From Candidatus Nanoarchaeia archaeon (lineage in GTDB: Archaea; Nanobdellota; Nanobdellia; Pacearchaeales; GW2011-AR1), in assembly GCA_035283785.1 (NCBI GenBank), contig DATETG010000005.1, forward strand, positions 2,902 to 66,901: a stretch of DNA of 64,000 nucleotides, in the 5' to 3' direction. Below the pieces are notes generated by a model, which was not told where the DNA came from, ran no database searches, and saw only the letters and a program-made list of their open reading frames with translations. Made by a program: the position numbers and the translations under genes. Numbering within the stretch: the first letter of the stretch is position 1; every line of letters begins with the position of its first letter. This document shows, piece by piece, positions 1 to 64,000 of this stretch.

Positions 1-254
1 CAGAGTACCAAATTTCCGAGATTCCTCTCGGAATAACAAGATACATGATTCATGGATTTCCGGAAATTGCCGCATATTTCATAACAGCTCTTGCCGGAGG
101 CATATTCGGAGTTGGCTTTCTCAGGCACGGAATAAGAAACAAAATTTTTCTAAGAATTTTGGGGAATGTAGCAATTCTTCTCTTTATAGCACTAGTAATA
201 ATAATTATTGCAGGCATAGTTGAAGTTTATTTCACTCCACTTTTATTTAGGTGA
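1..254 (+). CDS. 3' end of a membrane protein; the reading frame is open back to the window start
   Basis: No stop codon from nt 3 through 254. Hydrophobic TM-like C-terminus (LLFIALVIIIIAGIV). Confidence 0.3.
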   Translation, partial: EYQISEIPLGITRYMIHGFPEIAAYFITALAGGIFGVGFLRHGIRNKIFLRILGNVAILLFIALVIIIIAGIVEVYFTPLLFR

Positions 255-297
255 AGATTTTCACAAATTTTAAAAGCGTCAAAGAATAAATCCTCTT

Positions 298-1305
298 ATG
301 GAAATAATATTTCTGTTTTCATTGGCCATAAGCTTTGTCATAACATTGATGATTATCCCTCCCTGGATAAAAAAATCAAAGTCACGCGGTTTTTTATGGG
401 AAGACATGAACAAATACAAGCATCCGAAAAATGTGGCTTCGTCCGGAGGTGTTGTGGTGATGATTTCTTTTGTTCTTGGAGTTTTGTATTACATCGCCGT
501 TAAGACTTTTGTCATAAAATCATACAATAGCGAAGTTATTGAGATATTCGCACTTCTTAATGTAATTCTAATTTTTACCATAATCGGATTTATAGACGAT
601 TTATGGGATTGGAGAAGTGGTGGCTTGTCAAAAAGATGGAGATTAATCCTGGCTGCCGTTGCATCAATACCTTTAATTGCAATTAATGTGGGAACTTCTT
701 CAATGAGCATCCCCCTTCTTGGAACAGTTGACTTTGGGATAATCTACCCTTTGCTACTTGTACCTTTGGGAATTGTCGGCGCGGCAACGACATACAATTT
801 TCTTGCAGGGTTTAACGGATTGGAGGCAAGCCAGGGAATAATAATACTGTCGTTCTTGTCTTTTGTCGCATACAAAACAGGTTCCTCTTGGCTGGCAATT
901 GTAGGTATGACCATGGTTTTTTCTCTTATTGCTTTTTATTTTTTTAACAAATGCCCTGCAAAAATATTCCCAGGAGATTCCATGACATGGTGTATCGGTG
1001 CGTTAATAGCAATAATGGCCATACTCGGAAATTTCGAGAAAATCGCTGTTTTTGTTTTTATTCCCTACATTATTGAAACAGTTCTAAAAACAAGCGGCAA
1101 ACTTGAGAAACATTCTTTCGGCGAACCAAACAAAGACGGAAGTCTGGATATGCCTTACAAGAAAATATACGGGCTTACACACGCAGGGATTTATATCTTG
1201 AAAAAAATAAAGCCTAACAAGAAAGCATATGAAAATGAAGTTGTGTACTTGATTAACGGTTTCCAGATATTAATAATACTAATCGCATATTTTTTGTTTC
1301 TGTAG
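298..1305 (+). CDS. aglH: GlcNAc-1-phosphate transferase (GT4 / MraY-WecA-GPT family), AglH-like
   Basis: Polytopic membrane protein. FIDDLWDW (DDxxD-like) motif and N..NG.E..G motif typical of polyprenyl-P HexNAc-1-P transferases. It sits immediately upstream of aglB. Confidence 0.7.
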   Translation: MEIIFLFSLAISFVITLMIIPPWIKKSKSRGFLWEDMNKYKHPKNVASSGGVVVMISFVLGVLYYIAVKTFVIKSYNSEVIEIFALLNVILIFTIIGFIDDLWDWRSGGLSKRWRLILAAVASIPLIAINVGTSSMSIPLLGTVDFGIIYPLLLVPLGIVGAATTYNFLAGFNGLEASQGIIILSFLSFVAYKTGSSWLAIVGMTMVFSLIAFYFFNKCPAKIFPGDSMTWCIGALIAIMAILGNFEKIAVFVFIPYIIETVLKTSGKLEKHSFGEPNKDGSLDMPYKKIYGLTHAGIYILKKIKPNKKAYENEVVYLINGFQILIILIAYFLFL

Positions 1306-1344
1306 AAACCAAAACTTTAAAACAACCCCTAATTTTATCTGGAA

Positions 1345-4026
1345 ATGGCTGATGAATTTTCGTTTGATATAAAAAAGATTATTTCATTTTTTAATGAAAA
1401 AAAGATTTTTAATGCAATAATCATCATCCTGTTCCTAGCCCTTCTTATCGGAAGCTCGTGGATGCGGTTTCAAAATATGGATCTCCTAAAAGATGTGACC
1501 AATGGAGAACCAATTCCGATAGAGCTAGATACTTTTTATTTCCTAAGAATGGCTGAAACAATAATTGAACAGGGGGCGTTACCAGAATTTGACAATATGA
1601 GATATGTTCCTGCAAAAATTGAATTTTCAAAAGAGATAACTCCTGATGTTCTTGTTTTTATGTACAGGGTTTCAAACGTGTTCGGAGATTACAGCTTACG
1701 ATATCTGGACTTGATCTATCCTGTGATTTTTTTTGCCTTAGGATTGATAGCATTCTTTTTCCTTATTTATGCCTTGACAAATTCAAAAATAACTGCTCTG
1801 CTAAGCAGCGCATTTCTGGCAATTGCACCGACATACCTTTATAGAACCATCTCAGGTTTTTCTGATCACGATGCCATAGGAATGGCTGCCTTTTTTTCAG
1901 CTATGCTCTTTTACACAATAAGCCTAAAGTCAATCGAAAAAAATAAATTCGAGATTAAAAAAACCGTATTACTCGGAATTGGTGCCGGAGCCTTGACTGC
2001 AATTACAATTGTTTCATGGGGAGGAATTGCAAACTACTTATTCATGATTTTTTCCCTAGCACTAATAATAATCTGGTTGATAAAAACAAAGAATATAGAA
2101 GAAATACATGAACTAAAAAGTTATTTGTACTTTTACCCTGCTTGGATTTTCTCAGGTGTTCTGTTCACATCTTTATTTGGCTATGAAGCCATAAGTGTCA
2201 TAAAAAGATATATCTTATCTACAAGTGGCATTATCAGCTTGTTTGTTCTTGGATTTATCATAATTGATTATATCCTCATCCATTTCAGGAATAAAAACGC
2301 GTTCATAAGAAAAAATGAAAAGTATAGGGTGATAATCAGCTTAGTTGCTACAATTTCTTTAGGAATAATCTTCCTTTCTTTAGTAGGAAGGAATCCATTT
2401 GATTTTATTTCTATTCTATTTGGGAGATTTATAGAACCTCTAGGTGTTGGAAGAACAGGTTTGACAGTTGCCGAAAATGTTCAAACATCTTTGAGTGATT
2501 GGATAAGCCAGATAGGGAAAATTTTCTTTTGGTTATTTTATCTTGGAGTGGCAATTGTTGGCATTGAAGTTGCAAAAGGCATTGAAAAAAGAAAAAACAA
2601 GATACTATTTTTCGTTTTTTGGATGATAATGATCTCGGGGATTCTGTTGAGCAAAATTTCTGGAGGTTCCATACTAAACGGATCTAATCTAATAAGCAAT
2701 TTGTTTTACATGGGAGGCATACTTCTATTTTTTGGTTATTGTGTATGGATGTATTTTAATGATAACATGAAAATAAAACCTGAAATGGCTATCCTTGTTT
2801 CTTGGCTTTTTTTCATGCTAATATCAGCGAGAGGAGCGATAAGACTTTTCTTTTCAGCGATGCCTTTCGTGGCATTCATGGGGGTTTTTAGCGTCGTTAA
2901 GATTTTTGATTATTGGAAAAAAACAAAAGATGATCTTCTGAAAGTTGTCTTTGTTGTTTTGCTCATTTTATCGCTTGTGGGGTTGATGATTAGTGCACAG
3001 TTATTTGTCAATTCTTCAAACGAGCAGACGAAATTTAGCGGACCGACAGTAACACCTCAGTGGCAAAAAGCGATGTTTTGGTTAAGAGAAAACACTCCTG
3101 AAAGATCAATCATTGTTCACTGGTGGGATTATGGGTACTGGGTACAATATCTCGGAGAGAGGCCAACTGTCACCGACGGAGGACATGGTGTTGGTTATTG
3201 GGATCACCTGATTGGAAGATATCTTCTAACAACACCTAATCCGGACGCTGCCTTGAGTTTCATGAAAACACAAAATGTTTCATATTTGATAATAGATCAA
3301 ACGGATCTCGGGAAATATCCTGCTTATAGCAAAATAGGAAGCGACCCTGGTGGAAACGACAGATATTCTCAAATTCCTGTGATGACATTAAATCCAAGCC
3401 AGACACAAGAGACAGCCGAAGGCATTTTAAGAGTATATGAAGGTGGGACTCTTGTTGATGAAGACATTTTTTACCAAGATATATTCCTCCCTTCGGGAAA
3501 TGCGATAATAGCAGCGGTTGTGCTTGAAGAATCCGCCTCAGGATTCAAGACTTTTTCACAACCTTATGGAGTATTCCTGTACAACCAAAAACAGATAAAC
3601 CTTCCAATAAGGTACATGTATTATGAAAATCAACTGATTGATTTTGGAGGTGGTTTGAATGCAACAATAAGAATAATTCCAAAAATTGACCAATCATCAA
3701 GTCAGAACATCAATGTAGACAAATCTGGCGCTGCAATATACCTATCACCAAAAGTCTCAAAAAGCCTTTTTGCCCAACTTTACATTCTCGATGATGCATT
3801 TGAGAATTATGGAACAGTGAGCCTGGTTCATTCAGAGGATGATCTTTTGGTTTCCACGCTTAATTCTCAAGGAGCAGATGTTGGTGACTTTGTTTATTTC
3901 CAGGGATTTAGAGGACCAATAAAAATATGGAAGATAGATTATCCTTCAAACATCGTGCCGAGAGAGGAATTTCTAAGAACTTCCGGAGAATACGCAGAGT
4001 TTGACAACCTGAAATTTACCAAGTAG
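1345..4026 (+). CDS. aglB: Archaeal oligosaccharyltransferase AglB (STT3 family)
   Basis: 893 aa with an N-terminal multi-TM domain. The WWDYGYW catalytic motif is present (HWWDYGYWVQY) and a large soluble C-terminal domain follows. Confidence 0.9.
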   Translation: MADEFSFDIKKIISFFNEKKIFNAIIIILFLALLIGSSWMRFQNMDLLKDVTNGEPIPIELDTFYFLRMAETIIEQGALPEFDNMRYVPAKIEFSKEITPDVLVFMYRVSNVFGDYSLRYLDLIYPVIFFALGLIAFFFLIYALTNSKITALLSSAFLAIAPTYLYRTISGFSDHDAIGMAAFFSAMLFYTISLKSIEKNKFEIKKTVLLGIGAGALTAITIVSWGGIANYLFMIFSLALIIIWLIKTKNIEEIHELKSYLYFYPAWIFSGVLFTSLFGYEAISVIKRYILSTSGIISLFVLGFIIIDYILIHFRNKNAFIRKNEKYRVIISLVATISLGIIFLSLVGRNPFDFISILFGRFIEPLGVGRTGLTVAENVQTSLSDWISQIGKIFFWLFYLGVAIVGIEVAKGIEKRKNKILFFVFWMIMISGILLSKISGGSILNGSNLISNLFYMGGILLFFGYCVWMYFNDNMKIKPEMAILVSWLFFMLISARGAIRLFFSAMPFVAFMGVFSVVKIFDYWKKTKDDLLKVVFVVLLILSLVGLMISAQLFVNSSNEQTKFSGPTVTPQWQKAMFWLRENTPERSIIVHWWDYGYWVQYLGERPTVTDGGHGVGYWDHLIGRYLLTTPNPDAALSFMKTQNVSYLIIDQTDLGKYPAYSKIGSDPGGNDRYSQIPVMTLNPSQTQETAEGILRVYEGGTLVDEDIFYQDIFLPSGNAIIAAVVLEESASGFKTFSQPYGVFLYNQKQINLPIRYMYYENQLIDFGGGLNATIRIIPKIDQSSSQNINVDKSGAAIYLSPKVSKSLFAQLYILDDAFENYGTVSLVHSEDDLLVSTLNSQGADVGDFVYFQGFRGPIKIWKIDYPSNIVPREEFLRTSGEYAEFDNLKFTK

Positions 4027-4030
4027 GACT

Positions 4031-5194
4031 GTGCTCCATAAGGTTTATGAATCTTTTTTTTCAAGGATTAAAATGAAAAAAGTTGCAATAATCATCGGAA
4101 CTAGGGCAGAATTCATTAAAACAATGCCGATAATGCTTGAATTGAAAAAAAGAAAAATTCCTTACTCTTTTATCCACACTGGACAACATAGTCTGAAAGA
4201 TTTGTGTGAAAAATTTGAAATCAAAAAACCCGACTTTGTTTTGACGCCCGCACCAAGTAAAAGCACCAAATTTTTTGCCCGCCATATTCGTGCTGCTTTT
4301 TGGAATTTAGGACTAATATTTTCCATAAAAAGAGTCATCAAAAAGATAAATCCGGACTATGTCATCTATCATGGAGATACTATGACAACAGCCTCTGCAT
4401 CGATAGCATCTTCTAAGATGTTGAACCCGTCTAAAAAATATAAAAATATCCACTTGGAAGCCGGATTGAGAAGCGGAAATTTGTTTGAGCCTTTCCCTGA
4501 AGAAATTTCCAGAATAATTGCAGACAGATTTTCCGAAGTTTTGTTTGCAGTTTCCGAGAGGAGCAAAAATAATCTAAGAAGATATAAAAAGTCTAAGAAG
4601 ATAATCCTCACCGGAAATACCATCATTGACTCTGTAGATGTTTCATACAAAAAAGCATTGAAAGAAAAAATAAAAGTGTTCTCAAATAAAAAGTTTGCAT
4701 TGATATCCATACATCGACACGAAAACATAAAAAATAAAAAACGCCTGGAAAAAATTGTTAAAATTTTGCTTTCATTAAACATACCTTCTTATTTTCCATT
4801 GTATGACAATACCAAGGAAAAATTGATAAAATTCGGGCTTTACAAGAAATTAATAGAGAACAAAAATATAACGATTCTGGAATACATAGACTATGTTAAT
4901 TTCATATATCAATTAAAAAACTGTTCTCTGCTTATTTGCGACGGAGGTTCCATTCAAGAAGAGAGTCTTGTGTTTGGAAAGCCATGTATAATACTCAGAA
5001 ATTTTACAGAAAGGCAGGAAGGATTGGAATCAAATTTTCAATTTTTGTCCAAGCTTAACGTGAAAAAAACAGTATACAAAATAAACGAATATCTATCCAA
5101 AGATTTTAAAGTTAAAAAATTCAAAAATCCCTATGGAAACATTGGATTAAGCGAAAAAATAGTTGATCTTATTCAAAATGATAAAAATTATTGA
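4031..5194 (+). CDS. wecB: UDP-N-acetylglucosamine 2-epimerase (non-hydrolysing)
   Basis: N-terminus VAIIIGTRAEFIKTMPIM...HTGQH is typical of UDP-GlcNAc 2-epimerases. Length 387 aa. Confidence 0.8.
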   Translation: MLHKVYESFFSRIKMKKVAIIIGTRAEFIKTMPIMLELKKRKIPYSFIHTGQHSLKDLCEKFEIKKPDFVLTPAPSKSTKFFARHIRAAFWNLGLIFSIKRVIKKINPDYVIYHGDTMTTASASIASSKMLNPSKKYKNIHLEAGLRSGNLFEPFPEEISRIIADRFSEVLFAVSERSKNNLRRYKKSKKIILTGNTIIDSVDVSYKKALKEKIKVFSNKKFALISIHRHENIKNKKRLEKIVKILLSLNIPSYFPLYDNTKEKLIKFGLYKKLIENKNITILEYIDYVNFIYQLKNCSLLICDGGSIQEESLVFGKPCIILRNFTERQEGLESNFQFLSKLNVKKTVYKINEYLSKDFKVKKFKNPYGNIGLSEKIVDLIQNDKNY

Positions 5195-6038
5195 ATCCCT
5201 TTCATGGATTCCCTATAAAACAGCGAAAATGTTTGGAAAACGTAAAAACGATTTTCTGATCTTGGATCTTGAGAAGATAGGAATAAAAAAGAGATTTAAG
5301 TTTAATACTACAAAAACAGACGAAGGTTTGTCATCACAATTAAAAACTTTTGGTTTTAGAGAACCTGTAAATCTGGAGTATTATCACAAATTCGTTGAAA
5401 AAAACGACAAGGTTCTCGATATAGGGGCGAACATAGGATTATTTACGATTTTGAGTGAAAATGCAAAAGAAATTATTTGTGTTGAACCGCTTAAACAGGC
5501 AATTCCTCTGCTTAAGAAAAATATAAATGACAACAATCTGATGGAAAAAACAAAAATAATAAACGCTGCTGTTGGTAAAAAAGGGAAATTGATAATATCC
5601 GTTGACGAGCAGCTGAATCTTTCAAGAATAGTCAGCAAGAAAACAAAAAATTCCTACGAAGTAAAAAGTATGGAATTAATGGATCTGACAAAAAGATATG
5701 ATTCAAATCTTTTAAGAATGGACGTAGAAGGATATGAGTATGAAATACTATTTGAGAAACTACCTAAAAGAATAAACAAAATATCTATCGAATTTCACAC
5801 ATTGCTTCTTGGAAAAGAAAAAGTTTCCAAGCTCTTGAATTATCTTGAAAAAGAAGGCTTTAAGCTGAAATATTTTATAGAGGATCTCCCGATAAGGCTT
5901 TATCCTTTTTTCAATATTTTAAAGAAGTTTGGCTTTTTAAGAAGATTTACCTACGTAAAAAGAAACATTTCAATAAATGAATGTTCAAAAATTATCGGCA
6001 AGGGGAGGGCAGTAAAATACTTGTTTCTTCAGAGATAG
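5163..6038 (+). CDS. FkbM-family SAM-dependent methyltransferase
   Basis: LDIGANIGLFT motif characteristic of the FkbM methyltransferase family. Confidence 0.7.
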   Translation: MILFKMIKIIESLSWIPYKTAKMFGKRKNDFLILDLEKIGIKKRFKFNTTKTDEGLSSQLKTFGFREPVNLEYYHKFVEKNDKVLDIGANIGLFTILSENAKEIICVEPLKQAIPLLKKNINDNNLMEKTKIINAAVGKKGKLIISVDEQLNLSRIVSKKTKNSYEVKSMELMDLTKRYDSNLLRMDVEGYEYEILFEKLPKRINKISIEFHTLLLGKEKVSKLLNYLEKEGFKLKYFIEDLPIRLYPFFNILKKFGFLRRFTYVKRNISINECSKIIGKGRAVKYLFLQR

Positions 6039-6072
6039 AAATGCTTAAAAAATAGTTACTAATATCGTAAAT

Positions 6073-7212
6073 ATGAATAAAAAGAAAAAGACAATAAGAA
6101 TTGACTTCAGGTATTACTGGTGGCATTTCAATCCGGAAAACAACATTTTTACAAATCTTCTAAAAAAAGACTACAATGTGATAATAGACAAAGAAAATCC
6201 AGATTATGTGTTTTTTTCGGTATACACTCCAACGAGACCAATTCACAAACATGAAAGTTTAGGAAAGAAAATTGAGAATTTTTCTCCTACAGTTTATAAG
6301 ATTCTTAGAGAGATTTATTATTTCAAAAAGGAAAGGTGGAAAATGCCTTCGATAAAGGGTAATTTCGTAAAAATTTTCTTTACAGTTGAGAATGCAAAAC
6401 CAAACATGAAAGAATGCGACTGGGCGTTCACTCATGAATACGACGAAGAATTGCAAAATCCCGGGCATATGAGAATTCCCGGATATGCATTTAACTCCAT
6501 AAAAAATCCTGAAGAATTGATAAAGCCGAAAAACCTTGACGTTAAAAAAATAATGAGTGGGAAGAAAAAATTCTGCGTCTTCATATGTTCAAACAATGTA
6601 ACATTTAGGAACAGTTTTTTCAAAAAGCTCAACAAATCCAAGAAGGTAGAATCGTGGGGGAAGGTTTTGAACAACATGGGGAGAGGCATTCCAAAAGTAG
6701 TGGAAATCAATAAGGACAAAAAATCAAAGGGTGAAACCAAAGAGTATGTTGCAAGAGACTTCCTCGCCCAATACAAATTCACAATTGCTTTTGAAAATGC
6801 GTCTCATGTAGGATACACCTCTGAAAGAAAAGTTGAGCCAATGAGGATCTACAACATTCCTATCTACTGGGGGAATCCTCTTGTGTACAGGGACTTTAAC
6901 ACAAAAAGTTTCATAAATTATCATGACTTTGAAAAACAAGTCAGAAAAAAACTGCCAAACTTTTTCTTTAAGATACCACTAATAAATTTCTTGTCGGAAA
7001 AATATGTTGAAGAGATGACTTTCAGAAAAATGATTAAAAGAATAATTGAACTAGACAACAATGATGAGTTATACATGGAAATGTTAAAACAGCCTTGGTA
7101 TAATGATAATGAGCCGCCAATTTATCTTGATAGGGAAAGAATCAGAAAAAGGCTCAGAGAGATAATTGAATCTGGAAAGAAGAATTCTAATATAAAAAAT
7201 GAAAGAAGATGA
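6073..7212 (+). CDS. GT10-family alpha-1,3/4-fucosyltransferase-like glycosyltransferase
   Basis: Contains YKFTIAFENASHVGYTSERK, which matches the GT10 alpha-1,3-FucT signature FxxAFENS...GYxTEK. Confidence 0.6.
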   Translation: MNKKKKTIRIDFRYYWWHFNPENNIFTNLLKKDYNVIIDKENPDYVFFSVYTPTRPIHKHESLGKKIENFSPTVYKILREIYYFKKERWKMPSIKGNFVKIFFTVENAKPNMKECDWAFTHEYDEELQNPGHMRIPGYAFNSIKNPEELIKPKNLDVKKIMSGKKKFCVFICSNNVTFRNSFFKKLNKSKKVESWGKVLNNMGRGIPKVVEINKDKKSKGETKEYVARDFLAQYKFTIAFENASHVGYTSERKVEPMRIYNIPIYWGNPLVYRDFNTKSFINYHDFEKQVRKKLPNFFFKIPLINFLSEKYVEEMTFRKMIKRIIELDNNDELYMEMLKQPWYNDNEPPIYLDRERIRKRLREIIESGKKNSNIKNERR

Positions 7213-7387
7213 AGTTCTAATAAGATTTTTCTATGTGGACGAGGAATTTAATAAAATAAATAGAAAAGAGGAACTTCCTATGGAAGCGTTGAAAATAGAA
7301 CTTGACAGAATAAAATCTGAAGAAAAATCTTTAAGCAGAGAAGAAATAGAAAAAAGTTACAAGATCTTGACTGGGTTAGTAGACTAA
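7199..7387 (+). CDS. small charged hypothetical protein (possible antitoxin partner)
   Basis: 62-aa ORF rich in coiled-coil/charged residues, upstream of a RelE/ParE-like small ORF. Confidence 0.2.
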   Translation: MKEDEVLIRFFYVDEEFNKINRKEELPMEALKIELDRIKSEEKSLSREEIEKSYKILTGLVD

Positions 7388-7491
7388 AGGGACTTTCTTG
7401 CAAAAAACAAGAAGTAGATGTTAATGTACTGTGCATTGATACCCATCATAGTGGAAGTCTTTTTCATGAAACAACGGTTAAACAAGGAGAG

Positions 7492-7719
7492 TTGCATGTA
7501 GATATAGTAAAAAAAGGTGAAGATGCTAAAACAGAGTCTTTATTAAAAATTTCTGATTTTAAGGGGTTTATATCAAACTTACCTCCTGCTGTAAGAAAAA
7601 GAGCTAATTTTTTTGAAGTCTTGTGGGGAAATCATAGAGTCTTCGCCACTATAAAAAGAAATGATAAAAATTTGATGGTTTTACTTGTCTGTGACAATGA
7701 TCCTCAATCAATAACATGA
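7492..7719 (+). CDS. small protein with weak RelE/ParE-toxin-like features
   Basis: 75 aa. F..I..LPPAVRKR segment and HRVFATIK...LMVLLVCDN resemble the RelE/ParE fold pattern. The similarity is weak. Confidence 0.25.
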   Translation: MHVDIVKKGEDAKTESLLKISDFKGFISNLPPAVRKRANFFEVLWGNHRVFATIKRNDKNLMVLLVCDNDPQSIT

Positions 7720-8936
7720 GGTTCTGGAACAGGGATTATTATTTTTCCCCTGAAACCTTTTTGCCTTAGTTTTGGCACTATCACACTCTTTAAGTTCCAA
7801 GCCAAAAGCAATGCATATGTCGGTTGTGGTTCCTGAAAGAGAATTGATTCGTCCTTAATGGGAATGTGCATTCCCGGAGAGTACATTCCTACTTTCAAAC
7901 TTCCATATTCTAGCAAACAGTCAATTGTCTCTTTTCCTATTTTACAAAAATTTAATAGCGTATTCCCCTTTGCCGGAGCGCCAATCCCGACGATATTCCC
8001 ATGTTCTTTTGCTTTAAACAAGATTGAACGAATTTCCTTCATGTTGGAAAAAACCTTTTTCCCAAATGAATCATAAATTTTTCTCGAGTAAAGCCCAAAT
8101 TCTTCTTCTTCAATCAGAATTTTTTTCACGTTTTCAGATATGGGAAAATCTCCCTTTCCGCATGCATAAACTCTCAATGAACCGCCGTGAGTGGTAATCT
8201 TTTCCGCATCGAAAACATCCATATCAAACTTATCAAACAAGTAGATTAATGGTTTAAGAGAGTAATATCTCAAGTGTTCAGCGTAAATAGAATCGTACTC
8301 TGTTTCATGTAAAAGGTCTCTTATGTAGTGTGATTCTTCTATGAAAACACCTTTGGCATCTAAAAGAATTTTTATTCCATTCATAAAGGAATCCAATTCC
8401 CTAACATGAGCAAAAACGTTTGTTGCAGTTATTACTTTTGCTTTTCCATTTTCTCTGAGAATTCTAATTGCAGTTTTCTCGTTGAAAAAGTCTTTCATTG
8501 TTGGAACATTCTTTTTTTGCGCCATTTCGGCTGCTTTCGAAGGATCAACATTAAGTACTTTTATTCCATAAGGAAGATAATTTGAAAGCGATGTTCCGTC
8601 ATTACCTCCGATATCAACAGCAAAATCATTCCTCAACAGATTAAACTTTTTTATGACATTTTCTACCAGGGAATGAAAATTGTCCGCCAGTTCTTTACTT
8701 GAGCCAGTAGTATAAACAAAATCTTCCGTAAACAACAATTCTGGATTTGGGGCGTATCCCAACTGCACTAAGCAACAATCTTCACAAAAATAAACATCAA
8801 GGGGAAAATATATCTCAGGTTCTTTTAATTTTTCTTCTGTCAGAAATCCGTCAGGATTTGGGTGATGCCCTAATGATAAAAATTTATGCATCCTCTCGGA
8901 AGAGCAAATTTGGCATGTTAATTTTTCAGATTTCAT
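7704..8936 (-). CDS. NDP-hexose C-methyltransferase-like protein (TylCIII/NovU type: N-terminal Zn ribbon plus class I SAM MTase)
   Basis: CQIC...CEDCCLVQL zinc-ribbon N-terminus and DIGGNDGT SAM-binding motif. The start is set at the internal ATG at 8934-8936 (MKSEKLTCQIC). Confidence 0.7.
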   Translation of the reverse strand: MKSEKLTCQICSSERMHKFLSLGHHPNPDGFLTEEKLKEPEIYFPLDVYFCEDCCLVQLGYAPNPELLFTEDFVYTTGSSKELADNFHSLVENVIKKFNLLRNDFAVDIGGNDGTSLSNYLPYGIKVLNVDPSKAAEMAQKKNVPTMKDFFNEKTAIRILRENGKAKVITATNVFAHVRELDSFMNGIKILLDAKGVFIEESHYIRDLLHETEYDSIYAEHLRYYSLKPLIYLFDKFDMDVFDAEKITTHGGSLRVYACGKGDFPISENVKKILIEEEEFGLYSRKIYDSFGKKVFSNMKEIRSILFKAKEHGNIVGIGAPAKGNTLLNFCKIGKETIDCLLEYGSLKVGMYSPGMHIPIKDESILFQEPQPTYALLLAWNLKSVIVPKLRQKGFRGKIIIPVPEPHVID

Positions 8937-9086
8937 GGTCTTTGTTCCCCTTATAATTTCTTTTGGATTCTCGAAATAATCATGCACCCTGTTTTTCAGG
9001 CCAAGAAATGAAGTTGACAAATTTTCAGACATAAAAATCAATAAAAAACCTGATTTTTAAGTTTTGTGCAATTAACTCACCACAAA

Positions 9087-9096
9087 GTTTATATAA
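9087..9096 (+). promoter_or_regulatory. TATA-like box (tttatataag) about 25 nt upstream of the ATG at 9117; likely promoter of a leaderless transcript
   Basis: AT-rich TATA consensus at archaeal spacing from the start codon. Confidence 0.35.
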
Positions 9097-9116
9097 GATT
9101 TGACTATTCTAAAACC

Positions 9117-10100
9117 ATGCCGAAAACACTCATAACAGGGGGGGCAGGATTCATAGGTTTCCACTTAGCAAAACGATTGGCAGAACAAAAACACGAAGTT
9201 GTTATAGCAGATAATTTTTTTAGGAGTCAAAAGGAAGGAGATTTATTGGCATTGCTTGAGAGGCCAAACGTAAAAATGATTGAAGCTGACCTAACAGATA
9301 AGGTCTCTTGGGATAAATTAGGTACAGGGTATGATCATGTATATCACCTTGTTGGAATTAACGGAACAAAACTTTTCTATAAAATTCCGCACGAGGTTCT
9401 TAGAATTGGAGTGTCCACAACGATGAATGTACTTGAATGGTTTCACACCAAAAATAATGTGCCTCATGCAAAAATTCTTTACACATCCTCCAATGAAGCA
9501 TACGCAAGCGCTCTTGAAGCATTCGGGAAATTGCCAATACCCACGCCAGAAAATGTTCCGTTAGTTATCGCCGATACATACAATGCCCGATGGTCATATG
9601 GTGGGCAAAAATTAATAGGGGAACTTTTTTTTATTCATTATAGCAAGGCACATAATTTTCGAATGTCGATAGTAAGACCGCACAACTTTTACGGGCCTCG
9701 TGCGGGCTTTGACCATGTTATCCCTGAAATTACAAAGAGAATTGTTGAAAAAGTTGAACCATTCTCTATTTTTGGGGCTGATGAAACCCGCTCGTTTTGC
9801 TATATTGACGACGCAGTTGAAGCGATTCAAAGAGTTATGGAATCAGATAAAACCGACGGAGGAACTTATCACATAGGTACATCGCAAGAAACAGTTATCA
9901 AAGACCTTGTTGAAGAGATGTTTAATATCATGAAATGGCGTCCTCGAAATATTGAAGTTAAAAATTCTCCTGAAGGAAGTGTAAAGAGACGACTACCCGA
10001 TGTCTCAAAAATAAAGAGAGATACTGGCTGGGAAGCTAAAACAGACTTGAGAGAAGGTCTCGAAAAAACAATTGATTGGTATAAGAATAAGTTTAGTTAA
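9117..10100 (+). CDS. NAD-dependent nucleotide-sugar epimerase/dehydratase (extended SDR)
   Basis: LITGGAGFIGFHLAKRL Rossmann motif and YxxxK-type catalytic region. Start taken at MPKTLITGG. Confidence 0.8.
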   Translation: MPKTLITGGAGFIGFHLAKRLAEQKHEVVIADNFFRSQKEGDLLALLERPNVKMIEADLTDKVSWDKLGTGYDHVYHLVGINGTKLFYKIPHEVLRIGVSTTMNVLEWFHTKNNVPHAKILYTSSNEAYASALEAFGKLPIPTPENVPLVIADTYNARWSYGGQKLIGELFFIHYSKAHNFRMSIVRPHNFYGPRAGFDHVIPEITKRIVEKVEPFSIFGADETRSFCYIDDAVEAIQRVMESDKTDGGTYHIGTSQETVIKDLVEEMFNIMKWRPRNIEVKNSPEGSVKRRLPDVSKIKRDTGWEAKTDLREGLEKTIDWYKNKFS

Positions 10101-11206
10101 AAATCATCATAAATTTTCAGAATGGGCTCCAATAAATCATCTGCTTCTTTGTAAGTAAATGGTTTAAATGAATAATCAAGTTCTAAACTTACAGGAAGAT
10201 TTCTTCTCTGAGATTCCTTAAGAACATCGACGAATCTTTCTTTTGGAATTAATCCCTGCAAAGTTTTTCCACCACCCCAATGTTGAGCAGGTTCTGAATT
10301 TGCAGGTAATCTAACACCTATTCCTTCTACTTGAGAAATGTGAACTGCGCGTGCTTGAGCCATATACTCTTCTTGCATTCCAACTCTTTTTTCGTATTCA
10401 TCCCACGAAGAAATTCCCATTGTGGCAAACAAATTATCAGGAGAGAAATTATTTCTGCTGAATGCATTAGGGATTTCTTCCATTGCAACCAAATGGGCCA
10501 GATCAAGAACCAAGTTTCCTCGAGAAATTTTACTTAGATTAGGCAAATCATTAAGAACTTCGTAATGCATTTTGTATTTGTCCATGTCTTCTGTTCTATT
10601 GCCTGTTTGCCAAAAACTTGAGTCCTGCACTACAGCAAGATAAGCATTTTCTATGGCAAGAGTCAATCCTTTTTGAATTCCCAATTCCTGAAGTCCTGCG
10701 AATCTTGATTCTGCAGTATCTATTATTTTGTCTCTCATTTTTACAAAATCAGGAACAGAATAAAATCCAGGTATTGAAAAATCTCCTTCCTTCAAATCAT
10801 GAGGTACTATTACTCCTACATGTGGTGCCACAACCAAATTTTCCCGTGGATTTGGATCTAAATCCCTTAATCTTGCAACGTGATCTATTGTTCTTCCCAA
10901 ATCAGAGGGTTTCTCTGAATTGTAAGTAGGATCAGAAGGAACATATGCTAAAGAGTTGTTTCTTTGAATGCATGTTTCAACGAGTCGTATTGGAATTCCA
11001 TATTTGCGCTCGTTTTCCAACTGCTTCTCAAAATTTTCCGACTTTATTGAATGTCCGGGAAGAAATGGTAAGAATGCGCCAACTTCAGTAGGAACTCCGT
11101 AAGAATCACTCAAGATTTCAATTCTGTCTTTTGCTTCTAAGAAAGCCTCAATTTCTTTATCAAAGTGGAGCATCAGTGGAAGTGCTATTTGCAATAGTTT
11201 TGTCAT
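10097..11206 (-). CDS. xylose-isomerase-like TIM-barrel sugar(-phosphate) isomerase/epimerase family protein (tentative)
   Basis: LAIENAYL and LDLAHLV motifs resemble metal-binding segments of AP-endonuclease-2/xylose-isomerase-like TIM barrels. Codon usage is noticeably GC-richer than its neighbours. Confidence 0.4.
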   Translation of the reverse strand: MTKLLQIALPLMLHFDKEIEAFLEAKDRIEILSDSYGVPTEVGAFLPFLPGHSIKSENFEKQLENERKYGIPIRLVETCIQRNNSLAYVPSDPTYNSEKPSDLGRTIDHVARLRDLDPNPRENLVVAPHVGVIVPHDLKEGDFSIPGFYSVPDFVKMRDKIIDTAESRFAGLQELGIQKGLTLAIENAYLAVVQDSSFWQTGNRTEDMDKYKMHYEVLNDLPNLSKISRGNLVLDLAHLVAMEEIPNAFSRNNFSPDNLFATMGISSWDEYEKRVGMQEEYMAQARAVHISQVEGIGVRLPANSEPAQHWGGGKTLQGLIPKERFVDVLKESQRRNLPVSLELDYSFKPFTYKEADDLLEPILKIYDDF

Positions 11207-11230
11207 AAACGTCCTAAAAGTTATTGATTT

Positions 11231-11992
11231 TTAAAGATTGTGCAATCCTTTTTCATGTTTTAATTTCTCCCACAAACTCACGTCCATTGATGAATCTCTT
11301 GGCAATTCAAAGGGCAGAGAATCCTTAATGTCATCAAGTTTTACGGGTTTCAAATCCCTGATGTACTTTTTGTACAGATTGTAATTTGAAATTTTTTTGT
11401 TTCCGACATTTATTGTTCCAACGAAATCACTTTCAAAAAGGATTTTAATTGCATCAACCAAATCTGAAACATTCATCTTCGAAGTGTAAACATCTTCGGG
11501 AACTTCGGAAAAATTTAATTTATCAGGATTAAAAAAACTAGTTCTTATTATGCAAAAATTTTTCAATAATCTTACAGAACTCTCTGCTGCAAGTTTTGTC
11601 CATCCGTAAGGATTCATGGGAATTGTTGGAGAGTTTTCCGAGTAGTTTCCCTCTGCCCTGCTATAAACGCCGTCAGTAGATATGTGAATAAATCTTATTT
11701 TTTTTCCTTGTTCTGATTCTTTCTTCAAAACTTCATTTACCAGATTAGAAGTCCCAATAACATTTGTATTTATGGCTTTTGTTATTTCCTCCTCTGAATT
11801 CCCGACGCGAACAATGGCTGCACAGTGTATGACTGTCTCAAAATCATTGTTTTGGAAAAAATTTCTCACGGAATCTTTATTAGCAATATCCATTTCTTTA
11901 TGACTTGGTGTTAGAATATTCTGGAATTTCCCGGATTTTACAATTGCGCTACCAAGGTTTCCCGAGCTCCCTGTGATAAGGATATTTTTCAT
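11231..11992 (-). CDS. short NAD(P)-binding reductase/epimerase (RmlD-like dTDP-4-dehydrorhamnose reductase family)
   Basis: N-terminal ILITGSSGNLGSAI Rossmann motif. About 250 aa, typical of RmlD-like reductases. Confidence 0.55.
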   Translation of the reverse strand: MKNILITGSSGNLGSAIVKSGKFQNILTPSHKEMDIANKDSVRNFFQNNDFETVIHCAAIVRVGNSEEEITKAINTNVIGTSNLVNEVLKKESEQGKKIRFIHISTDGVYSRAEGNYSENSPTIPMNPYGWTKLAAESSVRLLKNFCIIRTSFFNPDKLNFSEVPEDVYTSKMNVSDLVDAIKILFESDFVGTINVGNKKISNYNLYKKYIRDLKPVKLDDIKDSLPFELPRDSSMDVSLWEKLKHEKGLHNL

Positions 11993-13247
11993 CTTTGTAT
12001 TCACCAATTGAATGTTCTTTCTTTTCTGATTGCAAATCCTTGTTTTTATCTTTTTTCAATATTCCCCACAGATCAACAACATCAATATCTCCAGAAATTT
12101 GCAATTCTTTATAGGCAGAATGAGGAGCCCCGACAATTATGATATCGCTGTTTTTTATCAATTCTTCCTTTGATACAAATCGCGGATCTTTTGCAAATTC
12201 GTCGGAACAAAAAACTTCTGCTCCATGAAACTTAAGGAGCTTTCTTAATTTGAATGAAAGCGAGTCCCTTATATCATCAACTTCTGCCTTAAAAGCCATT
12301 CCCAAGATTCCAACTTTCTTTTTGTTTAAATCGTGTTTTTTCTTCAGGCTCTCTACAATCGTGTTTGGCAGTCCTTCATTTATTATCATCGCTGCGTTAC
12401 CTAATGGAAAATTAGCGTTATCAAAAGCAACCAAATGCATTGTGTCTTTCAACAAACAAGGACCTGCCGAGAAACCTGCACTTGCGAGCGTGCCTGCCCT
12501 GTCATAACCCTCAATTAATGCTTTTCTTATTCTTTCATAATCAAGACCCAGTTTTGTTGCGAGAGTATAAAACTGGTTTGCTACTGAAAATTGAATGTAT
12601 CTAAAAGAATTTGAAAAAAGCTTTATCAATTCCGCCTCTTCAACAATAGTTTCAACAATCTTTGGAGAAACAACGGAAAAAAGTTCTATGGCATCTTTAA
12701 TTGCTTTTTCGCTGAAACCGGAAACTATCTGGGGTAACTCAAGAAGCTCCTTAATGCCATATCCTTGAGCCAATCTTTCGGGACAGTAAGCAACATGAAT
12801 TGGATTCTCTCCAGCGGTCCAACCAAAATTTTTCAACATCTGCCGACAAACACCCGGATAAACAGTGCTTCTTATTATTAATGTCTGACCAGAGTCCAAA
12901 TACTCTGAGATTTCTGAAATTGAGTCCATAAACTTTCTAACTTGCGGATTCATGTATTCATCAATTTCTGTTCCAAGAGTGATTATCACATTTCTTGCGT
13001 ATGAAATGTCTCTCTTATCAAATGATATTTTTAATTTTTTTTTCTCTAGAACATCCTTCAAGATTGGCTCTGCCCCATGTTCTACAAAGGGCATTATCCC
13101 GTTCAATACAAGTTTTGCCTTATTTTCATCGATATCAAACAGACAAACTTCCAATCCCTTTTGAGCAAACACAATTCCTAATGGCAAACCTACATGCCCT
13201 AATCCACCTACAATCAATACATCAAACTTTCTTTCTCTATCTTCCAT
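11949..13247 (-). CDS. wecC: nucleotide-sugar 6-dehydrogenase (UDP-ManNAc/UDP-Glc dehydrogenase family, WecC-like)
   Basis: FDVLIVGGLGHVGLPLG NAD-binding N-terminus. Central and C-terminal UDPG/MGDP dehydrogenase domains. Start set at the internal Met (MEDRERKFDV). Confidence 0.8.
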   Translation of the reverse strand: MEDRERKFDVLIVGGLGHVGLPLGIVFAQKGLEVCLFDIDENKAKLVLNGIMPFVEHGAEPILKDVLEKKKLKISFDKRDISYARNVIITLGTEIDEYMNPQVRKFMDSISEISEYLDSGQTLIIRSTVYPGVCRQMLKNFGWTAGENPIHVAYCPERLAQGYGIKELLELPQIVSGFSEKAIKDAIELFSVVSPKIVETIVEEAELIKLFSNSFRYIQFSVANQFYTLATKLGLDYERIRKALIEGYDRAGTLASAGFSAGPCLLKDTMHLVAFDNANFPLGNAAMIINEGLPNTIVESLKKKHDLNKKKVGILGMAFKAEVDDIRDSLSFKLRKLLKFHGAEVFCSDEFAKDPRFVSKEELIKNSDIIIVGAPHSAYKELQISGDIDVVDLWGILKKDKNKDLQSEKKEHSIGEYKDEKYPYHRELGKPW

Positions 13248-13310
13248 ATGAAAAGTATCTTCATAAGCTTTAAAAATAATACTATTCTGCAAAATATACT
13301 TATATAAAAG

Positions 13311-14444
13311 ATGAAAAATAAAGAGATTAAAGTACAACTTCTTGCTAGCCCACATCCCCAATTCGACGAGATTTTAAACTTTCCTCCGAGAGGTGTTAAA
13401 TATGTTGTTAACAGAGTAAAAACATCGTATCACGGCTGGTTCACGGAAAAAAAAATAGAACTTCACAACAATCTCCTTAAAATTTTTCCTTTGCCCAGAA
13501 TGGCCAGAACGAAAACAGACGCGGATTTAATTCATTCAACTCGCGGAATATTACAAATAAACCAGAAAAAACCATGGATTGTAGATTGTGAATCGGGAGG
13601 AGTGTTTACTTCTTTTAATTATGAATCTCTCAAGAACCCAATAACAAAAAAGATTATCTCAAAACTTTTATCCTCTAAAAACTGCAAGAAGATACTCCCT
13701 CAAAGCCGGGCGGCAAAGGAAGACTTGCTGAAAGCACTTGATTGCAGCAAATTTAAGGAAAAAATAGAGATTCTTTATCTCGCCATGCGTCCCTGCAGGA
13801 AAAAGAGAATAAACAGAAAAGACAAAAAATTTGTGATCTCTTTTGTTGGAAGATATTTCTATGGGAAGGGTGGACATGATATTATAATGGCATATGAGAG
13901 ACTATCTAAAAAATATAAAAATCTAGAATTGAAATTCAAGGGAGACATACCTAAAGAGTATAAGATTCCAAGGATTAAGGGATTAAAAATCATAAATGGT
14001 CATCTCTCAAGAGAAAAACTTTTTGATGAGATGTATCTTAGTGCAGATGTTTTTGTCTTACCAACACATACAGATAATTACGGAGTGGTTTTTTTAGAGG
14101 CAATGTCTGCAGGATTACCAATAATAGGTACGACCAGCTTCACAGTCCCGGAATTAATTGAAGACGGAAAAAATGGGTTTTTAATAAAAAGTCCTTATTC
14201 CTGGGAAAATTATTTGACAAAGGACGGCTTTGACCAAAAAAAATTCACAGAATATATAACAAAAGATCATCCTGACATTGTTAAACAAATCGTTGATAAA
14301 GTCTCCATTTTAATAGATAACAAGAAATTGAGGGAAAAAATGGGAAAAGAAAGCAGGAGAATGATTGAGGGAAAAAATGGGAAGTTCAGCATTGAAAGAA
14401 GAAACAATCAATTAAAGAGAATATACTTAGAGGCATTATCATGA
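13311..14444 (+). CDS. GT1/GT4-family glycosyltransferase
   Basis: EAMSAGLPIIGT...GKNGFL EX7E-type motif of retaining GT4 glycosyltransferases. Confidence 0.75.
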   Translation: MKNKEIKVQLLASPHPQFDEILNFPPRGVKYVVNRVKTSYHGWFTEKKIELHNNLLKIFPLPRMARTKTDADLIHSTRGILQINQKKPWIVDCESGGVFTSFNYESLKNPITKKIISKLLSSKNCKKILPQSRAAKEDLLKALDCSKFKEKIEILYLAMRPCRKKRINRKDKKFVISFVGRYFYGKGGHDIIMAYERLSKKYKNLELKFKGDIPKEYKIPRIKGLKIINGHLSREKLFDEMYLSADVFVLPTHTDNYGVVFLEAMSAGLPIIGTTSFTVPELIEDGKNGFLIKSPYSWENYLTKDGFDQKKFTEYITKDHPDIVKQIVDKVSILIDNKKLREKMGKESRRMIEGKNGKFSIERRNNQLKRIYLEALS

Positions 14445-15517
14445 TCGAAATCTTGGAACTAAGAGAAGAATATAATAATTTGTGGGAAGATTTTTTAAAA
14501 AATAATGAGGAATCAAAATTTTATCATTCTGTAAGATTCAAAGAAGTAATCGAAAAAACCTACAAAAACTGTGCAGGGAAATACTTTTTTATTTTGAATG
14601 ATAAAAAGGTTTCGGCAATTTTTCCATTTTTTTTTGTAAAAAGCAAAATCTTTGGAAACAGACTAATCTCTCTTCCTTTTCTCGACAGCGGAGGGTTCAT
14701 CGGAACTTACAAAAAAGAGGACCTAACATTTCTTTTAGAAGAATTAAAAAAAATTAAGGACTTAGATGAGATAGAAATAAAACTAAACACTTTCATGGAA
14801 AATTACGGCAAAAACGGAAAAATTCTTTCTTCGCTAAATTTTGTTGAAAAAAATAATAAAAATCAAATTTTTCTAAAAATAGAAGGGGCAGACGCTATGT
14901 GGGGAAACCTTAGCAGAATTACAAAGAAAGGAATAAAAAAAGCAGAAAAATCAAATCTGAGAATAGAAGAAATAACCAATGAAGAAGAATTAAAAAGATT
15001 CTACTCACTATACGAAAATAATATGAAAAGTTTTGGTTCTCCTCAACATTCTTATCAATATTTTTTAAATCTTTTCAGTGTCATGAAGAATAATTTTAGA
15101 GGATTAAACTGCTACAAGGAGAGTAAATTGATTAGTTCTCTGATAGTTTTCTTTTCAAAAAATTATATCCACGCGGCGTTTAATCCTTCGGACGGAGATT
15201 ATCTTGTATATCAACCAAATGATTTGTTGCATTGGGAGACCATAAAATGGGCTGAAAAAAAAGGTGTCAAGTATTTTGACATCGGACAATGTGATATCGA
15301 TGCTCAGAATGACACCCGGGCCGGCGGGATATTAAGATTTAAAAAAAAATGGAACGGTGTAATCTATGAAAAAAAATCTTTTCTGTATTACATTAACAAT
15401 AACAAAAAAACAGGGGGTAATAGTAAACTTAAAAGATTCAGTTTTTTGTGGAAAAAACTTCCAATATTTTTTACGAGGGTTGTTGGTCCAAAAATAAATT
15501 CACAACTAGGAGTGTAA
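14441..15517 (+). CDS. FemAB-like (GNAT-fold) aminoacyl/acyl transferase family protein (tentative)
   Basis: About 360 aa. The general FemAB/BioF2-like pattern is present (FFILNDKK...SLPFLDSGG...). Similarity was judged by eye only. Confidence 0.4.
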   Translation: MIEILELREEYNNLWEDFLKNNEESKFYHSVRFKEVIEKTYKNCAGKYFFILNDKKVSAIFPFFFVKSKIFGNRLISLPFLDSGGFIGTYKKEDLTFLLEELKKIKDLDEIEIKLNTFMENYGKNGKILSSLNFVEKNNKNQIFLKIEGADAMWGNLSRITKKGIKKAEKSNLRIEEITNEEELKRFYSLYENNMKSFGSPQHSYQYFLNLFSVMKNNFRGLNCYKESKLISSLIVFFSKNYIHAAFNPSDGDYLVYQPNDLLHWETIKWAEKKGVKYFDIGQCDIDAQNDTRAGGILRFKKKWNGVIYEKKSFLYYINNNKKTGGNSKLKRFSFLWKKLPIFFTRVVGPKINSQLGV

Positions 15518-15534
15518 GACAACTTTAAAAAGAC

Positions 15535-16161
15535 ATGAAGAAAAATTTGTACAGAACCTCGGAAAAAATAGGAAAAGAAAAAAATTTTGAGACATCATGG
15601 GGAGTTTATGATGAAGTTCTTAAAGTAATAAAAATCAGGAATAACGAGAAGATTTTGGATGCGGGTTGTGGTAATGGTTTTTTCGGAAATTATGTGAAGA
15701 CTAAGAATCTTTACGGAGTTGACATAGACAAAGAAGCATTAAAAAAAGCCAGAAAAAATAATTACAAAAAATTAGTAATTTCTGAAATTTATAAATTACC
15801 ATTTAAGGACAAGTATTTTGACAAATCTGTGTCTATACAAGTTTTCCAGTACATTGAAGAACCTGAAAAAGCTCTTAATGAATTAATTAGAGTAACAAAA
15901 GAAAAAATAGTTTTGAGTGCCCCAAATTTTAAATGGCTCCAATTAAGTTCATATCTGTCTAATAAATACAAGGAGAGATTTATTTACTGCAGAGAAAATG
16001 AAAATTTTACGGATGAAAGATTCATGAGAAATCTTGGAAAGAAGTTTAACTTGGATGTAAAGGTTTATTATGCTTCAAATAAATTTTCTTTTTTTAGAAA
16101 TATCTTTGGCAAATATATATCAAGCGAAATAATAGCTATTTACAACCTAAAAGAAAAATGA
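15535..16161 (+). CDS. class I SAM-dependent methyltransferase
   Basis: ILDAGCGNGFF motif I. About 200 aa, Methyltransf_11-like. Confidence 0.7.
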   Translation: MKKNLYRTSEKIGKEKNFETSWGVYDEVLKVIKIRNNEKILDAGCGNGFFGNYVKTKNLYGVDIDKEALKKARKNNYKKLVISEIYKLPFKDKYFDKSVSIQVFQYIEEPEKALNELIRVTKEKIVLSAPNFKWLQLSSYLSNKYKERFIYCRENENFTDERFMRNLGKKFNLDVKVYYASNKFSFFRNIFGKYISSEIIAIYNLKEK

Positions 16162-16934
16162 AAAAATTTACGTTAAGAGTGGACGTTGAATCCGAAAGAG
16201 GAATAAAAGAGGGTATACCTCCACTTCTTAACCTGCTTAAAAAACACAATATCAAGGCAAGTTTTTACGTGTCTATGGGTGGAGAATCTAATATTCTTGA
16301 ACTTCTAAAGTACAGAAAATCTCTGGAGAGTTCTATGGAAAGAAATGTAAGTGTTTGGAGTTTAAGGGACAAATTTAGGATGGCTTTTTTCCCAAAGGAT
16401 TTCGTAACAATTAACAGAGATATTCTAAAACTAATTTTAGAAGAAGGACATGAACTGGGGATTCATGGTTGGAAACACAGAGAATGGACTCGAGGATTAA
16501 ACATGATAGATATAGAAAAAACAGTTGACAAATCTGTGTCCAAGTATGAAAAGTTATTTGGAAAGAAACCAATAAGTTTTTCAGCACCAGGTTTCAATTC
16601 AAATGAAAAAGTTTTGAAGATTCTAAGAACAAGAGGAATAAAATTTATGAGTGATTTTCCGGGAGAGTCTGTTAAGATTTACGATGGTATAAAAAATATT
16701 CCCATAACAATAACCGGAAAAAAACAATCTCCAATAATAGAGTATCTAGTTTCCTTAGGAAAAAATGATGATGAGATTTTTGATGAGATAAAGGAAAAAA
16801 TAATTAATAAAAATATTGCCTCAATGTATGTACATTGTCTTTTTGAAGCTCGATTTAAAATTCCGTTGCTGGAAAGGATATTTGAATTTGTCAAAAAGGA
16901 GAAGATTAAAACAAGGAGGATTATTGATTACTAA
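16158..16934 (+). CDS. polysaccharide deacetylase (CE4 / ArnD-like deformylase family)
   Basis: N-terminus FTLRVDVESERGIKEGIPPLLNLLKKHNIKASFYVSMGGE closely parallels the ArnD N-terminus (LRIDVDT.RGTREGVPRLLEIL..HNI.ASFFFSVG). Confidence 0.6.
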   Translation: MKKFTLRVDVESERGIKEGIPPLLNLLKKHNIKASFYVSMGGESNILELLKYRKSLESSMERNVSVWSLRDKFRMAFFPKDFVTINRDILKLILEEGHELGIHGWKHREWTRGLNMIDIEKTVDKSVSKYEKLFGKKPISFSAPGFNSNEKVLKILRTRGIKFMSDFPGESVKIYDGIKNIPITITGKKQSPIIEYLVSLGKNDDEIFDEIKEKIINKNIASMYVHCLFEARFKIPLLERIFEFVKKEKIKTRRIIDY

Positions 16935-16935
16935 G

Positions 16936-17799
16936 ATGAAAATAGCAATAATCGGCTCATCTGGATTTTTAGGAACAAAACTTATGAATTTTTTTTCAAA
17001 AGAACACAAAGTTTTAGGAACATACATTAAAAATGAAAAACCTGGACTTCAAAAGTTAGATGCCACAAACAAAAATGATGTTGAAGAGCTTATATCAGAA
17101 TATAGGCCGGATGTGGTAATAGATACTGTTGCGTTAACAAGCAGTATTACTTGTGAAAAAAATCCAAGGCTTTGTAAGACATTAAATTATACAACTGCAA
17201 AAAACATCGCAGATGCTTGCAAAAAAACAGGTTCAAAAATGGTTTTCATTTCTTCGTCATACATTTTCGATGGAAAAAAGGGAGATTATGAAGAAACTGA
17301 CAAACCAAATCCAAAGAATGAATATGCAAAATACAAAGTTCTCGCAGAAAGAGAAGTTCTCAATATTCAAAATTCTCTGGTTATAAGGGTGGACATCATG
17401 TATGGATATAACGGCAAAAAAGAAAAAAATGGGGTTTTTGGAAATTCTATATTGCGTGAAGAAGAGATAAAATTAAAAGAACCTGACCAAATCAGGACTC
17501 CCGTGTTTGTCGAAGATGTTGCAAGAAGCATTTTGTTTCTAACAGAAAAAAAACAAAGCGGGATTTTTCATGTTGCAGGAATGGAAAAAATGAAAATGAT
17601 TTATTTTCTTAAAAATCTAGAAAAAACTGTTAGGAAAAAAACAAAAATATCTGTTGATGACGACAAAACACAAAGGCATCCGGTCAAAATCCCTTTCAAT
17701 GCAACTTTAAACAACGCAAAAATTGTAAGGCTTGGATTTAAATTTGGTTCTTTTACGAATAATCTAGCCACATTAAAAAAACAATATCTGGAAAAATAA
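16936..17799 (+). CDS. NAD-dependent epimerase/reductase (RmlD-like), second copy
   Basis: MKIAIIGSSGFLGTKL Rossmann start. The in-frame upstream extension back to 16816 overlaps the previous gene and was rejected. Confidence 0.6.
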   Translation: MKIAIIGSSGFLGTKLMNFFSKEHKVLGTYIKNEKPGLQKLDATNKNDVEELISEYRPDVVIDTVALTSSITCEKNPRLCKTLNYTTAKNIADACKKTGSKMVFISSSYIFDGKKGDYEETDKPNPKNEYAKYKVLAEREVLNIQNSLVIRVDIMYGYNGKKEKNGVFGNSILREEEIKLKEPDQIRTPVFVEDVARSILFLTEKKQSGIFHVAGMEKMKMIYFLKNLEKTVRKKTKISVDDDKTQRHPVKIPFNATLNNAKIVRLGFKFGSFTNNLATLKKQYLEK

Positions 17800-19047
17800 T
17801 TAATTTTTGCTTATCACTTTAAATGCAGGCAAAGGAACAATAAACTTAACCCCTCTCTCAAAAAGTCCATTTTCCTGTTTTTTTATTTCCTCGAAAAAAT
17901 GCCAAGTCATAACCAGCAGATAATCGGGATTTTTCTCCCTCATCTTCTCTGGAGAAACTATCGGAATCATGCTTCCAACTGTTTTCTTACCGTGCTTATC
18001 TGAATTTTTATCAGCAATGCAATCAACCAATTTTGCATCTAAATCGAAATACTGCAAGATTACATTACCTCTTGTAGAAGCTCCGTAAATGCAAATCTTT
18101 TTGCCGTTTTTCTTTTCATCCTTCAAAAAACCCACCAGGTCTTTCTTTATACCGTTTATTCTTAAGGCAAATTCGATGTATGGTTTTAATGTGTTTAAAC
18201 CCATCGCACTCTCTTTTCTTTCTATTTCACCAAATCTTTTTTCAAAATTTTTGAAAGGCCTTACATCCGCATTGTCCTGGAATTTAATGTAGGTCCTTAT
18301 GCTACCCCCGTTTATGTCATTAAGTTCCACATCAAAAATCTCTAAACCATATTTCTCTATAAGAGGTTTTAACGAGGTTAAAGAGTAATACTCTCTGTGT
18401 TCATGGCAGATGTTGTCAAAAGCGTTTTGTTCTAGCATTGACACCAGATAATTCTGCTGAATTACGAAAATTCCTTTTTTTTCCAAACATTCAACTATGT
18501 CTTTAACAAAATTATTTGGGTCTTCAAGATCGTAAAACATTGATATTGCAGTTATTATTTTTGCCTTTTTTCCTTGAAATTTTTCCTTGAAATTTTTTGC
18601 ATTAAAAAAGTTGTTTATTACGTTGAATCCTTTTGATGATGCCTCTCTGGCGACATTTTCAGATGGTTCAAATCCCACCAATTCTATTTCTTTGTTCTGA
18701 TAAAAACTCAGCAATGTTCCGTCATTGCATCCGATGTCCACAACAATATCTCCTTTATTCAACTTAACCAATTTTTCAGATTTTTGAACAATATCTTTTA
18801 AGTCCTCTTTTATTGTTGTGCTTATTCCCGATTTGTACCAATATTGTTTGCCCCACATTTTTTCAGGAGGAGCATTGTGCTTTAATTGCAATAATTTACA
18901 GTTCTGGCACAAGACTATCTCGAGAGGTATTTTTTCTTCCTTTTCATCAAACGAATCTACAAAATTGCTTATATACTGGTTACCTAGAGAGAGAATATCT
19001 GTTAAATTTTTATTATTACAAACTCTGCAATTTTTTATTTCAAACAT
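17800..19047 (-). CDS. NDP-hexose C-methyltransferase-like protein, paralog of 7704..8936
   Basis: CRVCNN...CQNCKLLQL zinc ribbon and VDIGCNDGT SAM motif. Start set at MFEIKNCRVC (ATG at 19045-19047). Confidence 0.7.
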   Translation of the reverse strand: MFEIKNCRVCNNKNLTDILSLGNQYISNFVDSFDEKEEKIPLEIVLCQNCKLLQLKHNAPPEKMWGKQYWYKSGISTTIKEDLKDIVQKSEKLVKLNKGDIVVDIGCNDGTLLSFYQNKEIELVGFEPSENVAREASSKGFNVINNFFNAKNFKEKFQGKKAKIITAISMFYDLEDPNNFVKDIVECLEKKGIFVIQQNYLVSMLEQNAFDNICHEHREYYSLTSLKPLIEKYGLEIFDVELNDINGGSIRTYIKFQDNADVRPFKNFEKRFGEIERKESAMGLNTLKPYIEFALRINGIKKDLVGFLKDEKKNGKKICIYGASTRGNVILQYFDLDAKLVDCIADKNSDKHGKKTVGSMIPIVSPEKMREKNPDYLLVMTWHFFEEIKKQENGLFERGVKFIVPLPAFKVISKN

Positions 19048-19048
19048 C

Positions 19049-19486
19049 TTATTTAAATATATTATTAATCCCGTCAAATGCAAGAATCGATTTTGGGAAT
19101 TTTTTCTTTAATTCTTCTTTTCTTACTAAAAGATTGCCTCCAAGCATGTTACCAACAATTCTTTGGAATATCCTTGAATTTCCTTCCTCTTGAACGTTGT
19201 GAAAAAAACAAAAATGCTTCTTTTCAAAAACTCTCTCGGGGATTAAAAGTGGAAAGGCCATGCTCCAATCTTGAGTGTATATTACATCATAGTTTTTTTC
19301 CTTGTCTCTCCTTTTTATCGCTTCCTTCAAAGTACCCATTGAACCTGACAATGAGTCAATGCCTAAGTCATCCTCTCTCGACAAAAGATCCACATTGTGT
19401 CCTTTTTCTTCAAGTTTTTGCTTTACACTCCTAACGATATCCCATGACTCTTCCTTCTTTTTCCTGAAAACAATAAGTATTTTCAT
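19049..19486 (-). pseudogene. truncated glycosyltransferase fragment: the N-terminal ~145 aa of a paralog of 24724..25626
   Basis: Aligns collinearly with residues 1-150 of the 300-aa protein at 24724..25626 (GHNVDLLSREDD / GHKVDFLSREDD; DWSMAFPLLIPERVFEKKHFCFFH / DWSFAFPLLFPKRIFKKNHICCFCGH). Its stop codon lies 1 nt from the C-MTase start. Confidence 0.6.
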
Positions 19487-19487
19487 T

Positions 19488-20195
19488 TCAATCGGAAGCC
19501 TCCAATCTTTTTAATGTTTCTTCTGCATGTTTTAATTCTTTTTTGTCATTTACTGTGAGCCATATTCCTTCATGATGGAATGAATGTATTTTCCCGTGAT
19601 TAATCAATTTCCTAAATGCATTTTCTTCAATATTACCACCTTCTAGAAAGCCCTTAATTTTTTTATTGAAAACATAAATCCCTGAATTCATTTTCTTGTC
19701 GATTAATTCTCCCTTCTCTTTGAATTCCTTTATTTTTCCGTCATCTTCAATATGGAGAATTCCGAAATTTGTTCGCAGATTGATGGTTGTAATTGTAACG
19801 ACTGCGTCATTCTTTAAATGACATTCCAAAAGATTATCCAATTGCAAATCAGTTATTTGGTCTCCGTTCATTGCATAAAAATTCTCGTCTGTTATGCCTG
19901 ACTGACTTATCGCCGCCTTGAATGCATCTTCTGTTCCTCCTTTTTCATCATGCTCCGTATAATTTATTTTCACACCGAAATCTTCCCCATCACCAAAATA
20001 ATTTTTAATCATTTCTTTTTTATACGCCACCCCGATTATAACATTTTCAACACCATGTTTTACCAGCCACCCAATTATTCTCTCGAGAATGGGCTTTCCA
20101 TTAACAGGGATTAACGGTTTTGGCAAGTCTTCTGTGCGTTCTTCCAACCTTGTTCCCCTGCCACCTGCAATTATTACTGCTGTCTTTAGCACCAT
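19488..20195 (-). CDS. sugar-1-phosphate nucleotidyltransferase (RmlA/ManC-like short form)
   Basis: N-terminal AVIIAGGRGTRLEERTEDLPKPLIPVNGKPILE motif, canonical for the NTP_transferase family. Confidence 0.8.
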   Translation of the reverse strand: MVLKTAVIIAGGRGTRLEERTEDLPKPLIPVNGKPILERIIGWLVKHGVENVIIGVAYKKEMIKNYFGDGEDFGVKINYTEHDEKGGTEDAFKAAISQSGITDENFYAMNGDQITDLQLDNLLECHLKNDAVVTITTINLRTNFGILHIEDDGKIKEFKEKGELIDKKMNSGIYVFNKKIKGFLEGGNIEENAFRKLINHGKIHSFHHEGIWLTVNDKKELKHAEETLKRLEASD

Positions 20196-20256
20196 TAAAA
20201 ATTTAGAAGATTATCATTTAAAAGAATAATGGAAGTTAGATTCATAATTTTTAAGA

Positions 20257-21365
20257 GTTACCAAACGCCTCCCCTATAGTACCCTCTTAGTTGAGCAGGT
20301 TCTATTCCTGCGTAAACTGCTAAATCTAAAGCACCGGGATTTAGTAAAACCCTTTCATTATCTGTTCTGTTTATTCTATTCTCAACCACTCCTCTAAAAT
20401 TTTCTCTTAAAAATCTTTCCACACCATTTGAATTATTGGGAATAAAAACAAGTTCTCTATGCTCTTTTGCATCTTTTGCAGTAACCCACGATTTTGTAAC
20501 TTGCTCTTTTGATAACTCCGTGTTTACTTGAAAAACATAAGTTATGTTTCCTGTTCCAAGAAGCCAGTCTTCTGTTCTACCAATTGATCTAACAGAACTT
20601 ACACCGTTTAACCTTTCCCCTAATTCAGGGATTAATTCCCCCCTAACAAATGCTTCCTCAATGCTCTCTTTTCTTTCTTTAAGAGCATCTGAAACGCTTA
20701 GTCCTCCTGCTCCAACGGTGTGATAAGTGTTTGGATAACTTCCACCCCCCTTACACCGAAAACAATGTATCCTTTTCAGATTTATCGTCGGGAGACGTAA
20801 TGATTATTCCATCTGTACTTACTGGTTTTACAGGAATAATAAATCCTTCTCGGTTTAACTGAAGTTCAAGTGAGTGAAGTGGAACCAAATCAACATTTGT
20901 GTATTCAGTGCGGGTGTGCAATGAATCATCATACTTACTTCCAAAAACGTTTTCATACTTTTCTTCACCAGTCATAATCTCATTATACCACGGAGTTTTT
21001 GGGAGTGCGTTTAAGTCATTTAATTCATTAAAACTTCCCCCTCCAAAAAGAATGTCTGTCGCTTTTCTAAATCCTGGTTGCCCATAGAGCTTTGTTCTGA
21101 ATTCTCCTGCCACTTCTGTTTTAGGGGGTCTTGTCTTGTTGAACGGCTCTCCAACTCTATCTTGATACCAAGGTAAAATCTTTTCCACTGCTTCATCTAC
21201 AAGATTATAAACTTCATCAAGAGGTACAAAAGTCCTGTCATTGTTCAATCTTTTTGGAGAATACTCATGATGTAAATTCACAGAAATTCTCTTTATAGAA
21301 CCATCTTGAAAAGCCCTCTTAATTCTGTCTTCTTGAGTTAGTCTTTCCAATTGCATCAAATTCAA
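20257..21365 (-). pseudogene. conserved hypothetical protein (~368 aa) disrupted by a frameshift, or carrying a homopolymer sequencing error, near 20751-20776
   Basis: The Met-initiated ORF 20751..21365 (204 aa) stops at 20751-20753. A stop-free frame of ~172 codons with no Met continues from 20776 down to a TAA at 20257-20259. The join lies at a T4/G7 homopolymer context. GC-rich codon usage. Confidence 0.5.
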
Positions 21366-21438
21366 TAAAATTAACCTTTTTTAAGTTTTATGAAACCTCA
21401 TTATGTATGTTTACTACAATAACCTTAATAAATGAAAT

Positions 21439-22503
21439 TTGTTCAGAAAAATAATGAAAGTTTTGATAACTGGAGTAACGGGGTTTATCGGCGGTGAAAT
21501 CGCACACAAGCTTCTTGAGCAAGGGCATCAAGTTTTCGGAATAATACAGCACGTTGTTGGTAGAAATTTCGAATCAGTTGAAGATATTAAAGACAGGATA
21601 AACCTCATAACCTGCGACATAAGAGACTATCACGCAACAAGGAGTTCCATAAAAAAGATTGAACCTGACGTTGTTTTGCATCTCGCCGCACTTTCACCGG
21701 TAAGATTGAGTTTTGAACAACCATTTAACTATCAAGATACAAATTACCTCGGAACAATCAATATTGCGGAAGCATTAATGGATCTTTATGGGCCTAAGAA
21801 GGTGAGGCTTGTTGTTGCATCAACGGCAGAGGTCTACGGAATTCAGGAAAAGGAAGTTCCCTTCCAGGAAAATTTGGAATTAAGACCTTCAAGTCCTTAC
21901 GCTGTCAGCAAAGCAGCATTAGATATGTATGTAAGAATGCTACACATTGTTTACAATTTCAACGTAGTTATAATGAGAACATCCAATTCTTTTGGTAGAA
22001 AGTATGATCCTAGTTTTTTTACAGAATATCTAATAACAGAAATGATTAAAGGGAATGATATTTACATCGGTGCTCCAAACTCGGTAAGAGATTATATCTA
22101 TGTTGATGATCACGTGAATGGATATCTGCTTGCAATGAATTCTCAAGAAGCCAAAGGCCACGTTTTCAACATTGCCGGAGGCAAAGGTTTTACAAACAAA
22201 GAGTGGGTTTTAAAAATCGCAGAACAATTAAAATTTCCCTTGGAAAAAATTCATTTAGGAGAGTACCCTCCGCGATATCCTTATCGACCGTTGGCTTCTG
22301 ACCAACCATATCTTGTCCTGGATTCTTCAAAGGCAAAAAGAATTCTTGGATGGCAACAAACAGTTCTCCCGGAAGAAGGATTAAAAAGAACAATTGACTA
22401 CTGGAAGAGAAATCTCCACAAATCAGAAGATTTGTTAAAAAAAATAAAGGGGATTCTTGATGAATATGAAAATAGCGATGGTTTCTCCGACAAGAGAATC
22501 TGA
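21439..22503 (+). CDS. NDP-sugar 4,6-dehydratase/4-epimerase (extended SDR, RmlB/GalE-like)
   Basis: MKVLITGVTGFIGGEIAHKL Rossmann motif and YAVSKAALDMY (YxxxK) catalytic motif. The true start may be the Met at 21454. Confidence 0.8.
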   Translation: MFRKIMKVLITGVTGFIGGEIAHKLLEQGHQVFGIIQHVVGRNFESVEDIKDRINLITCDIRDYHATRSSIKKIEPDVVLHLAALSPVRLSFEQPFNYQDTNYLGTINIAEALMDLYGPKKVRLVVASTAEVYGIQEKEVPFQENLELRPSSPYAVSKAALDMYVRMLHIVYNFNVVIMRTSNSFGRKYDPSFFTEYLITEMIKGNDIYIGAPNSVRDYIYVDDHVNGYLLAMNSQEAKGHVFNIAGGKGFTNKEWVLKIAEQLKFPLEKIHLGEYPPRYPYRPLASDQPYLVLDSSKAKRILGWQQTVLPEEGLKRTIDYWKRNLHKSEDLLKKIKGILDEYENSDGFSDKRI

Positions 22504-23566
22504 AAGGGCAATATCCGGTTATTCTGTTACACTAACAGAGAATATAAAAAAAACCGAAACAGACATTGAGGATGTTTCTTATGTAGCCGGAAGTCCGATG
22601 TCTTTTCTGAAAATGATTCCAAAATTAAAAAAATATAACATCGTCCACATACAACACGAGTATAATCTCCTTGGCTATTACGGACTTCCTTTTTTCCTTG
22701 TTTATTTGATACTGGGATTTAACAAAAACAATAAAATAATAACAACCATGCATAATATCCTTTCCAAAAAAGAAAAATTCAAAGAAAACAAATTGAAGAT
22801 TTTTTTAAGAAGAGTGCTATACTTGTCTCAAAATAAACTTATAAATTGGGCCTCTGATTTGATAATTGTCCACTCTGATTTCTTTGTCCCCATCCTGACA
22901 AAGGAGTACAATATCTCAAGCAGAAAAATAATCGTAGTACCACAAGGCATTATTGAAAATGTAAAAAAAATACCTAAGGATAAGGCAAAGAAGGAATTAA
23001 AATTAAGCGGGGATGTGTATCTTGTAATAGGAAATTTAACCCCTGATTCAGGAGCAGACATCCCTCTAAAATATGCTGATAAGATCGGAAAAACTGTGTT
23101 GGTTGTTTCCAGCCCCATCCCCGTCAATGACAGAAAAAAACAGCGACTTAAGGAATATCTAAATTTTTTGGAAGGATTTGTTAAAAAGAAAAAATCCGAG
23201 AAGTACGTCCGGTTTGATATAAAACCAATAAGTGATCAAATGCCAATATGGTGGGTGTATTTTTCAGCTGCAGATTTTGTTTTGCAGGCATACCGCGGAG
23301 GAATAGGAAGCGGGATTTTCGCGCATGCCATGGCTGCGGGAACCCCGGTTGTTTCCAGTGATATTCCCTTTTTCAAGGATATAGAAAAAAGATATGGTTG
23401 TATAAAAACAGTAAAAAATGAAAAGGATTTTCCTAGAATAATTAAAGAAGCACTAAAACAAAAAAACTACAAAAAAATGAAAGGAGAGTCTGAAAGATAT
23501 TTAAAAGAAAGGGGCTTATCATCAATTGCAAAAGAGTATAAAAAAATATATTTGTCTTTGAGATAA
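22457..23566 (+). CDS. GT1-family glycosyltransferase (tentative)
   Basis: GT-B-like size and layout, with a C-terminal GIFAHAMAAGTPVVSSDIPFF segment resembling the GT1 nucleotide-sugar-binding region. Confidence 0.55.
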   Translation: MMNMKIAMVSPTRESERAISGYSVTLTENIKKTETDIEDVSYVAGSPMSFLKMIPKLKKYNIVHIQHEYNLLGYYGLPFFLVYLILGFNKNNKIITTMHNILSKKEKFKENKLKIFLRRVLYLSQNKLINWASDLIIVHSDFFVPILTKEYNISSRKIIVVPQGIIENVKKIPKDKAKKELKLSGDVYLVIGNLTPDSGADIPLKYADKIGKTVLVVSSPIPVNDRKKQRLKEYLNFLEGFVKKKKSEKYVRFDIKPISDQMPIWWVYFSAADFVLQAYRGGIGSGIFAHAMAAGTPVVSSDIPFFKDIEKRYGCIKTVKNEKDFPRIIKEALKQKNYKKMKGESERYLKERGLSSIAKEYKKIYLSLR

Positions 23567-23570
23567 CAAA

Positions 23571-24746
23571 ATGAATATTCTAATTGAAGGGGGAAACTTA
23601 AACTCCATTGCTGAAGGCACGAGAAATATTGCCCTGTCTTATGCAAAAAAATTCAAAGAAAGAGGTCACAATGTGGTCGTATTAACAAAGCAGATAGACA
23701 GAATAAGGAACAAGAGGTATGGAAAGTTTGAAATTATAGACGGAATAAAATTTTATAGATGGTTTAACTACGAGGATAAGTTATACAATTTCCTTGTGGA
23801 AAGAAATGGAAAAGTAGGAAGATTCCTTTACAAGGTGTGCAGGATAATGAGCTACTGGGGTTTTTACAGAACATATACTAAGATAACAAAAAAGGAAAAA
23901 ATTGAGGTCATGAATATATTCGTAAAGGGTTTTAGACCAAGAGTATACTTAAAATTTTTAGATATGTTCAGTAATTTTCCCATCATAATGACTCTTCTTG
24001 GAGACCCGGAATTTAATATGAGAAAGTACAATCTAAAGAAAGAATTTTCCAATCTTGATCTGATAATAATTCCGTCAAAAACAATTTACAATCATCTAAA
24101 AAAATTTGGCGTGGAGGGGACGAGGAACATTCCGTATGGAATCGATACCAAAAAATTCAAGCCCATAAAAAAAAGTAATCGCAAAATAAAGAGAATTTAT
24201 TGTTCACGATACTATAACCATCTCCCGGAAGTTCTGCGCGCATTAGAAAAGGTAAGCAAAGAAACAGAATTTGAATTAATACTTGAAAAAAAAGTGAGAG
24301 ACGATCTTAAAAAGTATGGTTTTGATGAAAAATTTTTGGGTAAAATAGCAAAAAGAGTGGAGTATATAGGATATCTAAAGGATATCAATAAATTTCTGGG
24401 AGAAGTAGATTTAGTCATAGATTTACATAACGAAGGAAAATTCCTAACCTGCGCGTCACCTCCTGCAAAAATACTTGAGGCAATGGCAACCGGAAAAGTC
24501 GTCCTGTCAACCAATGTCTCGGAGATATCTGAGTTCATTACAGATGGAAAAAACGGTTTTTTGGCAGAAAAGAACAGTTCCGAAGAAATTTACAGAAAGA
24601 TAAAGGGGGCCATGGAATCAAAAGGGGATATCGGTAGAAAGGCGAGAGAGACAATACTAAAAAACTTTGATTTAAACAAATCAGTGATCATTTATGAAAA
24701 AATTTACAAGGAATTAATAAAAAATGAAAATTCTGATAATACTTAA
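23571..24746 (+). CDS. GT1/GT4-family glycosyltransferase
   Basis: ILEAMATGKVVLSTNVSEISEFITDGKNGFL EX7E motif. Confidence 0.75.
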   Translation: MNILIEGGNLNSIAEGTRNIALSYAKKFKERGHNVVVLTKQIDRIRNKRYGKFEIIDGIKFYRWFNYEDKLYNFLVERNGKVGRFLYKVCRIMSYWGFYRTYTKITKKEKIEVMNIFVKGFRPRVYLKFLDMFSNFPIIMTLLGDPEFNMRKYNLKKEFSNLDLIIIPSKTIYNHLKKFGVEGTRNIPYGIDTKKFKPIKKSNRKIKRIYCSRYYNHLPEVLRALEKVSKETEFELILEKKVRDDLKKYGFDEKFLGKIAKRVEYIGYLKDINKFLGEVDLVIDLHNEGKFLTCASPPAKILEAMATGKVVLSTNVSEISEFITDGKNGFLAEKNSSEEIYRKIKGAMESKGDIGRKARETILKNFDLNKSVIIYEKIYKELIKNENSDNT

Positions 24747-25626
24747 AAATTTCAACCAGCGTCGCGGTCTTCCAGGAGGAGTAGGAAATGCAAACGAAGA
24801 AATTGCAAAAGAGATGGAAAAACTTGGGCACAAGGTAGACTTTTTGTCCAGGGAAGATGACATGAAAATTTATTCTCTGTGGAAATCTATATTCCCTATA
24901 AGAAAAAAAGTGAAGGAACTTATGAATAAAAATCATTATGAGGTTATATTCAGCCAAGATTGGAGTTTTGCCTTTCCTTTACTTTTCCCAAAAAGAATAT
25001 TCAAAAAAAATCACATCTGTTGTTTTTGTGGTCATCAAGAAAATTGGCTGATTTTTTTGCAAAATATTGTGGGAAAAATGATGGGAGAAAAATTAATTGT
25101 TATAGGGGATGACCTAAAGAAAAGGTTTCCAAAAGCAACATTAATCTACAGAGGTGTAAACTTCAGTAAGTTTAAGCCATTAAAGAGAAAAAGAGATTGT
25201 CTTTGTTGGACAGACAAGGGGGATGAATACAAGATGATTTCGGAAGATGAACTCGAAAAAATTGCAATTGAAAACAATTTAAAACTATCAATAGCAAAGG
25301 GAATCCCTTCCAACAAAATGAATGAATTTTACAACAAGTGTAAAGTTTTTATCAGCGTGCCCCCTCAAGCAGGATATAACAATTCCTGGAATGAATCGAT
25401 GGCGGCTGGCGTTCCGATAGTCATTGGTAACAACAAAGGAGGAGGAACAATGCTCCCATTAAACAGAATATCTAAAAATGAAGATAATGTAAAGAGGATA
25501 AATGAAATAATAAAAAACCCTAAAAAAATAAATTACAGAAAATGGCTGAGAGATAATGGATTCGCTTGGGAAAATGTTGCAAAGAAGATGATTAATTTTT
25601 TTGAAAAGGAAGTTATAACAAACTAA
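24724..25626 (+). CDS. small GT-B-like glycosyltransferase; full-length paralog of the fragment at 19049..19486
   Basis: 300 aa. The N-terminal half is homologous to 19049..19486. The C-terminal half carries a GT1-like ESMAAGVPIVIG segment. Confidence 0.5.
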   Translation: MKILIILKNFNQRRGLPGGVGNANEEIAKEMEKLGHKVDFLSREDDMKIYSLWKSIFPIRKKVKELMNKNHYEVIFSQDWSFAFPLLFPKRIFKKNHICCFCGHQENWLIFLQNIVGKMMGEKLIVIGDDLKKRFPKATLIYRGVNFSKFKPLKRKRDCLCWTDKGDEYKMISEDELEKIAIENNLKLSIAKGIPSNKMNEFYNKCKVFISVPPQAGYNNSWNESMAAGVPIVIGNNKGGGTMLPLNRISKNEDNVKRINEIIKNPKKINYRKWLRDNGFAWENVAKKMINFFEKEVITN

Positions 25627-27137
25627 TAGTTCTTCAACGTGGTTTTTAACAAGTTTAAATCTTCTTTATTAACCTCTTTTATTACGACCATCACAAAAAA
25701 GTAGGTTACAACTCCTATAATCACTTCCAAAATGCTGAAGATTGGAGCAATTTCAGTAAATAAAATTTCATAAATATACAAAACCAATGCCATAATTGCA
25801 GAGGCAATGATTGACCTCAAAAGAGGTTTATTGTCAAGTGCCATTTTAAATTGCTTCTTAACATCAGCCATAACTGCGACGAGAAGGAATGTTCTGCTTA
25901 TGACTGTGGCCAAGGCAGCCCCTATTATTGCATATTCTTGACTAAATTTTAAGAAGTATGTGATAAGAATATAATTCAAGACCACATTTAATATTAGAGA
26001 CATCACAGTTATTGTTGCCAGGATTTTGGTTCTATCTTTTGCTTTTAACAAATTTGAATAAAGTGATGATATCGGAGTTACAAAAAGTATGAGGGAGAGA
26101 GCCAATAGAACACCGACTGCATTTGAGTATTCACTTCCGTAAAAAAAACTTATTATTTCTTCTGAAACGAATAAAATTCCAACAACCGACGGGACCGAGA
26201 TTATCAATGTGTATCGCATTGATTTTGATATTGCTTTCTTCAATCTGTCTCCGTTAACCTGAGTGAATATGGGGAGGAAAATTCCTGAAATTGTAAAAAT
26301 AGCAACTAAGGAAATTATAACAGAAAAGGCCGCATGATAATAACCCACATAAGAAGTGTCTACAAACCTTCCAAGCATTAACGTATCAACAGAACCAAAC
26401 ATTATTAACGATATATTGATTATGCTCATAAATCCAAGATATTCCCATGTCTTCTTTTTGTTAAATTTAATTTTTTTCTTCGGAAAAAATCTGAATTTTT
26501 TTCTCTTCAAGATTATTATTATTGATATCAAAGAAACAAAGGAAGATGCCGCAAATGCCGCAAATATCGCAGAAACAGCCTCGACGCCAGAAAAAAGCAA
26601 CAAGGCAATAAATGAAAACAAAACCTTTGAACCGTGTAAAATTGTATAAACAAATGGGACATCTCTTAGATCATTTAATGCAAAGAACAAAATTCCAAAA
26701 AAGTTTCTCACCGCATTCACCAAGACGAAAAATATTGCAAATAAAAGGGGTATTACAATCTCCTGCTTGCCGAAAATATCATATGCAAAAAGCTTTGCAA
26801 ACAGAAATAGTCCCAATGCTCCGAAGATAATCAGAATAAACCTTACATTGAATAAATACCAAAAATAAGAAAGAGCTTCGTTTCTTTTGTTTTTTCCAAG
26901 TGATTCTGACATGTACCTAATTGCAGCCTCACCAATACCGAGATCAATAAATGAAAATACAATAACAACTATCGATAGGACAAGGGAATACACTCCAAAC
27001 AAGTCGGGCAAGAGCATTCTTGCAAGAAGTATTGTAAGAACGAAACCTCCTACCTTTGATATGAAGGTCGAAAGAGAATTGTAAAGGGTATTCTTCGCCG
27101 CTAGCAAAGACAAATTTTTCTGAATGTTAAATTTCAT
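25623..27137 (-). CDS. polysaccharide/oligosaccharide flippase (Wzx / MOP superfamily)
   Basis: 504 aa, about 12-14 predicted TM helices. N-terminal KNTLYNSLSTFISKVGGFVLTILLARML is typical of the polysacc_synt family. Confidence 0.75.
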   Translation of the reverse strand: MKFNIQKNLSLLAAKNTLYNSLSTFISKVGGFVLTILLARMLLPDLFGVYSLVLSIVVIVFSFIDLGIGEAAIRYMSESLGKNKRNEALSYFWYLFNVRFILIIFGALGLFLFAKLFAYDIFGKQEIVIPLLFAIFFVLVNAVRNFFGILFFALNDLRDVPFVYTILHGSKVLFSFIALLLFSGVEAVSAIFAAFAASSFVSLISIIIILKRKKFRFFPKKKIKFNKKKTWEYLGFMSIINISLIMFGSVDTLMLGRFVDTSYVGYYHAAFSVIISLVAIFTISGIFLPIFTQVNGDRLKKAISKSMRYTLIISVPSVVGILFVSEEIISFFYGSEYSNAVGVLLALSLILFVTPISSLYSNLLKAKDRTKILATITVMSLILNVVLNYILITYFLKFSQEYAIIGAALATVISRTFLLVAVMADVKKQFKMALDNKPLLRSIIASAIMALVLYIYEILFTEIAPIFSILEVIIGVVTYFFVMVVIKEVNKEDLNLLKTTLKNY

Positions 27138-27185
27138 GCTTCACCTACTAAACATAAAGCCAATTGGTTTAAAAGAATTGTGAAC

Positions 27186-28835
27186 TTACATTCTTAGTTT
27201 GTTCCAATTTTCACTCTTGAATAAAGAACTAAAGAAGAATTTTGCTGTAAATGTGCCGACATTTTTTATTGCCAACAACCTAAAGACATAGAAGATAACC
27301 TTTAGGTTTTTTTGTTTAATCATTGAGTAAACAGTGAATAGAAATATCTTTTGAAACACATTTGAAAAAACAGGGTAGTTCAGTTTTCCTATTTTTGTTG
27401 TTTTAACTAATGGGATTGAGATAAAAGACATGATATCACGACGGAAAAATTTGTTTTTTCTTCTTTTTAGTAGATTCTCGAAATCATGATAGTTCTCTAA
27501 AAGATATTCTCTAGAAACAGCAATCTGCTCAGGGATTATTAATCTTTCAAATTCCTCTAAATTCAATTCATTAAACGACTTAAGCATATCGACAAGAAGC
27601 AAATTCCCAAGTAGCTTGTCGAAAAAATAATAATCACAGATGCTAATCTGTTTTTTTGTAACATCCATAGCGCGAGACCGCAAATATTCCAGATATTCCA
27701 TATTTTCCGAGTCGTTAGATGAAAAACAAATGTAATCAAATCCTTCGGTAATTTTTTTAACGTAATCAAAGTTTTTTACTTCTTCTTTTTTTATCATCTT
27801 CATTTTTTTATTTGATTTTATTAACTTTGAAGAAAAAACATTCTCATTCTCCAACATTTTACCGAATAATTTTTGGTACTCCTGTGAGATGTTATGGTTT
27901 TTTATCGCTTTAGTGTAAGATTTTTCGGCAATTTTCTCTCGCGCCGTTTCATTTTTGAGGTAGTATGCAATCTTTTTTAACAATTCCTCGTTATTTTTGA
28001 ACATAACAATCTCCTCGTTATTTTTGAAGAATTTAAGATATCCTGAAAAGAAGTCGACGAGGCTAAAGGACTTGCATGCAGCAAACTCAAAAATTCTTCC
28101 TTTAAAATGCAATTTCCCATAACGGTTCTTAGAAAATGCCAAATTTATTTTACTCTGATTTACTATCTTAACAAATTTTTCTGAATCCGGAGAACCAAGA
28201 TAAACATCCCGGAATTCGGGATAATTTTCCCATCCTCTTCCGAAGATTTTCAAGTTAACTTTTTTATCCAAGAGAAATCTCACGATATCTAATCTGGGTT
28301 TGGAGGGCTGTCCAATGAAAGTTACATCATAAATCTTTTTCGTTTTTATCGGCTTAAAGATATCTGTATTTATGCTGATAGTGGGAAAAACGTTTTTTAT
28401 GCCTTCTTTCTTATATTCGGCCACATAATTTGGTTGTGCTATAAAATTACAATCTACAAATAAAGCCTGATATCTTTTTAATGTCTCGAACTCAGTATCA
28501 TCGTCGCCAACAAAAGCGATTACCTTGATCTTGGGAGATATTTTTTTTATTTCCGCCATCGTTTGTATTGTCAATTCGTCCCTCCCGACTATTAAAAAAA
28601 TATAATCAGGCATTTCTTTTTTTATTAAACTAGAGAACATCTGGTTCATTTTTTCTGAACCACGAGAAAACCTCTCTTTTCTTGGATCAAACAATATTGT
28701 TTTTCCAAATATATTTTTCAAAGGAAGATAGTAATTCTGATAAGGGGCTTCATTTTTACTAGATGCGCTCCACATTGCAAAAAGTATTTTCTGTTTTTTC
28801 AATACTCTCTCCAATTCTTCCTGTTTAATTTTCAT
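27186..28835 (-). CDS. CgeB-like glycosyltransferase domain (N-terminal ~310 aa) fused to a ~240-aa C-terminal domain of unknown function
   Basis: KIFGRGW and FKGRIFEFAACKSF motifs resemble the CgeB/Glyco_trans_1_2 family. The C-terminal region is unrecognised. Confidence 0.45.
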   Translation of the reverse strand: MKIKQEELERVLKKQKILFAMWSASSKNEAPYQNYYLPLKNIFGKTILFDPRKERFSRGSEKMNQMFSSLIKKEMPDYIFLIVGRDELTIQTMAEIKKISPKIKVIAFVGDDDTEFETLKRYQALFVDCNFIAQPNYVAEYKKEGIKNVFPTISINTDIFKPIKTKKIYDVTFIGQPSKPRLDIVRFLLDKKVNLKIFGRGWENYPEFRDVYLGSPDSEKFVKIVNQSKINLAFSKNRYGKLHFKGRIFEFAACKSFSLVDFFSGYLKFFKNNEEIVMFKNNEELLKKIAYYLKNETAREKIAEKSYTKAIKNHNISQEYQKLFGKMLENENVFSSKLIKSNKKMKMIKKEEVKNFDYVKKITEGFDYICFSSNDSENMEYLEYLRSRAMDVTKKQISICDYYFFDKLLGNLLLVDMLKSFNELNLEEFERLIIPEQIAVSREYLLENYHDFENLLKRRKNKFFRRDIMSFISIPLVKTTKIGKLNYPVFSNVFQKIFLFTVYSMIKQKNLKVIFYVFRLLAIKNVGTFTAKFFFSSLFKSENWNKLRM

Positions 28836-30102
28836 ATCCTTTTATTTTTTTAACATAAGTTCCTTTCTTTAATATTGAATAATCATCTACAATAATGTTC
28901 AATAAGAAGAGATATGGTTTCAAAAATATTCGCGGGACGCGTTTAATACTCCACCTCATTTTTGTCCTTAACCATATTCTTTTTCTGTAAAAATAGTAAA
29001 ATATCCTTCCTTTTGATTTCCAAGGATTTTTTATCAATTGAAGTTTTTGCTCTCTGGTTAATCTCAATTTTTCCAAATCTGCTTGAGGATTAATGTCAAT
29101 CTTTGATATTCTTTTTTTCCAGAACAAAGGAACCTCGTCAAGTGTAATCATCAAATCTGTTCCATCTTTTTTGTTGCGAAAAGAATAAAATCTGCTTGAA
29201 GGATTTATGTTAACCCATCCTTCTCTGTAATCATCATAACCGTATGCTATTTTTATTTTCTTTTCAAAAAATCCGGGAGGTATGAACAATGGGGGCACCA
29301 AATCCGAAGGGATAAAATAGCCGTATTTTTTCGTATGTGAGTAACCATCAAAGTGAGCCATTATCTCTTTTTTTGGAGATATTACTACCTGATTCTTAAT
29401 CTCCACGAATTTTGCAACTTCTTCTGATCTTCTTATGACCCCCCTCATTTTCTCTGAAGAGAACAAATGATTCAACAAATCTTTATGCATTATTTGTATT
29501 GAATCAAATATCCCTCCAGGAAAAGATGAAATAAGGAAACTATCTGTTTCCTTTAATACTTTAGAGTTTGGTCTTGAGAGTTCGTGAACGGGATTCAATG
29601 GTTTTGAAGCATTCAAAAATTCTGTAAAATGGCTAGGATAAATTGATAAAAAATTTCTTTCCTGTTTTTTCTTAAGTTTTTTTAATTCATTAATGCATAA
29701 TGCCAAAATTTTTTTGCTGGGTGCAATAAAGGGATGATCAACGTTGCCGGTATAAAAAACCCACTCATCTTCAAGGGAGTTTATCAACTTTAAAGATTCT
29801 AGAAATTTTTCCTGGCAATCTCCTCTTCCATAAATTAGATGTAATCTCTTCTTTGGAAATAATTTCTTTACCTCTCTCTCAAAATATTTTCTTTTCTTAG
29901 CTAGAGGATCATTGTTAATCTCGTACTTTATGACCACATCAGTCCAAGAAATTTCCGCATAACTAATTAAAGAGTACAGAGCTATGTTAATCTTGCTCGG
30001 CATTTTGTAAGGAGTTTTAGAATCTCTTATGTCTTCAAAATCCAAATAATGACCTTTTTGCCACGGCTCGTCTATTATCAAGTTATCAAAATATAATATC
30101 AT
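28825..30102 (-). CDS. hypothetical protein (425 aa) within the glycan cluster
   Basis: Long ORF, tightly packed, overlapping its neighbours by a few nt. No motif recognised. Confidence 0.3.
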   Translation of the reverse strand: MILYFDNLIIDEPWQKGHYLDFEDIRDSKTPYKMPSKINIALYSLISYAEISWTDVVIKYEINNDPLAKKRKYFEREVKKLFPKKRLHLIYGRGDCQEKFLESLKLINSLEDEWVFYTGNVDHPFIAPSKKILALCINELKKLKKKQERNFLSIYPSHFTEFLNASKPLNPVHELSRPNSKVLKETDSFLISSFPGGIFDSIQIMHKDLLNHLFSSEKMRGVIRRSEEVAKFVEIKNQVVISPKKEIMAHFDGYSHTKKYGYFIPSDLVPPLFIPPGFFEKKIKIAYGYDDYREGWVNINPSSRFYSFRNKKDGTDLMITLDEVPLFWKKRISKIDINPQADLEKLRLTREQKLQLIKNPWKSKGRIFYYFYRKRIWLRTKMRWSIKRVPRIFLKPYLFLLNIIVDDYSILKKGTYVKKIKGYEN

Positions 30103-30140
30103 GAAAAAACAGAAATATTAAGAGTTATAAGTTTTGCTGT

Positions 30141-30581
30141 TCAAGAAGATTTGTGCTCAGAAGGTATTCTCCCAGAACCTCTTCCTACGTCGTCCTCATG
30201 CCGGATTACGTCGTCAACTTCAGGGGTGGAACATTCAATTATTACAGAATCTTCCAAGGCAATAGTTCTATGTTTTTTAGGCGGGATAATCTCCCACAAT
30301 CCTCCTGCTTCAACAATTCTCTTTTCTATTTCTCCGCTGTCTTTTTCATACCACGCTTCCACCTTGCCTGCAAGAAGGTAATTTATCTCTCTTTTATTGC
30401 TATGGTGCTGGAAACTCATTCTCGTTCCTGCATTAATCTCAAGCATTTTCATAACATATCTCTTCTCAATTTCTCCTACCTCTTCTCCTGCACGATAATT
30501 CAACCATATTTCTCTACCCCATGGCTTAACTACAATTTTAGCATCATTTATGTTATACAGCCAATCTTCTTTTTCGCTCAT
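30141..30581 (-). CDS. cupin-domain protein (possible sugar isomerase/epimerase)
   Basis: WGREIWL...MSFQHHSNKREINYLLAG cupin-2-like two-His motif pattern. 146 aa. Confidence 0.5.
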   Translation of the reverse strand: MSEKEDWLYNINDAKIVVKPWGREIWLNYRAGEEVGEIEKRYVMKMLEINAGTRMSFQHHSNKREINYLLAGKVEAWYEKDSGEIEKRIVEAGGLWEIIPPKKHRTIALEDSVIIECSTPEVDDVIRHEDDVGRGSGRIPSEHKSS

Positions 30582-30625
30582 TTTATTTTTCCATTAGCCC
30601 CATATATAAGCATTTGTGTTTTTGA

Positions 30626-31348
30626 TTACAACCCTCCACTAACCTTCAATGTTTGTCCAGTCATATAAGTATTTTTATCACTAGCAAGAAAGAGTATCAT
30701 CTCGGCAATTTCTTCTGCCCTAGCCATTCTCCCAAGTGGAACTTGCTCCAACTGCTTCCTTGTTCTGTCAGTTAGTGTTGCGGTGGTCATGTCTGTTTCT
30801 GTAAATCCCGGAGCAACAGCATTAACCAAAATTCCATAAGGGGCGAGGTCTCTCGCCATGTTTGAAGTCAAGTCAATAATCAATGCTTTTGAGCCAGCAT
30901 AAGCCCAGCTCCCAGGGAAGTATTCATATCCTTTAACAGAAGACATATTAATTATTTTTCCGAATTTTCTTTTTTGCATTTGTGGCATTACTGCTTTTGA
31001 AAAATTGACAACGCCTAAAACATTTGTTTCCAAAGTCTTCCTCCAATCCCTCCCTGTTTGTTCCATATATGGTTTCGAGAGATTTATCCCCGCATTATTT
31101 ATCAAGATATCCACTCTTCCAACTTTCTCGACCCCTCTCTTAACAGATATTTCATCAGCAACATCACAGAAAATATACTGGGAACCTATCTCTTCAGCAA
31201 GATTGATTAATCTTTTTGATTCTGTTTTTCCGTGCAACACCACCCTTGCCCCATAAGTTCTAGCCATGTGTGCTGTTGCCGCACCTATTCCTCTAGATGA
31301 ACCTGTTATCAGCATCGTTCTTCCTTCTAAACCGTAACAATTATCCAT
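30626..31348 (-). CDS. short-chain dehydrogenase/reductase (FabG-like SDR)
   Basis: TGSSRGIGAATA (TGxxxGIG), NNAG, and S...YAGSKAL (YxxxK) motifs. Confidence 0.85.
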   Translation of the reverse strand: MDNCYGLEGRTMLITGSSRGIGAATAHMARTYGARVVLHGKTESKRLINLAEEIGSQYIFCDVADEISVKRGVEKVGRVDILINNAGINLSKPYMEQTGRDWRKTLETNVLGVVNFSKAVMPQMQKRKFGKIINMSSVKGYEYFPGSWAYAGSKALIIDLTSNMARDLAPYGILVNAVAPGFTETDMTTATLTDRTRKQLEQVPLGRMARAEEIAEMILFLASDKNTYMTGQTLKVSGGL

Positions 31349-32333
31349 AATGGTTTATTACCTCCACCATCTCATTAATTATACTCTCTCTTATGTCTTC
31401 TCTTTCTTCCAATTTTTTCATTATCTCTTTATACTTTTCCGAGCCGAAATGATAATGCCCTGCAATTAGCAAACAGAGAAATTTATTTTCCCCACTATTT
31501 GATTGCATCCATTTTTTCCATTTCATTCCTCCATAAACCTCCTCAATAAAATCATTAAAATCTATCCCGTAAATTAAGCACTTTGATATCATAATACTTG
31601 TTTGTATAACTCCTAATTGAGGGGCAATATTCATGGCATCTACAACTCCCTTTCTTAATTCAATTTCTTCTCTTGGGAGATAATCTGCATTATGCTCTTT
31701 TAGTTTCAGACCTTTCGAGTCCAAGATCTTTTTTACTTTTTCTATGAAGGGCCTATTAAAATTGCCGACTTGATTTATCTCTTTTACAAGACTTCCTGTT
31801 TGAACAACATAAAATTCAGGCTTGCAAAATCCTTTGAAAAAATCTATCTCTCTTTCAAGTTCGTGTAAGTTTGAGACATTGAAATTTATTCCCTCATTTT
31901 CGTCTGTTCCTATTTCCAACATTATTTTAGGATTTAACTTGAGGCAATATTCTATTGCTTTTTTTGACTCATTTAACATTTCTTCCTTGCTTCCTCGGAA
32001 ATGGCAAAAATCTATGTGTATTAAATCAAATCCATTTTCAATATCTGACTTAATTGTTTTGTAAACATTCTCCAAGTCAAAATTTCCATTAAAGCCCGGG
32101 CCACAATGGTCTCGGCAAATTAAGACCTGAGAATTCGGATATTTTTCTCTCATCGATTTTATAAAACTCATAAATTCTCTTGTATCCCACTTGTTCACAT
32201 AACCGCCATCATAGTCTATCTGGTTTTTTGAAGCGATTAGCATTAATTCCTTTCTTTGATAATGCGAAACCCTAAAAACAGCCTCGATAACTTCTGAGCT
32301 CATTGGTCCTACGGCCAAATTAGACTTAATCAT
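31341..32333 (-). CDS. GatZ/KbaZ-family (tagatose-6-phosphate kinase / sugar-phosphate 4-epimerase-like) TIM-barrel protein
   Basis: The N-terminus aligns with E. coli GatZ: LMLIASKNQIDYDGGY vs LIEATSNQVNQFGGY; DTREFMSFI vs DFREFVFAI; LICRDHCGPG vs ILGGDHLGPN. It is shorter (330 aa) than GatZ. Confidence 0.55.
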   Translation of the reverse strand: MIKSNLAVGPMSSEVIEAVFRVSHYQRKELMLIASKNQIDYDGGYVNKWDTREFMSFIKSMREKYPNSQVLICRDHCGPGFNGNFDLENVYKTIKSDIENGFDLIHIDFCHFRGSKEEMLNESKKAIEYCLKLNPKIMLEIGTDENEGINFNVSNLHELEREIDFFKGFCKPEFYVVQTGSLVKEINQVGNFNRPFIEKVKKILDSKGLKLKEHNADYLPREEIELRKGVVDAMNIAPQLGVIQTSIMISKCLIYGIDFNDFIEEVYGGMKWKKWMQSNSGENKFLCLLIAGHYHFGSEKYKEIMKKLEEREDIRESIINEMVEVINHYG

Positions 32334-33937
32334 TTTTTCACATCCTTCTTCATTTCCAGATTATTTAAGGCGTAATAAAGCTTGTTTTTTCCCATAAAGT
32401 ATAGCATCAAATTAAAGGGTTCCTGATGTAAGGGACTCATATTCAAAAAAATCAAAGCAGTTATAATTCTAATTTTGTCCAAATCAAAACCATGTTTTGT
32501 CAAAAAAGATTCGTACTCTTCTCTTGCTTCTATCAAATTATTACTTATCTTGTAGTCATAATAGATACTGTCCCCAGATATGTCAAATGAAAATTCTCCT
32601 TTCTTTATCGACTTGTATGAAATATTTGTCCCCCCATAAAGTTTGGCCAGATCATAATATAAATCTCCAAAATCCAAAGATTTTCCAAATTCATGTCTCC
32701 AATCCAGTAAGATAAATTTATTCAGGTTGCTGAGATTGTTTCGTGTAACCAAAACATTATCGAACTGCAAGTCTCCGTGAAAATTCACGGGTGTGCCCTC
32801 CTCCAAATAGTTCCAATCTATCTTATTCAAAAGTTCTTTTAGTGGTGGAATTTGAACTCCATTAACATTGCTCCATGAATCTTCAATTCTTGTCTTTTCA
32901 TAGAATCTTTTCAAACGTTCGAGAGTTTTATCATAATAAAATTCTTTGCAGGATTTTCTGAATTTTTCTTTTTCTTCTTCTGAGAGATTAATATCCTTCC
33001 ACAAATTAACCTTCAACCACCTTAAAAAATCTCGTACTATCTGCCTGTCTAGGACATCATAAAGAACCTGCCCGTCAATCATTTTATATGAATAAAAATT
33101 TCCCTTTTTTGATTCAACGACAGGACATAATCCTTTAAGATAATTGCTCCTGATTATTCTCTTTTCAACAATATCTTTTTCTGAAAAATATTTCACAACT
33201 TTTCCGTTTACAAAGTAAATGAATTCATTACTCTTACTAAAGTCGAACTCCTTGCCCCCTCCTGAAAAATTTTCATTTGTTTCTTTGTAGTTTTCAAGTG
33301 TTCCCGTATCAAACCACGTGAAACCGACAGGAACCAGCTTGTTATTTATCAATCTGTTGAAACCGTTTGAAACTTGGATTTCACCACTTTTTATTTCCTT
33401 ATCTTTCTCCAAACCTTCAAAAAAGTCCAAGTAGTCTCTCACTCCGGCAAGTCCTATAAATGCGAATTTGTTGTTTGTCTTTATTTTGTCATCAAGCTGA
33501 TAAACCAAGTTATTTTTTATCTTGACAGTGCAATACTTTTCAGTTTCCTTGACAGGAGCAATCCCAAACCAATTTTCATCCGGCTCTGGAATTTTTTCCA
33601 GCACAAGTGTGTCTGCCGCGAAAAAAATGAACGGGCACTGTAAATGACTTTTGCACTGAAACAAAGAGTAACCGGGTCCTGTTCCGGGCCCCAAGAACCT
33701 ATCAACTTCAACGTAAGTTATTTTTCTTTCAGGATGTGCGATATTCAGATAATCAATTATTGTCTCTTTTTTATGTCCAATTGCAACAACAATCTCTACA
33801 TCATCTGAAAATTTTTCTATTATGTGAGAAATAACTGCCTTGAAATTTATTGGCAATATCGCTTTGTTAACATTTTCTGAAAGTGCGCCAATCCTACTCC
33901 CTACGCCTGCTGCAAGGATACAAACTTTATATTTCAT
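32330..33937 (-). CDS. bifunctional protein: N-terminal sugar-phosphate nucleotidyltransferase fused to a C-terminal APH/choline-kinase-like kinase
   Basis: N-terminus KVCILAAGVGSRIG (NTP_transferase G-loop). The C-terminus has FHGDLQFDNVLV (Brenner HGDLxxxN catalytic loop) and LDWRHEFG (D-x-E/R of APH-type kinases). Confidence 0.65.
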   Translation of the reverse strand: MKYKVCILAAGVGSRIGALSENVNKAILPINFKAVISHIIEKFSDDVEIVVAIGHKKETIIDYLNIAHPERKITYVEVDRFLGPGTGPGYSLFQCKSHLQCPFIFFAADTLVLEKIPEPDENWFGIAPVKETEKYCTVKIKNNLVYQLDDKIKTNNKFAFIGLAGVRDYLDFFEGLEKDKEIKSGEIQVSNGFNRLINNKLVPVGFTWFDTGTLENYKETNENFSGGGKEFDFSKSNEFIYFVNGKVVKYFSEKDIVEKRIIRSNYLKGLCPVVESKKGNFYSYKMIDGQVLYDVLDRQIVRDFLRWLKVNLWKDINLSEEEKEKFRKSCKEFYYDKTLERLKRFYEKTRIEDSWSNVNGVQIPPLKELLNKIDWNYLEEGTPVNFHGDLQFDNVLVTRNNLSNLNKFILLDWRHEFGKSLDFGDLYYDLAKLYGGTNISYKSIKKGEFSFDISGDSIYYDYKISNNLIEAREEYESFLTKHGFDLDKIRIITALIFLNMSPLHQEPFNLMLYFMGKNKLYYALNNLEMKKDVKK

Positions 33938-34409
33938 TTTTTTCCAAAAAAACCTTGTTTATTTTTATGCAGGCGTCGCACACAGCGCCTTCCCCTGATT
34001 TTGAAGGAGTCACATATTTTGCCCATCTTTTTGCTTCAATTCTTGCATTCGCGGGAGCAATTCCAAATTTGCACTCTTTAATTATCTGCGAGTCAAAAAT
34101 TCCATCTCCAATAAAAATCATGTTGTTAAAATCAAAATTTTTCTTCAGCCATTCATATCTATTCCCGTCCGGAACAAGCTGAATCTTATAGCCCATGTCT
34201 TTTATCCTTCTTTTTGAAATTGAAAATCCTCTTTTGTCGGCGGAAATGAAAAGAATATTGAGTTTATCTTTGATTAACTTCAACCCGTCTGCGTCATGAG
34301 GTCCAAAAATCTTGTGAGATTTTCCCTTCGAGTCATACAAGAATTGTCCCGTAGTCATTACTCCATCTACATCTATGATTAAGTCCATTTTTTCCATCGT
34401 GTCTTGCAA
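33927..34409 (-). CDS. HAD-superfamily phosphatase, KdsC/YrbI subfamily (Kdo-8-P / NeuNAc-9-P phosphatase-like)
   Basis: DVDGVMTTGQ (DxDGVxTDG motif I), a small 160-aa size, and a C-terminal GDGIFD motif. Confidence 0.7.
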   Translation of the reverse strand: MQDTMEKMDLIIDVDGVMTTGQFLYDSKGKSHKIFGPHDADGLKLIKDKLNILFISADKRGFSISKRRIKDMGYKIQLVPDGNRYEWLKKNFDFNNMIFIGDGIFDSQIIKECKFGIAPANARIEAKRWAKYVTPSKSGEGAVCDACIKINKVFLEKNEI

Positions 34410-34502
34410 TGAGCAATCTTTATACTTCTAATTAAGTATCTTATCTGCTCGGTTACACAAGTTTTTCAAGAATAGTGAATTTATAAGTTTTGTGAAGAAT
34501 TA

Positions 34503-36041
34503 TCAGTCCTTTTGGATTTTTTTGACAATGTCTGAAAATGCAGGTCTGGTAATCAAAACTCCTGCAGTTATTCCTATTATTGTCGTGAGGGCAAACCCTT
34601 TGAAAAATCCTGCCGCAGCCCAGTAAAGAGGAATCATTGCAACAAGTCCTGTGAAGTAAGCGGCAACAATAATCACAAGCGCGCGCTTTAGTCGGAAGTT
34701 AATACTGGAGGATTTTTCCCTTGATTCATCCAAAATTATTATCTGCTGGTCGATCCCTGTTCCAATCGTGGCCAGAATTCCTGCAATGCTCGGCAAGTCA
34801 AGATTCCATCTTATTAACGACGCTATTCCAAGAATTATTATCACTTCTGAAATACTTGTAAATATCAGGGCGAGAGAAGATTTGAAGTTCCTGTACCTCA
34901 AGAAAACGAAAATGGAGACTGCAAACAATGAAACAATTCCTGCAATGAGGATTGATTTTGAAAACTCATCTCCAAATGACGAAGAAATAGTGTCCAGTTT
35001 GACAATTTCCAATTTGTAAGGTAAGCTTCCCGTTATTAGAATTGTTTGTAAACGGTTCATGCTATTGAAAGCATCTTCATAGGCATCGTCTTCTGTCTCT
35101 CCGAATCCAGAGCCTGTAATGGAAATCTGCGTTGTAACCTGTCCTTTTAGTCCCTCGTTGATAAACAATGAATCCACAAGTTTACCATCTATGAAAAGGT
35201 CTAACTTTTTTGAGAGATAGTTCCCGTCTGCCGACGAGTTAGTTCCCAATTTGGAGGTTATGTCTGCATGTCTTTTTGCAGCATCTTCACTCAGAAAGAT
35301 TGTAAATCTGAAATTGCAAAAATAAAATTCCGTTGACTTTTGACAGGATTCGATGACTGCCTGCTCACCTGAACGAGCCACAGAAGTGATGTCTTTCTCT
35401 CCACCGACAAAAACGACTTCCTCTCCAATTTTTGCTTCAAATTTTCCCTGCTCAGATATCAACGCACGCAAATCTTCAGGAGTTGTGCCGGCTATTTCAA
35501 CTCTTACATATTCATCTCCAGAAAGATCAGATACTTTGGAAACTGAAACATCTTCTATTCCGTAGACATTAAATCTGTTTCTTATCAAATCAACCAAGTC
35601 ATTAGTTTCTTCAGACGAAAGAGAAACATCCTGCGGCTTTACGAGAGCGCGAGAACCTCCAGAAATATCCAACCCTGTTACAAGATTTGTTTTTGGAATC
35701 TCAGAGACTGTTATTTCAGGAAAATCATTTGTAAAAAAGATAATCTCGGAGTCCTTGGTGTTTATTACTGTCTTTAAATTATTTTCCGAAGGAAATTTTT
35801 GATTCATTATCAAAAGATAATCTTCCAAACTTGTTACTTTTTTTCCATCGACAAATTCTATTATCTGCCCTTTCTGTAAACCCTCATTAGACGCTGTTGA
35901 ATTGGATTCGACACTTGTAACCAAAACTCCCTCCTGAAAGATTTTTGTGGGTGAACCAAATATTGAGAGCAATGAAAGTAACAAAATAACAATCAAAAGC
36001 CAGATTCTCCAGGTAAAATCAATTTTCATGTTTTTCCACAT
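34503..36041 (-). CDS. secD: protein-export membrane protein SecD
   Basis: N-terminal TM, a large periplasmic domain, and a C-terminal 6-TM bundle. Adjacent to and overlapping secF, the typical archaeal secDF arrangement. Confidence 0.8.
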   Translation of the reverse strand: MWKNMKIDFTWRIWLLIVILLLSLLSIFGSPTKIFQEGVLVTSVESNSTASNEGLQKGQIIEFVDGKKVTSLEDYLLIMNQKFPSENNLKTVINTKDSEIIFFTNDFPEITVSEIPKTNLVTGLDISGGSRALVKPQDVSLSSEETNDLVDLIRNRFNVYGIEDVSVSKVSDLSGDEYVRVEIAGTTPEDLRALISEQGKFEAKIGEEVVFVGGEKDITSVARSGEQAVIESCQKSTEFYFCNFRFTIFLSEDAAKRHADITSKLGTNSSADGNYLSKKLDLFIDGKLVDSLFINEGLKGQVTTQISITGSGFGETEDDAYEDAFNSMNRLQTILITGSLPYKLEIVKLDTISSSFGDEFSKSILIAGIVSLFAVSIFVFLRYRNFKSSLALIFTSISEVIIILGIASLIRWNLDLPSIAGILATIGTGIDQQIIILDESREKSSSINFRLKRALVIIVAAYFTGLVAMIPLYWAAAGFFKGFALTTIIGITAGVLITRPAFSDIVKKIQKD

Positions 36042-36912
36042 ACCATTTAATTAAAGACGTGTTTGTAACCCATGTGTTAAAAATGTCAAAGAACAACCCG
36101 ATAATTAAAACGCTAAATATCTGGGTCAAGACAATTGAAAAAGAACTAACAACAAACAATGCAGATAATATTGCCAGAATGGAAGTCGCAGTCATGGATA
36201 TTCCTGTCTTGAATGCGTTGAATATTTTTCTGTTTACGGTGCCCTCGTGTCTCTTTAAAATTCTGTTTGTCAGTAAGATATCCGTATCCACGCTGTAACC
36301 TATCAACATCAAAAAGGCAACAAGTCCCGGAGCAGACATTTTTATCCCAAGAATATCAACGAAAACCAAGGTCATGATTATATCTGCAATAACCGAGATG
36401 ATAACTGCGATAGAGGGAATGAAAGTTCTGAATATAATAAAGACAACTATCCCCATGAAAAGAAACGCAGCCAGTATAGCCATTATAAGCTGTTTGTAAA
36501 AATTCTCGCTTAGTCCGGCACTAATAAACTCAAAACTACTATTTTTTTCATTCAGTTCGTAACCAACATAATCCTCAAGAATTTTTTTAGTCATCTCTTG
36601 TTCCGAAGATGTCTGAATTATTATTCCTGTTTTCTCCCTAGTAATCAAATCATAAATCTCTCTTGTGTTAAGGTTCTCAAGCTGTGATGAAAGTTCGTTT
36701 TCAAGTTTCGCAGCGTCTATGTTTCCTTGTATTGTTATGGAAGTTCCTCCTGAAAGGGAAAAATCTTTATAGATAAAATCATTATTTGCAGAGTAAAAAG
36801 AAAACAAATAAAAAATCGACAGGAGGAAAACTGACAGCGGCAACAAAAGCAGCAATTTGTAGTTTTTGTCGTGAAATTTTATAATCTTCTGTTTTATATT
36901 TTGTGTATTCAT
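36019..36912 (-). CDS. secF: protein-export membrane protein SecF
   Basis: About 297 aa with a C-terminal 6-TM RND-like bundle. It lies directly 5' of secD on the same strand. Confidence 0.8.
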   Translation of the reverse strand: MNTQNIKQKIIKFHDKNYKLLLLLPLSVFLLSIFYLFSFYSANNDFIYKDFSLSGGTSITIQGNIDAAKLENELSSQLENLNTREIYDLITREKTGIIIQTSSEQEMTKKILEDYVGYELNEKNSSFEFISAGLSENFYKQLIMAILAAFLFMGIVVFIIFRTFIPSIAVIISVIADIIMTLVFVDILGIKMSAPGLVAFLMLIGYSVDTDILLTNRILKRHEGTVNRKIFNAFKTGISMTATSILAILSALFVVSSFSIVLTQIFSVLIIGLFFDIFNTWVTNTSLIKWYVEKHEN

Positions 36913-36919
36913 TTTTTCA

Positions 36920-36990
36920 TGCGCCGGCCGGGGTTCGAACCCGGACCATCTGCTTGGAAGGCAGAGATACTACCATTATACTACCAGCGC
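36920..36990 (-). tRNA. tRNA-Gly (anticodon TCC)
   Basis: Cloverleaf folds by hand: acceptor GCGCUGG/CCGGCGC, anticodon stem UCUGC/GCAGA with loop CUUCCAA, T-arm CCGGG-UUCGAAC-CCCGG, discriminator A. No encoded CCA. Confidence 0.8.
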
Positions 36991-37082
36991 CCAAACAGAA
37001 TAGTACAAAATTGTTTAATAAAGTTTTTCTTTTGTTGTTTCATTGTAAAACTTTTTTAAACCAATTATCTTAAGAATTGTTG

Positions 37083-37166
37083 AGCAGGAGTAGCGAAGTG
37101 GTCAAACGCGCGGGACTCAAGATCCCGTCCTTTAGTAGGTTCAGAGGTTCGAATCCTCTCTCCTGC
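37083..37166 (+). tRNA. tRNA-Leu (anticodon CAA), class II with long variable arm
   Basis: Acceptor GCAGGAG/CUCCUGC, anticodon stem CGGGA/UCCCG with loop CUCAAGA, long variable arm, T-arm AGAGG-UUCGAAU-CCUCU. Confidence 0.8.
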
Positions 37167-37169
37167 ATT

Positions 37170-37261
37170 TGCCCGGGTAGCTCAGTCTGGATTAGAGCGA
37201 CGCACTCCTAAAATTAATTTGAAGTGATGCGTAGGTCGCAGGTTCAAATCCTGTCTCGGGC
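37170..37261 (+). tRNA. tRNA-Arg (anticodon CCT) with a ~16-nt intron next to the anticodon loop
   Basis: Acceptor GCCCGGG/CUCGGGC, anticodon stem ACGCA/UGCGU with loop CUCCUAA. A 16-nt insert (AATTAATTTGAAGTGA, 37211-37226) lies between the loop and the 3' stem strand. T-arm GCAGG-UUCAAAU-CCUGU. Confidence 0.7.
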
Positions 37262-37359
37262 GCTCATAATAAAGATAGGATTTCTAATCAGTTTAAAGAA
37301 ATTCGGATAGGAAAGTTTGCAAGAAAACTTCGTGTTCTTGCAAATCCTGTCTGGCGCTT

Positions 37360-37374
37360 GGAAAGGTTTAAAAA
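37360..37374 (+). promoter_or_regulatory. BRE/TATA-like promoter element (GGAAAGGTTTAAAAA) about 22 nt upstream of the predicted 5S rRNA 5' end
   Basis: Purine-rich BRE-like GGAAAG followed by TTTAAAAA at the expected spacing from the 5S start (~37394). The identical 15-mer recurs at 55613-55627. Confidence 0.45.
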
Positions 37375-37391
37375 ACCCGGTGACAAGATAG

Positions 37392-37510
<119 letters not shown>

Positions 37511-37551
37511 ATATTCTTTAAATTTATAAAATAAAGAATTATTATGGTTCT

Positions 37552-37971
37552 ATGAATGAAGAAATATTTAGCAAGGAAATAGGTGAACATATCCGCAACC
37601 GGCATTTATGCAGAAGAATGTATGCCATTATAGATGGGCAATTAAAAGTAGATGAATCTAATGACCCGAGACATCACTGGGAATGGTTTGTCGAGGAAGG
37701 ATGGATTAAGGATTTGAATGATCCAATATTCGCAGAAATTGTAAGAGGTAATGTGACTAACGAAGGTGATCTCCATTTTTACATCGGAAAAGATTTTGGG
37801 ATTGATATTGAATCAGAAAGAATATTCTTTAAATTTTTGCCTGAAATTATAAAAAAGATGAATGTAAATCCCAGAGCAAGAATACTGGGTGGAAAGATAA
37901 AAGGAGATATCATGGATGACTTATGGCCTTCTCAAAAAGAATATGGTTTTGCAAAAGATTATTCAAATTAA
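37552..37971 (+). CDS. hypothetical protein (139 aa)
   Basis: Clean ORF immediately upstream of Rpp21. No motif recognised. Confidence 0.3.
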   Translation: MNEEIFSKEIGEHIRNRHLCRRMYAIIDGQLKVDESNDPRHHWEWFVEEGWIKDLNDPIFAEIVRGNVTNEGDLHFYIGKDFGIDIESERIFFKFLPEIIKKMNVNPRARILGGKIKGDIMDDLWPSQKEYGFAKDYSN

Positions 37972-37972
37972 A

Positions 37973-38281
37973 ATGCCATCAAAAAAAATTTCAAGAAACG
38001 CCGCGTTGACAGAGATAAATGACTTCTTTGACCACATAGAACACAAAACATCAGAACAAGTAAAAAAGATAAAAAAACTTGCAATGAGCCATAACATAAA
38101 ACTCGGGCACAAGAGAAAATTGTTCTGCAAGAAATGTCTCAATCCGTTCAGGAATTCAAGCATAACAATAAAAAATGATTTTGTAACGATTGAATGCGAA
38201 AGCTGCGGGCACAAGAACAGATGGAAATTCCAAGGCCGCATAAGGACAGGGGTGAAGGTTGAAAACGCAGAATGTTGCTGA
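37973..38281 (+). CDS. rnp4: RNase P protein subunit Rpp21 (Rpr2 family)
   Basis: About 100 aa. Basic helical N-terminus followed by a zinc ribbon: CKKCLNPF...VTIECESCGHKNRWKF, matching the Rpp21/Rpr2 pattern (R..ICKKC...PG...V.C..CG...R). Confidence 0.6.
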   Translation: MPSKKISRNAALTEINDFFDHIEHKTSEQVKKIKKLAMSHNIKLGHKRKLFCKKCLNPFRNSSITIKNDFVTIECESCGHKNRWKFQGRIRTGVKVENAECC

Positions 38282-38429
38282 AAAATCAAAAAATCCTTGT
38301 GTTTGTTCTGGATTTTTGGATGATTCAAAATTGAAATACGAATTAAACAACAATTTATGGACATGAAAAAAATATTTTTATCTGATCAAAAGACCTTTTC
38401 TGGTAATATTTTCAGGTGTCTCAACTTAC

Positions 38430-38786
38430 TTGCTCGTGACTAATTTTAGTTTAAATATTTCTTTCGCGATATCATCAATCTTGTTCCTGTTGGGATTTTT
38501 TACATGGTCTTTCGGTTTAATTGAACTCGGCAAAAATTTTTCAATTTTCCCTAAACCAAGAATATTGATAAAAACAGGAATTTATAAAAAAGTGCGACAT
38601 CCGATTTATTTAGGGCATATAATAATCTCTTTTAGTTGGATTGTAATCACTCAAAATCTTTTTTTTGTGATTTTTTGGATAATCTTAACGCTGATTTTAG
38701 CAATAAGAATCGGCATGGAAGAGGGGTTGCTAGAAAAAAAATTTGGAAATGAGTATAGAACTTACAAGAAGAAAACCTTGTTTTAG
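38430..38786 (+). CDS. isoprenylcysteine carboxyl methyltransferase (ICMT/PEMT) family membrane methyltransferase, short form
   Basis: YKKVRHPIYLGHII (RHPxYxG) motif plus 3 TM helices. Only 118 aa; family members are usually about 190 aa. Confidence 0.55.
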   Translation: MLVTNFSLNISFAISSILFLLGFFTWSFGLIELGKNFSIFPKPRILIKTGIYKKVRHPIYLGHIIISFSWIVITQNLFFVIFWIILTLILAIRIGMEEGLLEKKFGNEYRTYKKKTLF

Positions 38787-38980
38787 CTTTTTTTGAATTT
38801 TCCCACCAACTCAACCAAATCTGTTTGCCCCAAAAACATTGCTCGGCAACAGTATCTTTCCAATTCCAATTCGTCAAGGACTTTTTTTACGTCTTCTCCC
38901 GAAGAGGTTTTTTCCTTGAATTTTTCCCATAGATGGGCTATTGGCTTTCCGCAACTAAAACAACGAATTGGAATTATCAT
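38783..38980 (-). CDS. rpoN: DNA-directed RNA polymerase subunit N (Rpo10)
   Basis: MIIPIRCFSCGKPIAHLWEKF...ELELERYCCRAMFLGQTDLVE, the canonical RpoN/Rpb10 zinc-bundle sequence. Confidence 0.9.
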   Translation of the reverse strand: MIIPIRCFSCGKPIAHLWEKFKEKTSSGEDVKKVLDELELERYCCRAMFLGQTDLVELVGKFKKS

Positions 38981-39055
38981 GATATTTATCCTTTAAGTTC
39001 GTTTATAAAATTTTCTGAGGGGAAGTTTTATAAAAACTTGTTGATAGTTTACAAT

Positions 39056-39919
39056 ATGAAAGGAAGTATCTTTATTTTAGTGATTGCGATCATATTTCTC
39101 TCAAGCAATGTTAGCGCTGTCTGCAATCTCGATGCTTCACTGATAAATCAAGATCCTTATCCGGCAATTCCCGGTGATTATGTAACAATTGTATTTCAGT
39201 TAGCAGGTGTTGAAAATCCAGATTGCAAAGACGTCTATTTTGAACTTATCGAGAATTATCCTCTAAAACTTGATCCAGGGGTATCTGCAAGTGTCAGCGT
39301 CAAAGCAGGAACATTTGTCGAAGACAGTTCTTCTTATCTAAAAATTCCTTACAAAGTGAGGATTGATGCAAATGCTTTAGATGGAAACCAAGAGATAAGT
39401 GTAAGGTACAGGTCTTCTGGTGCCCCATCCGGGACTTATACCATTGAAAAACTTAATCTAAATATCCAAGATGTGAAAACCGATTTTGAGGTGTTCATTA
39501 AAAACTATAATCCAAACACGGGAAAGATAACTTTTGAAATCCTAAATATCGGAAAAAATGACGTGGAGGCACTTACATTGTACATTCCTTCACAAGACAA
39601 CATTGTTGTAAGAGGAACGAGCACGAACATCATCGGATCTCTTGATTCGAATGACTACACCACGGCGGATTTTGACGCGCTTGCAAACAACGGAGAGATA
39701 AACATAACCCTGACTTATACAGATTCAATAAATGAAAGAAGAATACTGAAAAAGGTAATTGTTTTTGATTCTGCACCTTTCTACAACAAGATTGAATCAG
39801 AAAAGAAAACCCCGACTACCTATTATGTCGTAGGAGTGGTGATTGTTCTTGCAGTGGCATATTATTTTTACAGAAGACATAGGGAAAAGAAAAGGAAGGC
39901 GTTGCATCACCACAAGTAA
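39056..39919 (+). CDS. secreted surface protein with N-terminal signal peptide and C-terminal TM anchor plus basic tail
   Basis: MKGSIFILVIAIIFLSSNVSA signal. Beta-rich middle region. C-terminal VVGVVIVLAVAYYFYRRHREKKRK anchor. The upstream in-frame extension overlaps rpoN and was rejected. Confidence 0.4.
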   Translation: MKGSIFILVIAIIFLSSNVSAVCNLDASLINQDPYPAIPGDYVTIVFQLAGVENPDCKDVYFELIENYPLKLDPGVSASVSVKAGTFVEDSSSYLKIPYKVRIDANALDGNQEISVRYRSSGAPSGTYTIEKLNLNIQDVKTDFEVFIKNYNPNTGKITFEILNIGKNDVEALTLYIPSQDNIVVRGTSTNIIGSLDSNDYTTADFDALANNGEINITLTYTDSINERRILKKVIVFDSAPFYNKIESEKKTPTTYYVVGVVIVLAVAYYFYRRHREKKRKALHHHK

Positions 39920-39920
39920 A

Positions 39921-41126
39921 TCACTCATGTCTCAATGCCTCTACGGGATTTACTCTTGATGCGTTTATTGCAGGCACTACACCAGAAATTGCTCCGGTTA
40001 TTGTGGCAAATAAAACACATCCTACAAATAACTCAACCGAATAATATGGTGCCAAAAAACTCCATCCAAGATTAAAAAGAATTTTTCGTGCAATTTCCGT
40101 AAATAAAAATCCTCCCAGAACTCCCAAAATTCCCGAGATAAATCCCAACACTCCAGACTCAAAGAGGAAAAGATTGAACACCTCTATATTTCTAGCACCA
40201 ATAGATTTCAGAACACCTATCTCACTTGTTCTTTCAAGGACAGAGGTAATCATCGTGTTGGAGGTATTTATCGCCGAAACAATAACTGATATTAGTGCAA
40301 TCAAGATTACAAATCCTATAACAAATCCGAGTGCAGAAGTGTATGTCTCGAGAAGATCTTCAAATGAGGCCACAAAAAAATCTTCTTTGCCTTCCTCCAG
40401 ATTTCTAGAACTGCGAAGCTCTTTTTCAACATTATTTATCACTTGTGGAATATTTGTTGTATCAACTCTGGCAATTATCATACTGTACCCTCGTGAATCA
40501 TTGTAAATTTCCTTGAATTGCGTGTTTGTCATATAAACGGAAGAATCATCCTGTGGATTGCCCAACGATTCGTAAAACCCGACTATCTTTAAATTTTCAC
40601 CTTCAATCTTTATATTATCGTTAATGTCCAATGCCTTCGAAAAAATTTTGTTTTCTACCAAATAATTGTGGCCGAGAATAACTTTTCCTCTTTCGTTCTT
40701 TTCTAGATTTCTTCCTTTGAATATCTCCACATTGCTTAACTCTGTGAAGAGTTCCTTTTTAGGATCAAGCCCTGATGCAAAAACATATTTTTTTGTGCTA
40801 CCCTGACTGATTTCTGTAACTGTAAAACGCAACCCCGACGCTTCATAAACTCCTGACGTTTTTTCAACAGCTTTCAAATCGTCTTCTGTTAGGGCAAATG
40901 TATCGTCCAAACCAGGTGCACCGATGCCTCGTGGCTGAATAGTAATCTTGTCTGCAGATGAATCTGACACAAAACTGTTAATATAATTGTACAATCCAAA
41001 TCCAAAACTTACAAAGATGAATATTGTTGTGATCCCGATCAATATTGAAAATATTGTCAATATGCTTCTCGTTTTTCTTTTTTTCAAGTTTTCCAAAGAG
41101 TATCGCATTATTTCGTTGCTTATCAT
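39921..41126 (-). CDS. ABC transporter permease, FtsX/MacB family
   Basis: N-terminal TM, a large extracytoplasmic domain, and a C-terminal 3-TM FtsX-like module. In an operon with the ATPase. Confidence 0.75.
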   Translation of the reverse strand: MISNEIMRYSLENLKKRKTRSILTIFSILIGITTIFIFVSFGFGLYNYINSFVSDSSADKITIQPRGIGAPGLDDTFALTEDDLKAVEKTSGVYEASGLRFTVTEISQGSTKKYVFASGLDPKKELFTELSNVEIFKGRNLEKNERGKVILGHNYLVENKIFSKALDINDNIKIEGENLKIVGFYESLGNPQDDSSVYMTNTQFKEIYNDSRGYSMIIARVDTTNIPQVINNVEKELRSSRNLEEGKEDFFVASFEDLLETYTSALGFVIGFVILIALISVIVSAINTSNTMITSVLERTSEIGVLKSIGARNIEVFNLFLFESGVLGFISGILGVLGGFLFTEIARKILFNLGWSFLAPYYSVELFVGCVLFATITGAISGVVPAINASRVNPVEALRHE

Positions 41127-42340
41127 GCTCTAAGAGCCCCCACCGGATTTTCTTTTGCGGCGTTCATCGCAGGCACAACTCCCGAAATAGAACCTATCAA
41201 AAAACTGCCAACCAAAACCAAAAAAATCAAAGTGAAATCAAAATCCGGGCTTGCCGTGCTCCCAAGAAAGTTATTTAACAAACGTGTGCCAAGGTAACTT
41301 GCTCCTGTTCCAAGGAGCACTCCAAGGAGACCACTCATTGCACCGAGCATCCCTGCCTCGATAAAGAATTGATAAAAAATGTGTTCGTTTCTTGCACCAA
41401 TCGCCTTCATTGTTCCTATCTCTTTTCTTCTTTCAAGGACAGAAGTCATCATTGTATTTGCTATACCTACTGCTCCGACAAATATTGATATAGAGGCAAT
41501 CAACACAACAAAAATTTGTATGCCAAATATTATCTGATTTATTGACTCTAAAGTTGCCTGAGGAGTTGAAACCTGAAAGTCTTCTTCGCCCATTTTAACA
41601 TCGCGAGTTTTTCTGAGGAGTTTTTCAATGTCCTCCTTTGCCTCATCCATAAATTCTTTATCTGATACTTTGACCGCGATTAAATCAACTTCATCGCCAT
41701 AACCGACAAGCTCTTCCAAATCCTTCTCGTTGATCAAGATACTTCCATCAAGAATAAAACTTCCTTTTTTTTCCAATATTCCTACAACCTTAAATTCTTC
41801 GCCGTTTAGTTTTATTTTATCGCCGGTTTTTACATTTTTCTCAAATCCGTTTTTTTCTTTGTCAAGAAAATTGCTTCCTAATACAACCACTTTTCTCTCA
41901 CCATCTTCAATCAATCTTCCGGAAGAGGTCTTTAGATCAAGTATCTCATAAACATAATCCTTTTTTTCATCGTCCGGAATTGTTGCCGCCATGCTAAAAA
42001 CAACTTTATCGTTAAACTCCATTTTCACCGTTCTTATATTTCTCGGAATAGAAACTTCTACAGAATTTAATTTGCCGATTTCTTCCGAACCTTTTTTTGT
42101 CAGAGGCTTAGCGACACCACTTCCAGGAGGCCCGTAACCAGAAATCCCTCCCGCCTCGATGCTGATAATCTCCGTCGAACCAATGTCAAATTGCGCGTTG
42201 ACGGTGTCCTTTAAACTATTTCCAAGGCCAATCAAAGCAACAACTGCCGCAACCCCCACCAAGACACCGAAAAGCGTAAGCCAACTTCTAATTCCTCTGC
42301 GTTTTAGATTTTTTAATGACAGGATAAAATAATCTTTCAT
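41123..42340 (-). CDS. ABC transporter permease, FtsX/MacB family (second copy)
   Basis: Same architecture as 39921..41126 and paralogous to it. Confidence 0.75.
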   Translation of the reverse strand: MKDYFILSLKNLKRRGIRSWLTLFGVLVGVAAVVALIGLGNSLKDTVNAQFDIGSTEIISIEAGGISGYGPPGSGVAKPLTKKGSEEIGKLNSVEVSIPRNIRTVKMEFNDKVVFSMAATIPDDEKKDYVYEILDLKTSSGRLIEDGERKVVVLGSNFLDKEKNGFEKNVKTGDKIKLNGEEFKVVGILEKKGSFILDGSILINEKDLEELVGYGDEVDLIAVKVSDKEFMDEAKEDIEKLLRKTRDVKMGEEDFQVSTPQATLESINQIIFGIQIFVVLIASISIFVGAVGIANTMMTSVLERRKEIGTMKAIGARNEHIFYQFFIEAGMLGAMSGLLGVLLGTGASYLGTRLLNNFLGSTASPDFDFTLIFLVLVGSFLIGSISGVVPAMNAAKENPVGALRA

Positions 42341-43062
42341 TTTTCATTTTTTACTTTTCTCCATTTTCCTTTCACTTTTCTTGTAATCTTTTCAATTTGC
42401 CCGTCTTTCATCCAGTAAATTGTTCTTGCATGCTTCAGCGCAATTTCGGGTTCGTGCGTAATTATTATTACTGTTTTTCCATTCTTGTTCATATCGGAAA
42501 GAAAGTCCATTATCTTTACCCCTGTCTTTGTGTCTAAATTTCCGGTAGGCTCGTCCGCAAGAATTATCTCGGGATCATTTGCCAAAGCCCGCGCAATTGC
42601 AACTCTTTGTTGCTGTCCTCCGCTTAACTCAGATGGATAGTGATCTTCCCTGTCTTGAAGTTCCACAAGGTTCAAAAGTTCGCGTGCCTTTTCTTCTCTC
42701 TCCCATTCTTCTGTTCCCTGAAAAATCATTGGAAGTATGATGTTCTCCTTGGCAGTAAGATTCGGAATTAGATTGAACTGCTGAAAAATAAATCCTATCT
42801 TCTTGCCCCTTACCTGGGCCAAATCAGATTCGCTCAAATGAGAGACGTTGTGTCTATCCAAAAAAACTTTCCCTCTTGAGGGGACATCCAGGCTGCCTAT
42901 GAGATTCATACCTGTGCTTTTTCCGCTACCGCTCGGACCCATTATGGCTATAAAATCTCCTTTTGATATTTTCAGACTAACATCTTTCAGGGCGATAACC
43001 TGGTTTTCCTCGCCTTCCTTGTAAATTTTCCAGACATCTTTCAGGGCGATAACGTCTTTCAT
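42337..43062 (-). CDS. ABC transporter ATP-binding protein (MacB/LolD-like)
   Basis: Walker A GPSGSGKST, signature LSGGQQQRVAIARAL, Walker B ILADEPTGNLD. Confidence 0.9.
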   Translation of the reverse strand: MKDVIALKDVWKIYKEGEENQVIALKDVSLKISKGDFIAIMGPSGSGKSTGMNLIGSLDVPSRGKVFLDRHNVSHLSESDLAQVRGKKIGFIFQQFNLIPNLTAKENIILPMIFQGTEEWEREEKARELLNLVELQDREDHYPSELSGGQQQRVAIARALANDPEIILADEPTGNLDTKTGVKIMDFLSDMNKNGKTVIIITHEPEIALKHARTIYWMKDGQIEKITRKVKGKWRKVKNEK

Positions 43063-43206
43063 CTAAACAAAACGTAATTCTCTTTAAAATACTTTTCCAC
43101 TCTTAGGCTTTGCATATTAAGTAATTCTTGCGCAAAAAGTGGTTTAGTTATTGTGCAAAGCCCCACTCTTAGATACCTTTTTAAATTAAATTTATGTGAG
43201 TAAAAT

Positions 43207-43473
43207 ATGAAAACAAAATTGAAATACAAGACCAGAGTTTCCTTTAGCAAGCACTTTCAAAAATTCCAAAACGGAGAAATAGTTGCCGTCATAAAAAAAC
43301 CATCAGTAACAGCGAGTTTTCCCGGGAGATTACATGGGCAAACAGGAGTCATTGACGGAAAAGTTGGAAAGGCATATGTTGTCAGGATAAACGGGAAAAA
43401 AAGAGACAAAAAGTTCATCGTAATGCCAATACATTTAAAAAAAATAAATGCCAATCCGATTGAGACAAAATGA
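43207..43473 (+). CDS. rpl21e: 50S ribosomal protein L21e
   Basis: GEIVAVIKKPS...PGRLHGQTGVIDGKVGKAYVVRINGKKRDKKFIVMPIHLKK matches the L21e pattern (G..V.I...YHGKTG.V...V.V...HL). Confidence 0.7.
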   Translation: MKTKLKYKTRVSFSKHFQKFQNGEIVAVIKKPSVTASFPGRLHGQTGVIDGKVGKAYVVRINGKKRDKKFIVMPIHLKKINANPIETK

Positions 43474-43769
43474 TAAAGAACAGAGAAATGCTCAGCATGG
43501 CGGAAGCGGAAGAATTGATAAAAAAATCCGGCGGAAGCGAAGAAACGGCAGGTTTCATTAAAAAATTCACAAAGATATCTGCGAAAGATGCGCGAGAAAT
43601 GAGAAAAAAACTCTCTGATCTCGGGATAATGAAGTTAAAAGAAGAGCAGACTGTGAAGATAACAGATTTTCTTCCCGAAACAGGAGAGGAATTAAACAAA
43701 ATTTTTACTGGAAATTTAAGCGAAGATGAGACATCAAAAATACTCGACACAGTTAAACAATTCATATAA
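43470..43769 (+). CDS. rpoF: DNA-directed RNA polymerase subunit F (Rpo4)
   Basis: About 100 aa with the pattern AEAEELIKK...AREMRKKLSDLGIMKL...ITDFLPET. It sits between L21e and DUF655, the conserved archaeal gene order. Confidence 0.55.
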   Translation: MIKNREMLSMAEAEELIKKSGGSEETAGFIKKFTKISAKDAREMRKKLSDLGIMKLKEEQTVKITDFLPETGEELNKIFTGNLSEDETSKILDTVKQFI

Positions 43770-43774
43770 GGAAA

Positions 43775-44308
43775 ATGGAAAAAGAAGAACACGCAATAAT
43801 CTTAGATTATCTACCAAACGGATATCCTCTAGAGAAGAAAATGATGCCAATCGCCCAGGCAATTGGGGAATCAAAATTAGTTCTGCTGGAACTTATCCCT
43901 CGAAGGGGAATTTCGCTTGAGCCAGGGGAAAAAGTTTACATTGGCGACGGCAAGAGAGACAAAATATACTACATCTTCGGAAGATTAAAGAATGAGAAAA
44001 TAACAGAACAGGCAAAGGACAGACTTCAGGAATTTATTGAGAAGATAGTCAAAGAAAGAGAAAAGGAATTTGTGGCTTTTTTCAACAAGGCAGAGCCCAT
44101 AAACAAAAGAATACACCAAATTGAGCTTCTTCCCGGACTTGGGAAAAAATATGTTAAGGGGATACTAGAGGAAAGAAATAAAAAGGACTTTGAGTCCTTT
44201 GAAGAGATGAAAAAACGGATAACAAATCTCCCATTTCCTGAAAAGACAATTGAAAAAAGAATACTCCTTGAACTAACAGGAGACGAAAGATATCACCTTT
44301 TCACATAA
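43775..44308 (+). CDS. DUF655-family RNA-binding protein (conserved archaeal partner of rpoF)
   Basis: Position is conserved downstream of rpl21e-rpoF. Lys/Glu-rich 177-aa protein. Confidence 0.5.
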   Translation: MEKEEHAIILDYLPNGYPLEKKMMPIAQAIGESKLVLLELIPRRGISLEPGEKVYIGDGKRDKIYYIFGRLKNEKITEQAKDRLQEFIEKIVKEREKEFVAFFNKAEPINKRIHQIELLPGLGKKYVKGILEERNKKDFESFEEMKKRITNLPFPEKTIEKRILLELTGDERYHLFT

Positions 44309-44311
44309 AAA

Positions 44312-44773
44312 ATGGAACAAAAAATAGATAAAAAAGTTGAAGAAAGAATAGTCAGAATTTTGTCGACAGACATAGAAGGAGGCATGAAAATTTTTCCAGG
44401 GCTTACAAAAATAAAAGGAATATCTTGGGCGGTTTCAAACGCGATATGCAAAAACCTGGACATGGACAAAAACAGAAAGATAGGTTCTCTCACAGAAGCA
44501 GACATAAAAAAAATCTCGGAGTTCATGAAAAATCCAAAAATGTCGCAATTTTTGTTCAACAGAAAATTTGATTTTGAAACCGGGGAAAGAAAACATCTCA
44601 TAGGCACAGATCTTGAGTTGAAAAAAGAGTTTGACATAAAACGATTAAAAAAAATAAAGAGCTACAGGGGGTTCAGGCACACTCTTGGATTACCGTCGAG
44701 AGGCCAGAGAACAAAGGGAAATTTCAGAAGAAACAGGGCAAAAAGCGTCGGAATAAAAAAGAAATCAAAATAA
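44312..44773 (+). CDS. rps13: 30S ribosomal protein S13 (uS13)
   Basis: ILSTDIEGGMKIFPGLTKIKGIS...KHLIGTDLEL...IKSYRGFRHTLGLPSRGQRTK is the canonical S13 sequence. Confidence 0.9.
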   Translation: MEQKIDKKVEERIVRILSTDIEGGMKIFPGLTKIKGISWAVSNAICKNLDMDKNRKIGSLTEADIKKISEFMKNPKMSQFLFNRKFDFETGERKHLIGTDLELKKEFDIKRLKKIKSYRGFRHTLGLPSRGQRTKGNFRRNRAKSVGIKKKSK

Positions 44774-44774
44774 A

Positions 44775-45131
44775 ATGAAAAGTATAGAAAAAACCAAAAC
44801 AGGAAAGGAAATAGTTCATCTTGAAAATAATGGTGATGCTTTGAAAATTAAAGAGGGAGACATAGTAAAACTTGTTGATGTTTCAATTAATAATGACAGA
44901 TTCTCCGGACCACTCTTAGGAATAAGTTTAAGTGAATCTGGAGTAGGGGCGTTGTATTTTTTGGTGAGAAATGAAGATAAAATTTCTAGTTTTTTTGCAG
45001 TAGACAGAATTTGGAGAGTTGATAATGATGGTAGATTTGAAGTGTGCTTTAGAGATGAAATTGGTAAGTATGAAACAACTCATCCTAATTATCAAGAATA
45101 TCTAAAAATGTTAGAAGAGGCAGGAGTATAA
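44775..45131 (+). CDS. hypothetical protein inserted between rps13 and rps4
   Basis: 118-aa ORF with tight spacing in the ribosomal operon. No motif recognised. Confidence 0.3.
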   Translation: MKSIEKTKTGKEIVHLENNGDALKIKEGDIVKLVDVSINNDRFSGPLLGISLSESGVGALYFLVRNEDKISSFFAVDRIWRVDNDGRFEVCFRDEIGKYETTHPNYQEYLKMLEEAGV

Positions 45132-45626
45132 ATGAAAAGAAAACACAAGCAATATTCGAGGCCAAAGAAGCGTTTTGAAAAGGCGAGAATACTTGAAGAG
45201 GAAAACATAAAAAAAGAATTCGGGCTGAAAAACAAAAAGGAAATCTGGAAATCGGAAGAGAAGGTAAAAATCATGAGGCGAAGGGCAAAAGACTTAATCT
45301 CCTCCAATCCCGATGAGCAAAAAGTTTTTTTTGCGCGCCTGAAAAAAATAGGGTTGAATGTAAATTCAATCGGGGATGTTCTTTCATTGGACAAGAAAGA
45401 TTATCTCAAGAGAAGATTGCAAACTCTTGTTCTGGCAAAAAAACTCGCGACAACTCCGAAGGGGGCGCGACAACTTATAGTTCACAAAAAAGTTCTTGTG
45501 AACGGCAATACAATCGACAGCCCATCATATGTTGTTCCAGTTGAACTGGAAAATGCAATAACTTTGAAAATTAATGGTGGTAAGACAAAACAATCCTCGG
45601 GCAATGCAAAGGAGGACGAAGAATGA
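45132..45626 (+). CDS. rps4: 30S ribosomal protein S4 (uS4)
   Basis: N-terminal KRKHKQYSRPKKRFEKARI, followed by an S4 RNA-binding domain. Confidence 0.9.
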   Translation: MKRKHKQYSRPKKRFEKARILEEENIKKEFGLKNKKEIWKSEEKVKIMRRRAKDLISSNPDEQKVFFARLKKIGLNVNSIGDVLSLDKKDYLKRRLQTLVLAKKLATTPKGARQLIVHKKVLVNGNTIDSPSYVVPVELENAITLKINGGKTKQSSGNAKEDEE

Positions 45627-46060
45627 TAAAACAAGAAATTGAATCCGGAGATGAGGAAGTATTGGAAAAGAAAGATTCAAAAAAGAAAGAGTATGAGGCT
45701 GTTGTGAACATATACACCTCTTTCAACAACACGATTGTTCATGTAACAGATATGTCAGGAAAAACAATTTCAAAAGTAACAGGGGGGATGGTGACAAAGC
45801 ATGACAGACTAAAGGCAAATCCAACAATAGCAATGTTCATAGCAAAAAAAATATCTGAAAACATCAAGGACCTTGGGATAAGAAATCTTTATGTAAGAAT
45901 TCGGGCAAAGACAAGGAACCCTGCACCCGGGCCTGGAACAAGCGCAATAATAAAAAGCTTGTCAAGAGAAGGGTTTAAAATTCTAAACATACTTGACACA
46001 ACAAGGGTTCCTCGCGGAGGTCCTAAGAAAAAGGGTGGACGCAGAGGAAGAAGAGTATAA
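45623..46060 (+). CDS. rps11: 30S ribosomal protein S11 (uS11)
   Basis: C-terminal IRNLYVRIRAKTRNPAPGPGTSAIIKSLSREGFKI...TRVPRGGPKKKGGRRGRRV. Confidence 0.9.
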   Translation: MIKQEIESGDEEVLEKKDSKKKEYEAVVNIYTSFNNTIVHVTDMSGKTISKVTGGMVTKHDRLKANPTIAMFIAKKISENIKDLGIRNLYVRIRAKTRNPAPGPGTSAIIKSLSREGFKILNILDTTRVPRGGPKKKGGRRGRRV

Positions 46061-46072
46061 ATCGGAGAAAAA

Positions 46073-46780
46073 ATGAAAATAATAAAAAACGATGAGAACA
46101 CGATAACATTCAGTGCAGAAATTGAAGAGCCGTTGGCAAATTCAATCAGAAGATATGTGGGCCAAATTCCCGTACTTGCAATTGATGAAGTTGAAATCTC
46201 AAGAAATGATTCTCCTCTTTATGATGAGACAATAGCACATCGTCTTGGACTTATACCCATAACATCCAACAAGGTCAGTGATAAAAAAACACCTACTGCA
46301 AAACTCAAGGTAAAAAACGAAGGATATGTAAATTCTCAAGACATCAAGGGAGTCGACATTATTTACAAAAATATGCCTATAACTTTTCTCAACAAGGGGC
46401 AGGAAATTGAACTTGAAGCAACAACAAGATTTGGAATGGGTTCAGAGCATTCAAAATTCTCACCCGGAACAATGTTCTACAGAAAGGTCTTGGAGATTTC
46501 AATGGATAAAAAGTTCAAAGATGCTATAAAAGACATCTTGCCTGAAGTAAATATAAAAGAATCCGGAAACAAGATAACAATCATTGACGACGGGAAAAAG
46601 GAAATTACAGACATCATTGAGGGAATCTCAAGAAAGGCCGGTGCAACAGCAGAGATTGAACCAAAAGACTCGCTTGTAATAAGTATTGAATCATTCGGGC
46701 AGATTCCTGCAAAAGAAATCTTCAAAAAGTCAATTGAAGAACTGAAAAGCGACCTTAAAGATTTCTCCAAGAAAATCTGA
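46073..46780 (+). CDS. rpoD: DNA-directed RNA polymerase subunit D (Rpo3)
   Basis: Conserved position after S11. N-terminal ...FSAEIEEPLANSIRRY... dimerisation domain. 235 aa. Confidence 0.85.
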   Translation: MKIIKNDENTITFSAEIEEPLANSIRRYVGQIPVLAIDEVEISRNDSPLYDETIAHRLGLIPITSNKVSDKKTPTAKLKVKNEGYVNSQDIKGVDIIYKNMPITFLNKGQEIELEATTRFGMGSEHSKFSPGTMFYRKVLEISMDKKFKDAIKDILPEVNIKESGNKITIIDDGKKEITDIIEGISRKAGATAEIEPKDSLVISIESFGQIPAKEIFKKSIEELKSDLKDFSKKI

Positions 46781-46820
46781 TTCTAAAACTTTTTAACCCG
46801 CAAAACTTATTCTTTTTTAT

Positions 46821-46904
46821 GCGGGAGTGCCGGAGCGGTCAAACGGGCTGGATTAAGGCTCCAGTAGCTTAGTGCTTGCGAAGGTTCGAATCCTTTCTCC
46901 CGCA
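46821..46904 (+). tRNA. class II tRNA (Leu-type, long variable arm) with an atypical anticodon loop UUAAGGC; the anticodon reads AAG or a shifted UAA
   Basis: Acceptor GCGGGAG/CUCCCGC, anticodon stem CUGGA/UCCAG (perfect), loop TTAAGGC, long variable arm, T-arm GAAGG-UUCGAAU-CCUUU, discriminator A. Confidence 0.7.
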
Positions 46905-47263
46905 TACCAGGAGAAAGGCGTTCTCCTTAGGATAACCTCTCCTCCTTTTGCGCTGAAGCAAAAATAATAGGGGATGAGAACCGTGAAGGTTCGAATCACT
47001 TAAACAAGCTGTGTGATGCAGAGTCGCGTGAAGTGTTTTAGTCCTAGAAAATTTTCAATTTTCTGAGCTTTCTCCCACATAGTAATTATGCATAAACTTC
47101 TCGCTAAACGTCAAACTTTATAAACCCAAATCTTCTGTGCTTTTTATCTGCGAGTTAACGCGATAGCAGAGAAAGAATTTTTCTCTGTAAATCCTTGTAA
47201 AGACTTTCTTCGGAGGCAAAGAAAGAAAGTCGCTTGAGGGATAAAAAACCGTAGGTTTTTAGA

Positions 47264-47641
47264 ATGAAAAGCAAAACAAAAATTTCAAAACAATTGAAAA
47301 GAAAAACAAATGCGAATTTTATCAAAGATATTTTGGAATCAAAGAAAAATCCGTCGTGGCTGAATGTTGCAAACATTCTCTCTTATCCTCGAAGAAAAAG
47401 AATGGAGATAAATCTTGACAAAATAAACGATGCATCAAAGGAAGGAGAAACAATTCTTGTTCCGGGAAAGGTTCTCTCCCAAGGAAACATTGAGAAAAAA
47501 ATAAAGATTATTGCAATGGGTTTTTCAAAGGCAGCTATGGAAAAACTCTCGAGCTCAAAAACTGAATTTTCACTGATATCTGAAGAAATTAAAAAAAATC
47601 CTCAAGCAAAGGGGATACGGATATTAAATACTGGAAAATGA
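47264..47641 (+). CDS. rpl18e: 50S ribosomal protein L18e
   Basis: N-terminal basic region (KSKTKISKQLKRKTN), then ...LSYPRRKR.... Conserved position before L13. Confidence 0.8.
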   Translation: MKSKTKISKQLKRKTNANFIKDILESKKNPSWLNVANILSYPRRKRMEINLDKINDASKEGETILVPGKVLSQGNIEKKIKIIAMGFSKAAMEKLSSSKTEFSLISEEIKKNPQAKGIRILNTGK

Positions 47642-48036
47642 CAATAATCATCGACGGAAAAAACGCTGTTCTTGGAAGAATCGCAAGTTTTGCCGCAAAA
47701 AAAGCGCTGGGCGGAGAGGAAGTCGCAGTCCTGAATTGCGAAGAAGTTATAATCTCCGGCAACAGAAAAGATATTCAAAAAAAATACAAGGAGAAGAGAG
47801 ATAAAGTCGGGAGCGGACAAAAAGGACCAAAAATTTCCAGAACTTCGGAGCAGATTGTGAGAAGAGCAATAAGAGGCATGCTGCCACACGCAAGCAGAGG
47901 AAGAGGCAAGGAAGCATTCAAAAAGATAAAATGTTACAAAGGTACCCCAAAAGAATTTGAAGATTCAAAGAAAATTAATCTTGAGGGAAAAATTAGAATG
48001 AAATTTATAAGGGTCAAGGAGGTCTACACAGAATGA
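47638..48036 (+). CDS. rpl13: 50S ribosomal protein L13 (uL13)
   Basis: IIDGKNAVLGRIASFAAKKAL...VAVLNCEEVIISGN is canonical L13. Confidence 0.9.
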   Translation: MTIIIDGKNAVLGRIASFAAKKALGGEEVAVLNCEEVIISGNRKDIQKKYKEKRDKVGSGQKGPKISRTSEQIVRRAIRGMLPHASRGRGKEAFKKIKCYKGTPKEFEDSKKINLEGKIRMKFIRVKEVYTE

Positions 48037-48434
48037 ATCAAATAGTCACATCGGGGAAAAGAAAAACATCAATAGCCAAGGCCGTGCTAAAAGAAGGCTC
48101 GGGCAAAGTGACAATAAACAAAAAAAATTACAACGTGCTTTCTTTTTTTGACAAATTGAAAATTGAGGAGCCATTGAGGATTTCCAACGAGGTCTTGGGA
48201 AAACTTAATTTTGATGTTGTAATAACTGTTCATGGCGGAGGAGAAAAATCACAGATAGAAGCATCCAGGCTTGCATTGGCAAGAGCAATAAGCAATTTTT
48301 CAAAATCGGAAAAACTCACAAAAGCCTTTTTGAATTATGACAGAAATCTTCTTGTTGCCGACGTGAGAAGAAAAGAGACATACAAACCCGGAGACAGCAA
48401 AGCCAGAAGAAAAAGGCAGAAGTCATTTAGGTAG
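48033..48434 (+). CDS. rps9: 30S ribosomal protein S9 (uS9)
   Basis: TSGKRKTSIAKAVLKEGSGKVTIN at the N-terminus and a C-terminal ...ARRKRQKSFR. Confidence 0.9.
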   Translation: MNQIVTSGKRKTSIAKAVLKEGSGKVTINKKNYNVLSFFDKLKIEEPLRISNEVLGKLNFDVVITVHGGGEKSQIEASRLALARAISNFSKSEKLTKAFLNYDRNLLVADVRRKETYKPGDSKARRKRQKSFR

Positions 48435-48473
48435 TTTTATAAAACATTTTTACTTATCTTTGCTGATTGGAAA

Positions 48474-48773
48474 ATGAGCGAGAGAAAAGAAGCTTTCATG
48501 AGACTTTTGATTGGAATTATCTCTGGAATCACGATGGCTGTTTGGAAGTGGCTTGTTTATGTTTTCATAATTCTGAATCTTTTTTATACTCTCATAAAGG
48601 GAAAAAGATCAAAGGAGCTTTCCAATTTAAGCGAGGTATGGAATACTCAATGGTACATTTTTTGGAGATACATGATTTTCCTATCAAACAGAAGGCCTTT
48701 TCCCATAGGTCATTTGGAAAAAAACATAAGCAAACACGACTTGCGCCCAGCACATCGTTTTAAGAAAAAATAA
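48474..48773 (+). CDS. small hypothetical membrane protein
   Basis: Two hydrophobic helices (LIGIISGITMAVWKWLVYVFIILNLF). Preferred over the overlapping frame 48467..48763. Confidence 0.3.
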   Translation: MSERKEAFMRLLIGIISGITMAVWKWLVYVFIILNLFYTLIKGKRSKELSNLSEVWNTQWYIFWRYMIFLSNRRPFPIGHLEKNISKHDLRPAHRFKKK

Positions 48774-48778
48774 TTATA

Positions 48779-49144
48779 ATGGAATCGACGCTGATAAAAA
48801 TTGAGGAGGCTTACCTGCCTCGCCCAACCAAACCGAGAACTAAATGTCCTTTTTACGGGTTCAGGATGTCAAATGGTGTAATGGGCGATTCAGGGAGCAA
48901 TCAATGTGGCTTGGTTATAAACATGGCTAGTCCATGTCATATGGAATTTGAAGAGGGTGATTTTCCCAACTGGAATGCCTGTCCCTTAAACACCGTCGAG
49001 AGAAGAGGCTATCTCGACATGGTTGCAGATTCAACCAAAGTTTTTCCTTACGAATTTTGCATTAAAAAAGGCGGTAAATGGGAAGGCATATCGCTAAAAG
49101 AGTGGGCTGCTTACATCGAAAGTTTGGGTCGAGTAAAGATTTAG
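48779..49144 (+). CDS. hypothetical Cys-containing protein
   Basis: 121-aa ORF with 5 Cys residues (CPFYG...CGLV...CHMEF...CPLN...C). No motif recognised. Confidence 0.3.
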   Translation: MESTLIKIEEAYLPRPTKPRTKCPFYGFRMSNGVMGDSGSNQCGLVINMASPCHMEFEEGDFPNWNACPLNTVERRGYLDMVADSTKVFPYEFCIKKGGKWEGISLKEWAAYIESLGRVKI

Positions 49145-49180
49145 AGAAAGATTTTTGAACACCCAAATACATTTTATTTT

Positions 49181-49921
49181 ATGAAAAAACTCAACGATTC
49201 TGTTGCAATAACGTTGATAATCGTGTCGGGAATAATTTTGCTCTCATTAATGGGAATGTTTTATTGGAATTCCCTCAATCCTTCAAATACGATAAGCTCC
49301 AGCGGATACGCGACGATAAAAACAATGCCTGACATAGTATCTGTTTACTTCAACGTGCAAACCTACGGAACAACCAGCTCGGAAGCCAGCGATGAAAATT
49401 CAAAAATAGTTGAGGCAATGAAAAATTCCCTGAATGAAGGGGGTTTCAGCGACGAGGAAATTCAAACGCAGGGTTTCAGCGTTTATCCTGAGTATGATTA
49501 TTCAAAATCAAATCCTACAATAACAAGGTATGTTGCCGTTCATTCGTTAAAAGTAGAAATGCCTGCCGATGAAAGAAGCAACATTGGAAAAGTCATTGAT
49601 TCAGGAGTTAATGCGGGAGCGGGAATCAGTTACATTAATTTTGAGCTGAGCCAGGAAAGGCAGAATGCATACAAAGCAGAGGCGATAAAGCAAGCAACAG
49701 TCGACGCAAAAACAAAAGCAGAAGCACTTGCAGAAGGTGCGGGCGAAGAGCTTGGAAAATTGGTCTCTGTTTCAACAAGCGATTTCTATTACCAGCCCTG
49801 GCAAATTTTTGCATCGTCGACGGGAAAAGACACTGTCGAGGCAAGAGAAGCGGCTACGAGCATAACGCCAAGCGAGCAGGAAGTCAGTGCGAGCGTAACT
49901 GCCGTGTTTAAAGTGAAATAA
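49181..49921 (+). CDS. SIMPL/DUF541-domain secreted or membrane-anchored protein
   Basis: N-terminal TM/signal and an Ala/Glu-rich region (IKQATVDAKTKAEALAEGAG) typical of SIMPL proteins. Confidence 0.45.
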   Translation: MKKLNDSVAITLIIVSGIILLSLMGMFYWNSLNPSNTISSSGYATIKTMPDIVSVYFNVQTYGTTSSEASDENSKIVEAMKNSLNEGGFSDEEIQTQGFSVYPEYDYSKSNPTITRYVAVHSLKVEMPADERSNIGKVIDSGVNAGAGISYINFELSQERQNAYKAEAIKQATVDAKTKAEALAEGAGEELGKLVSVSTSDFYYQPWQIFASSTGKDTVEAREAATSITPSEQEVSASVTAVFKVK

Positions 49922-49969
49922 TTTTTTAAGTATACAAATTTTTAAGAATTTGAGAAAATTCCAAGATTC

Positions 49970-50530
49970 ATGGAAGAAGAGATGTCTCGTCAATTTACTG
50001 AGTTAATAGGAGACCTATTAAAAATTGGTGTAGACATTGATGAAAAAATTGTGAGGATGGACGATCCTAAAAAAAGAGGCTATGAAAAAATAGAAAATTT
50101 CTCTGAAAAAATAAACGAATTTTTAGTTATAAACAATTTTCTAAAAAAAAGACTGTCTGATATAGAAACAATCGCTTGGGAATTTAATATCACTAATGTA
50201 AAAAATTCTTTTAAAGAAATGTTCGAATCAATAAAAAATCTAAAAGAATCGGATAGTGATGGAGGTAGCGAAATTATTCCCTCATTTCATAGATCAAAAA
50301 TAAGAATGAGTCTTAACAAATGTGCGATGAGTTTAAACTCAATAAATTTTATTCATATAAACAAGGAGATGTTATTAAGAGAGAAGATTTATAACAAAAT
50401 ACACGAATTTGACGAAGTAAAAAATATTTTGAAAGAAAAAAGGTTGCTTAATGATGAGTGGGGACCTGCGACATTGCTCCTTCAATCAATAGAGATGGTG
50501 GTAAATAAAAAATTAGCAGAAAAAAACTGA
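49970..50530 (+). CDS. hypothetical protein. It probably extends by 59 more codons to 50723 (total 245 aa) after a frameshift in an A7 tract at 50518-50524.
   Basis: The ORF stops directly after the A7 run. The -1 frame (i.e. one A fewer in the run) is stop-free from there to the TAA at 50721-50723 (WEEHKFKERLSLLGIDEVGV...RRIIKKLLEIP), exactly filling the gap to the recombinase gene. Confidence 0.4.
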   Translation: MEEEMSRQFTELIGDLLKIGVDIDEKIVRMDDPKKRGYEKIENFSEKINEFLVINNFLKKRLSDIETIAWEFNITNVKNSFKEMFESIKNLKESDSDGGSEIIPSFHRSKIRMSLNKCAMSLNSINFIHINKEMLLREKIYNKIHEFDEVKNILKEKRLLNDEWGPATLLLQSIEMVVNKKLAEKN

Positions 50531-50720
50531 ATTGGGAAGAACATAAGTTTAAAGAAAGATTGTCTTTGCTAGGAATTGATGAAGTAGGGGTAATAATTAA
50601 CAACGCTTTCTGGGATTTAAGATCAAGGATTCTTCACAATGGATATCTGCCAGACTCGGATGAGTTAGAGATAATCAAAATAGGTAGTAGAAGAATTATA
50701 AAAAAACTTTTAGAAATACC

Positions 50721-51491
50721 TTAACAAATCCCCCTCTCATTCAACTTCTTCTGAACATGGTTAAACAACGTTGAGGAAATCAAAGCTTGGTGGAAGCCAA
50801 TATGAATTTGTCCGTCAAACTTTATTTTTCCTAGATAAGTTTGGTTTTTTAGAATTTTTTTCAATCCATTAACTGAGAGATTGTGTTTTTTTGATAACTG
50901 GGTGAGAGAGATATTATTATTCAAAAATTCCTGGAAAAGTTCTCCTACAATATAAGAGTCTTCTTTTGGAACTAATTTTTTGTCAACTATTTTATAGCCG
51001 AAGGGCGCCCTTGAGATGGGGTTTCCTTCTCTAGCTTTTTTATCAAGAGAGAATTTAGTTCTTTCTCCGGTGACATTTCTTTCAAATTCTGCAAAAGCTG
51101 AAATAATATGGAACATAAGTTTACCTGATGCACTTGTAGTTTCTATTTTATCTTGAAGGGAAACAAAATCTACTCCCCACTCCTTAAGCTTTGCAATTGT
51201 ATCTATCAAATCTTTTAATGAACGTGAAAACCTATCAAGTTTGTAAATAAAAATTGCCTGGATTTTTCTGTTTTTTGCATCTTCCAAAAGATTTCTCATC
51301 TCAGGTCTTCCTTTAATGTCTTTTGCCGATTTTCCCTCATCCCTATAAACTTTGAAAATATCATAACCTAAAGCAGATGCATAATTTTTTAGTGCTTCCT
51401 CCTGTGCTGAAAGAGAAATTCCTTGTCTTGCCTGTTCTTCTGTTGAAACGCGAATATAAATTGCTGCCTGTGATTTTGAATTTTCTGCCAT
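50721..51491 (-). CDS. serine recombinase (resolvase/invertase family)
   Basis: N-terminus AAIYIRVSTEEQ...GISLSAQ...LDRFSRS matches the catalytic-Ser resolvase domain (YxRVSTxxQ, D..SR). A C-terminal ~100-aa extension follows. Confidence 0.85.
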   Translation of the reverse strand: MAENSKSQAAIYIRVSTEEQARQGISLSAQEEALKNYASALGYDIFKVYRDEGKSAKDIKGRPEMRNLLEDAKNRKIQAIFIYKLDRFSRSLKDLIDTIAKLKEWGVDFVSLQDKIETTSASGKLMFHIISAFAEFERNVTGERTKFSLDKKAREGNPISRAPFGYKIVDKKLVPKEDSYIVGELFQEFLNNNISLTQLSKKHNLSVNGLKKILKNQTYLGKIKFDGQIHIGFHQALISSTLFNHVQKKLNERGIC

Positions 51492-51723
51492 TTTCCTCTT
51501 TTTAGTGTGAACTTAGACCATTAAAGTTAAGGTGCACGTTACCTAAGAGGACACTAAGTATATAAATTTTACGTTGAAAAACAGGGTTTTTAGGGCCTAA
51601 AGGGCAAAATGGGATTCATACAGTATAAATTGCGTGGAGTTCTTATGTGTGAGTTTATTTTTGGAGACTTTTGTATACTTAGACTATCTAAGTGAACAAC
51701 TCAAAGGATAAATTTGAAAAAAT

Positions 51724-52020
51724 TTAATGAAGAGAATTGACCTCTTTCTGAAGAAGCTCTGCATAAAAACCCAAACTGGTGTAGAGATTTCCCGTTGTGG
51801 GATAATCTTGATATTGTTTAAATCTTTCTTTTATATGTGCACCTTTAAATGAGAGTGTTCCTGCTTTCAAATCGATTTCAACTAGGGATGCAAGCAGGCT
51901 CTTTACATTTTTTTCCGCCAGTTTGTTCTGTAATTCAACTATTCTATTTGTGGCTTCATCAAAGGCTCTTCTAACATCTGTTTCTGCAAGTTTTCCACAA
52001 TATTCTGCAAACTGTCCCAT
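51724..52020 (-). CDS. hypothetical protein (98 aa)
   Basis: ORF preceded by the shared TGTGAACTTAGG motif. No motif recognised. Confidence 0.3.
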   Translation of the reverse strand: MGQFAEYCGKLAETDVRRAFDEATNRIVELQNKLAEKNVKSLLASLVEIDLKAGTLSFKGAHIKERFKQYQDYPTTGNLYTSLGFYAELLQKEVNSLH

Positions 52021-52131
52021 TCTTTATCTTAAAAAGTAGGATTTAAAAAATTTGTGATATGTGAACTTAGGTAACCTAAGTTAAAGAGAGATGGAACTAA
52101 CCGAAAATATAGTAATCCTGAGTACATCTAC

Positions 52132-52566
52132 TCAAGAGATTGTTTTTTCGTGAATTTCTCTGAGGATCTCGTCTTTTTTTGGAGAAAACTTGCTGACAAG
52201 AACAATACCTATAACTGCGACAAATGTTGTGATCAGGGTCGAGTAAAGAATTCCAAAAGATTCTGACGCAGGAAATCTGAAAAAGTCAACTATATGGGTC
52301 GTGTAGTTCACGATGGTGTCTCTCCAAACAAGTGCCAGCAAAAAACCAAAGGCCGCAACCACTGCGGTAATAACCTGTTTTTTTACTTCCTGTTCAAAGA
52401 CCTTTATGGATTTTAGTGAAAGATCCAAGGCAAATTTTGTTTTTTCTTTCTGCTTTGCAAGTTCCTGCTGTAACTTATTTATTTGCTGACCTTGAATCTC
52501 ATCGACACTGGAGTGTTTTTCAAGTTCTTGCTTTATCTCTGTTATTTGTTTTTTTGAAATTTCCAT
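52132..52566 (-). CDS. hypothetical coiled-coil protein with two C-terminal TM helices
   Basis: N-terminal Q/E/K-rich heptad region, then AVVAAFGFLLALVW and LITTFVAVIGIVLV TM segments. Confidence 0.3.
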   Translation of the reverse strand: MEISKKQITEIKQELEKHSSVDEIQGQQINKLQQELAKQKEKTKFALDLSLKSIKVFEQEVKKQVITAVVAAFGFLLALVWRDTIVNYTTHIVDFFRFPASESFGILYSTLITTFVAVIGIVLVSKFSPKKDEILREIHEKTIS

Positions 52567-52665
52567 GAGAAAAATTAAAATAAAATTGCTTCTTAAATTA
52601 TTATAATTATTCTTAAGGAGTGATCTGTCCTTTTTGTGAACTTAGGACAGCTTAGTTCATGTACG

Positions 52666-52717
52666 GGTGTTTAAAAGGTAAACAGGTGTTTGTGGGTGTT
52701 TAAACAGGTGTTTAAAA
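52666..52717. repeat. iteron-like array: 4 direct copies of GGTGTTT(AAA) at 10-19 nt spacing in a divergent promoter region
   Basis: GGTGTTTAAAA at 52666, CAGGTGTTTGTG at 52685, GGTGTTTAAAC at 52695, CAGGTGTTTAAAA at 52707. Further copies in both orientations lie at 53090-53131 inside the downstream ORF. Confidence 0.6.
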
Positions 52718-52857
52718 TAAAAATCTTGAAAAATTTTATGTTTTTGAAGAAATTTTTCTATAATTTATTGCTCTCTTTAGAAGAGCATTAACCCTAAAAA
52801 TTATTTTTTTCACGACGAAAAGAAAAGATTTTTAAAGTTAGATGTGTAAAAATTATA

Positions 52858-53454
52858 ATGTTCTGGTGGTTTTCTGGGAAAAAAGAGGTCGAACGAGTCA
52901 GGGAAGATGTTAAGGAAAGTTTTGAGTTAGTAAAAAAAGACATGAATGATCTTGGAGAATGGATTAAGCATCTTAACTCCCACAAGGAAATGCATAAAAA
53001 AGATATCGAGAGTATAAGGGATATTTTATCGTCGATAAAGAAAGACGTTGATGAAATTAAAAATTCATTTGAAAGTCAAGAAAGTACTGAAACACCTGTG
53101 GTGTTTAAAACACCGAAACGGGTGTTTAAAAAACAAACAGCTGTTTATGCTGTTCAAACAGCTGTTCAAACAGCTGTTCAAACACCCAAATTAGAACATT
53201 TCTCAATAACAGAAAGAGCGATTCTCTGGATTTTGTTAAACACAGACATGAAGCTGAGTTATGAAGATATTGCATCAATACTCGGAAAAGAGAGATCAAC
53301 AATAAGAGGTCAAATTAATACCATAAAACAGAAAAGTGAGGGCTTAATAATGGAAACTTCGGAGAAAAATAATAAGAAAAGAGTGTTTATACCTGAAAAT
53401 ATGAAAGAAAAACTCCTCAAAAAGGCAAAAGTGAGAGTTAAAAAAAGGAAATAA
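52858..53454 (+). CDS. coiled-coil plus C-terminal winged-HTH DNA-binding protein, with a (TAVQ)n low-complexity linker
   Basis: N-terminal heptad-rich region. The linker AVYAVQTAVQTAVQT is encoded by a 12-nt tandem palindrome. The C-terminus ERAILWILLNTDMKLSYEDIASILGKERSTIRGQINTIKQK is HTH-like. Confidence 0.45.
   Translation: MFWWFSGKKEVERVREDVKESFELVKKDMNDLGEWIKHLNSHKEMHKKDIESIRDILSSIKKDVDEIKNSFESQESTETPVVFKTPKRVFKKQTAVYAVQTAVQTAVQTPKLEHFSITERAILWILLNTDMKLSYEDIASILGKERSTIRGQINTIKQKSEGLIMETSEKNNKKRVFIPENMKEKLLKKAKVRVKKRK
53136..53183. repeat. tandem 12-nt repeat CAAACAGCTGTT (about 3 copies), each containing the perfect palindrome AACAGCTGTT
   Basis: Direct reading at 53136-53183. It is in frame within CDS 52858..53454. 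Confidence 0.7.
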
Positions 53455-53527
53455 ACTTAAAACATTAAGAGAAATGAGGGAAAATTTAGTAGAATTAGCA
53501 GGAGAATTAAAAATAGAGGGATCTTAT

Positions 53528-53566
53528 GTGGGTAAAAATACTTTCTTTTATCTTATTTTTACCCAC
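53528..53566. terminator. 11-bp perfect inverted repeat (GTGGGTAAAAA ... TTTTTACCCAC) between convergent genes; a likely bidirectional terminator hairpin flanked by T/A runs
   Basis: Arms at 53528-53538 and 53556-53566 with a 17-nt spacer. It lies between the stops of 52858..53454(+) and 53630..54313(-). Confidence 0.45.
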
Positions 53567-53629
53567 TACAAGTTATAATCTTCTTCAGATGCACACAAAA
53601 CAAAAGTTATTCGGTGAACAAGAAAACTA

Positions 53630-54313
<684 letters not shown>

Positions 54314-54583
54314 TTAACTCGCCATACTCTTGTAGGTGTTATAAACCTTATCATTAAGCTTCCAGCGCATTCTTCGGGAGTACAGAATCCCTTTAGGGTT
54401 CCTATTTATCCCAACAACCAAATTTTTGGATTTTAATTCAGAAAGCAGGTTCTTAACAAACTCTTCATCTCTGGCTATCTCCACAGCTATATTTGAGGTG
54501 AATAAAGGTCTTGGAGAAGATGAGTAAAGAAGAGACAGAATCTGCTCAAAAATCTTCTCTTTCTTTTGCCAGGAAATTTTCAT
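54314..54583 (-). CDS. small winged-helix DNA-binding protein
   Basis: 89 aa. FEQILSLLYSS...IAVEIARDEEFVKNLLSELKSKNLVVG has an HTH plus wing-like pattern. Confidence 0.35.
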   Translation of the reverse strand: MKISWQKKEKIFEQILSLLYSSSPRPLFTSNIAVEIARDEEFVKNLLSELKSKNLVVGINRNPKGILYSRRMRWKLNDKVYNTYKSMAS

Positions 54584-54683
54584 GAAGAGAATTTTATTTC
54601 CAATTATATAAATTTTTAGTTTATTAAAAACTTAACAAGACTAAGAGGTTTAATAAAAGTCGGAAGAAGTTTCTCGGTCAAAT

Positions 54684-55094
54684 CTATTTTTTTATGTCCT
54701 TCACTGTTGGAAGGGGGATATGGAGGGGCAGACCCATTTCATCCTCTAACTGAAGAGCCTTTATGTTTGATTTCTTTAATATAACATTAAAGAGCATCAC
54801 CTTGTATTCAGATGGAAAAATCTCTTTGTCTTTCCAACTTTTCATAAAAGACTTAAATTCTTTTGAATCGACCATCAACAACAATATTCCTTTCAAATCA
54901 ACCTTTGCAATGTTTGGAGAATAACTTATCACGTACCTAAATCTTACCTCAATGAGGCTTTCTTTTGAAATAATGTCTGACTTCGCCTCTTCAACAGACT
55001 CTATATCTACATTACTCTCGATTTTCAAATCCTTGAAGTCATTTGATTCCTTCTCTACATTCACCTTGGTAAAATTAAATCCGATAATCTTCAT
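54684..55094 (-). CDS. hypothetical protein (136 aa)
   Basis: Clean ORF in the leftward operon. No motif recognised. Confidence 0.3.
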   Translation of the reverse strand: MKIIGFNFTKVNVEKESNDFKDLKIESNVDIESVEEAKSDIISKESLIEVRFRYVISYSPNIAKVDLKGILLLMVDSKEFKSFMKSWKDKEIFPSEYKVMLFNVILKKSNIKALQLEDEMGLPLHIPLPTVKDIKK

Positions 55095-55215
55095 TGGAAC
55101 CCTAAAGGAAAAATGTTTTTAAATATTTCTGTAAGAAAAACTCTGTTTTTGTGTTTGAAGAGTGTATAGAATGTGAAATTGTCTTTTTGGAAAGGTTGAG
55201 TTCTTTAAATCCGGC

Positions 55216-55473
55216 TTAGATAAGGTCTTCTTCTGAGACTATCAAGAAATCTCCTATTGCAATCACAGAATTGTAAGGAATAAGTATCTCGTTATTGCTT
55301 ACCCTCTCCAAATTAAGGTTTTTGGTGTAGGGTGTTGGATCCTTCACTACGACGTTGATTATCTCTCCGGAATTGGTTTCAAAGGTAAGATCCTTTACAA
55401 ATCCAAGTCGCTTACCTTCTTTTGTAACTATCATCTTTCCTGTTATAGAACTAAAAGGATTCCTTTCATTCAT
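55216..55473 (-). CDS. PRC-barrel-like domain protein
   Basis: 85 aa. ITGKMIVTKEGKRLGFVKDLTFETNSGEIINVVV fits the PRC-barrel pattern (G..V....G..lG.V.D...D...G.i). Confidence 0.45.
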   Translation of the reverse strand: MNERNPFSSITGKMIVTKEGKRLGFVKDLTFETNSGEIINVVVKDPTPYTKNLNLERVSNNEILIPYNSVIAIGDFLIVSEEDLI

Positions 55474-55590
55474 TTAAAATCATGATATTGGAATTTTATA
55501 AACTTTTCTGTGAAATTTTGTATATGTCCCGAAAAGAAAAAAATAAAGAAAACTAAAGAAAAATAGAAATAAACCTCTCAAAAAGTACAA

Positions 55591-56108
55591 GGGTCACCCC
55601 GCGGTTTCGTGTGGAAAGGTTTAAAAAGAAAATTCAAATTTTTTATATTTATTATTAATTTAAAAAAATTTATATTATATACTATATACTTATTACTTAT
55701 TATATTATATATTTATTAATATTGTATATTTATTAATACTACACAATTTTATGATACCTCCATTTATATTACACTGTTATCATATCATACAATTTTATTA
55801 GACAACTGTTGGTATTCTATAGCTATATTATCCTTGTCCAGTCTACAATTTTATTTTGTGTTATAAACTTATTACTTTGTTTGTTTGTGTTATATAATTC
55901 GTACACCTTGTTGTGTAGGATCACTGTAGGTCAATTTTATTGTGTAAGGTAGAGTTTTTGGATTCTCTATCTTCTCCCTTTGTACCTCCATGTCTCTCTC
56001 ACTTTTTTTTGCATTTCACATTCTGTTCTCACTTTACCCTTTGTTCTTCTGATTTTATTTTTTCCCGCGTCTAACTAATCTTTGAAAAATAACATTTCCA
56101 CAGGAAAC
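55591..56108. other. oriC: chromosomal replication origin (oriC): a full ORB-like element, an AT-rich unwinding region, and a mini-ORB, directly upstream of orc1/cdc6
   Basis: ORB-like element at 55591-55619 (reverse complement: CCTTTCCACACGAAACCGCGGGGTGACC, close to the archaeal ORB consensus TTCCA..GAAAC....GGGG). Extreme AT-rich repetitive DUE at about 55640-55900. Dyad mini-ORB TTTCCACAGGAAAC at 56095-56108. The orc1/cdc6 start lies at 56220. Confidence 0.6.
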
Positions 56109-56219
56109 ATTGGTGTCTTTCTTTTTTAGTAGTCATAATCCTTTATATACCATTCAAGTTTAATATCGAGTATAAATTTTTATTTTCCTAAGTTTCTATA
56201 GGAAATAAGGGTGTGACAC

Positions 56220-57458
56220 ATGGCAAATCAACTAGACAAAATATTTGAATCCTTTGACAAAAACTTTATTTTCAAAGACAAATCTGCACTGCAGATAAAT
56301 CACCAGCCAAAAGAGATAATCTACCGCGACGAGCAAATCAATCAAATAGCATCTATTCTTGCGCCGATTTTGAGGGGTGAAAGGCCGAGCAACCTTTTCC
56401 TTTATGGAAAAACGGGAACCGGAAAAACACTTTCAATAAAGCATGTCCGAGAGCATCTTCTAAAAAGAGTGAAAGAAGATGTTGGCTTCCAGCTGAGAAT
56501 AGAGTATCTTAATTGCAAATTAAAAAAAGTATCCGACACGGAGTACAGGATTTTAGCAGAGTTGATACGAAAAATGGGTGGTCAAGTTCCTACAACTGGC
56601 TTACCAACAGAATCTGTTTACAATAAATTTATAGAGATAGTTGATGAAAAAAAACAACTGGTAGTTTTGATACTTGATGAAATTGACTACACTGTTAAAA
56701 AAATATCGGATGACTTTTTGTATAATCTGACTAGATTAAACTCGGAATTGTCAAAAGCACAGATTTCCATTGTAGGAATAAGCAATGACCTGACTTTTTT
56801 AGAGAGTGTGGACGCAAGAGTAAGAAGCTCTCTTTCAGAAGAAGAAGTGATCTTCCCCCCTTATAATGCCGTTCAACTGAAAGAAATTCTAAAGAAAAGG
56901 GCAGACGAAGTTTTCAAACCAAATGTGGTTAATGAAGGGGTTGTTGAGAAGTGTGCAGCATACGCGGCACGCTCTCATGGTGATGCCCGTCGCGCCCTTG
57001 ATTTGTTGAGAGTTGCAGGAGAACTTTCAGAGAGAGAAGGTTCCAAGAAGATTCTGTTGGCACACATCGATGCTGCAAATGAAAAGATTGAGAGAGACAA
57101 GATTCTTGATGTAGTAAAATCCGAGCCAAAGCAATTCCAGTATGTTTTGTACTCAATAATCAAACTCTCGGAAAAAAGCAATCAAAAAAAACTTTCCCAA
57201 AAAAATGAAAGAGAATACTCACTGTTCACGGGAGAAATCTACAACTATTACAGAATGTTGTGTGAAAGAGACAAAATGGAAATTCTTACGCAGAGAAGAG
57301 TGAGTGATGTAATTCAGGAATTTGACATGTTAGGAATAATAAATGTAAGAGTCATATCAAAAGGGCGCGGAGGAAGGATGAGAGAAGTTAAACTGGCAGT
57401 TTCACCCCCAATAGTTGATAAAGTAAAACAAATAATAGAAGAGTCGCTTTTCAAATAG
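56220..57458 (+). CDS. cdc6: Orc1/Cdc6 replication initiator
   Basis: AAA+ Walker A LFLYGKTGTGKT, Walker B LILDEID, and a C-terminal winged-helix domain. 412 aa. Confidence 0.95.
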   Translation: MANQLDKIFESFDKNFIFKDKSALQINHQPKEIIYRDEQINQIASILAPILRGERPSNLFLYGKTGTGKTLSIKHVREHLLKRVKEDVGFQLRIEYLNCKLKKVSDTEYRILAELIRKMGGQVPTTGLPTESVYNKFIEIVDEKKQLVVLILDEIDYTVKKISDDFLYNLTRLNSELSKAQISIVGISNDLTFLESVDARVRSSLSEEEVIFPPYNAVQLKEILKKRADEVFKPNVVNEGVVEKCAAYAARSHGDARRALDLLRVAGELSEREGSKKILLAHIDAANEKIERDKILDVVKSEPKQFQYVLYSIIKLSEKSNQKKLSQKNEREYSLFTGEIYNYYRMLCERDKMEILTQRRVSDVIQEFDMLGIINVRVISKGRGGRMREVKLAVSPPIVDKVKQIIEESLFK

Positions 57459-59069
57459 ATGGATTCAAAAGAGATAATTAATTTTTGCATAGAAAAGGGG
57501 ATTTTGATAGATAAGGAGCTCTTGAATATTTTTGAAGATGCCAATGATATCAATTCCGTAAAGATTATTTTAGAAAAAATCCTGGAACAGACCTCACAAA
57601 AGATAATAACAAAAAAAATCTTCAGTCAGAATCGCGAGCATGTTTACAAAGTTTTTTCCTCTCTCCCAAATGAACAGAAGAACAATCTGGATAAATTGAG
57701 AATAAACCTAGGACTTAGCATAGAAATTTCTAGAGAGGGTCATCAACCAAAAATTCTTGATGAACAAGCAGTGTCTGAGAATGAACTCCGAAACGTTAAA
57801 GTCCTCTCTTCTAGCCTTCCCCCCACAAAAAAGCTAGAAGTCAAAGATTTTTCAAAACACTTTTCCCAGAGATATGTCGATCTGAGGAAAATTCTCCAGG
57901 AGCATCCTGGACTTTCAAATTTAATTTCTATAAACAAACTTTCAAAAGCGAATCAGGAATTCTCAATCATAGGAATCATTTACAACAAAACTACAACGAA
58001 AAATAATAACCTTATTTTTGAAGTTGAAGATTTGACAGGGAGGATGAAAGTGATAGTCACACAGAAAAATAAGGAAGTTTATCAAAATGCAGAGAATCTT
58101 CCGTTGGATTCGGTAGTTGCATTTAAAGGCTCCGGAAACAGCGAAATACTTTTTGTCGACGAGGTTATTCTCCCAGATGCCTTTTTACTCGAAAGAAAAA
58201 AATCACTGAATGACGAGTGGGCATTGTTTATAAGCGATGTTCACGTCGGAAGCCGTAACTTCATGGAAGAAAATTTTCTAAAATTTATTGATTATCTCAA
58301 CGGAAATATTCCGGGCACTCCTGAAGCAAAAAAGATAAAATATCTTTTTATTGTCGGAGATTTAGTGGCAGGTGTAGGAGTTTATCCTAATCAGGAAAAG
58401 GAGCTTGCAATAAAGGACATTGAAGGTCAATACACAAAAATGGCAGAACTTCTTTCAAAGATAAGGAGAGATATAAGAATAATCATAATTCCTGGCAATC
58501 ATGATTGTGTCAGATTAATGGAGCCGCAACCAATACTGGACGAAAAATATGCATGGGCACTCTATAATCTGGAGAACGTAACTCTCGTGCCGAATCCTTC
58601 CTTGGTGAATATCGGTTCAACAGAAACATTTGAGGGATTCAATGTTTTGATGTATCATGGTTTTTCCTACTTTTACTATGTTCATAACATTCCAAGCCTT
58701 ATAGAGGGAGAAGCATCAAAATCTCCCGACAAGGTCATGGCTTATTTGTTGAAGAACAGACATATTGCTCCAACACATGCCTCAAATCAGTATCTCCCTT
58801 CAGAACAAGATGGGTTGATGATCCGTATTGTTCCGGACATATTCGTTTCAGGACATACACACAAAAATTCAATTTCGTATTACAACAACATTCTGATCAT
58901 TTCCAACGCCTGCTGGGAAGAATTGATGCCCTATCAAGAGAAAATGGGATTTGAATCGGATTATTGCAAAGTCCCGATGTTTAATCTAAAGACTCGCGAG
59001 ACAAAAATCCTGGATTTTTTAGGGGAAAAGAAAAAAAGCAATCCTGAGGAAATTTTAAATGAAAATTAA
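57459..59069 (+). CDS. polB: DNA polymerase II (PolD) small subunit DP1
   Basis: C-terminal calcineurin-like phosphoesterase motifs (FISDVHVGS, GDLVAG, IPGNHD, GHTH), with N-terminal and OB domains. Confidence 0.9.
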   Translation: MDSKEIINFCIEKGILIDKELLNIFEDANDINSVKIILEKILEQTSQKIITKKIFSQNREHVYKVFSSLPNEQKNNLDKLRINLGLSIEISREGHQPKILDEQAVSENELRNVKVLSSSLPPTKKLEVKDFSKHFSQRYVDLRKILQEHPGLSNLISINKLSKANQEFSIIGIIYNKTTTKNNNLIFEVEDLTGRMKVIVTQKNKEVYQNAENLPLDSVVAFKGSGNSEILFVDEVILPDAFLLERKKSLNDEWALFISDVHVGSRNFMEENFLKFIDYLNGNIPGTPEAKKIKYLFIVGDLVAGVGVYPNQEKELAIKDIEGQYTKMAELLSKIRRDIRIIIIPGNHDCVRLMEPQPILDEKYAWALYNLENVTLVPNPSLVNIGSTETFEGFNVLMYHGFSYFYYVHNIPSLIEGEASKSPDKVMAYLLKNRHIAPTHASNQYLPSEQDGLMIRIVPDIFVSGHTHKNSISYYNNILIISNACWEELMPYQEKMGFESDYCKVPMFNLKTRETKILDFLGEKKKSNPEEILNEN

Positions 59070-60018
59070 TGATAGAGTTTATGGCGAAGAGGAAATAAAC
59101 GAGAAAGTTTTAATTGACTTGATAAATTCAGATGAAGTGCAAAGATTGAAGAAAATTTCTCAGCAAGGGCTTCCGGAAGAGTACTGCCGCGAACCTACAT
59201 TTTCACGATATGAACATTCTCTTGGTGTGATGATTTTGTTAAAAAGGCTAAATGCAAATCTGGACGAGCAAATTGCAGGACTGATACATGATGTTTCTCA
59301 CACCGCGTTTTCTCATGTTACGGAACTGTTATTTGGAGACCCAAGAAAAGATGATTATCAAGACAAAAAACATCAGATATTTGTAGAAAATTCTGAAATC
59401 CCGGAAATCCTCGAGAAGCACGGATTTAATTGCAAGAAAATTATCAATTTGAAAAATTTTTCCCTTCTTGAAAATGAGGTTCCCGACTTGTGTGCTGATA
59501 GGTTTGATTATGCGATAAGGGAAATTTTTATGGAGAATGAAAAGGATAAGATTGATTATATCATTAAGAGCCTGATAAATTGCGGAGGTAGAATGGCGTT
59601 TAGTTCATACGAGGCCGCAAAAATTTTTGCACTCAGTTTTTTGAAATGCCAGGTTTATCATTGGGGTAGTGACGAAGCGAAAATCAGATTTAAAATTCTT
59701 GCAGAGATATTGGACTACGGGCTAAAAAAAGGAATTATCTCCAACAGAGATTTATGGAAGGACGACGAGTTTGTTCTTTCTTTACTTAGAGGAGCCAACG
59801 ATGGAAAAATAAGTCGCGGATTTGAACTGCTCGAACGAGGTTCTGTTGTAGATTTGGAAGATTATAACAAGAATCTTATTAAAAAATTTAGGTATGTTGA
59901 TCCCCTGATTATTGTCGAGGGAGATTTATTCAGGCTGTCCGATGTTCTAGAAGATTATAAAAAATTACTGGAAATCGAAAAAGAAAAATCAATGAGCATA
60001 AATTCCAAAAAAGAATAA
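59059..60018 (+). CDS. HD-domain metal-dependent phosphohydrolase
   Basis: YEHSLGV...LIHDVSHTAFSH (H...HD...H motifs). It is inserted between polD DP1 and DP2. Confidence 0.7.
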   Translation: MKINDRVYGEEEINEKVLIDLINSDEVQRLKKISQQGLPEEYCREPTFSRYEHSLGVMILLKRLNANLDEQIAGLIHDVSHTAFSHVTELLFGDPRKDDYQDKKHQIFVENSEIPEILEKHGFNCKKIINLKNFSLLENEVPDLCADRFDYAIREIFMENEKDKIDYIIKSLINCGGRMAFSSYEAAKIFALSFLKCQVYHWGSDEAKIRFKILAEILDYGLKKGIISNRDLWKDDEFVLSLLRGANDGKISRGFELLERGSVVDLEDYNKNLIKKFRYVDPLIIVEGDLFRLSDVLEDYKKLLEIEKEKSMSINSKKE

Positions 60019-60019
60019 A

Positions 60020-63000
60020 ATGAACACCAATGAATATTTTCATGAAATTGAATCGAAGGTCAGAGAGGTCTATAAAATCGCCAATATCGCAAGGAGCAAA
60101 GGATATGATCCTGTAGACAAAGTAGAGATTCCTTTGGCAAGAAGCCTGGCAGAAAAAGTTGTCGGGCTTATCAGCACGATTTACCCTCAAATGGAAGACA
60201 AAGGGATTGCTGAAAGAATTTTGGAACTTGAAAAAAAATTTGGGAAACTTGATCCTGCCGTTTGCTTGCAAATCGCCGAAGAAGTTGCTAGAAGGAAATT
60301 TTGTGAATTTTCATCAGAGATTCAGGCGATTGAAGCCGGAGCGAGAATTGCATTTGCATATACTACACTGGGGGTGGTCTCATCTCCTATCGAAGGACTT
60401 ACTGAAATAAAAGCCGTCGAAACACCCTCGGGAAAATATTTGTCTGCTTATTATTCAGGACCCATCAGAAGCGCAGGAGGAACAGGTGCCGCATTCTCAC
60501 TCCTTATAATTGACTATTTAAGAGAATTGTTTGGTTATGAAAAATACATCCCTCGGGAAGAAGAAGTGAAAAGAACAGTGATAGAAGTAATGGACTACCA
60601 TGAAAGAATCACCAACTTGCAATATTTTCCGACAGAAGAGGAATTATATTTTCTTGCAAGGAACATTCCAATTCAGGTTAACGGAGAAGCATCAACAAAA
60701 GTGGAAGTTTCAAATTACAAAAATCTCGAAAGAGTGCATACTAATTACATTCGCGGAGGTCTTTGTTTAACAATTGCCGAAGGTTTGGCCCAAAAAGCCG
60801 CCAAGATAAGAAGGTATGCTTCTTCCCTAAAAGATAAGGGGTTCAAGATAAGCGATTGGAATTTTCTTGAGGAATATTGTGAGATTCATTCGCGGCGAGA
60901 CACTGGGAAGTCGGACAATTCTCCGACATATTTGAACGAACTTGTTGCAGGTCGTCCGATTTTTGGACATCCCTCAGCGTCGGGAGCTTTCAGATTTAGA
61001 TACGGGAGGAATAGAATTAGTGGTTTCAGCGCCGCTTCAATACATCCTGCTACAATGGCAATTACGGATTCTTTTATTGCGACAGGAACTCAACTGAAAT
61101 TAGAAAAACCCACAAAAGGATGTGCAATAACTGTATGTGATAATATCGACGGACCGATTGTCAAACTTTTCAGTGGGAGTGTAAGAAGATTAAAAGACAA
61201 GAATGAAGCAAAAAAAATATATCCTGACGTGGAAGAGATAATTTATCTTGGAGATATTCTCTTTCCATTCAGTGATCTTAGCAACAGGAATCATAACTTA
61301 ATCAAGCCGGGTTACGTCGAAGAATGGTGGAACCTAGAACTCCGGGAAAAAAATCCAGAATCAAAAGTAGACTTTTCCAATGTCTCATTTGACGAGGCAA
61401 TAAAAATCAGCAAGGATTTCGGAATTCCTCTGCATCCCGAATACATTTTTTACTGGACAGAAATTTCAAGAGAAAATCTTGACTCCTTTCTCGAATGGAT
61501 GAAACATTCAAAAATTGAAAAAAAAATAATCCTTCCCTTTACAGAAGAGCACAGAAAAAAGTTTTCAGGCGGTAAAAGAGCATTGGAACTTTTGGGGATC
61601 GAACACGATGTAGTTATTGAAAATGTTGTGATCTCCGAAGAAAATAGCAAGGCCATTTTGGCAAACCTTGGGATTAGCCCGTTCGTTTTGGAGGATAATA
61701 AACAAATCTTGAACGAGATGGAACTTTTAAAACAAAAACTAATTTCTCATGAAGGAAATATTTTAGATTTTATCAATAGTGTTTCTGCATTTGAAATAAA
61801 AAACAAAGCAGGAAGCTTTATAGGTTCACGTATGGGGCGTCCTGAAAAGGCAAAGCTCAGGAAGCTTATTGGCAGCCCAAACATCCTTTTTCCCGTAGGT
61901 AGCGAAGGTGGCAGATTGAGGAGTTTGAACGCCGCTGTTGAGGTGGGGACAGTGAATAATTCTTTCCCTCTCTTTTATTGTGAGAAGTGCAACAAAGAAA
62001 CCATTTACTCTTCGTGTGAAAACTGCGACGGAAAAACGCAAAAAATGTTTTATTGTCATGACTGTAGAAAAAAAACTCTGGAAAAATGCACAGAGCACGA
62101 GAGAGTTTACAATTATGCCAGAAAAGAGTTAAACATAAAAGAGTATTTTGAAAAAGCCTTGAGCAAAATAGGAATGAGAAGAGAGGAAGCACCTGCTTTG
62201 ATTAAGGGAGTAAGAGGCACTTCCTCGTCAGACCATAAACTTGAACATTTGAGCAAAGGAATTTTGCGTGCTGTTTTCGGACTGCAAGTTAATAAAGACG
62301 GTACTGTGAGAATCGACGCTACAGAACTCCCCTTGGTAGCTTTTAAGCCAAAAGAAATTTCGGTGAGCGTTGAAAAACTGCGAGAACTCGGATATGGGAC
62401 AGACATCTTTGGAGAGAATTTGACCTACAGCGAACAAATTCTAGAATTGAAGCCACATGATATTTTGCTTCCATGCTCCTTAGAATCCGGAGAAGAAAGA
62501 ACAGATGAAATTTTTATTAGAATCTGTAATTTTGTGGATTCACTTCTTGAAAATCTTTATGGAATAAAAGGGATTTACAATGTTTCAAAGAGAGAGGACT
62601 TGGTCGGGACGCTTGGAGTTTGCATGGCTCCTCACAATTGTGCAGGAGTAATCTGCCGCATCATAGGGTTTACAAATACCCAGGGATTGTTTGCCAGCCC
62701 GTATATGCACGCAGCGATCAGAAGAGATTGCGACGGGGACGAGGCTGCAATAATGCTTCTTGGAGATGTTGTTCTGAATTTTTCAAGAGAGTTTCTTCCA
62801 AAACATCGAGGAGGAACCCAAGATGCACCTTTGGTTTTGAATGCAAAAATAGACGCAGGAGAAGTTGATGACCAAATACTGGATTTTGAACTTTTGAAGG
62901 AATATCCCTTGGAATTGTACAGATTTGCAGAGCAGGGAAAGCATTCCTCTTCGATAAAACTTCACGACGTTAGAAAGGCCTTGTTGAAAGGAGAAGATCC

Positions 63001-63478
63001 ATTTGTAAATTTGGGGTTTACCCATGACACTTCTGATATCAATGAAGGGGTTACCTGTTCGTCCTACAAATCACTCGCGACAATGCAGGACAAACTTTAT
63101 CATCAAATGCAGCTTGTTGAAAAACTCCGCTGTGTTGATACTGCGGATACAGCAAAACTTGTTATCGACAAACATTTCATAAAGGACATGAGGGGTAATC
63201 TGAGAAGGTTCTCAACCCAAACTTTCAGGTGCGTTGAATGCAATGAGATAATGAGACGCCCACCTATCAAGGGCACATGCATAAAATGCAACGGGAAAAT
63301 AATCTTCACCGTAAATGAAGGCGGAATAAAGAAATACCTCGACGTTGCAATTGAACTTGCGGAAAAATACAAGCCATCGAAGTATATGCAACAAAATCTT
63401 GAAATGATTAAAAGATACATTGACAGCATTTTTGGAAAAGATCCGGAAAAACAAGAGGCATTGAAGAAGTGGTTTTAG
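60020..63478 (+). CDS. polC: DNA polymerase II (PolD) large subunit DP2, intein-free
   Basis: 1152 aa. The Cys clusters CEKCNKETIYSSCENCDG...CHDCRK and CVECNE...CIKCNG are typical of DP2. No intein-sized insertions. Confidence 0.95.
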   Translation: MNTNEYFHEIESKVREVYKIANIARSKGYDPVDKVEIPLARSLAEKVVGLISTIYPQMEDKGIAERILELEKKFGKLDPAVCLQIAEEVARRKFCEFSSEIQAIEAGARIAFAYTTLGVVSSPIEGLTEIKAVETPSGKYLSAYYSGPIRSAGGTGAAFSLLIIDYLRELFGYEKYIPREEEVKRTVIEVMDYHERITNLQYFPTEEELYFLARNIPIQVNGEASTKVEVSNYKNLERVHTNYIRGGLCLTIAEGLAQKAAKIRRYASSLKDKGFKISDWNFLEEYCEIHSRRDTGKSDNSPTYLNELVAGRPIFGHPSASGAFRFRYGRNRISGFSAASIHPATMAITDSFIATGTQLKLEKPTKGCAITVCDNIDGPIVKLFSGSVRRLKDKNEAKKIYPDVEEIIYLGDILFPFSDLSNRNHNLIKPGYVEEWWNLELREKNPESKVDFSNVSFDEAIKISKDFGIPLHPEYIFYWTEISRENLDSFLEWMKHSKIEKKIILPFTEEHRKKFSGGKRALELLGIEHDVVIENVVISEENSKAILANLGISPFVLEDNKQILNEMELLKQKLISHEGNILDFINSVSAFEIKNKAGSFIGSRMGRPEKAKLRKLIGSPNILFPVGSEGGRLRSLNAAVEVGTVNNSFPLFYCEKCNKETIYSSCENCDGKTQKMFYCHDCRKKTLEKCTEHERVYNYARKELNIKEYFEKALSKIGMRREEAPALIKGVRGTSSSDHKLEHLSKGILRAVFGLQVNKDGTVRIDATELPLVAFKPKEISVSVEKLRELGYGTDIFGENLTYSEQILELKPHDILLPCSLESGEERTDEIFIRICNFVDSLLENLYGIKGIYNVSKREDLVGTLGVCMAPHNCAGVICRIIGFTNTQGLFASPYMHAAIRRDCDGDEAAIMLLGDVVLNFSREFLPKHRGGTQDAPLVLNAKIDAGEVDDQILDFELLKEYPLELYRFAEQGKHSSSIKLHDVRKALLKGEDPFVNLGFTHDTSDINEGVTCSSYKSLATMQDKLYHQMQLVEKLRCVDTADTAKLVIDKHFIKDMRGNLRRFSTQTFRCVECNEIMRRPPIKGTCIKCNGKIIFTVNEGGIKKYLDVAIELAEKYKPSKYMQQNLEMIKRYIDSIFGKDPEKQEALKKWF

Positions 63479-63543
63479 GGAGAAAATGAACGAAGGAAAT
63501 AATTAACAATAATCTTTTAATATCAAACTACTTTTGATTTTTC

Positions 63544-63885
63544 ATGGAGGTTCTTAGAGAAGAAAGCAGAACAAAAACTTTCCTGTGGATTTTTTCACTT
63601 TTTGTTGCCTATGTTGGGCTTATTGGATTTACGTGTTTTATATTCGAGGAATCTTTGCAACTGCAGAGTTTTACAGCATTCATGTATGTAAATTCGGAAG
63701 ATTGGAATGGTTTGGAAGAGCACGTCAAACTTATGGAAAAAACGCAAAATTTTGCAGAAATCTGGATTAAAGGCATTGGATGGTCAAACCCAATAATGTG
63801 GCCAGCGTTTTTGTCTTATCTGGAATCTAATGACGCGTATATAAAATCATTAAAAAGAAAAATTGAATTCGAACAGAACAAATAA
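63544..63885 (+). CDS. hypothetical membrane protein
   Basis: 113 aa with one clear TM (FLWIFSLFVAYVGLIGFTCFIF) and Trp-rich segments. Confidence 0.3.
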   Translation: MEVLREESRTKTFLWIFSLFVAYVGLIGFTCFIFEESLQLQSFTAFMYVNSEDWNGLEEHVKLMEKTQNFAEIWIKGIGWSNPIMWPAFLSYLESNDAYIKSLKRKIEFEQNK

Positions 63886-63938
63886 CTTTCTTTTCTTTGC
63901 ACAATAATTTTATAAATGTCTTTTATTTAATTATTCAA

Positions 63939-64000
63939 ATGAGAAAAGAGGTTTTGTTTTTACTTGTATTTTTTACAGTAAGTATTTTCCTTGCTGCCGG
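63939..64000 (+). CDS. 5' end of a secreted/membrane protein; runs off the window
   Basis: MRKEVLFLLVFFTVSIFLAA... signal-peptide-like start with no stop before the window end. Confidence 0.3.
   Translation, partial: MRKEVLFLLVFFTVSIFLAA

Follow-up and report, generated by a model that had tools for sequence, protein, structure and literature searches.

The 64 kb stretch of DNA analysed here (the window, with a GC content of about 35%) contains a 746 bp intergenic region (55474–56219) directly upstream of an orc1/cdc6 initiator gene, and the genes flanking this region diverge from it. To the right, the initiator gene (56220–57458, plus strand, 412 aa; Pfam AAA, Cdc6_lid and Cdc6_C) is followed by the PolD gene DP1 (57459–59069), an HD-domain gene (59059–60018) and the second PolD gene DP2 (60020–63478), all assigned with Pfam and all on the plus strand. 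The first-pass annotation, made by eye, had proposed an orc1/cdc6-DP1-(HD)-DP2 operon at this position, and the genes are indeed arranged head to tail, with the orc1 start 111 nt after the proximal dyad described below. To the left, the intergenic region is bounded by a PRC-barrel protein gene on the minus strand (55216–55473; Pfam PF05239, 9.6e-10), which is transcribed away from it.

Related loci were collected by a scan with the Orc1 protein in one genome per prokaryotic species, this gave 50 loci of roughly 13 kb each with 63–75% Orc1 identity, mostly from metagenome-assembled genomes labelled Pacearchaeota, Woesearchaeota, Nanoarchaeota or Nanoarchaeia, which assigns the window to a DPANN (Nanobdellota) archaeon. 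The gene order of the window, ccwHTH198 (plus), ccwHTH227 (minus), wHTH89 (minus), p136 (minus) and PRC-barrel (minus) on one side of the intergenic region and orc1, DP1 and DP2 (plus) on the other, is kept in 29–38 relatives, with the PRC-barrel gene at the same position in 38 of them (59–81% identity). The order orc1-DP1-DP2 is likewise conserved, with the HD gene inserted between DP1 and DP2 in just 5 of 39 relatives.

Judged by its sequence, the initiator is of the Orc1-1 type. The Cdc6_C domain scores 82.9 bits (cut-off 25.1) and the protein passes TIGR02928 with 403 bits (cut-off 181), the equivalog model NF001625 reaches 472.8, below its cut-off of 501, so that membership is shown at the subfamily level and not at the equivalog level. 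The best matches in the PDB are S. solfataricus Orc1-1 (2qby_A, 2.9e-96) and A. pernix ORC1 (2v1u_A, 8.8e-85), both of them archaeal initiators crystallised on origin DNA, and the winged-helix segment RRVSD..E.DM.GI...V...GR.G is conserved between these structures and the window protein. ORC1/Cdc6 has been reported as a single-copy core gene of Nanobdellota (10.64898/2026.05.13.725050).

Origin recognition boxes (ORBs) were located computationally with a 24 nt matrix built from the 50 related loci, the window itself being left out. Four sites in the 64 kb scored at least 23.5 bits, all of them between 54031 and 56216 and within 2.2 kb of the orc1 start, and the next best site scored 11.1; in shuffled windows the same matrix gave a mean of 0.64 matches of at least 10 bits, with a top score of 22.5. 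The distal box, D, lies on the minus strand at 55594–55617 (TTTCCACACGAAACCGCGGGGTGA, read 5'–3' on that strand; 25.2 bits with the relatives-only matrix), with its dyad end toward the AT-rich DNA and its G-string (GGGGTG) away from it. The proximal box P1 lies on the plus strand at 56095–56118 (TTTCCACAGGAAACATTGGTGTCT; 27.6 bits), inverted relative to D, and together D and P1 form an 18 nt inverted repeat with 89% complementarity. The second proximal box, P2 (56193–56216, plus strand; TTTCTATAGGAAATAAGGGTGTGA; 23.5 bits), repeats P1 in the same orientation 98 bp further downstream, and the fourth box, G (54031–54054, minus strand; TTTCCACAGGAAATGATGGGGTTC; 27.5 bits), lies within a coding gene.

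The distal ORB had already been noticed by eye and stands as such, the sequence CCTTTCCACACGAAACCGCGGGGTG being the reverse complement of 55595–55619, though the start given for it, 55591, was 4 nt too far left. The proximal dyad TTTCCACAGGAAAC is found at 56095–56108, exactly where it had been placed. P2 and G are ORBs that the first-pass annotation did not contain; P2 escaped visual inspection owing to a core in which TCTA replaces TCCA.

Motif counts in the window point to the same boxes. Two perfect matches to TTCCACNNGAAAC occur in the 64 kb, at D and P1 and in inverted orientation, and TCCANNNGAAAYNNNGGKGT with up to one mismatch (none in D, one in P2) matches four times, at the same four sites D, P1, P2 and G, against 0.11 matches expected, a count of four that none of 100 shuffles reached. 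Matches arising by chance in AT-rich intergenic DNA have a certain appeal for the shortest motif, as short dyads are common in such DNA and the 13-mer with one mismatch, found four times against 1.6 expected (8 of 100 shuffles reach four), is not significant alone. The excess of the full-length motif, the clustering of all sites within 2.2 kb and the retention of positions, orientations and spacing in about 45 species-level relatives make such an origin of the boxes scarcely credible, however.

The published euryarchaeal ORB consensus reads GTTCCAGTGGAAAC-AAA----GGGGG (PMC1868953), and the “Common” ORB motif of Ori-Finder 2 reads TCCA[CG]T[TG]GAAA[TC][GA]AAGGGGT (PMC4164010). Against the 20 nt Common motif, G has two mismatches in the window, and by hand count P1 has four and D and P2 have five each, nearly all of them at positions which vary between lineages. 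In 11 relatives ORB G matches the Common motif with no mismatch at all, and is the sole such match in each locus. The dyad at P1 had been labelled a mini-ORB, a class that consists of the dyad only and has no G-string. The box continues after the dyad as ATT-GGTGT-CTTTCTTT, however, and this extension is conserved as aGGTGTttTTCTTT in 51 relative sites, the consensus of which is TTTCCAyaaGAAAT..aGGTGTttTTCTTT. With a 3' extension that is both present and conserved, P1 is, in sequence terms, a full-length ORB variant with a degenerate G-string (TTTCCACAGGAAAC-ATT-GGTGT), and the mini-ORB label does not hold.

Orc1 is not the only conceivable ligand of these repeats. They could be bound by one of the winged-helix proteins encoded just upstream (89 aa, 227 aa or 198 aa), the resemblance to ORBs being coincidental, and it fits this explanation that the locus keeps all three wHTH genes in strict synteny and that one of them carries a box in its own coding sequence. 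A coincidence would however have to extend to the full 20-of-20 match to a published pan-archaeal ORB motif in 11 relatives, and to a TCCA-N3-GAAAY-N3-GGGGT core plus G-string, which is the structure of an Orc1-1 site, in a locus whose Orc1 shares conserved DNA-binding regions with the crystallised ORB binders. We consider binding by one of these regulators in place of Orc1 highly improbable.

Adjoining D is a conserved AT-rich block (55618–55735; TTTAAAAAG..TTTTTTAT..ATTTAAAAAAATTTATATTATATA.TATATA), which we regard as a putative duplex unwinding element (DUE). Within this block the A+T content of the segment 55636–55735 reaches 96%; the window averages 65% (sd 6%), so that this value lies more than 5 sd higher, and the next best 100 bp has 84%. 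The segment also has the lowest nearest-neighbour stability of any 100 bp in the window. The 200 bp and 300 bp maxima of A+T content also fall here (86.5% and 82%), and short AT tandem repeats with periods of 7 to 17 were detected at 55671–55738 (Tandem Repeats Finder). An earlier description of this DNA as about 250 bp of near-pure A/T with short repeats is right as to the block and its repeats but overstates the length, the core comprising only about 115 bp and the following DNA (55736–55900) only 66–84% A+T.

The AT-rich block can be aligned at the sequence level, together with D, across 33 genomes (D plus 95 bp), with the consensus C.CACCCC..aTTTC...T.G.AA..T / TTAAAAAG..ttTt..TTTTTt..ATTTAtAAAaaTtTATATTATATA.TATATA. 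In the set of 33 genomes to which the window belongs, the DNA separating D from P1 has a median A+T content of 86%, and each such interval contains a 60 bp core of 88–100% A+T (median 97%). The shortest version (relative L001) has a D–P1 interval of 93 bp, the whole of which is filled by the AT block.

In the window the D–P1 gap amounts to 478 bp overall, owing to an extra, lineage-specific spacer of 359 bp between the DUE and P1 (55736–56094). This spacer holds four direct copies of (A/T)CAATTTTAT, at 55743, 55789, 55845 and 55932, and a C/T-rich tract at about 55960–56070. A mobile-element origin was considered for it, and blastn returned no match to the spacer in any of the 50 relatives and no second copy in the window. 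The four ACAATTTTAT repeats were also considered as a conserved origin element, a role we rejected as they are absent from the relatives and lineage-specific. At the gathering threshold, Rfam reported only 5S rRNA and tRNAs in the whole window, located elsewhere, and a permissive E-value scan of 53400–56300 found nothing, so the conserved blocks do not represent a known RNA family.

The boxes recur throughout the relatives, and the refutation set out in the first-pass annotation, which needed both a missing skew switch and ORBs not conserved in relatives, fails on the second count: the same box types occupy the same syntenic positions in the 50 related loci, and with a regular expression for the ORB core these boxes are recovered, at matching relative positions, from almost every one. 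Wherever a locus reached far enough upstream, P1 and P2 were found essentially without exception, P1 at about −125 to −235 from orc1, and their spacing was 97–99 bp in 43 of 46 genomes. A minus-strand D box occurs in 32 relatives at −223 to −632 from orc1, its distance to P1 varying from 93 to 482 bp among genomes (median 227 bp). Outside the syntenic positions, only a single matrix match of at least 16 bits was found in about 480 kb of the relatives’ loci.

A putative orc1 promoter occupies the segment between P1 and P2 (56119–56192, plus strand; CTTTCTTTTTTAGTAGTCATAATCCTTTATATA...), where a TATA-like box spans 56142–56149. In an alignment of this segment from 43 genomes, more than 80% share TTCTTT.T.AGT.GT.ATAA...TTTATATAA, and from the archaeal promoter consensus we infer that this conserved element is the BRE/TATA of the orc1 promoter. 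P1 would consequently lie just upstream of the promoter and P2 within a short leader.

Such a promoter context raises the possibility that P1, P2, D and G are transcriptional operators only, serving Orc1 or another winged-helix protein, and that replication starts elsewhere or proceeds, for example, in a recombination-dependent manner. Consistent with this, P1 and P2 stand at a constant distance on either side of the TATA-like element, with just 3 nt between the end of P2 and the orc1 ATG, and these two boxes taken by themselves could pass for promoter operators. A skew switch was likewise not seen, either in the window, which extends just 8 kb to the right of the site, or in the pooled relatives. 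Along the window, cumulative GC skew (1 kb steps) tracks the direction of the genes and is lowest near 43 kb, as compared to a site at ~56 kb. At third codon positions, GC and AT skews show a G/T-enriched minus strand left of the site, which is compatible with leftward forks but a hint only, the five genes to the right have intermediate values that are not clearly those of a leading strand, and values pooled over the 50 relatives are gene-specific and inconsistent. In T. kodakarensis, moreover, the canonical oriC and Cdc6 are dispensable and origin-independent replication is documented (PMC5663688), canonical architecture is therefore no proof of use. Control of a promoter, on the other hand, needs no inverted D box abutting a conserved ~115 bp of 92–96% A+T that is also the least stable DNA of the window, and mapped archaeal origins are defined by just such a layout of inverted ORBs with an AT-rich block (PMC4010727, PMC1904270). 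As known oriC1 loci combine autoregulation with origin function, the operator function is better seen as an addition to an origin than as an alternative to it, and we think it unlikely that the boxes are operators and nothing else.

The reading we favour, with a probability of roughly 0.82, is that the locus is a chromosomal oriC1-type ORB/Orc1 origin, fused to the promoter of the gene encoding its own initiator, in a Pacearchaeota/Woesearchaeota-like DPANN archaeon. What was observed directly is the set of sequence elements with their statistical excess, the conservation of these elements in position and in sequence, and the type of the initiator. At the level of sequence the locus has the hallmarks of oriC1, namely an intergenic site adjacent to orc1, at least two ORBs, inverted ORBs around an AT-rich DUE and conservation. 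That this is an oriC had been suggested before on inspection of the letters, and the suggestion gains sequence-level support from the conserved ORBs, the DUE between inverted boxes and the Orc1-1-type initiator.

From these elements we infer binding of Orc1 to the ORBs, melting of the AT-rich block, autoregulation and use of the origin in vivo, which would proceed along the following lines. The lone Orc1-1-type initiator (56220–57458) would bind the inverted boxes D (minus) and P1 (plus), whose dyad ends point inward and whose G-strings point outward. Orc1 would then distort the DNA, the AT-rich block adjoining D (55618–55735) would open and the MCM helicase would be loaded there. Orc1 bound to P1 and P2, on either side of the BRE/TATA-like element, probably represses or times transcription of orc1 and the PolD genes, and ORB G, 2.1 kb to the left within the MarR-like gene, may act as an additional distal Orc1 site, comparable to the cluster in Pyrococcus dp1.

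ORB G lies in the gene (53630–54313, minus strand, syntenic in 32 relatives) of a 227 aa protein with a coiled coil, a predicted disordered linker and a MarR-like wHTH domain, and falls into the part encoding the linker. The box is in frame and encodes (I)STGNDGV of the peptide ISTGNDGVPTD; directly 3' of it is a (CAGA)n microsatellite (53990–54030, minus strand), a perfect (CAGA)9 array with a period of 4, 9.8 copies and 100% matches in Tandem Repeats Finder, which encodes TDRQTDRQTDRQT, the peptide continuing as RQTDRQTDRQT. In an AF2 model from 37 homologues, a helix spans residues 3–47 and the wHTH domain residues 113–226, and residues 48–112 have no secondary structure and block-mean pLDDT values (10-residue blocks) of about 46–56, corresponding to a predicted disordered linker. 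The family, one of uncharacterised coiled-coil/MarR-like proteins of DPANN, comprises 1,971 detectable homologues. Among the best 120 of the 1,971, at least 112 carry the signature (I/F)S(T/S)GNxGV(P/S)TD(R/K)QTD, and the CAGA-encoded RQTDRQT is conserved in 112 of the same best 120.

Codon usage across ORB G was compared in 30 orthologues. Within and directly after the box the codons are fixed: Ser is TCC in 30/30, the two Gly are GGA in 27/27 and GGG in 30/30, Val is GTT in 27/27, Pro is CCA in 24/24, Thr is ACA in 30/30 and Asp is GAC in 27/27. At third positions the motif has an identity of 0.94, compared with 0.61 for the gene's 74 other columns with a conserved amino acid, and these genomes use several of the fixed codons rarely (TCC makes up 9% of Ser codons, GGG 19% of Gly and GAC 29% of Asp). 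Variation in G is limited to positions that are N in the ORB, namely the “x” codon of the signature in full and the Thr codon at its third base.

Readings at the level of the protein were also tried. A replication role of the 227 aa protein like that of WhiP/Cdt1 was rejected, the Foldseek search giving only generic MarR-family winged-helix matches and NCBIfam and Pfam giving nothing above threshold; by inspection, the conserved peptide is also without the aromatic pair of a PIP box. On the simplest reading, selection acts on the DNA and keeps an Orc1 site in a stretch of the protein, the linker, that tolerates it. We tentatively propose, at a little below even odds, that the signature is not a protein motif but the translated footprint of a DNA-selected, Orc1-binding ORB, together with the CAGA array, in a disordered linker 1.7–2.8 kb from oriC. 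That the CAGA array is so uniform may be due to slippage dynamics and not to selection.

Among characterised origins, the locus, judged by gene order, resembles the Thermococcales oriC-cdc6-dp1-dp2 arrangement most, and the ORBs themselves are closest in sequence to the Common, Methanomicrobia and Sulfolobaceae motifs. As in Pyrococcus abyssi and P. furiosus, a lone cdc6/orc1 gene with the PolD genes behind it comes immediately after the candidate origin, AT-rich DNA is enclosed by long ORBs in inverted orientation, and extra ORB-type boxes occur within a nearby coding gene (here G). In Pyrococcus this is an ORB cluster inside dp1 to which Cdc6 binds both in vivo and in vitro (PMC1904270), whereas the in-gene ORB here lies in the MarR-like gene on the opposite side of the origin. 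A Pyrococcus-style cluster was looked for in dp1 and dismissed, as the window dp1 has no matrix match of at least 10 bits and the dp1 genes of the relatives have only one match of at least 16 bits (17 bits, in relative L013); weak TCCANNNGAAAY matches in dp1 of some relatives have no G-string. The locus further differs from Pyrococcus in having four long boxes with fixed roles and no swarm of 13 bp mini-ORBs, P1 and P2 in tandem, at a constant 98 bp, on either side of the putative orc1 promoter, and an HD gene between DP1 and DP2 (here and in the 5 of 39 relatives), and its host appears to be a low-GC (about 35%) DPANN archaeon from metagenomes and not a hyperthermophile.

The oriC1 loci of Sulfolobus solfataricus and Aeropyrum pernix share with the window inverted ORBs around a DUE beside the initiator gene, Orc1-1 initiators which are its closest relatives in the PDB (2QBY, 2V1U), and the TCCA-N3-GAA(A/C)-N3-GGGGT core plus G-string of the Sulfolobaceae and Common motifs (PMC4164010). 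Sulfolobus, however, has three origins and three initiators, against the one initiator gene seen here, and P1 and P2 have degenerate GGTGT and GTGTG in place of GGGGT. Similarly, in the oriC1 of Haloferax volcanii and Haloarcula hispanica an adjacent orc1 gene and an intergenic region between divergent genes are found, with ORBs and their G-strings around a primary DUE and DP1 nearby (PMC1868953). The differences from the haloarchaea are that the extended halophile-specific G-string is absent here, that the intergenic region is 746 bp as compared to 1,360 bp, and that the context is that of a single origin, in contrast to the multi-origin, multi-orc haloarchaeal genomes. The candidate origin belongs to the known ORB/Orc1 oriC1 class and is, apart from the extra in-gene ORB, mostly an ordinary and expected arrangement.

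In the literature we searched, no paper joins the term “origin recognition box” with DPANN, and a 2026 preprint took the ORC1 gene, identified solely by homology, as the point to which 208 complete Nanobdellota genomes were rotated, and analysed neither ORBs nor skew (10.64898/2026.05.13.725050). The lineage ORB matrix and the D-DUE-P1-TATA-P2 layout provide a sequence-level origin definition for Pacearchaeota/Woesearchaeota-like genomes, which would be useful for rotating genomes to a common start, for coverage-based estimates of growth rate (peak-to-trough ratio) and for explaining the frequent assembly breaks at this point. The favoured oriC1 reading would extend the canonical Orc1-1/ORB system to ultra-small symbiotic archaea, and the codon-constrained in-gene ORB is the only element of the locus that could teach something new. 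If the conserved peptide is indeed the footprint of a DNA-selected ORB, the origin of this lineage reaches into a coding gene, and Orc1 bound at G may couple replication initiation to the expression of the neighbouring regulator, or aid looping of the origin.

The AT-rich origin block between two predicted inverted ORBs, D (55594–55617, minus strand) and P1 (56095–56118, plus strand), upstream of orc1/cdc6, coincides with contig ends or assembly gaps in many public MAGs. In the related loci L002, L009, L012, L016, L017, L034, L036 and L041 the contig terminates 128–400 bp upstream of orc1, whilst in L035 and L049 the interval from D to P1 is interrupted by runs of N. Assemblies of this lineage seem to break systematically at the origin, owing to its extreme A+T content and tandem repeats. 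Much of the interval in the window is occupied by a lineage-specific spacer of 359 bp (55736–56094), which contains four direct copies of (A/T)CAATTTTAT (at 55743, 55789, 55845 and 55932) together with a tract that is strongly C/T-rich on the plus strand (~55960–56070); no similar sequence was found in the relatives, and the spacer had no Rfam match. Next to the origin lies a gene for a small PRC-barrel protein (55216–55473, minus strand), which directly adjoins the D ORB in every case and is the most highly conserved of the five left-flank genes, with 59–81% identity in 38 relatives.

Downstream of orc1, an HD-domain gene (59059–60018, plus strand) sits between the two PolD genes, DP1 and DP2, and overlaps DP1 by 11 nt. 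Its NCBIfam match is weak and dGTPase-like. Only 5 of the 39 relatives with both PolD genes have it, which makes the HD-domain gene a sporadic insertion in this operon. The archaeal orc1–PolD locus also occurs on contigs filed under bacterial bin names (L020, L028, L044 and L046; Patescibacteria group, Bacillota, Gammaproteobacteria and Omnitrophota), which is probably due to binning contamination in public MAGs. Elsewhere in the window, a 5S rRNA gene detected with Rfam (37396–37510) forms a cluster (36920–37510) with three tRNA genes (36920–36990, minus strand; 37084–37167 and 37171–37262, both plus strand). No 16S or 23S rRNA was found near it, and the 5S gene appears to be unlinked from the other rRNA genes.

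The gene for the 227-aa MarR-like wHTH protein, whose linker carries the peptide encoded by an in-gene ORB (the ORB signature), is convergent with that of a paralogue (52858–53454, plus strand) composed of a coiled coil, a low-complexity linker and a wHTH. In this genome the paralogue linker holds, where the ORB signature would be, a perfect threefold 12-nt repeat, GCTGTTCAAACA (53149–53184), encoding AVQT repeats. At about the paralogue's position, L020, L028, L032 and L042 have a plus-strand ORB-like box, TTTTCCATTAGAAACCGAGGGGCTTCGACAC; the open frame surrounding it spans only 30–50 codons, so that the box may not lie within an intact coding frame. Three relatives possess an inverted partner ~80 bp from the in-gene ORB, forming an ORB–(CAGA)n–ORB palindrome inside the coding sequence (L035, 3561–3638; L039, 4099–4176; L050, 1093–1170), in which both G-strings face inward and the CAGA repeat lies between them. 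In the window, the repeat is a perfect tetranucleotide microsatellite, (CAGA)9–10 (53990–54030, minus strand), which is translated as TDRQ repeats within the coding gene. Gain or loss of repeat units in numbers not divisible by three would cause a frameshift, and the gene carrying the repeat could therefore be phase-variable.
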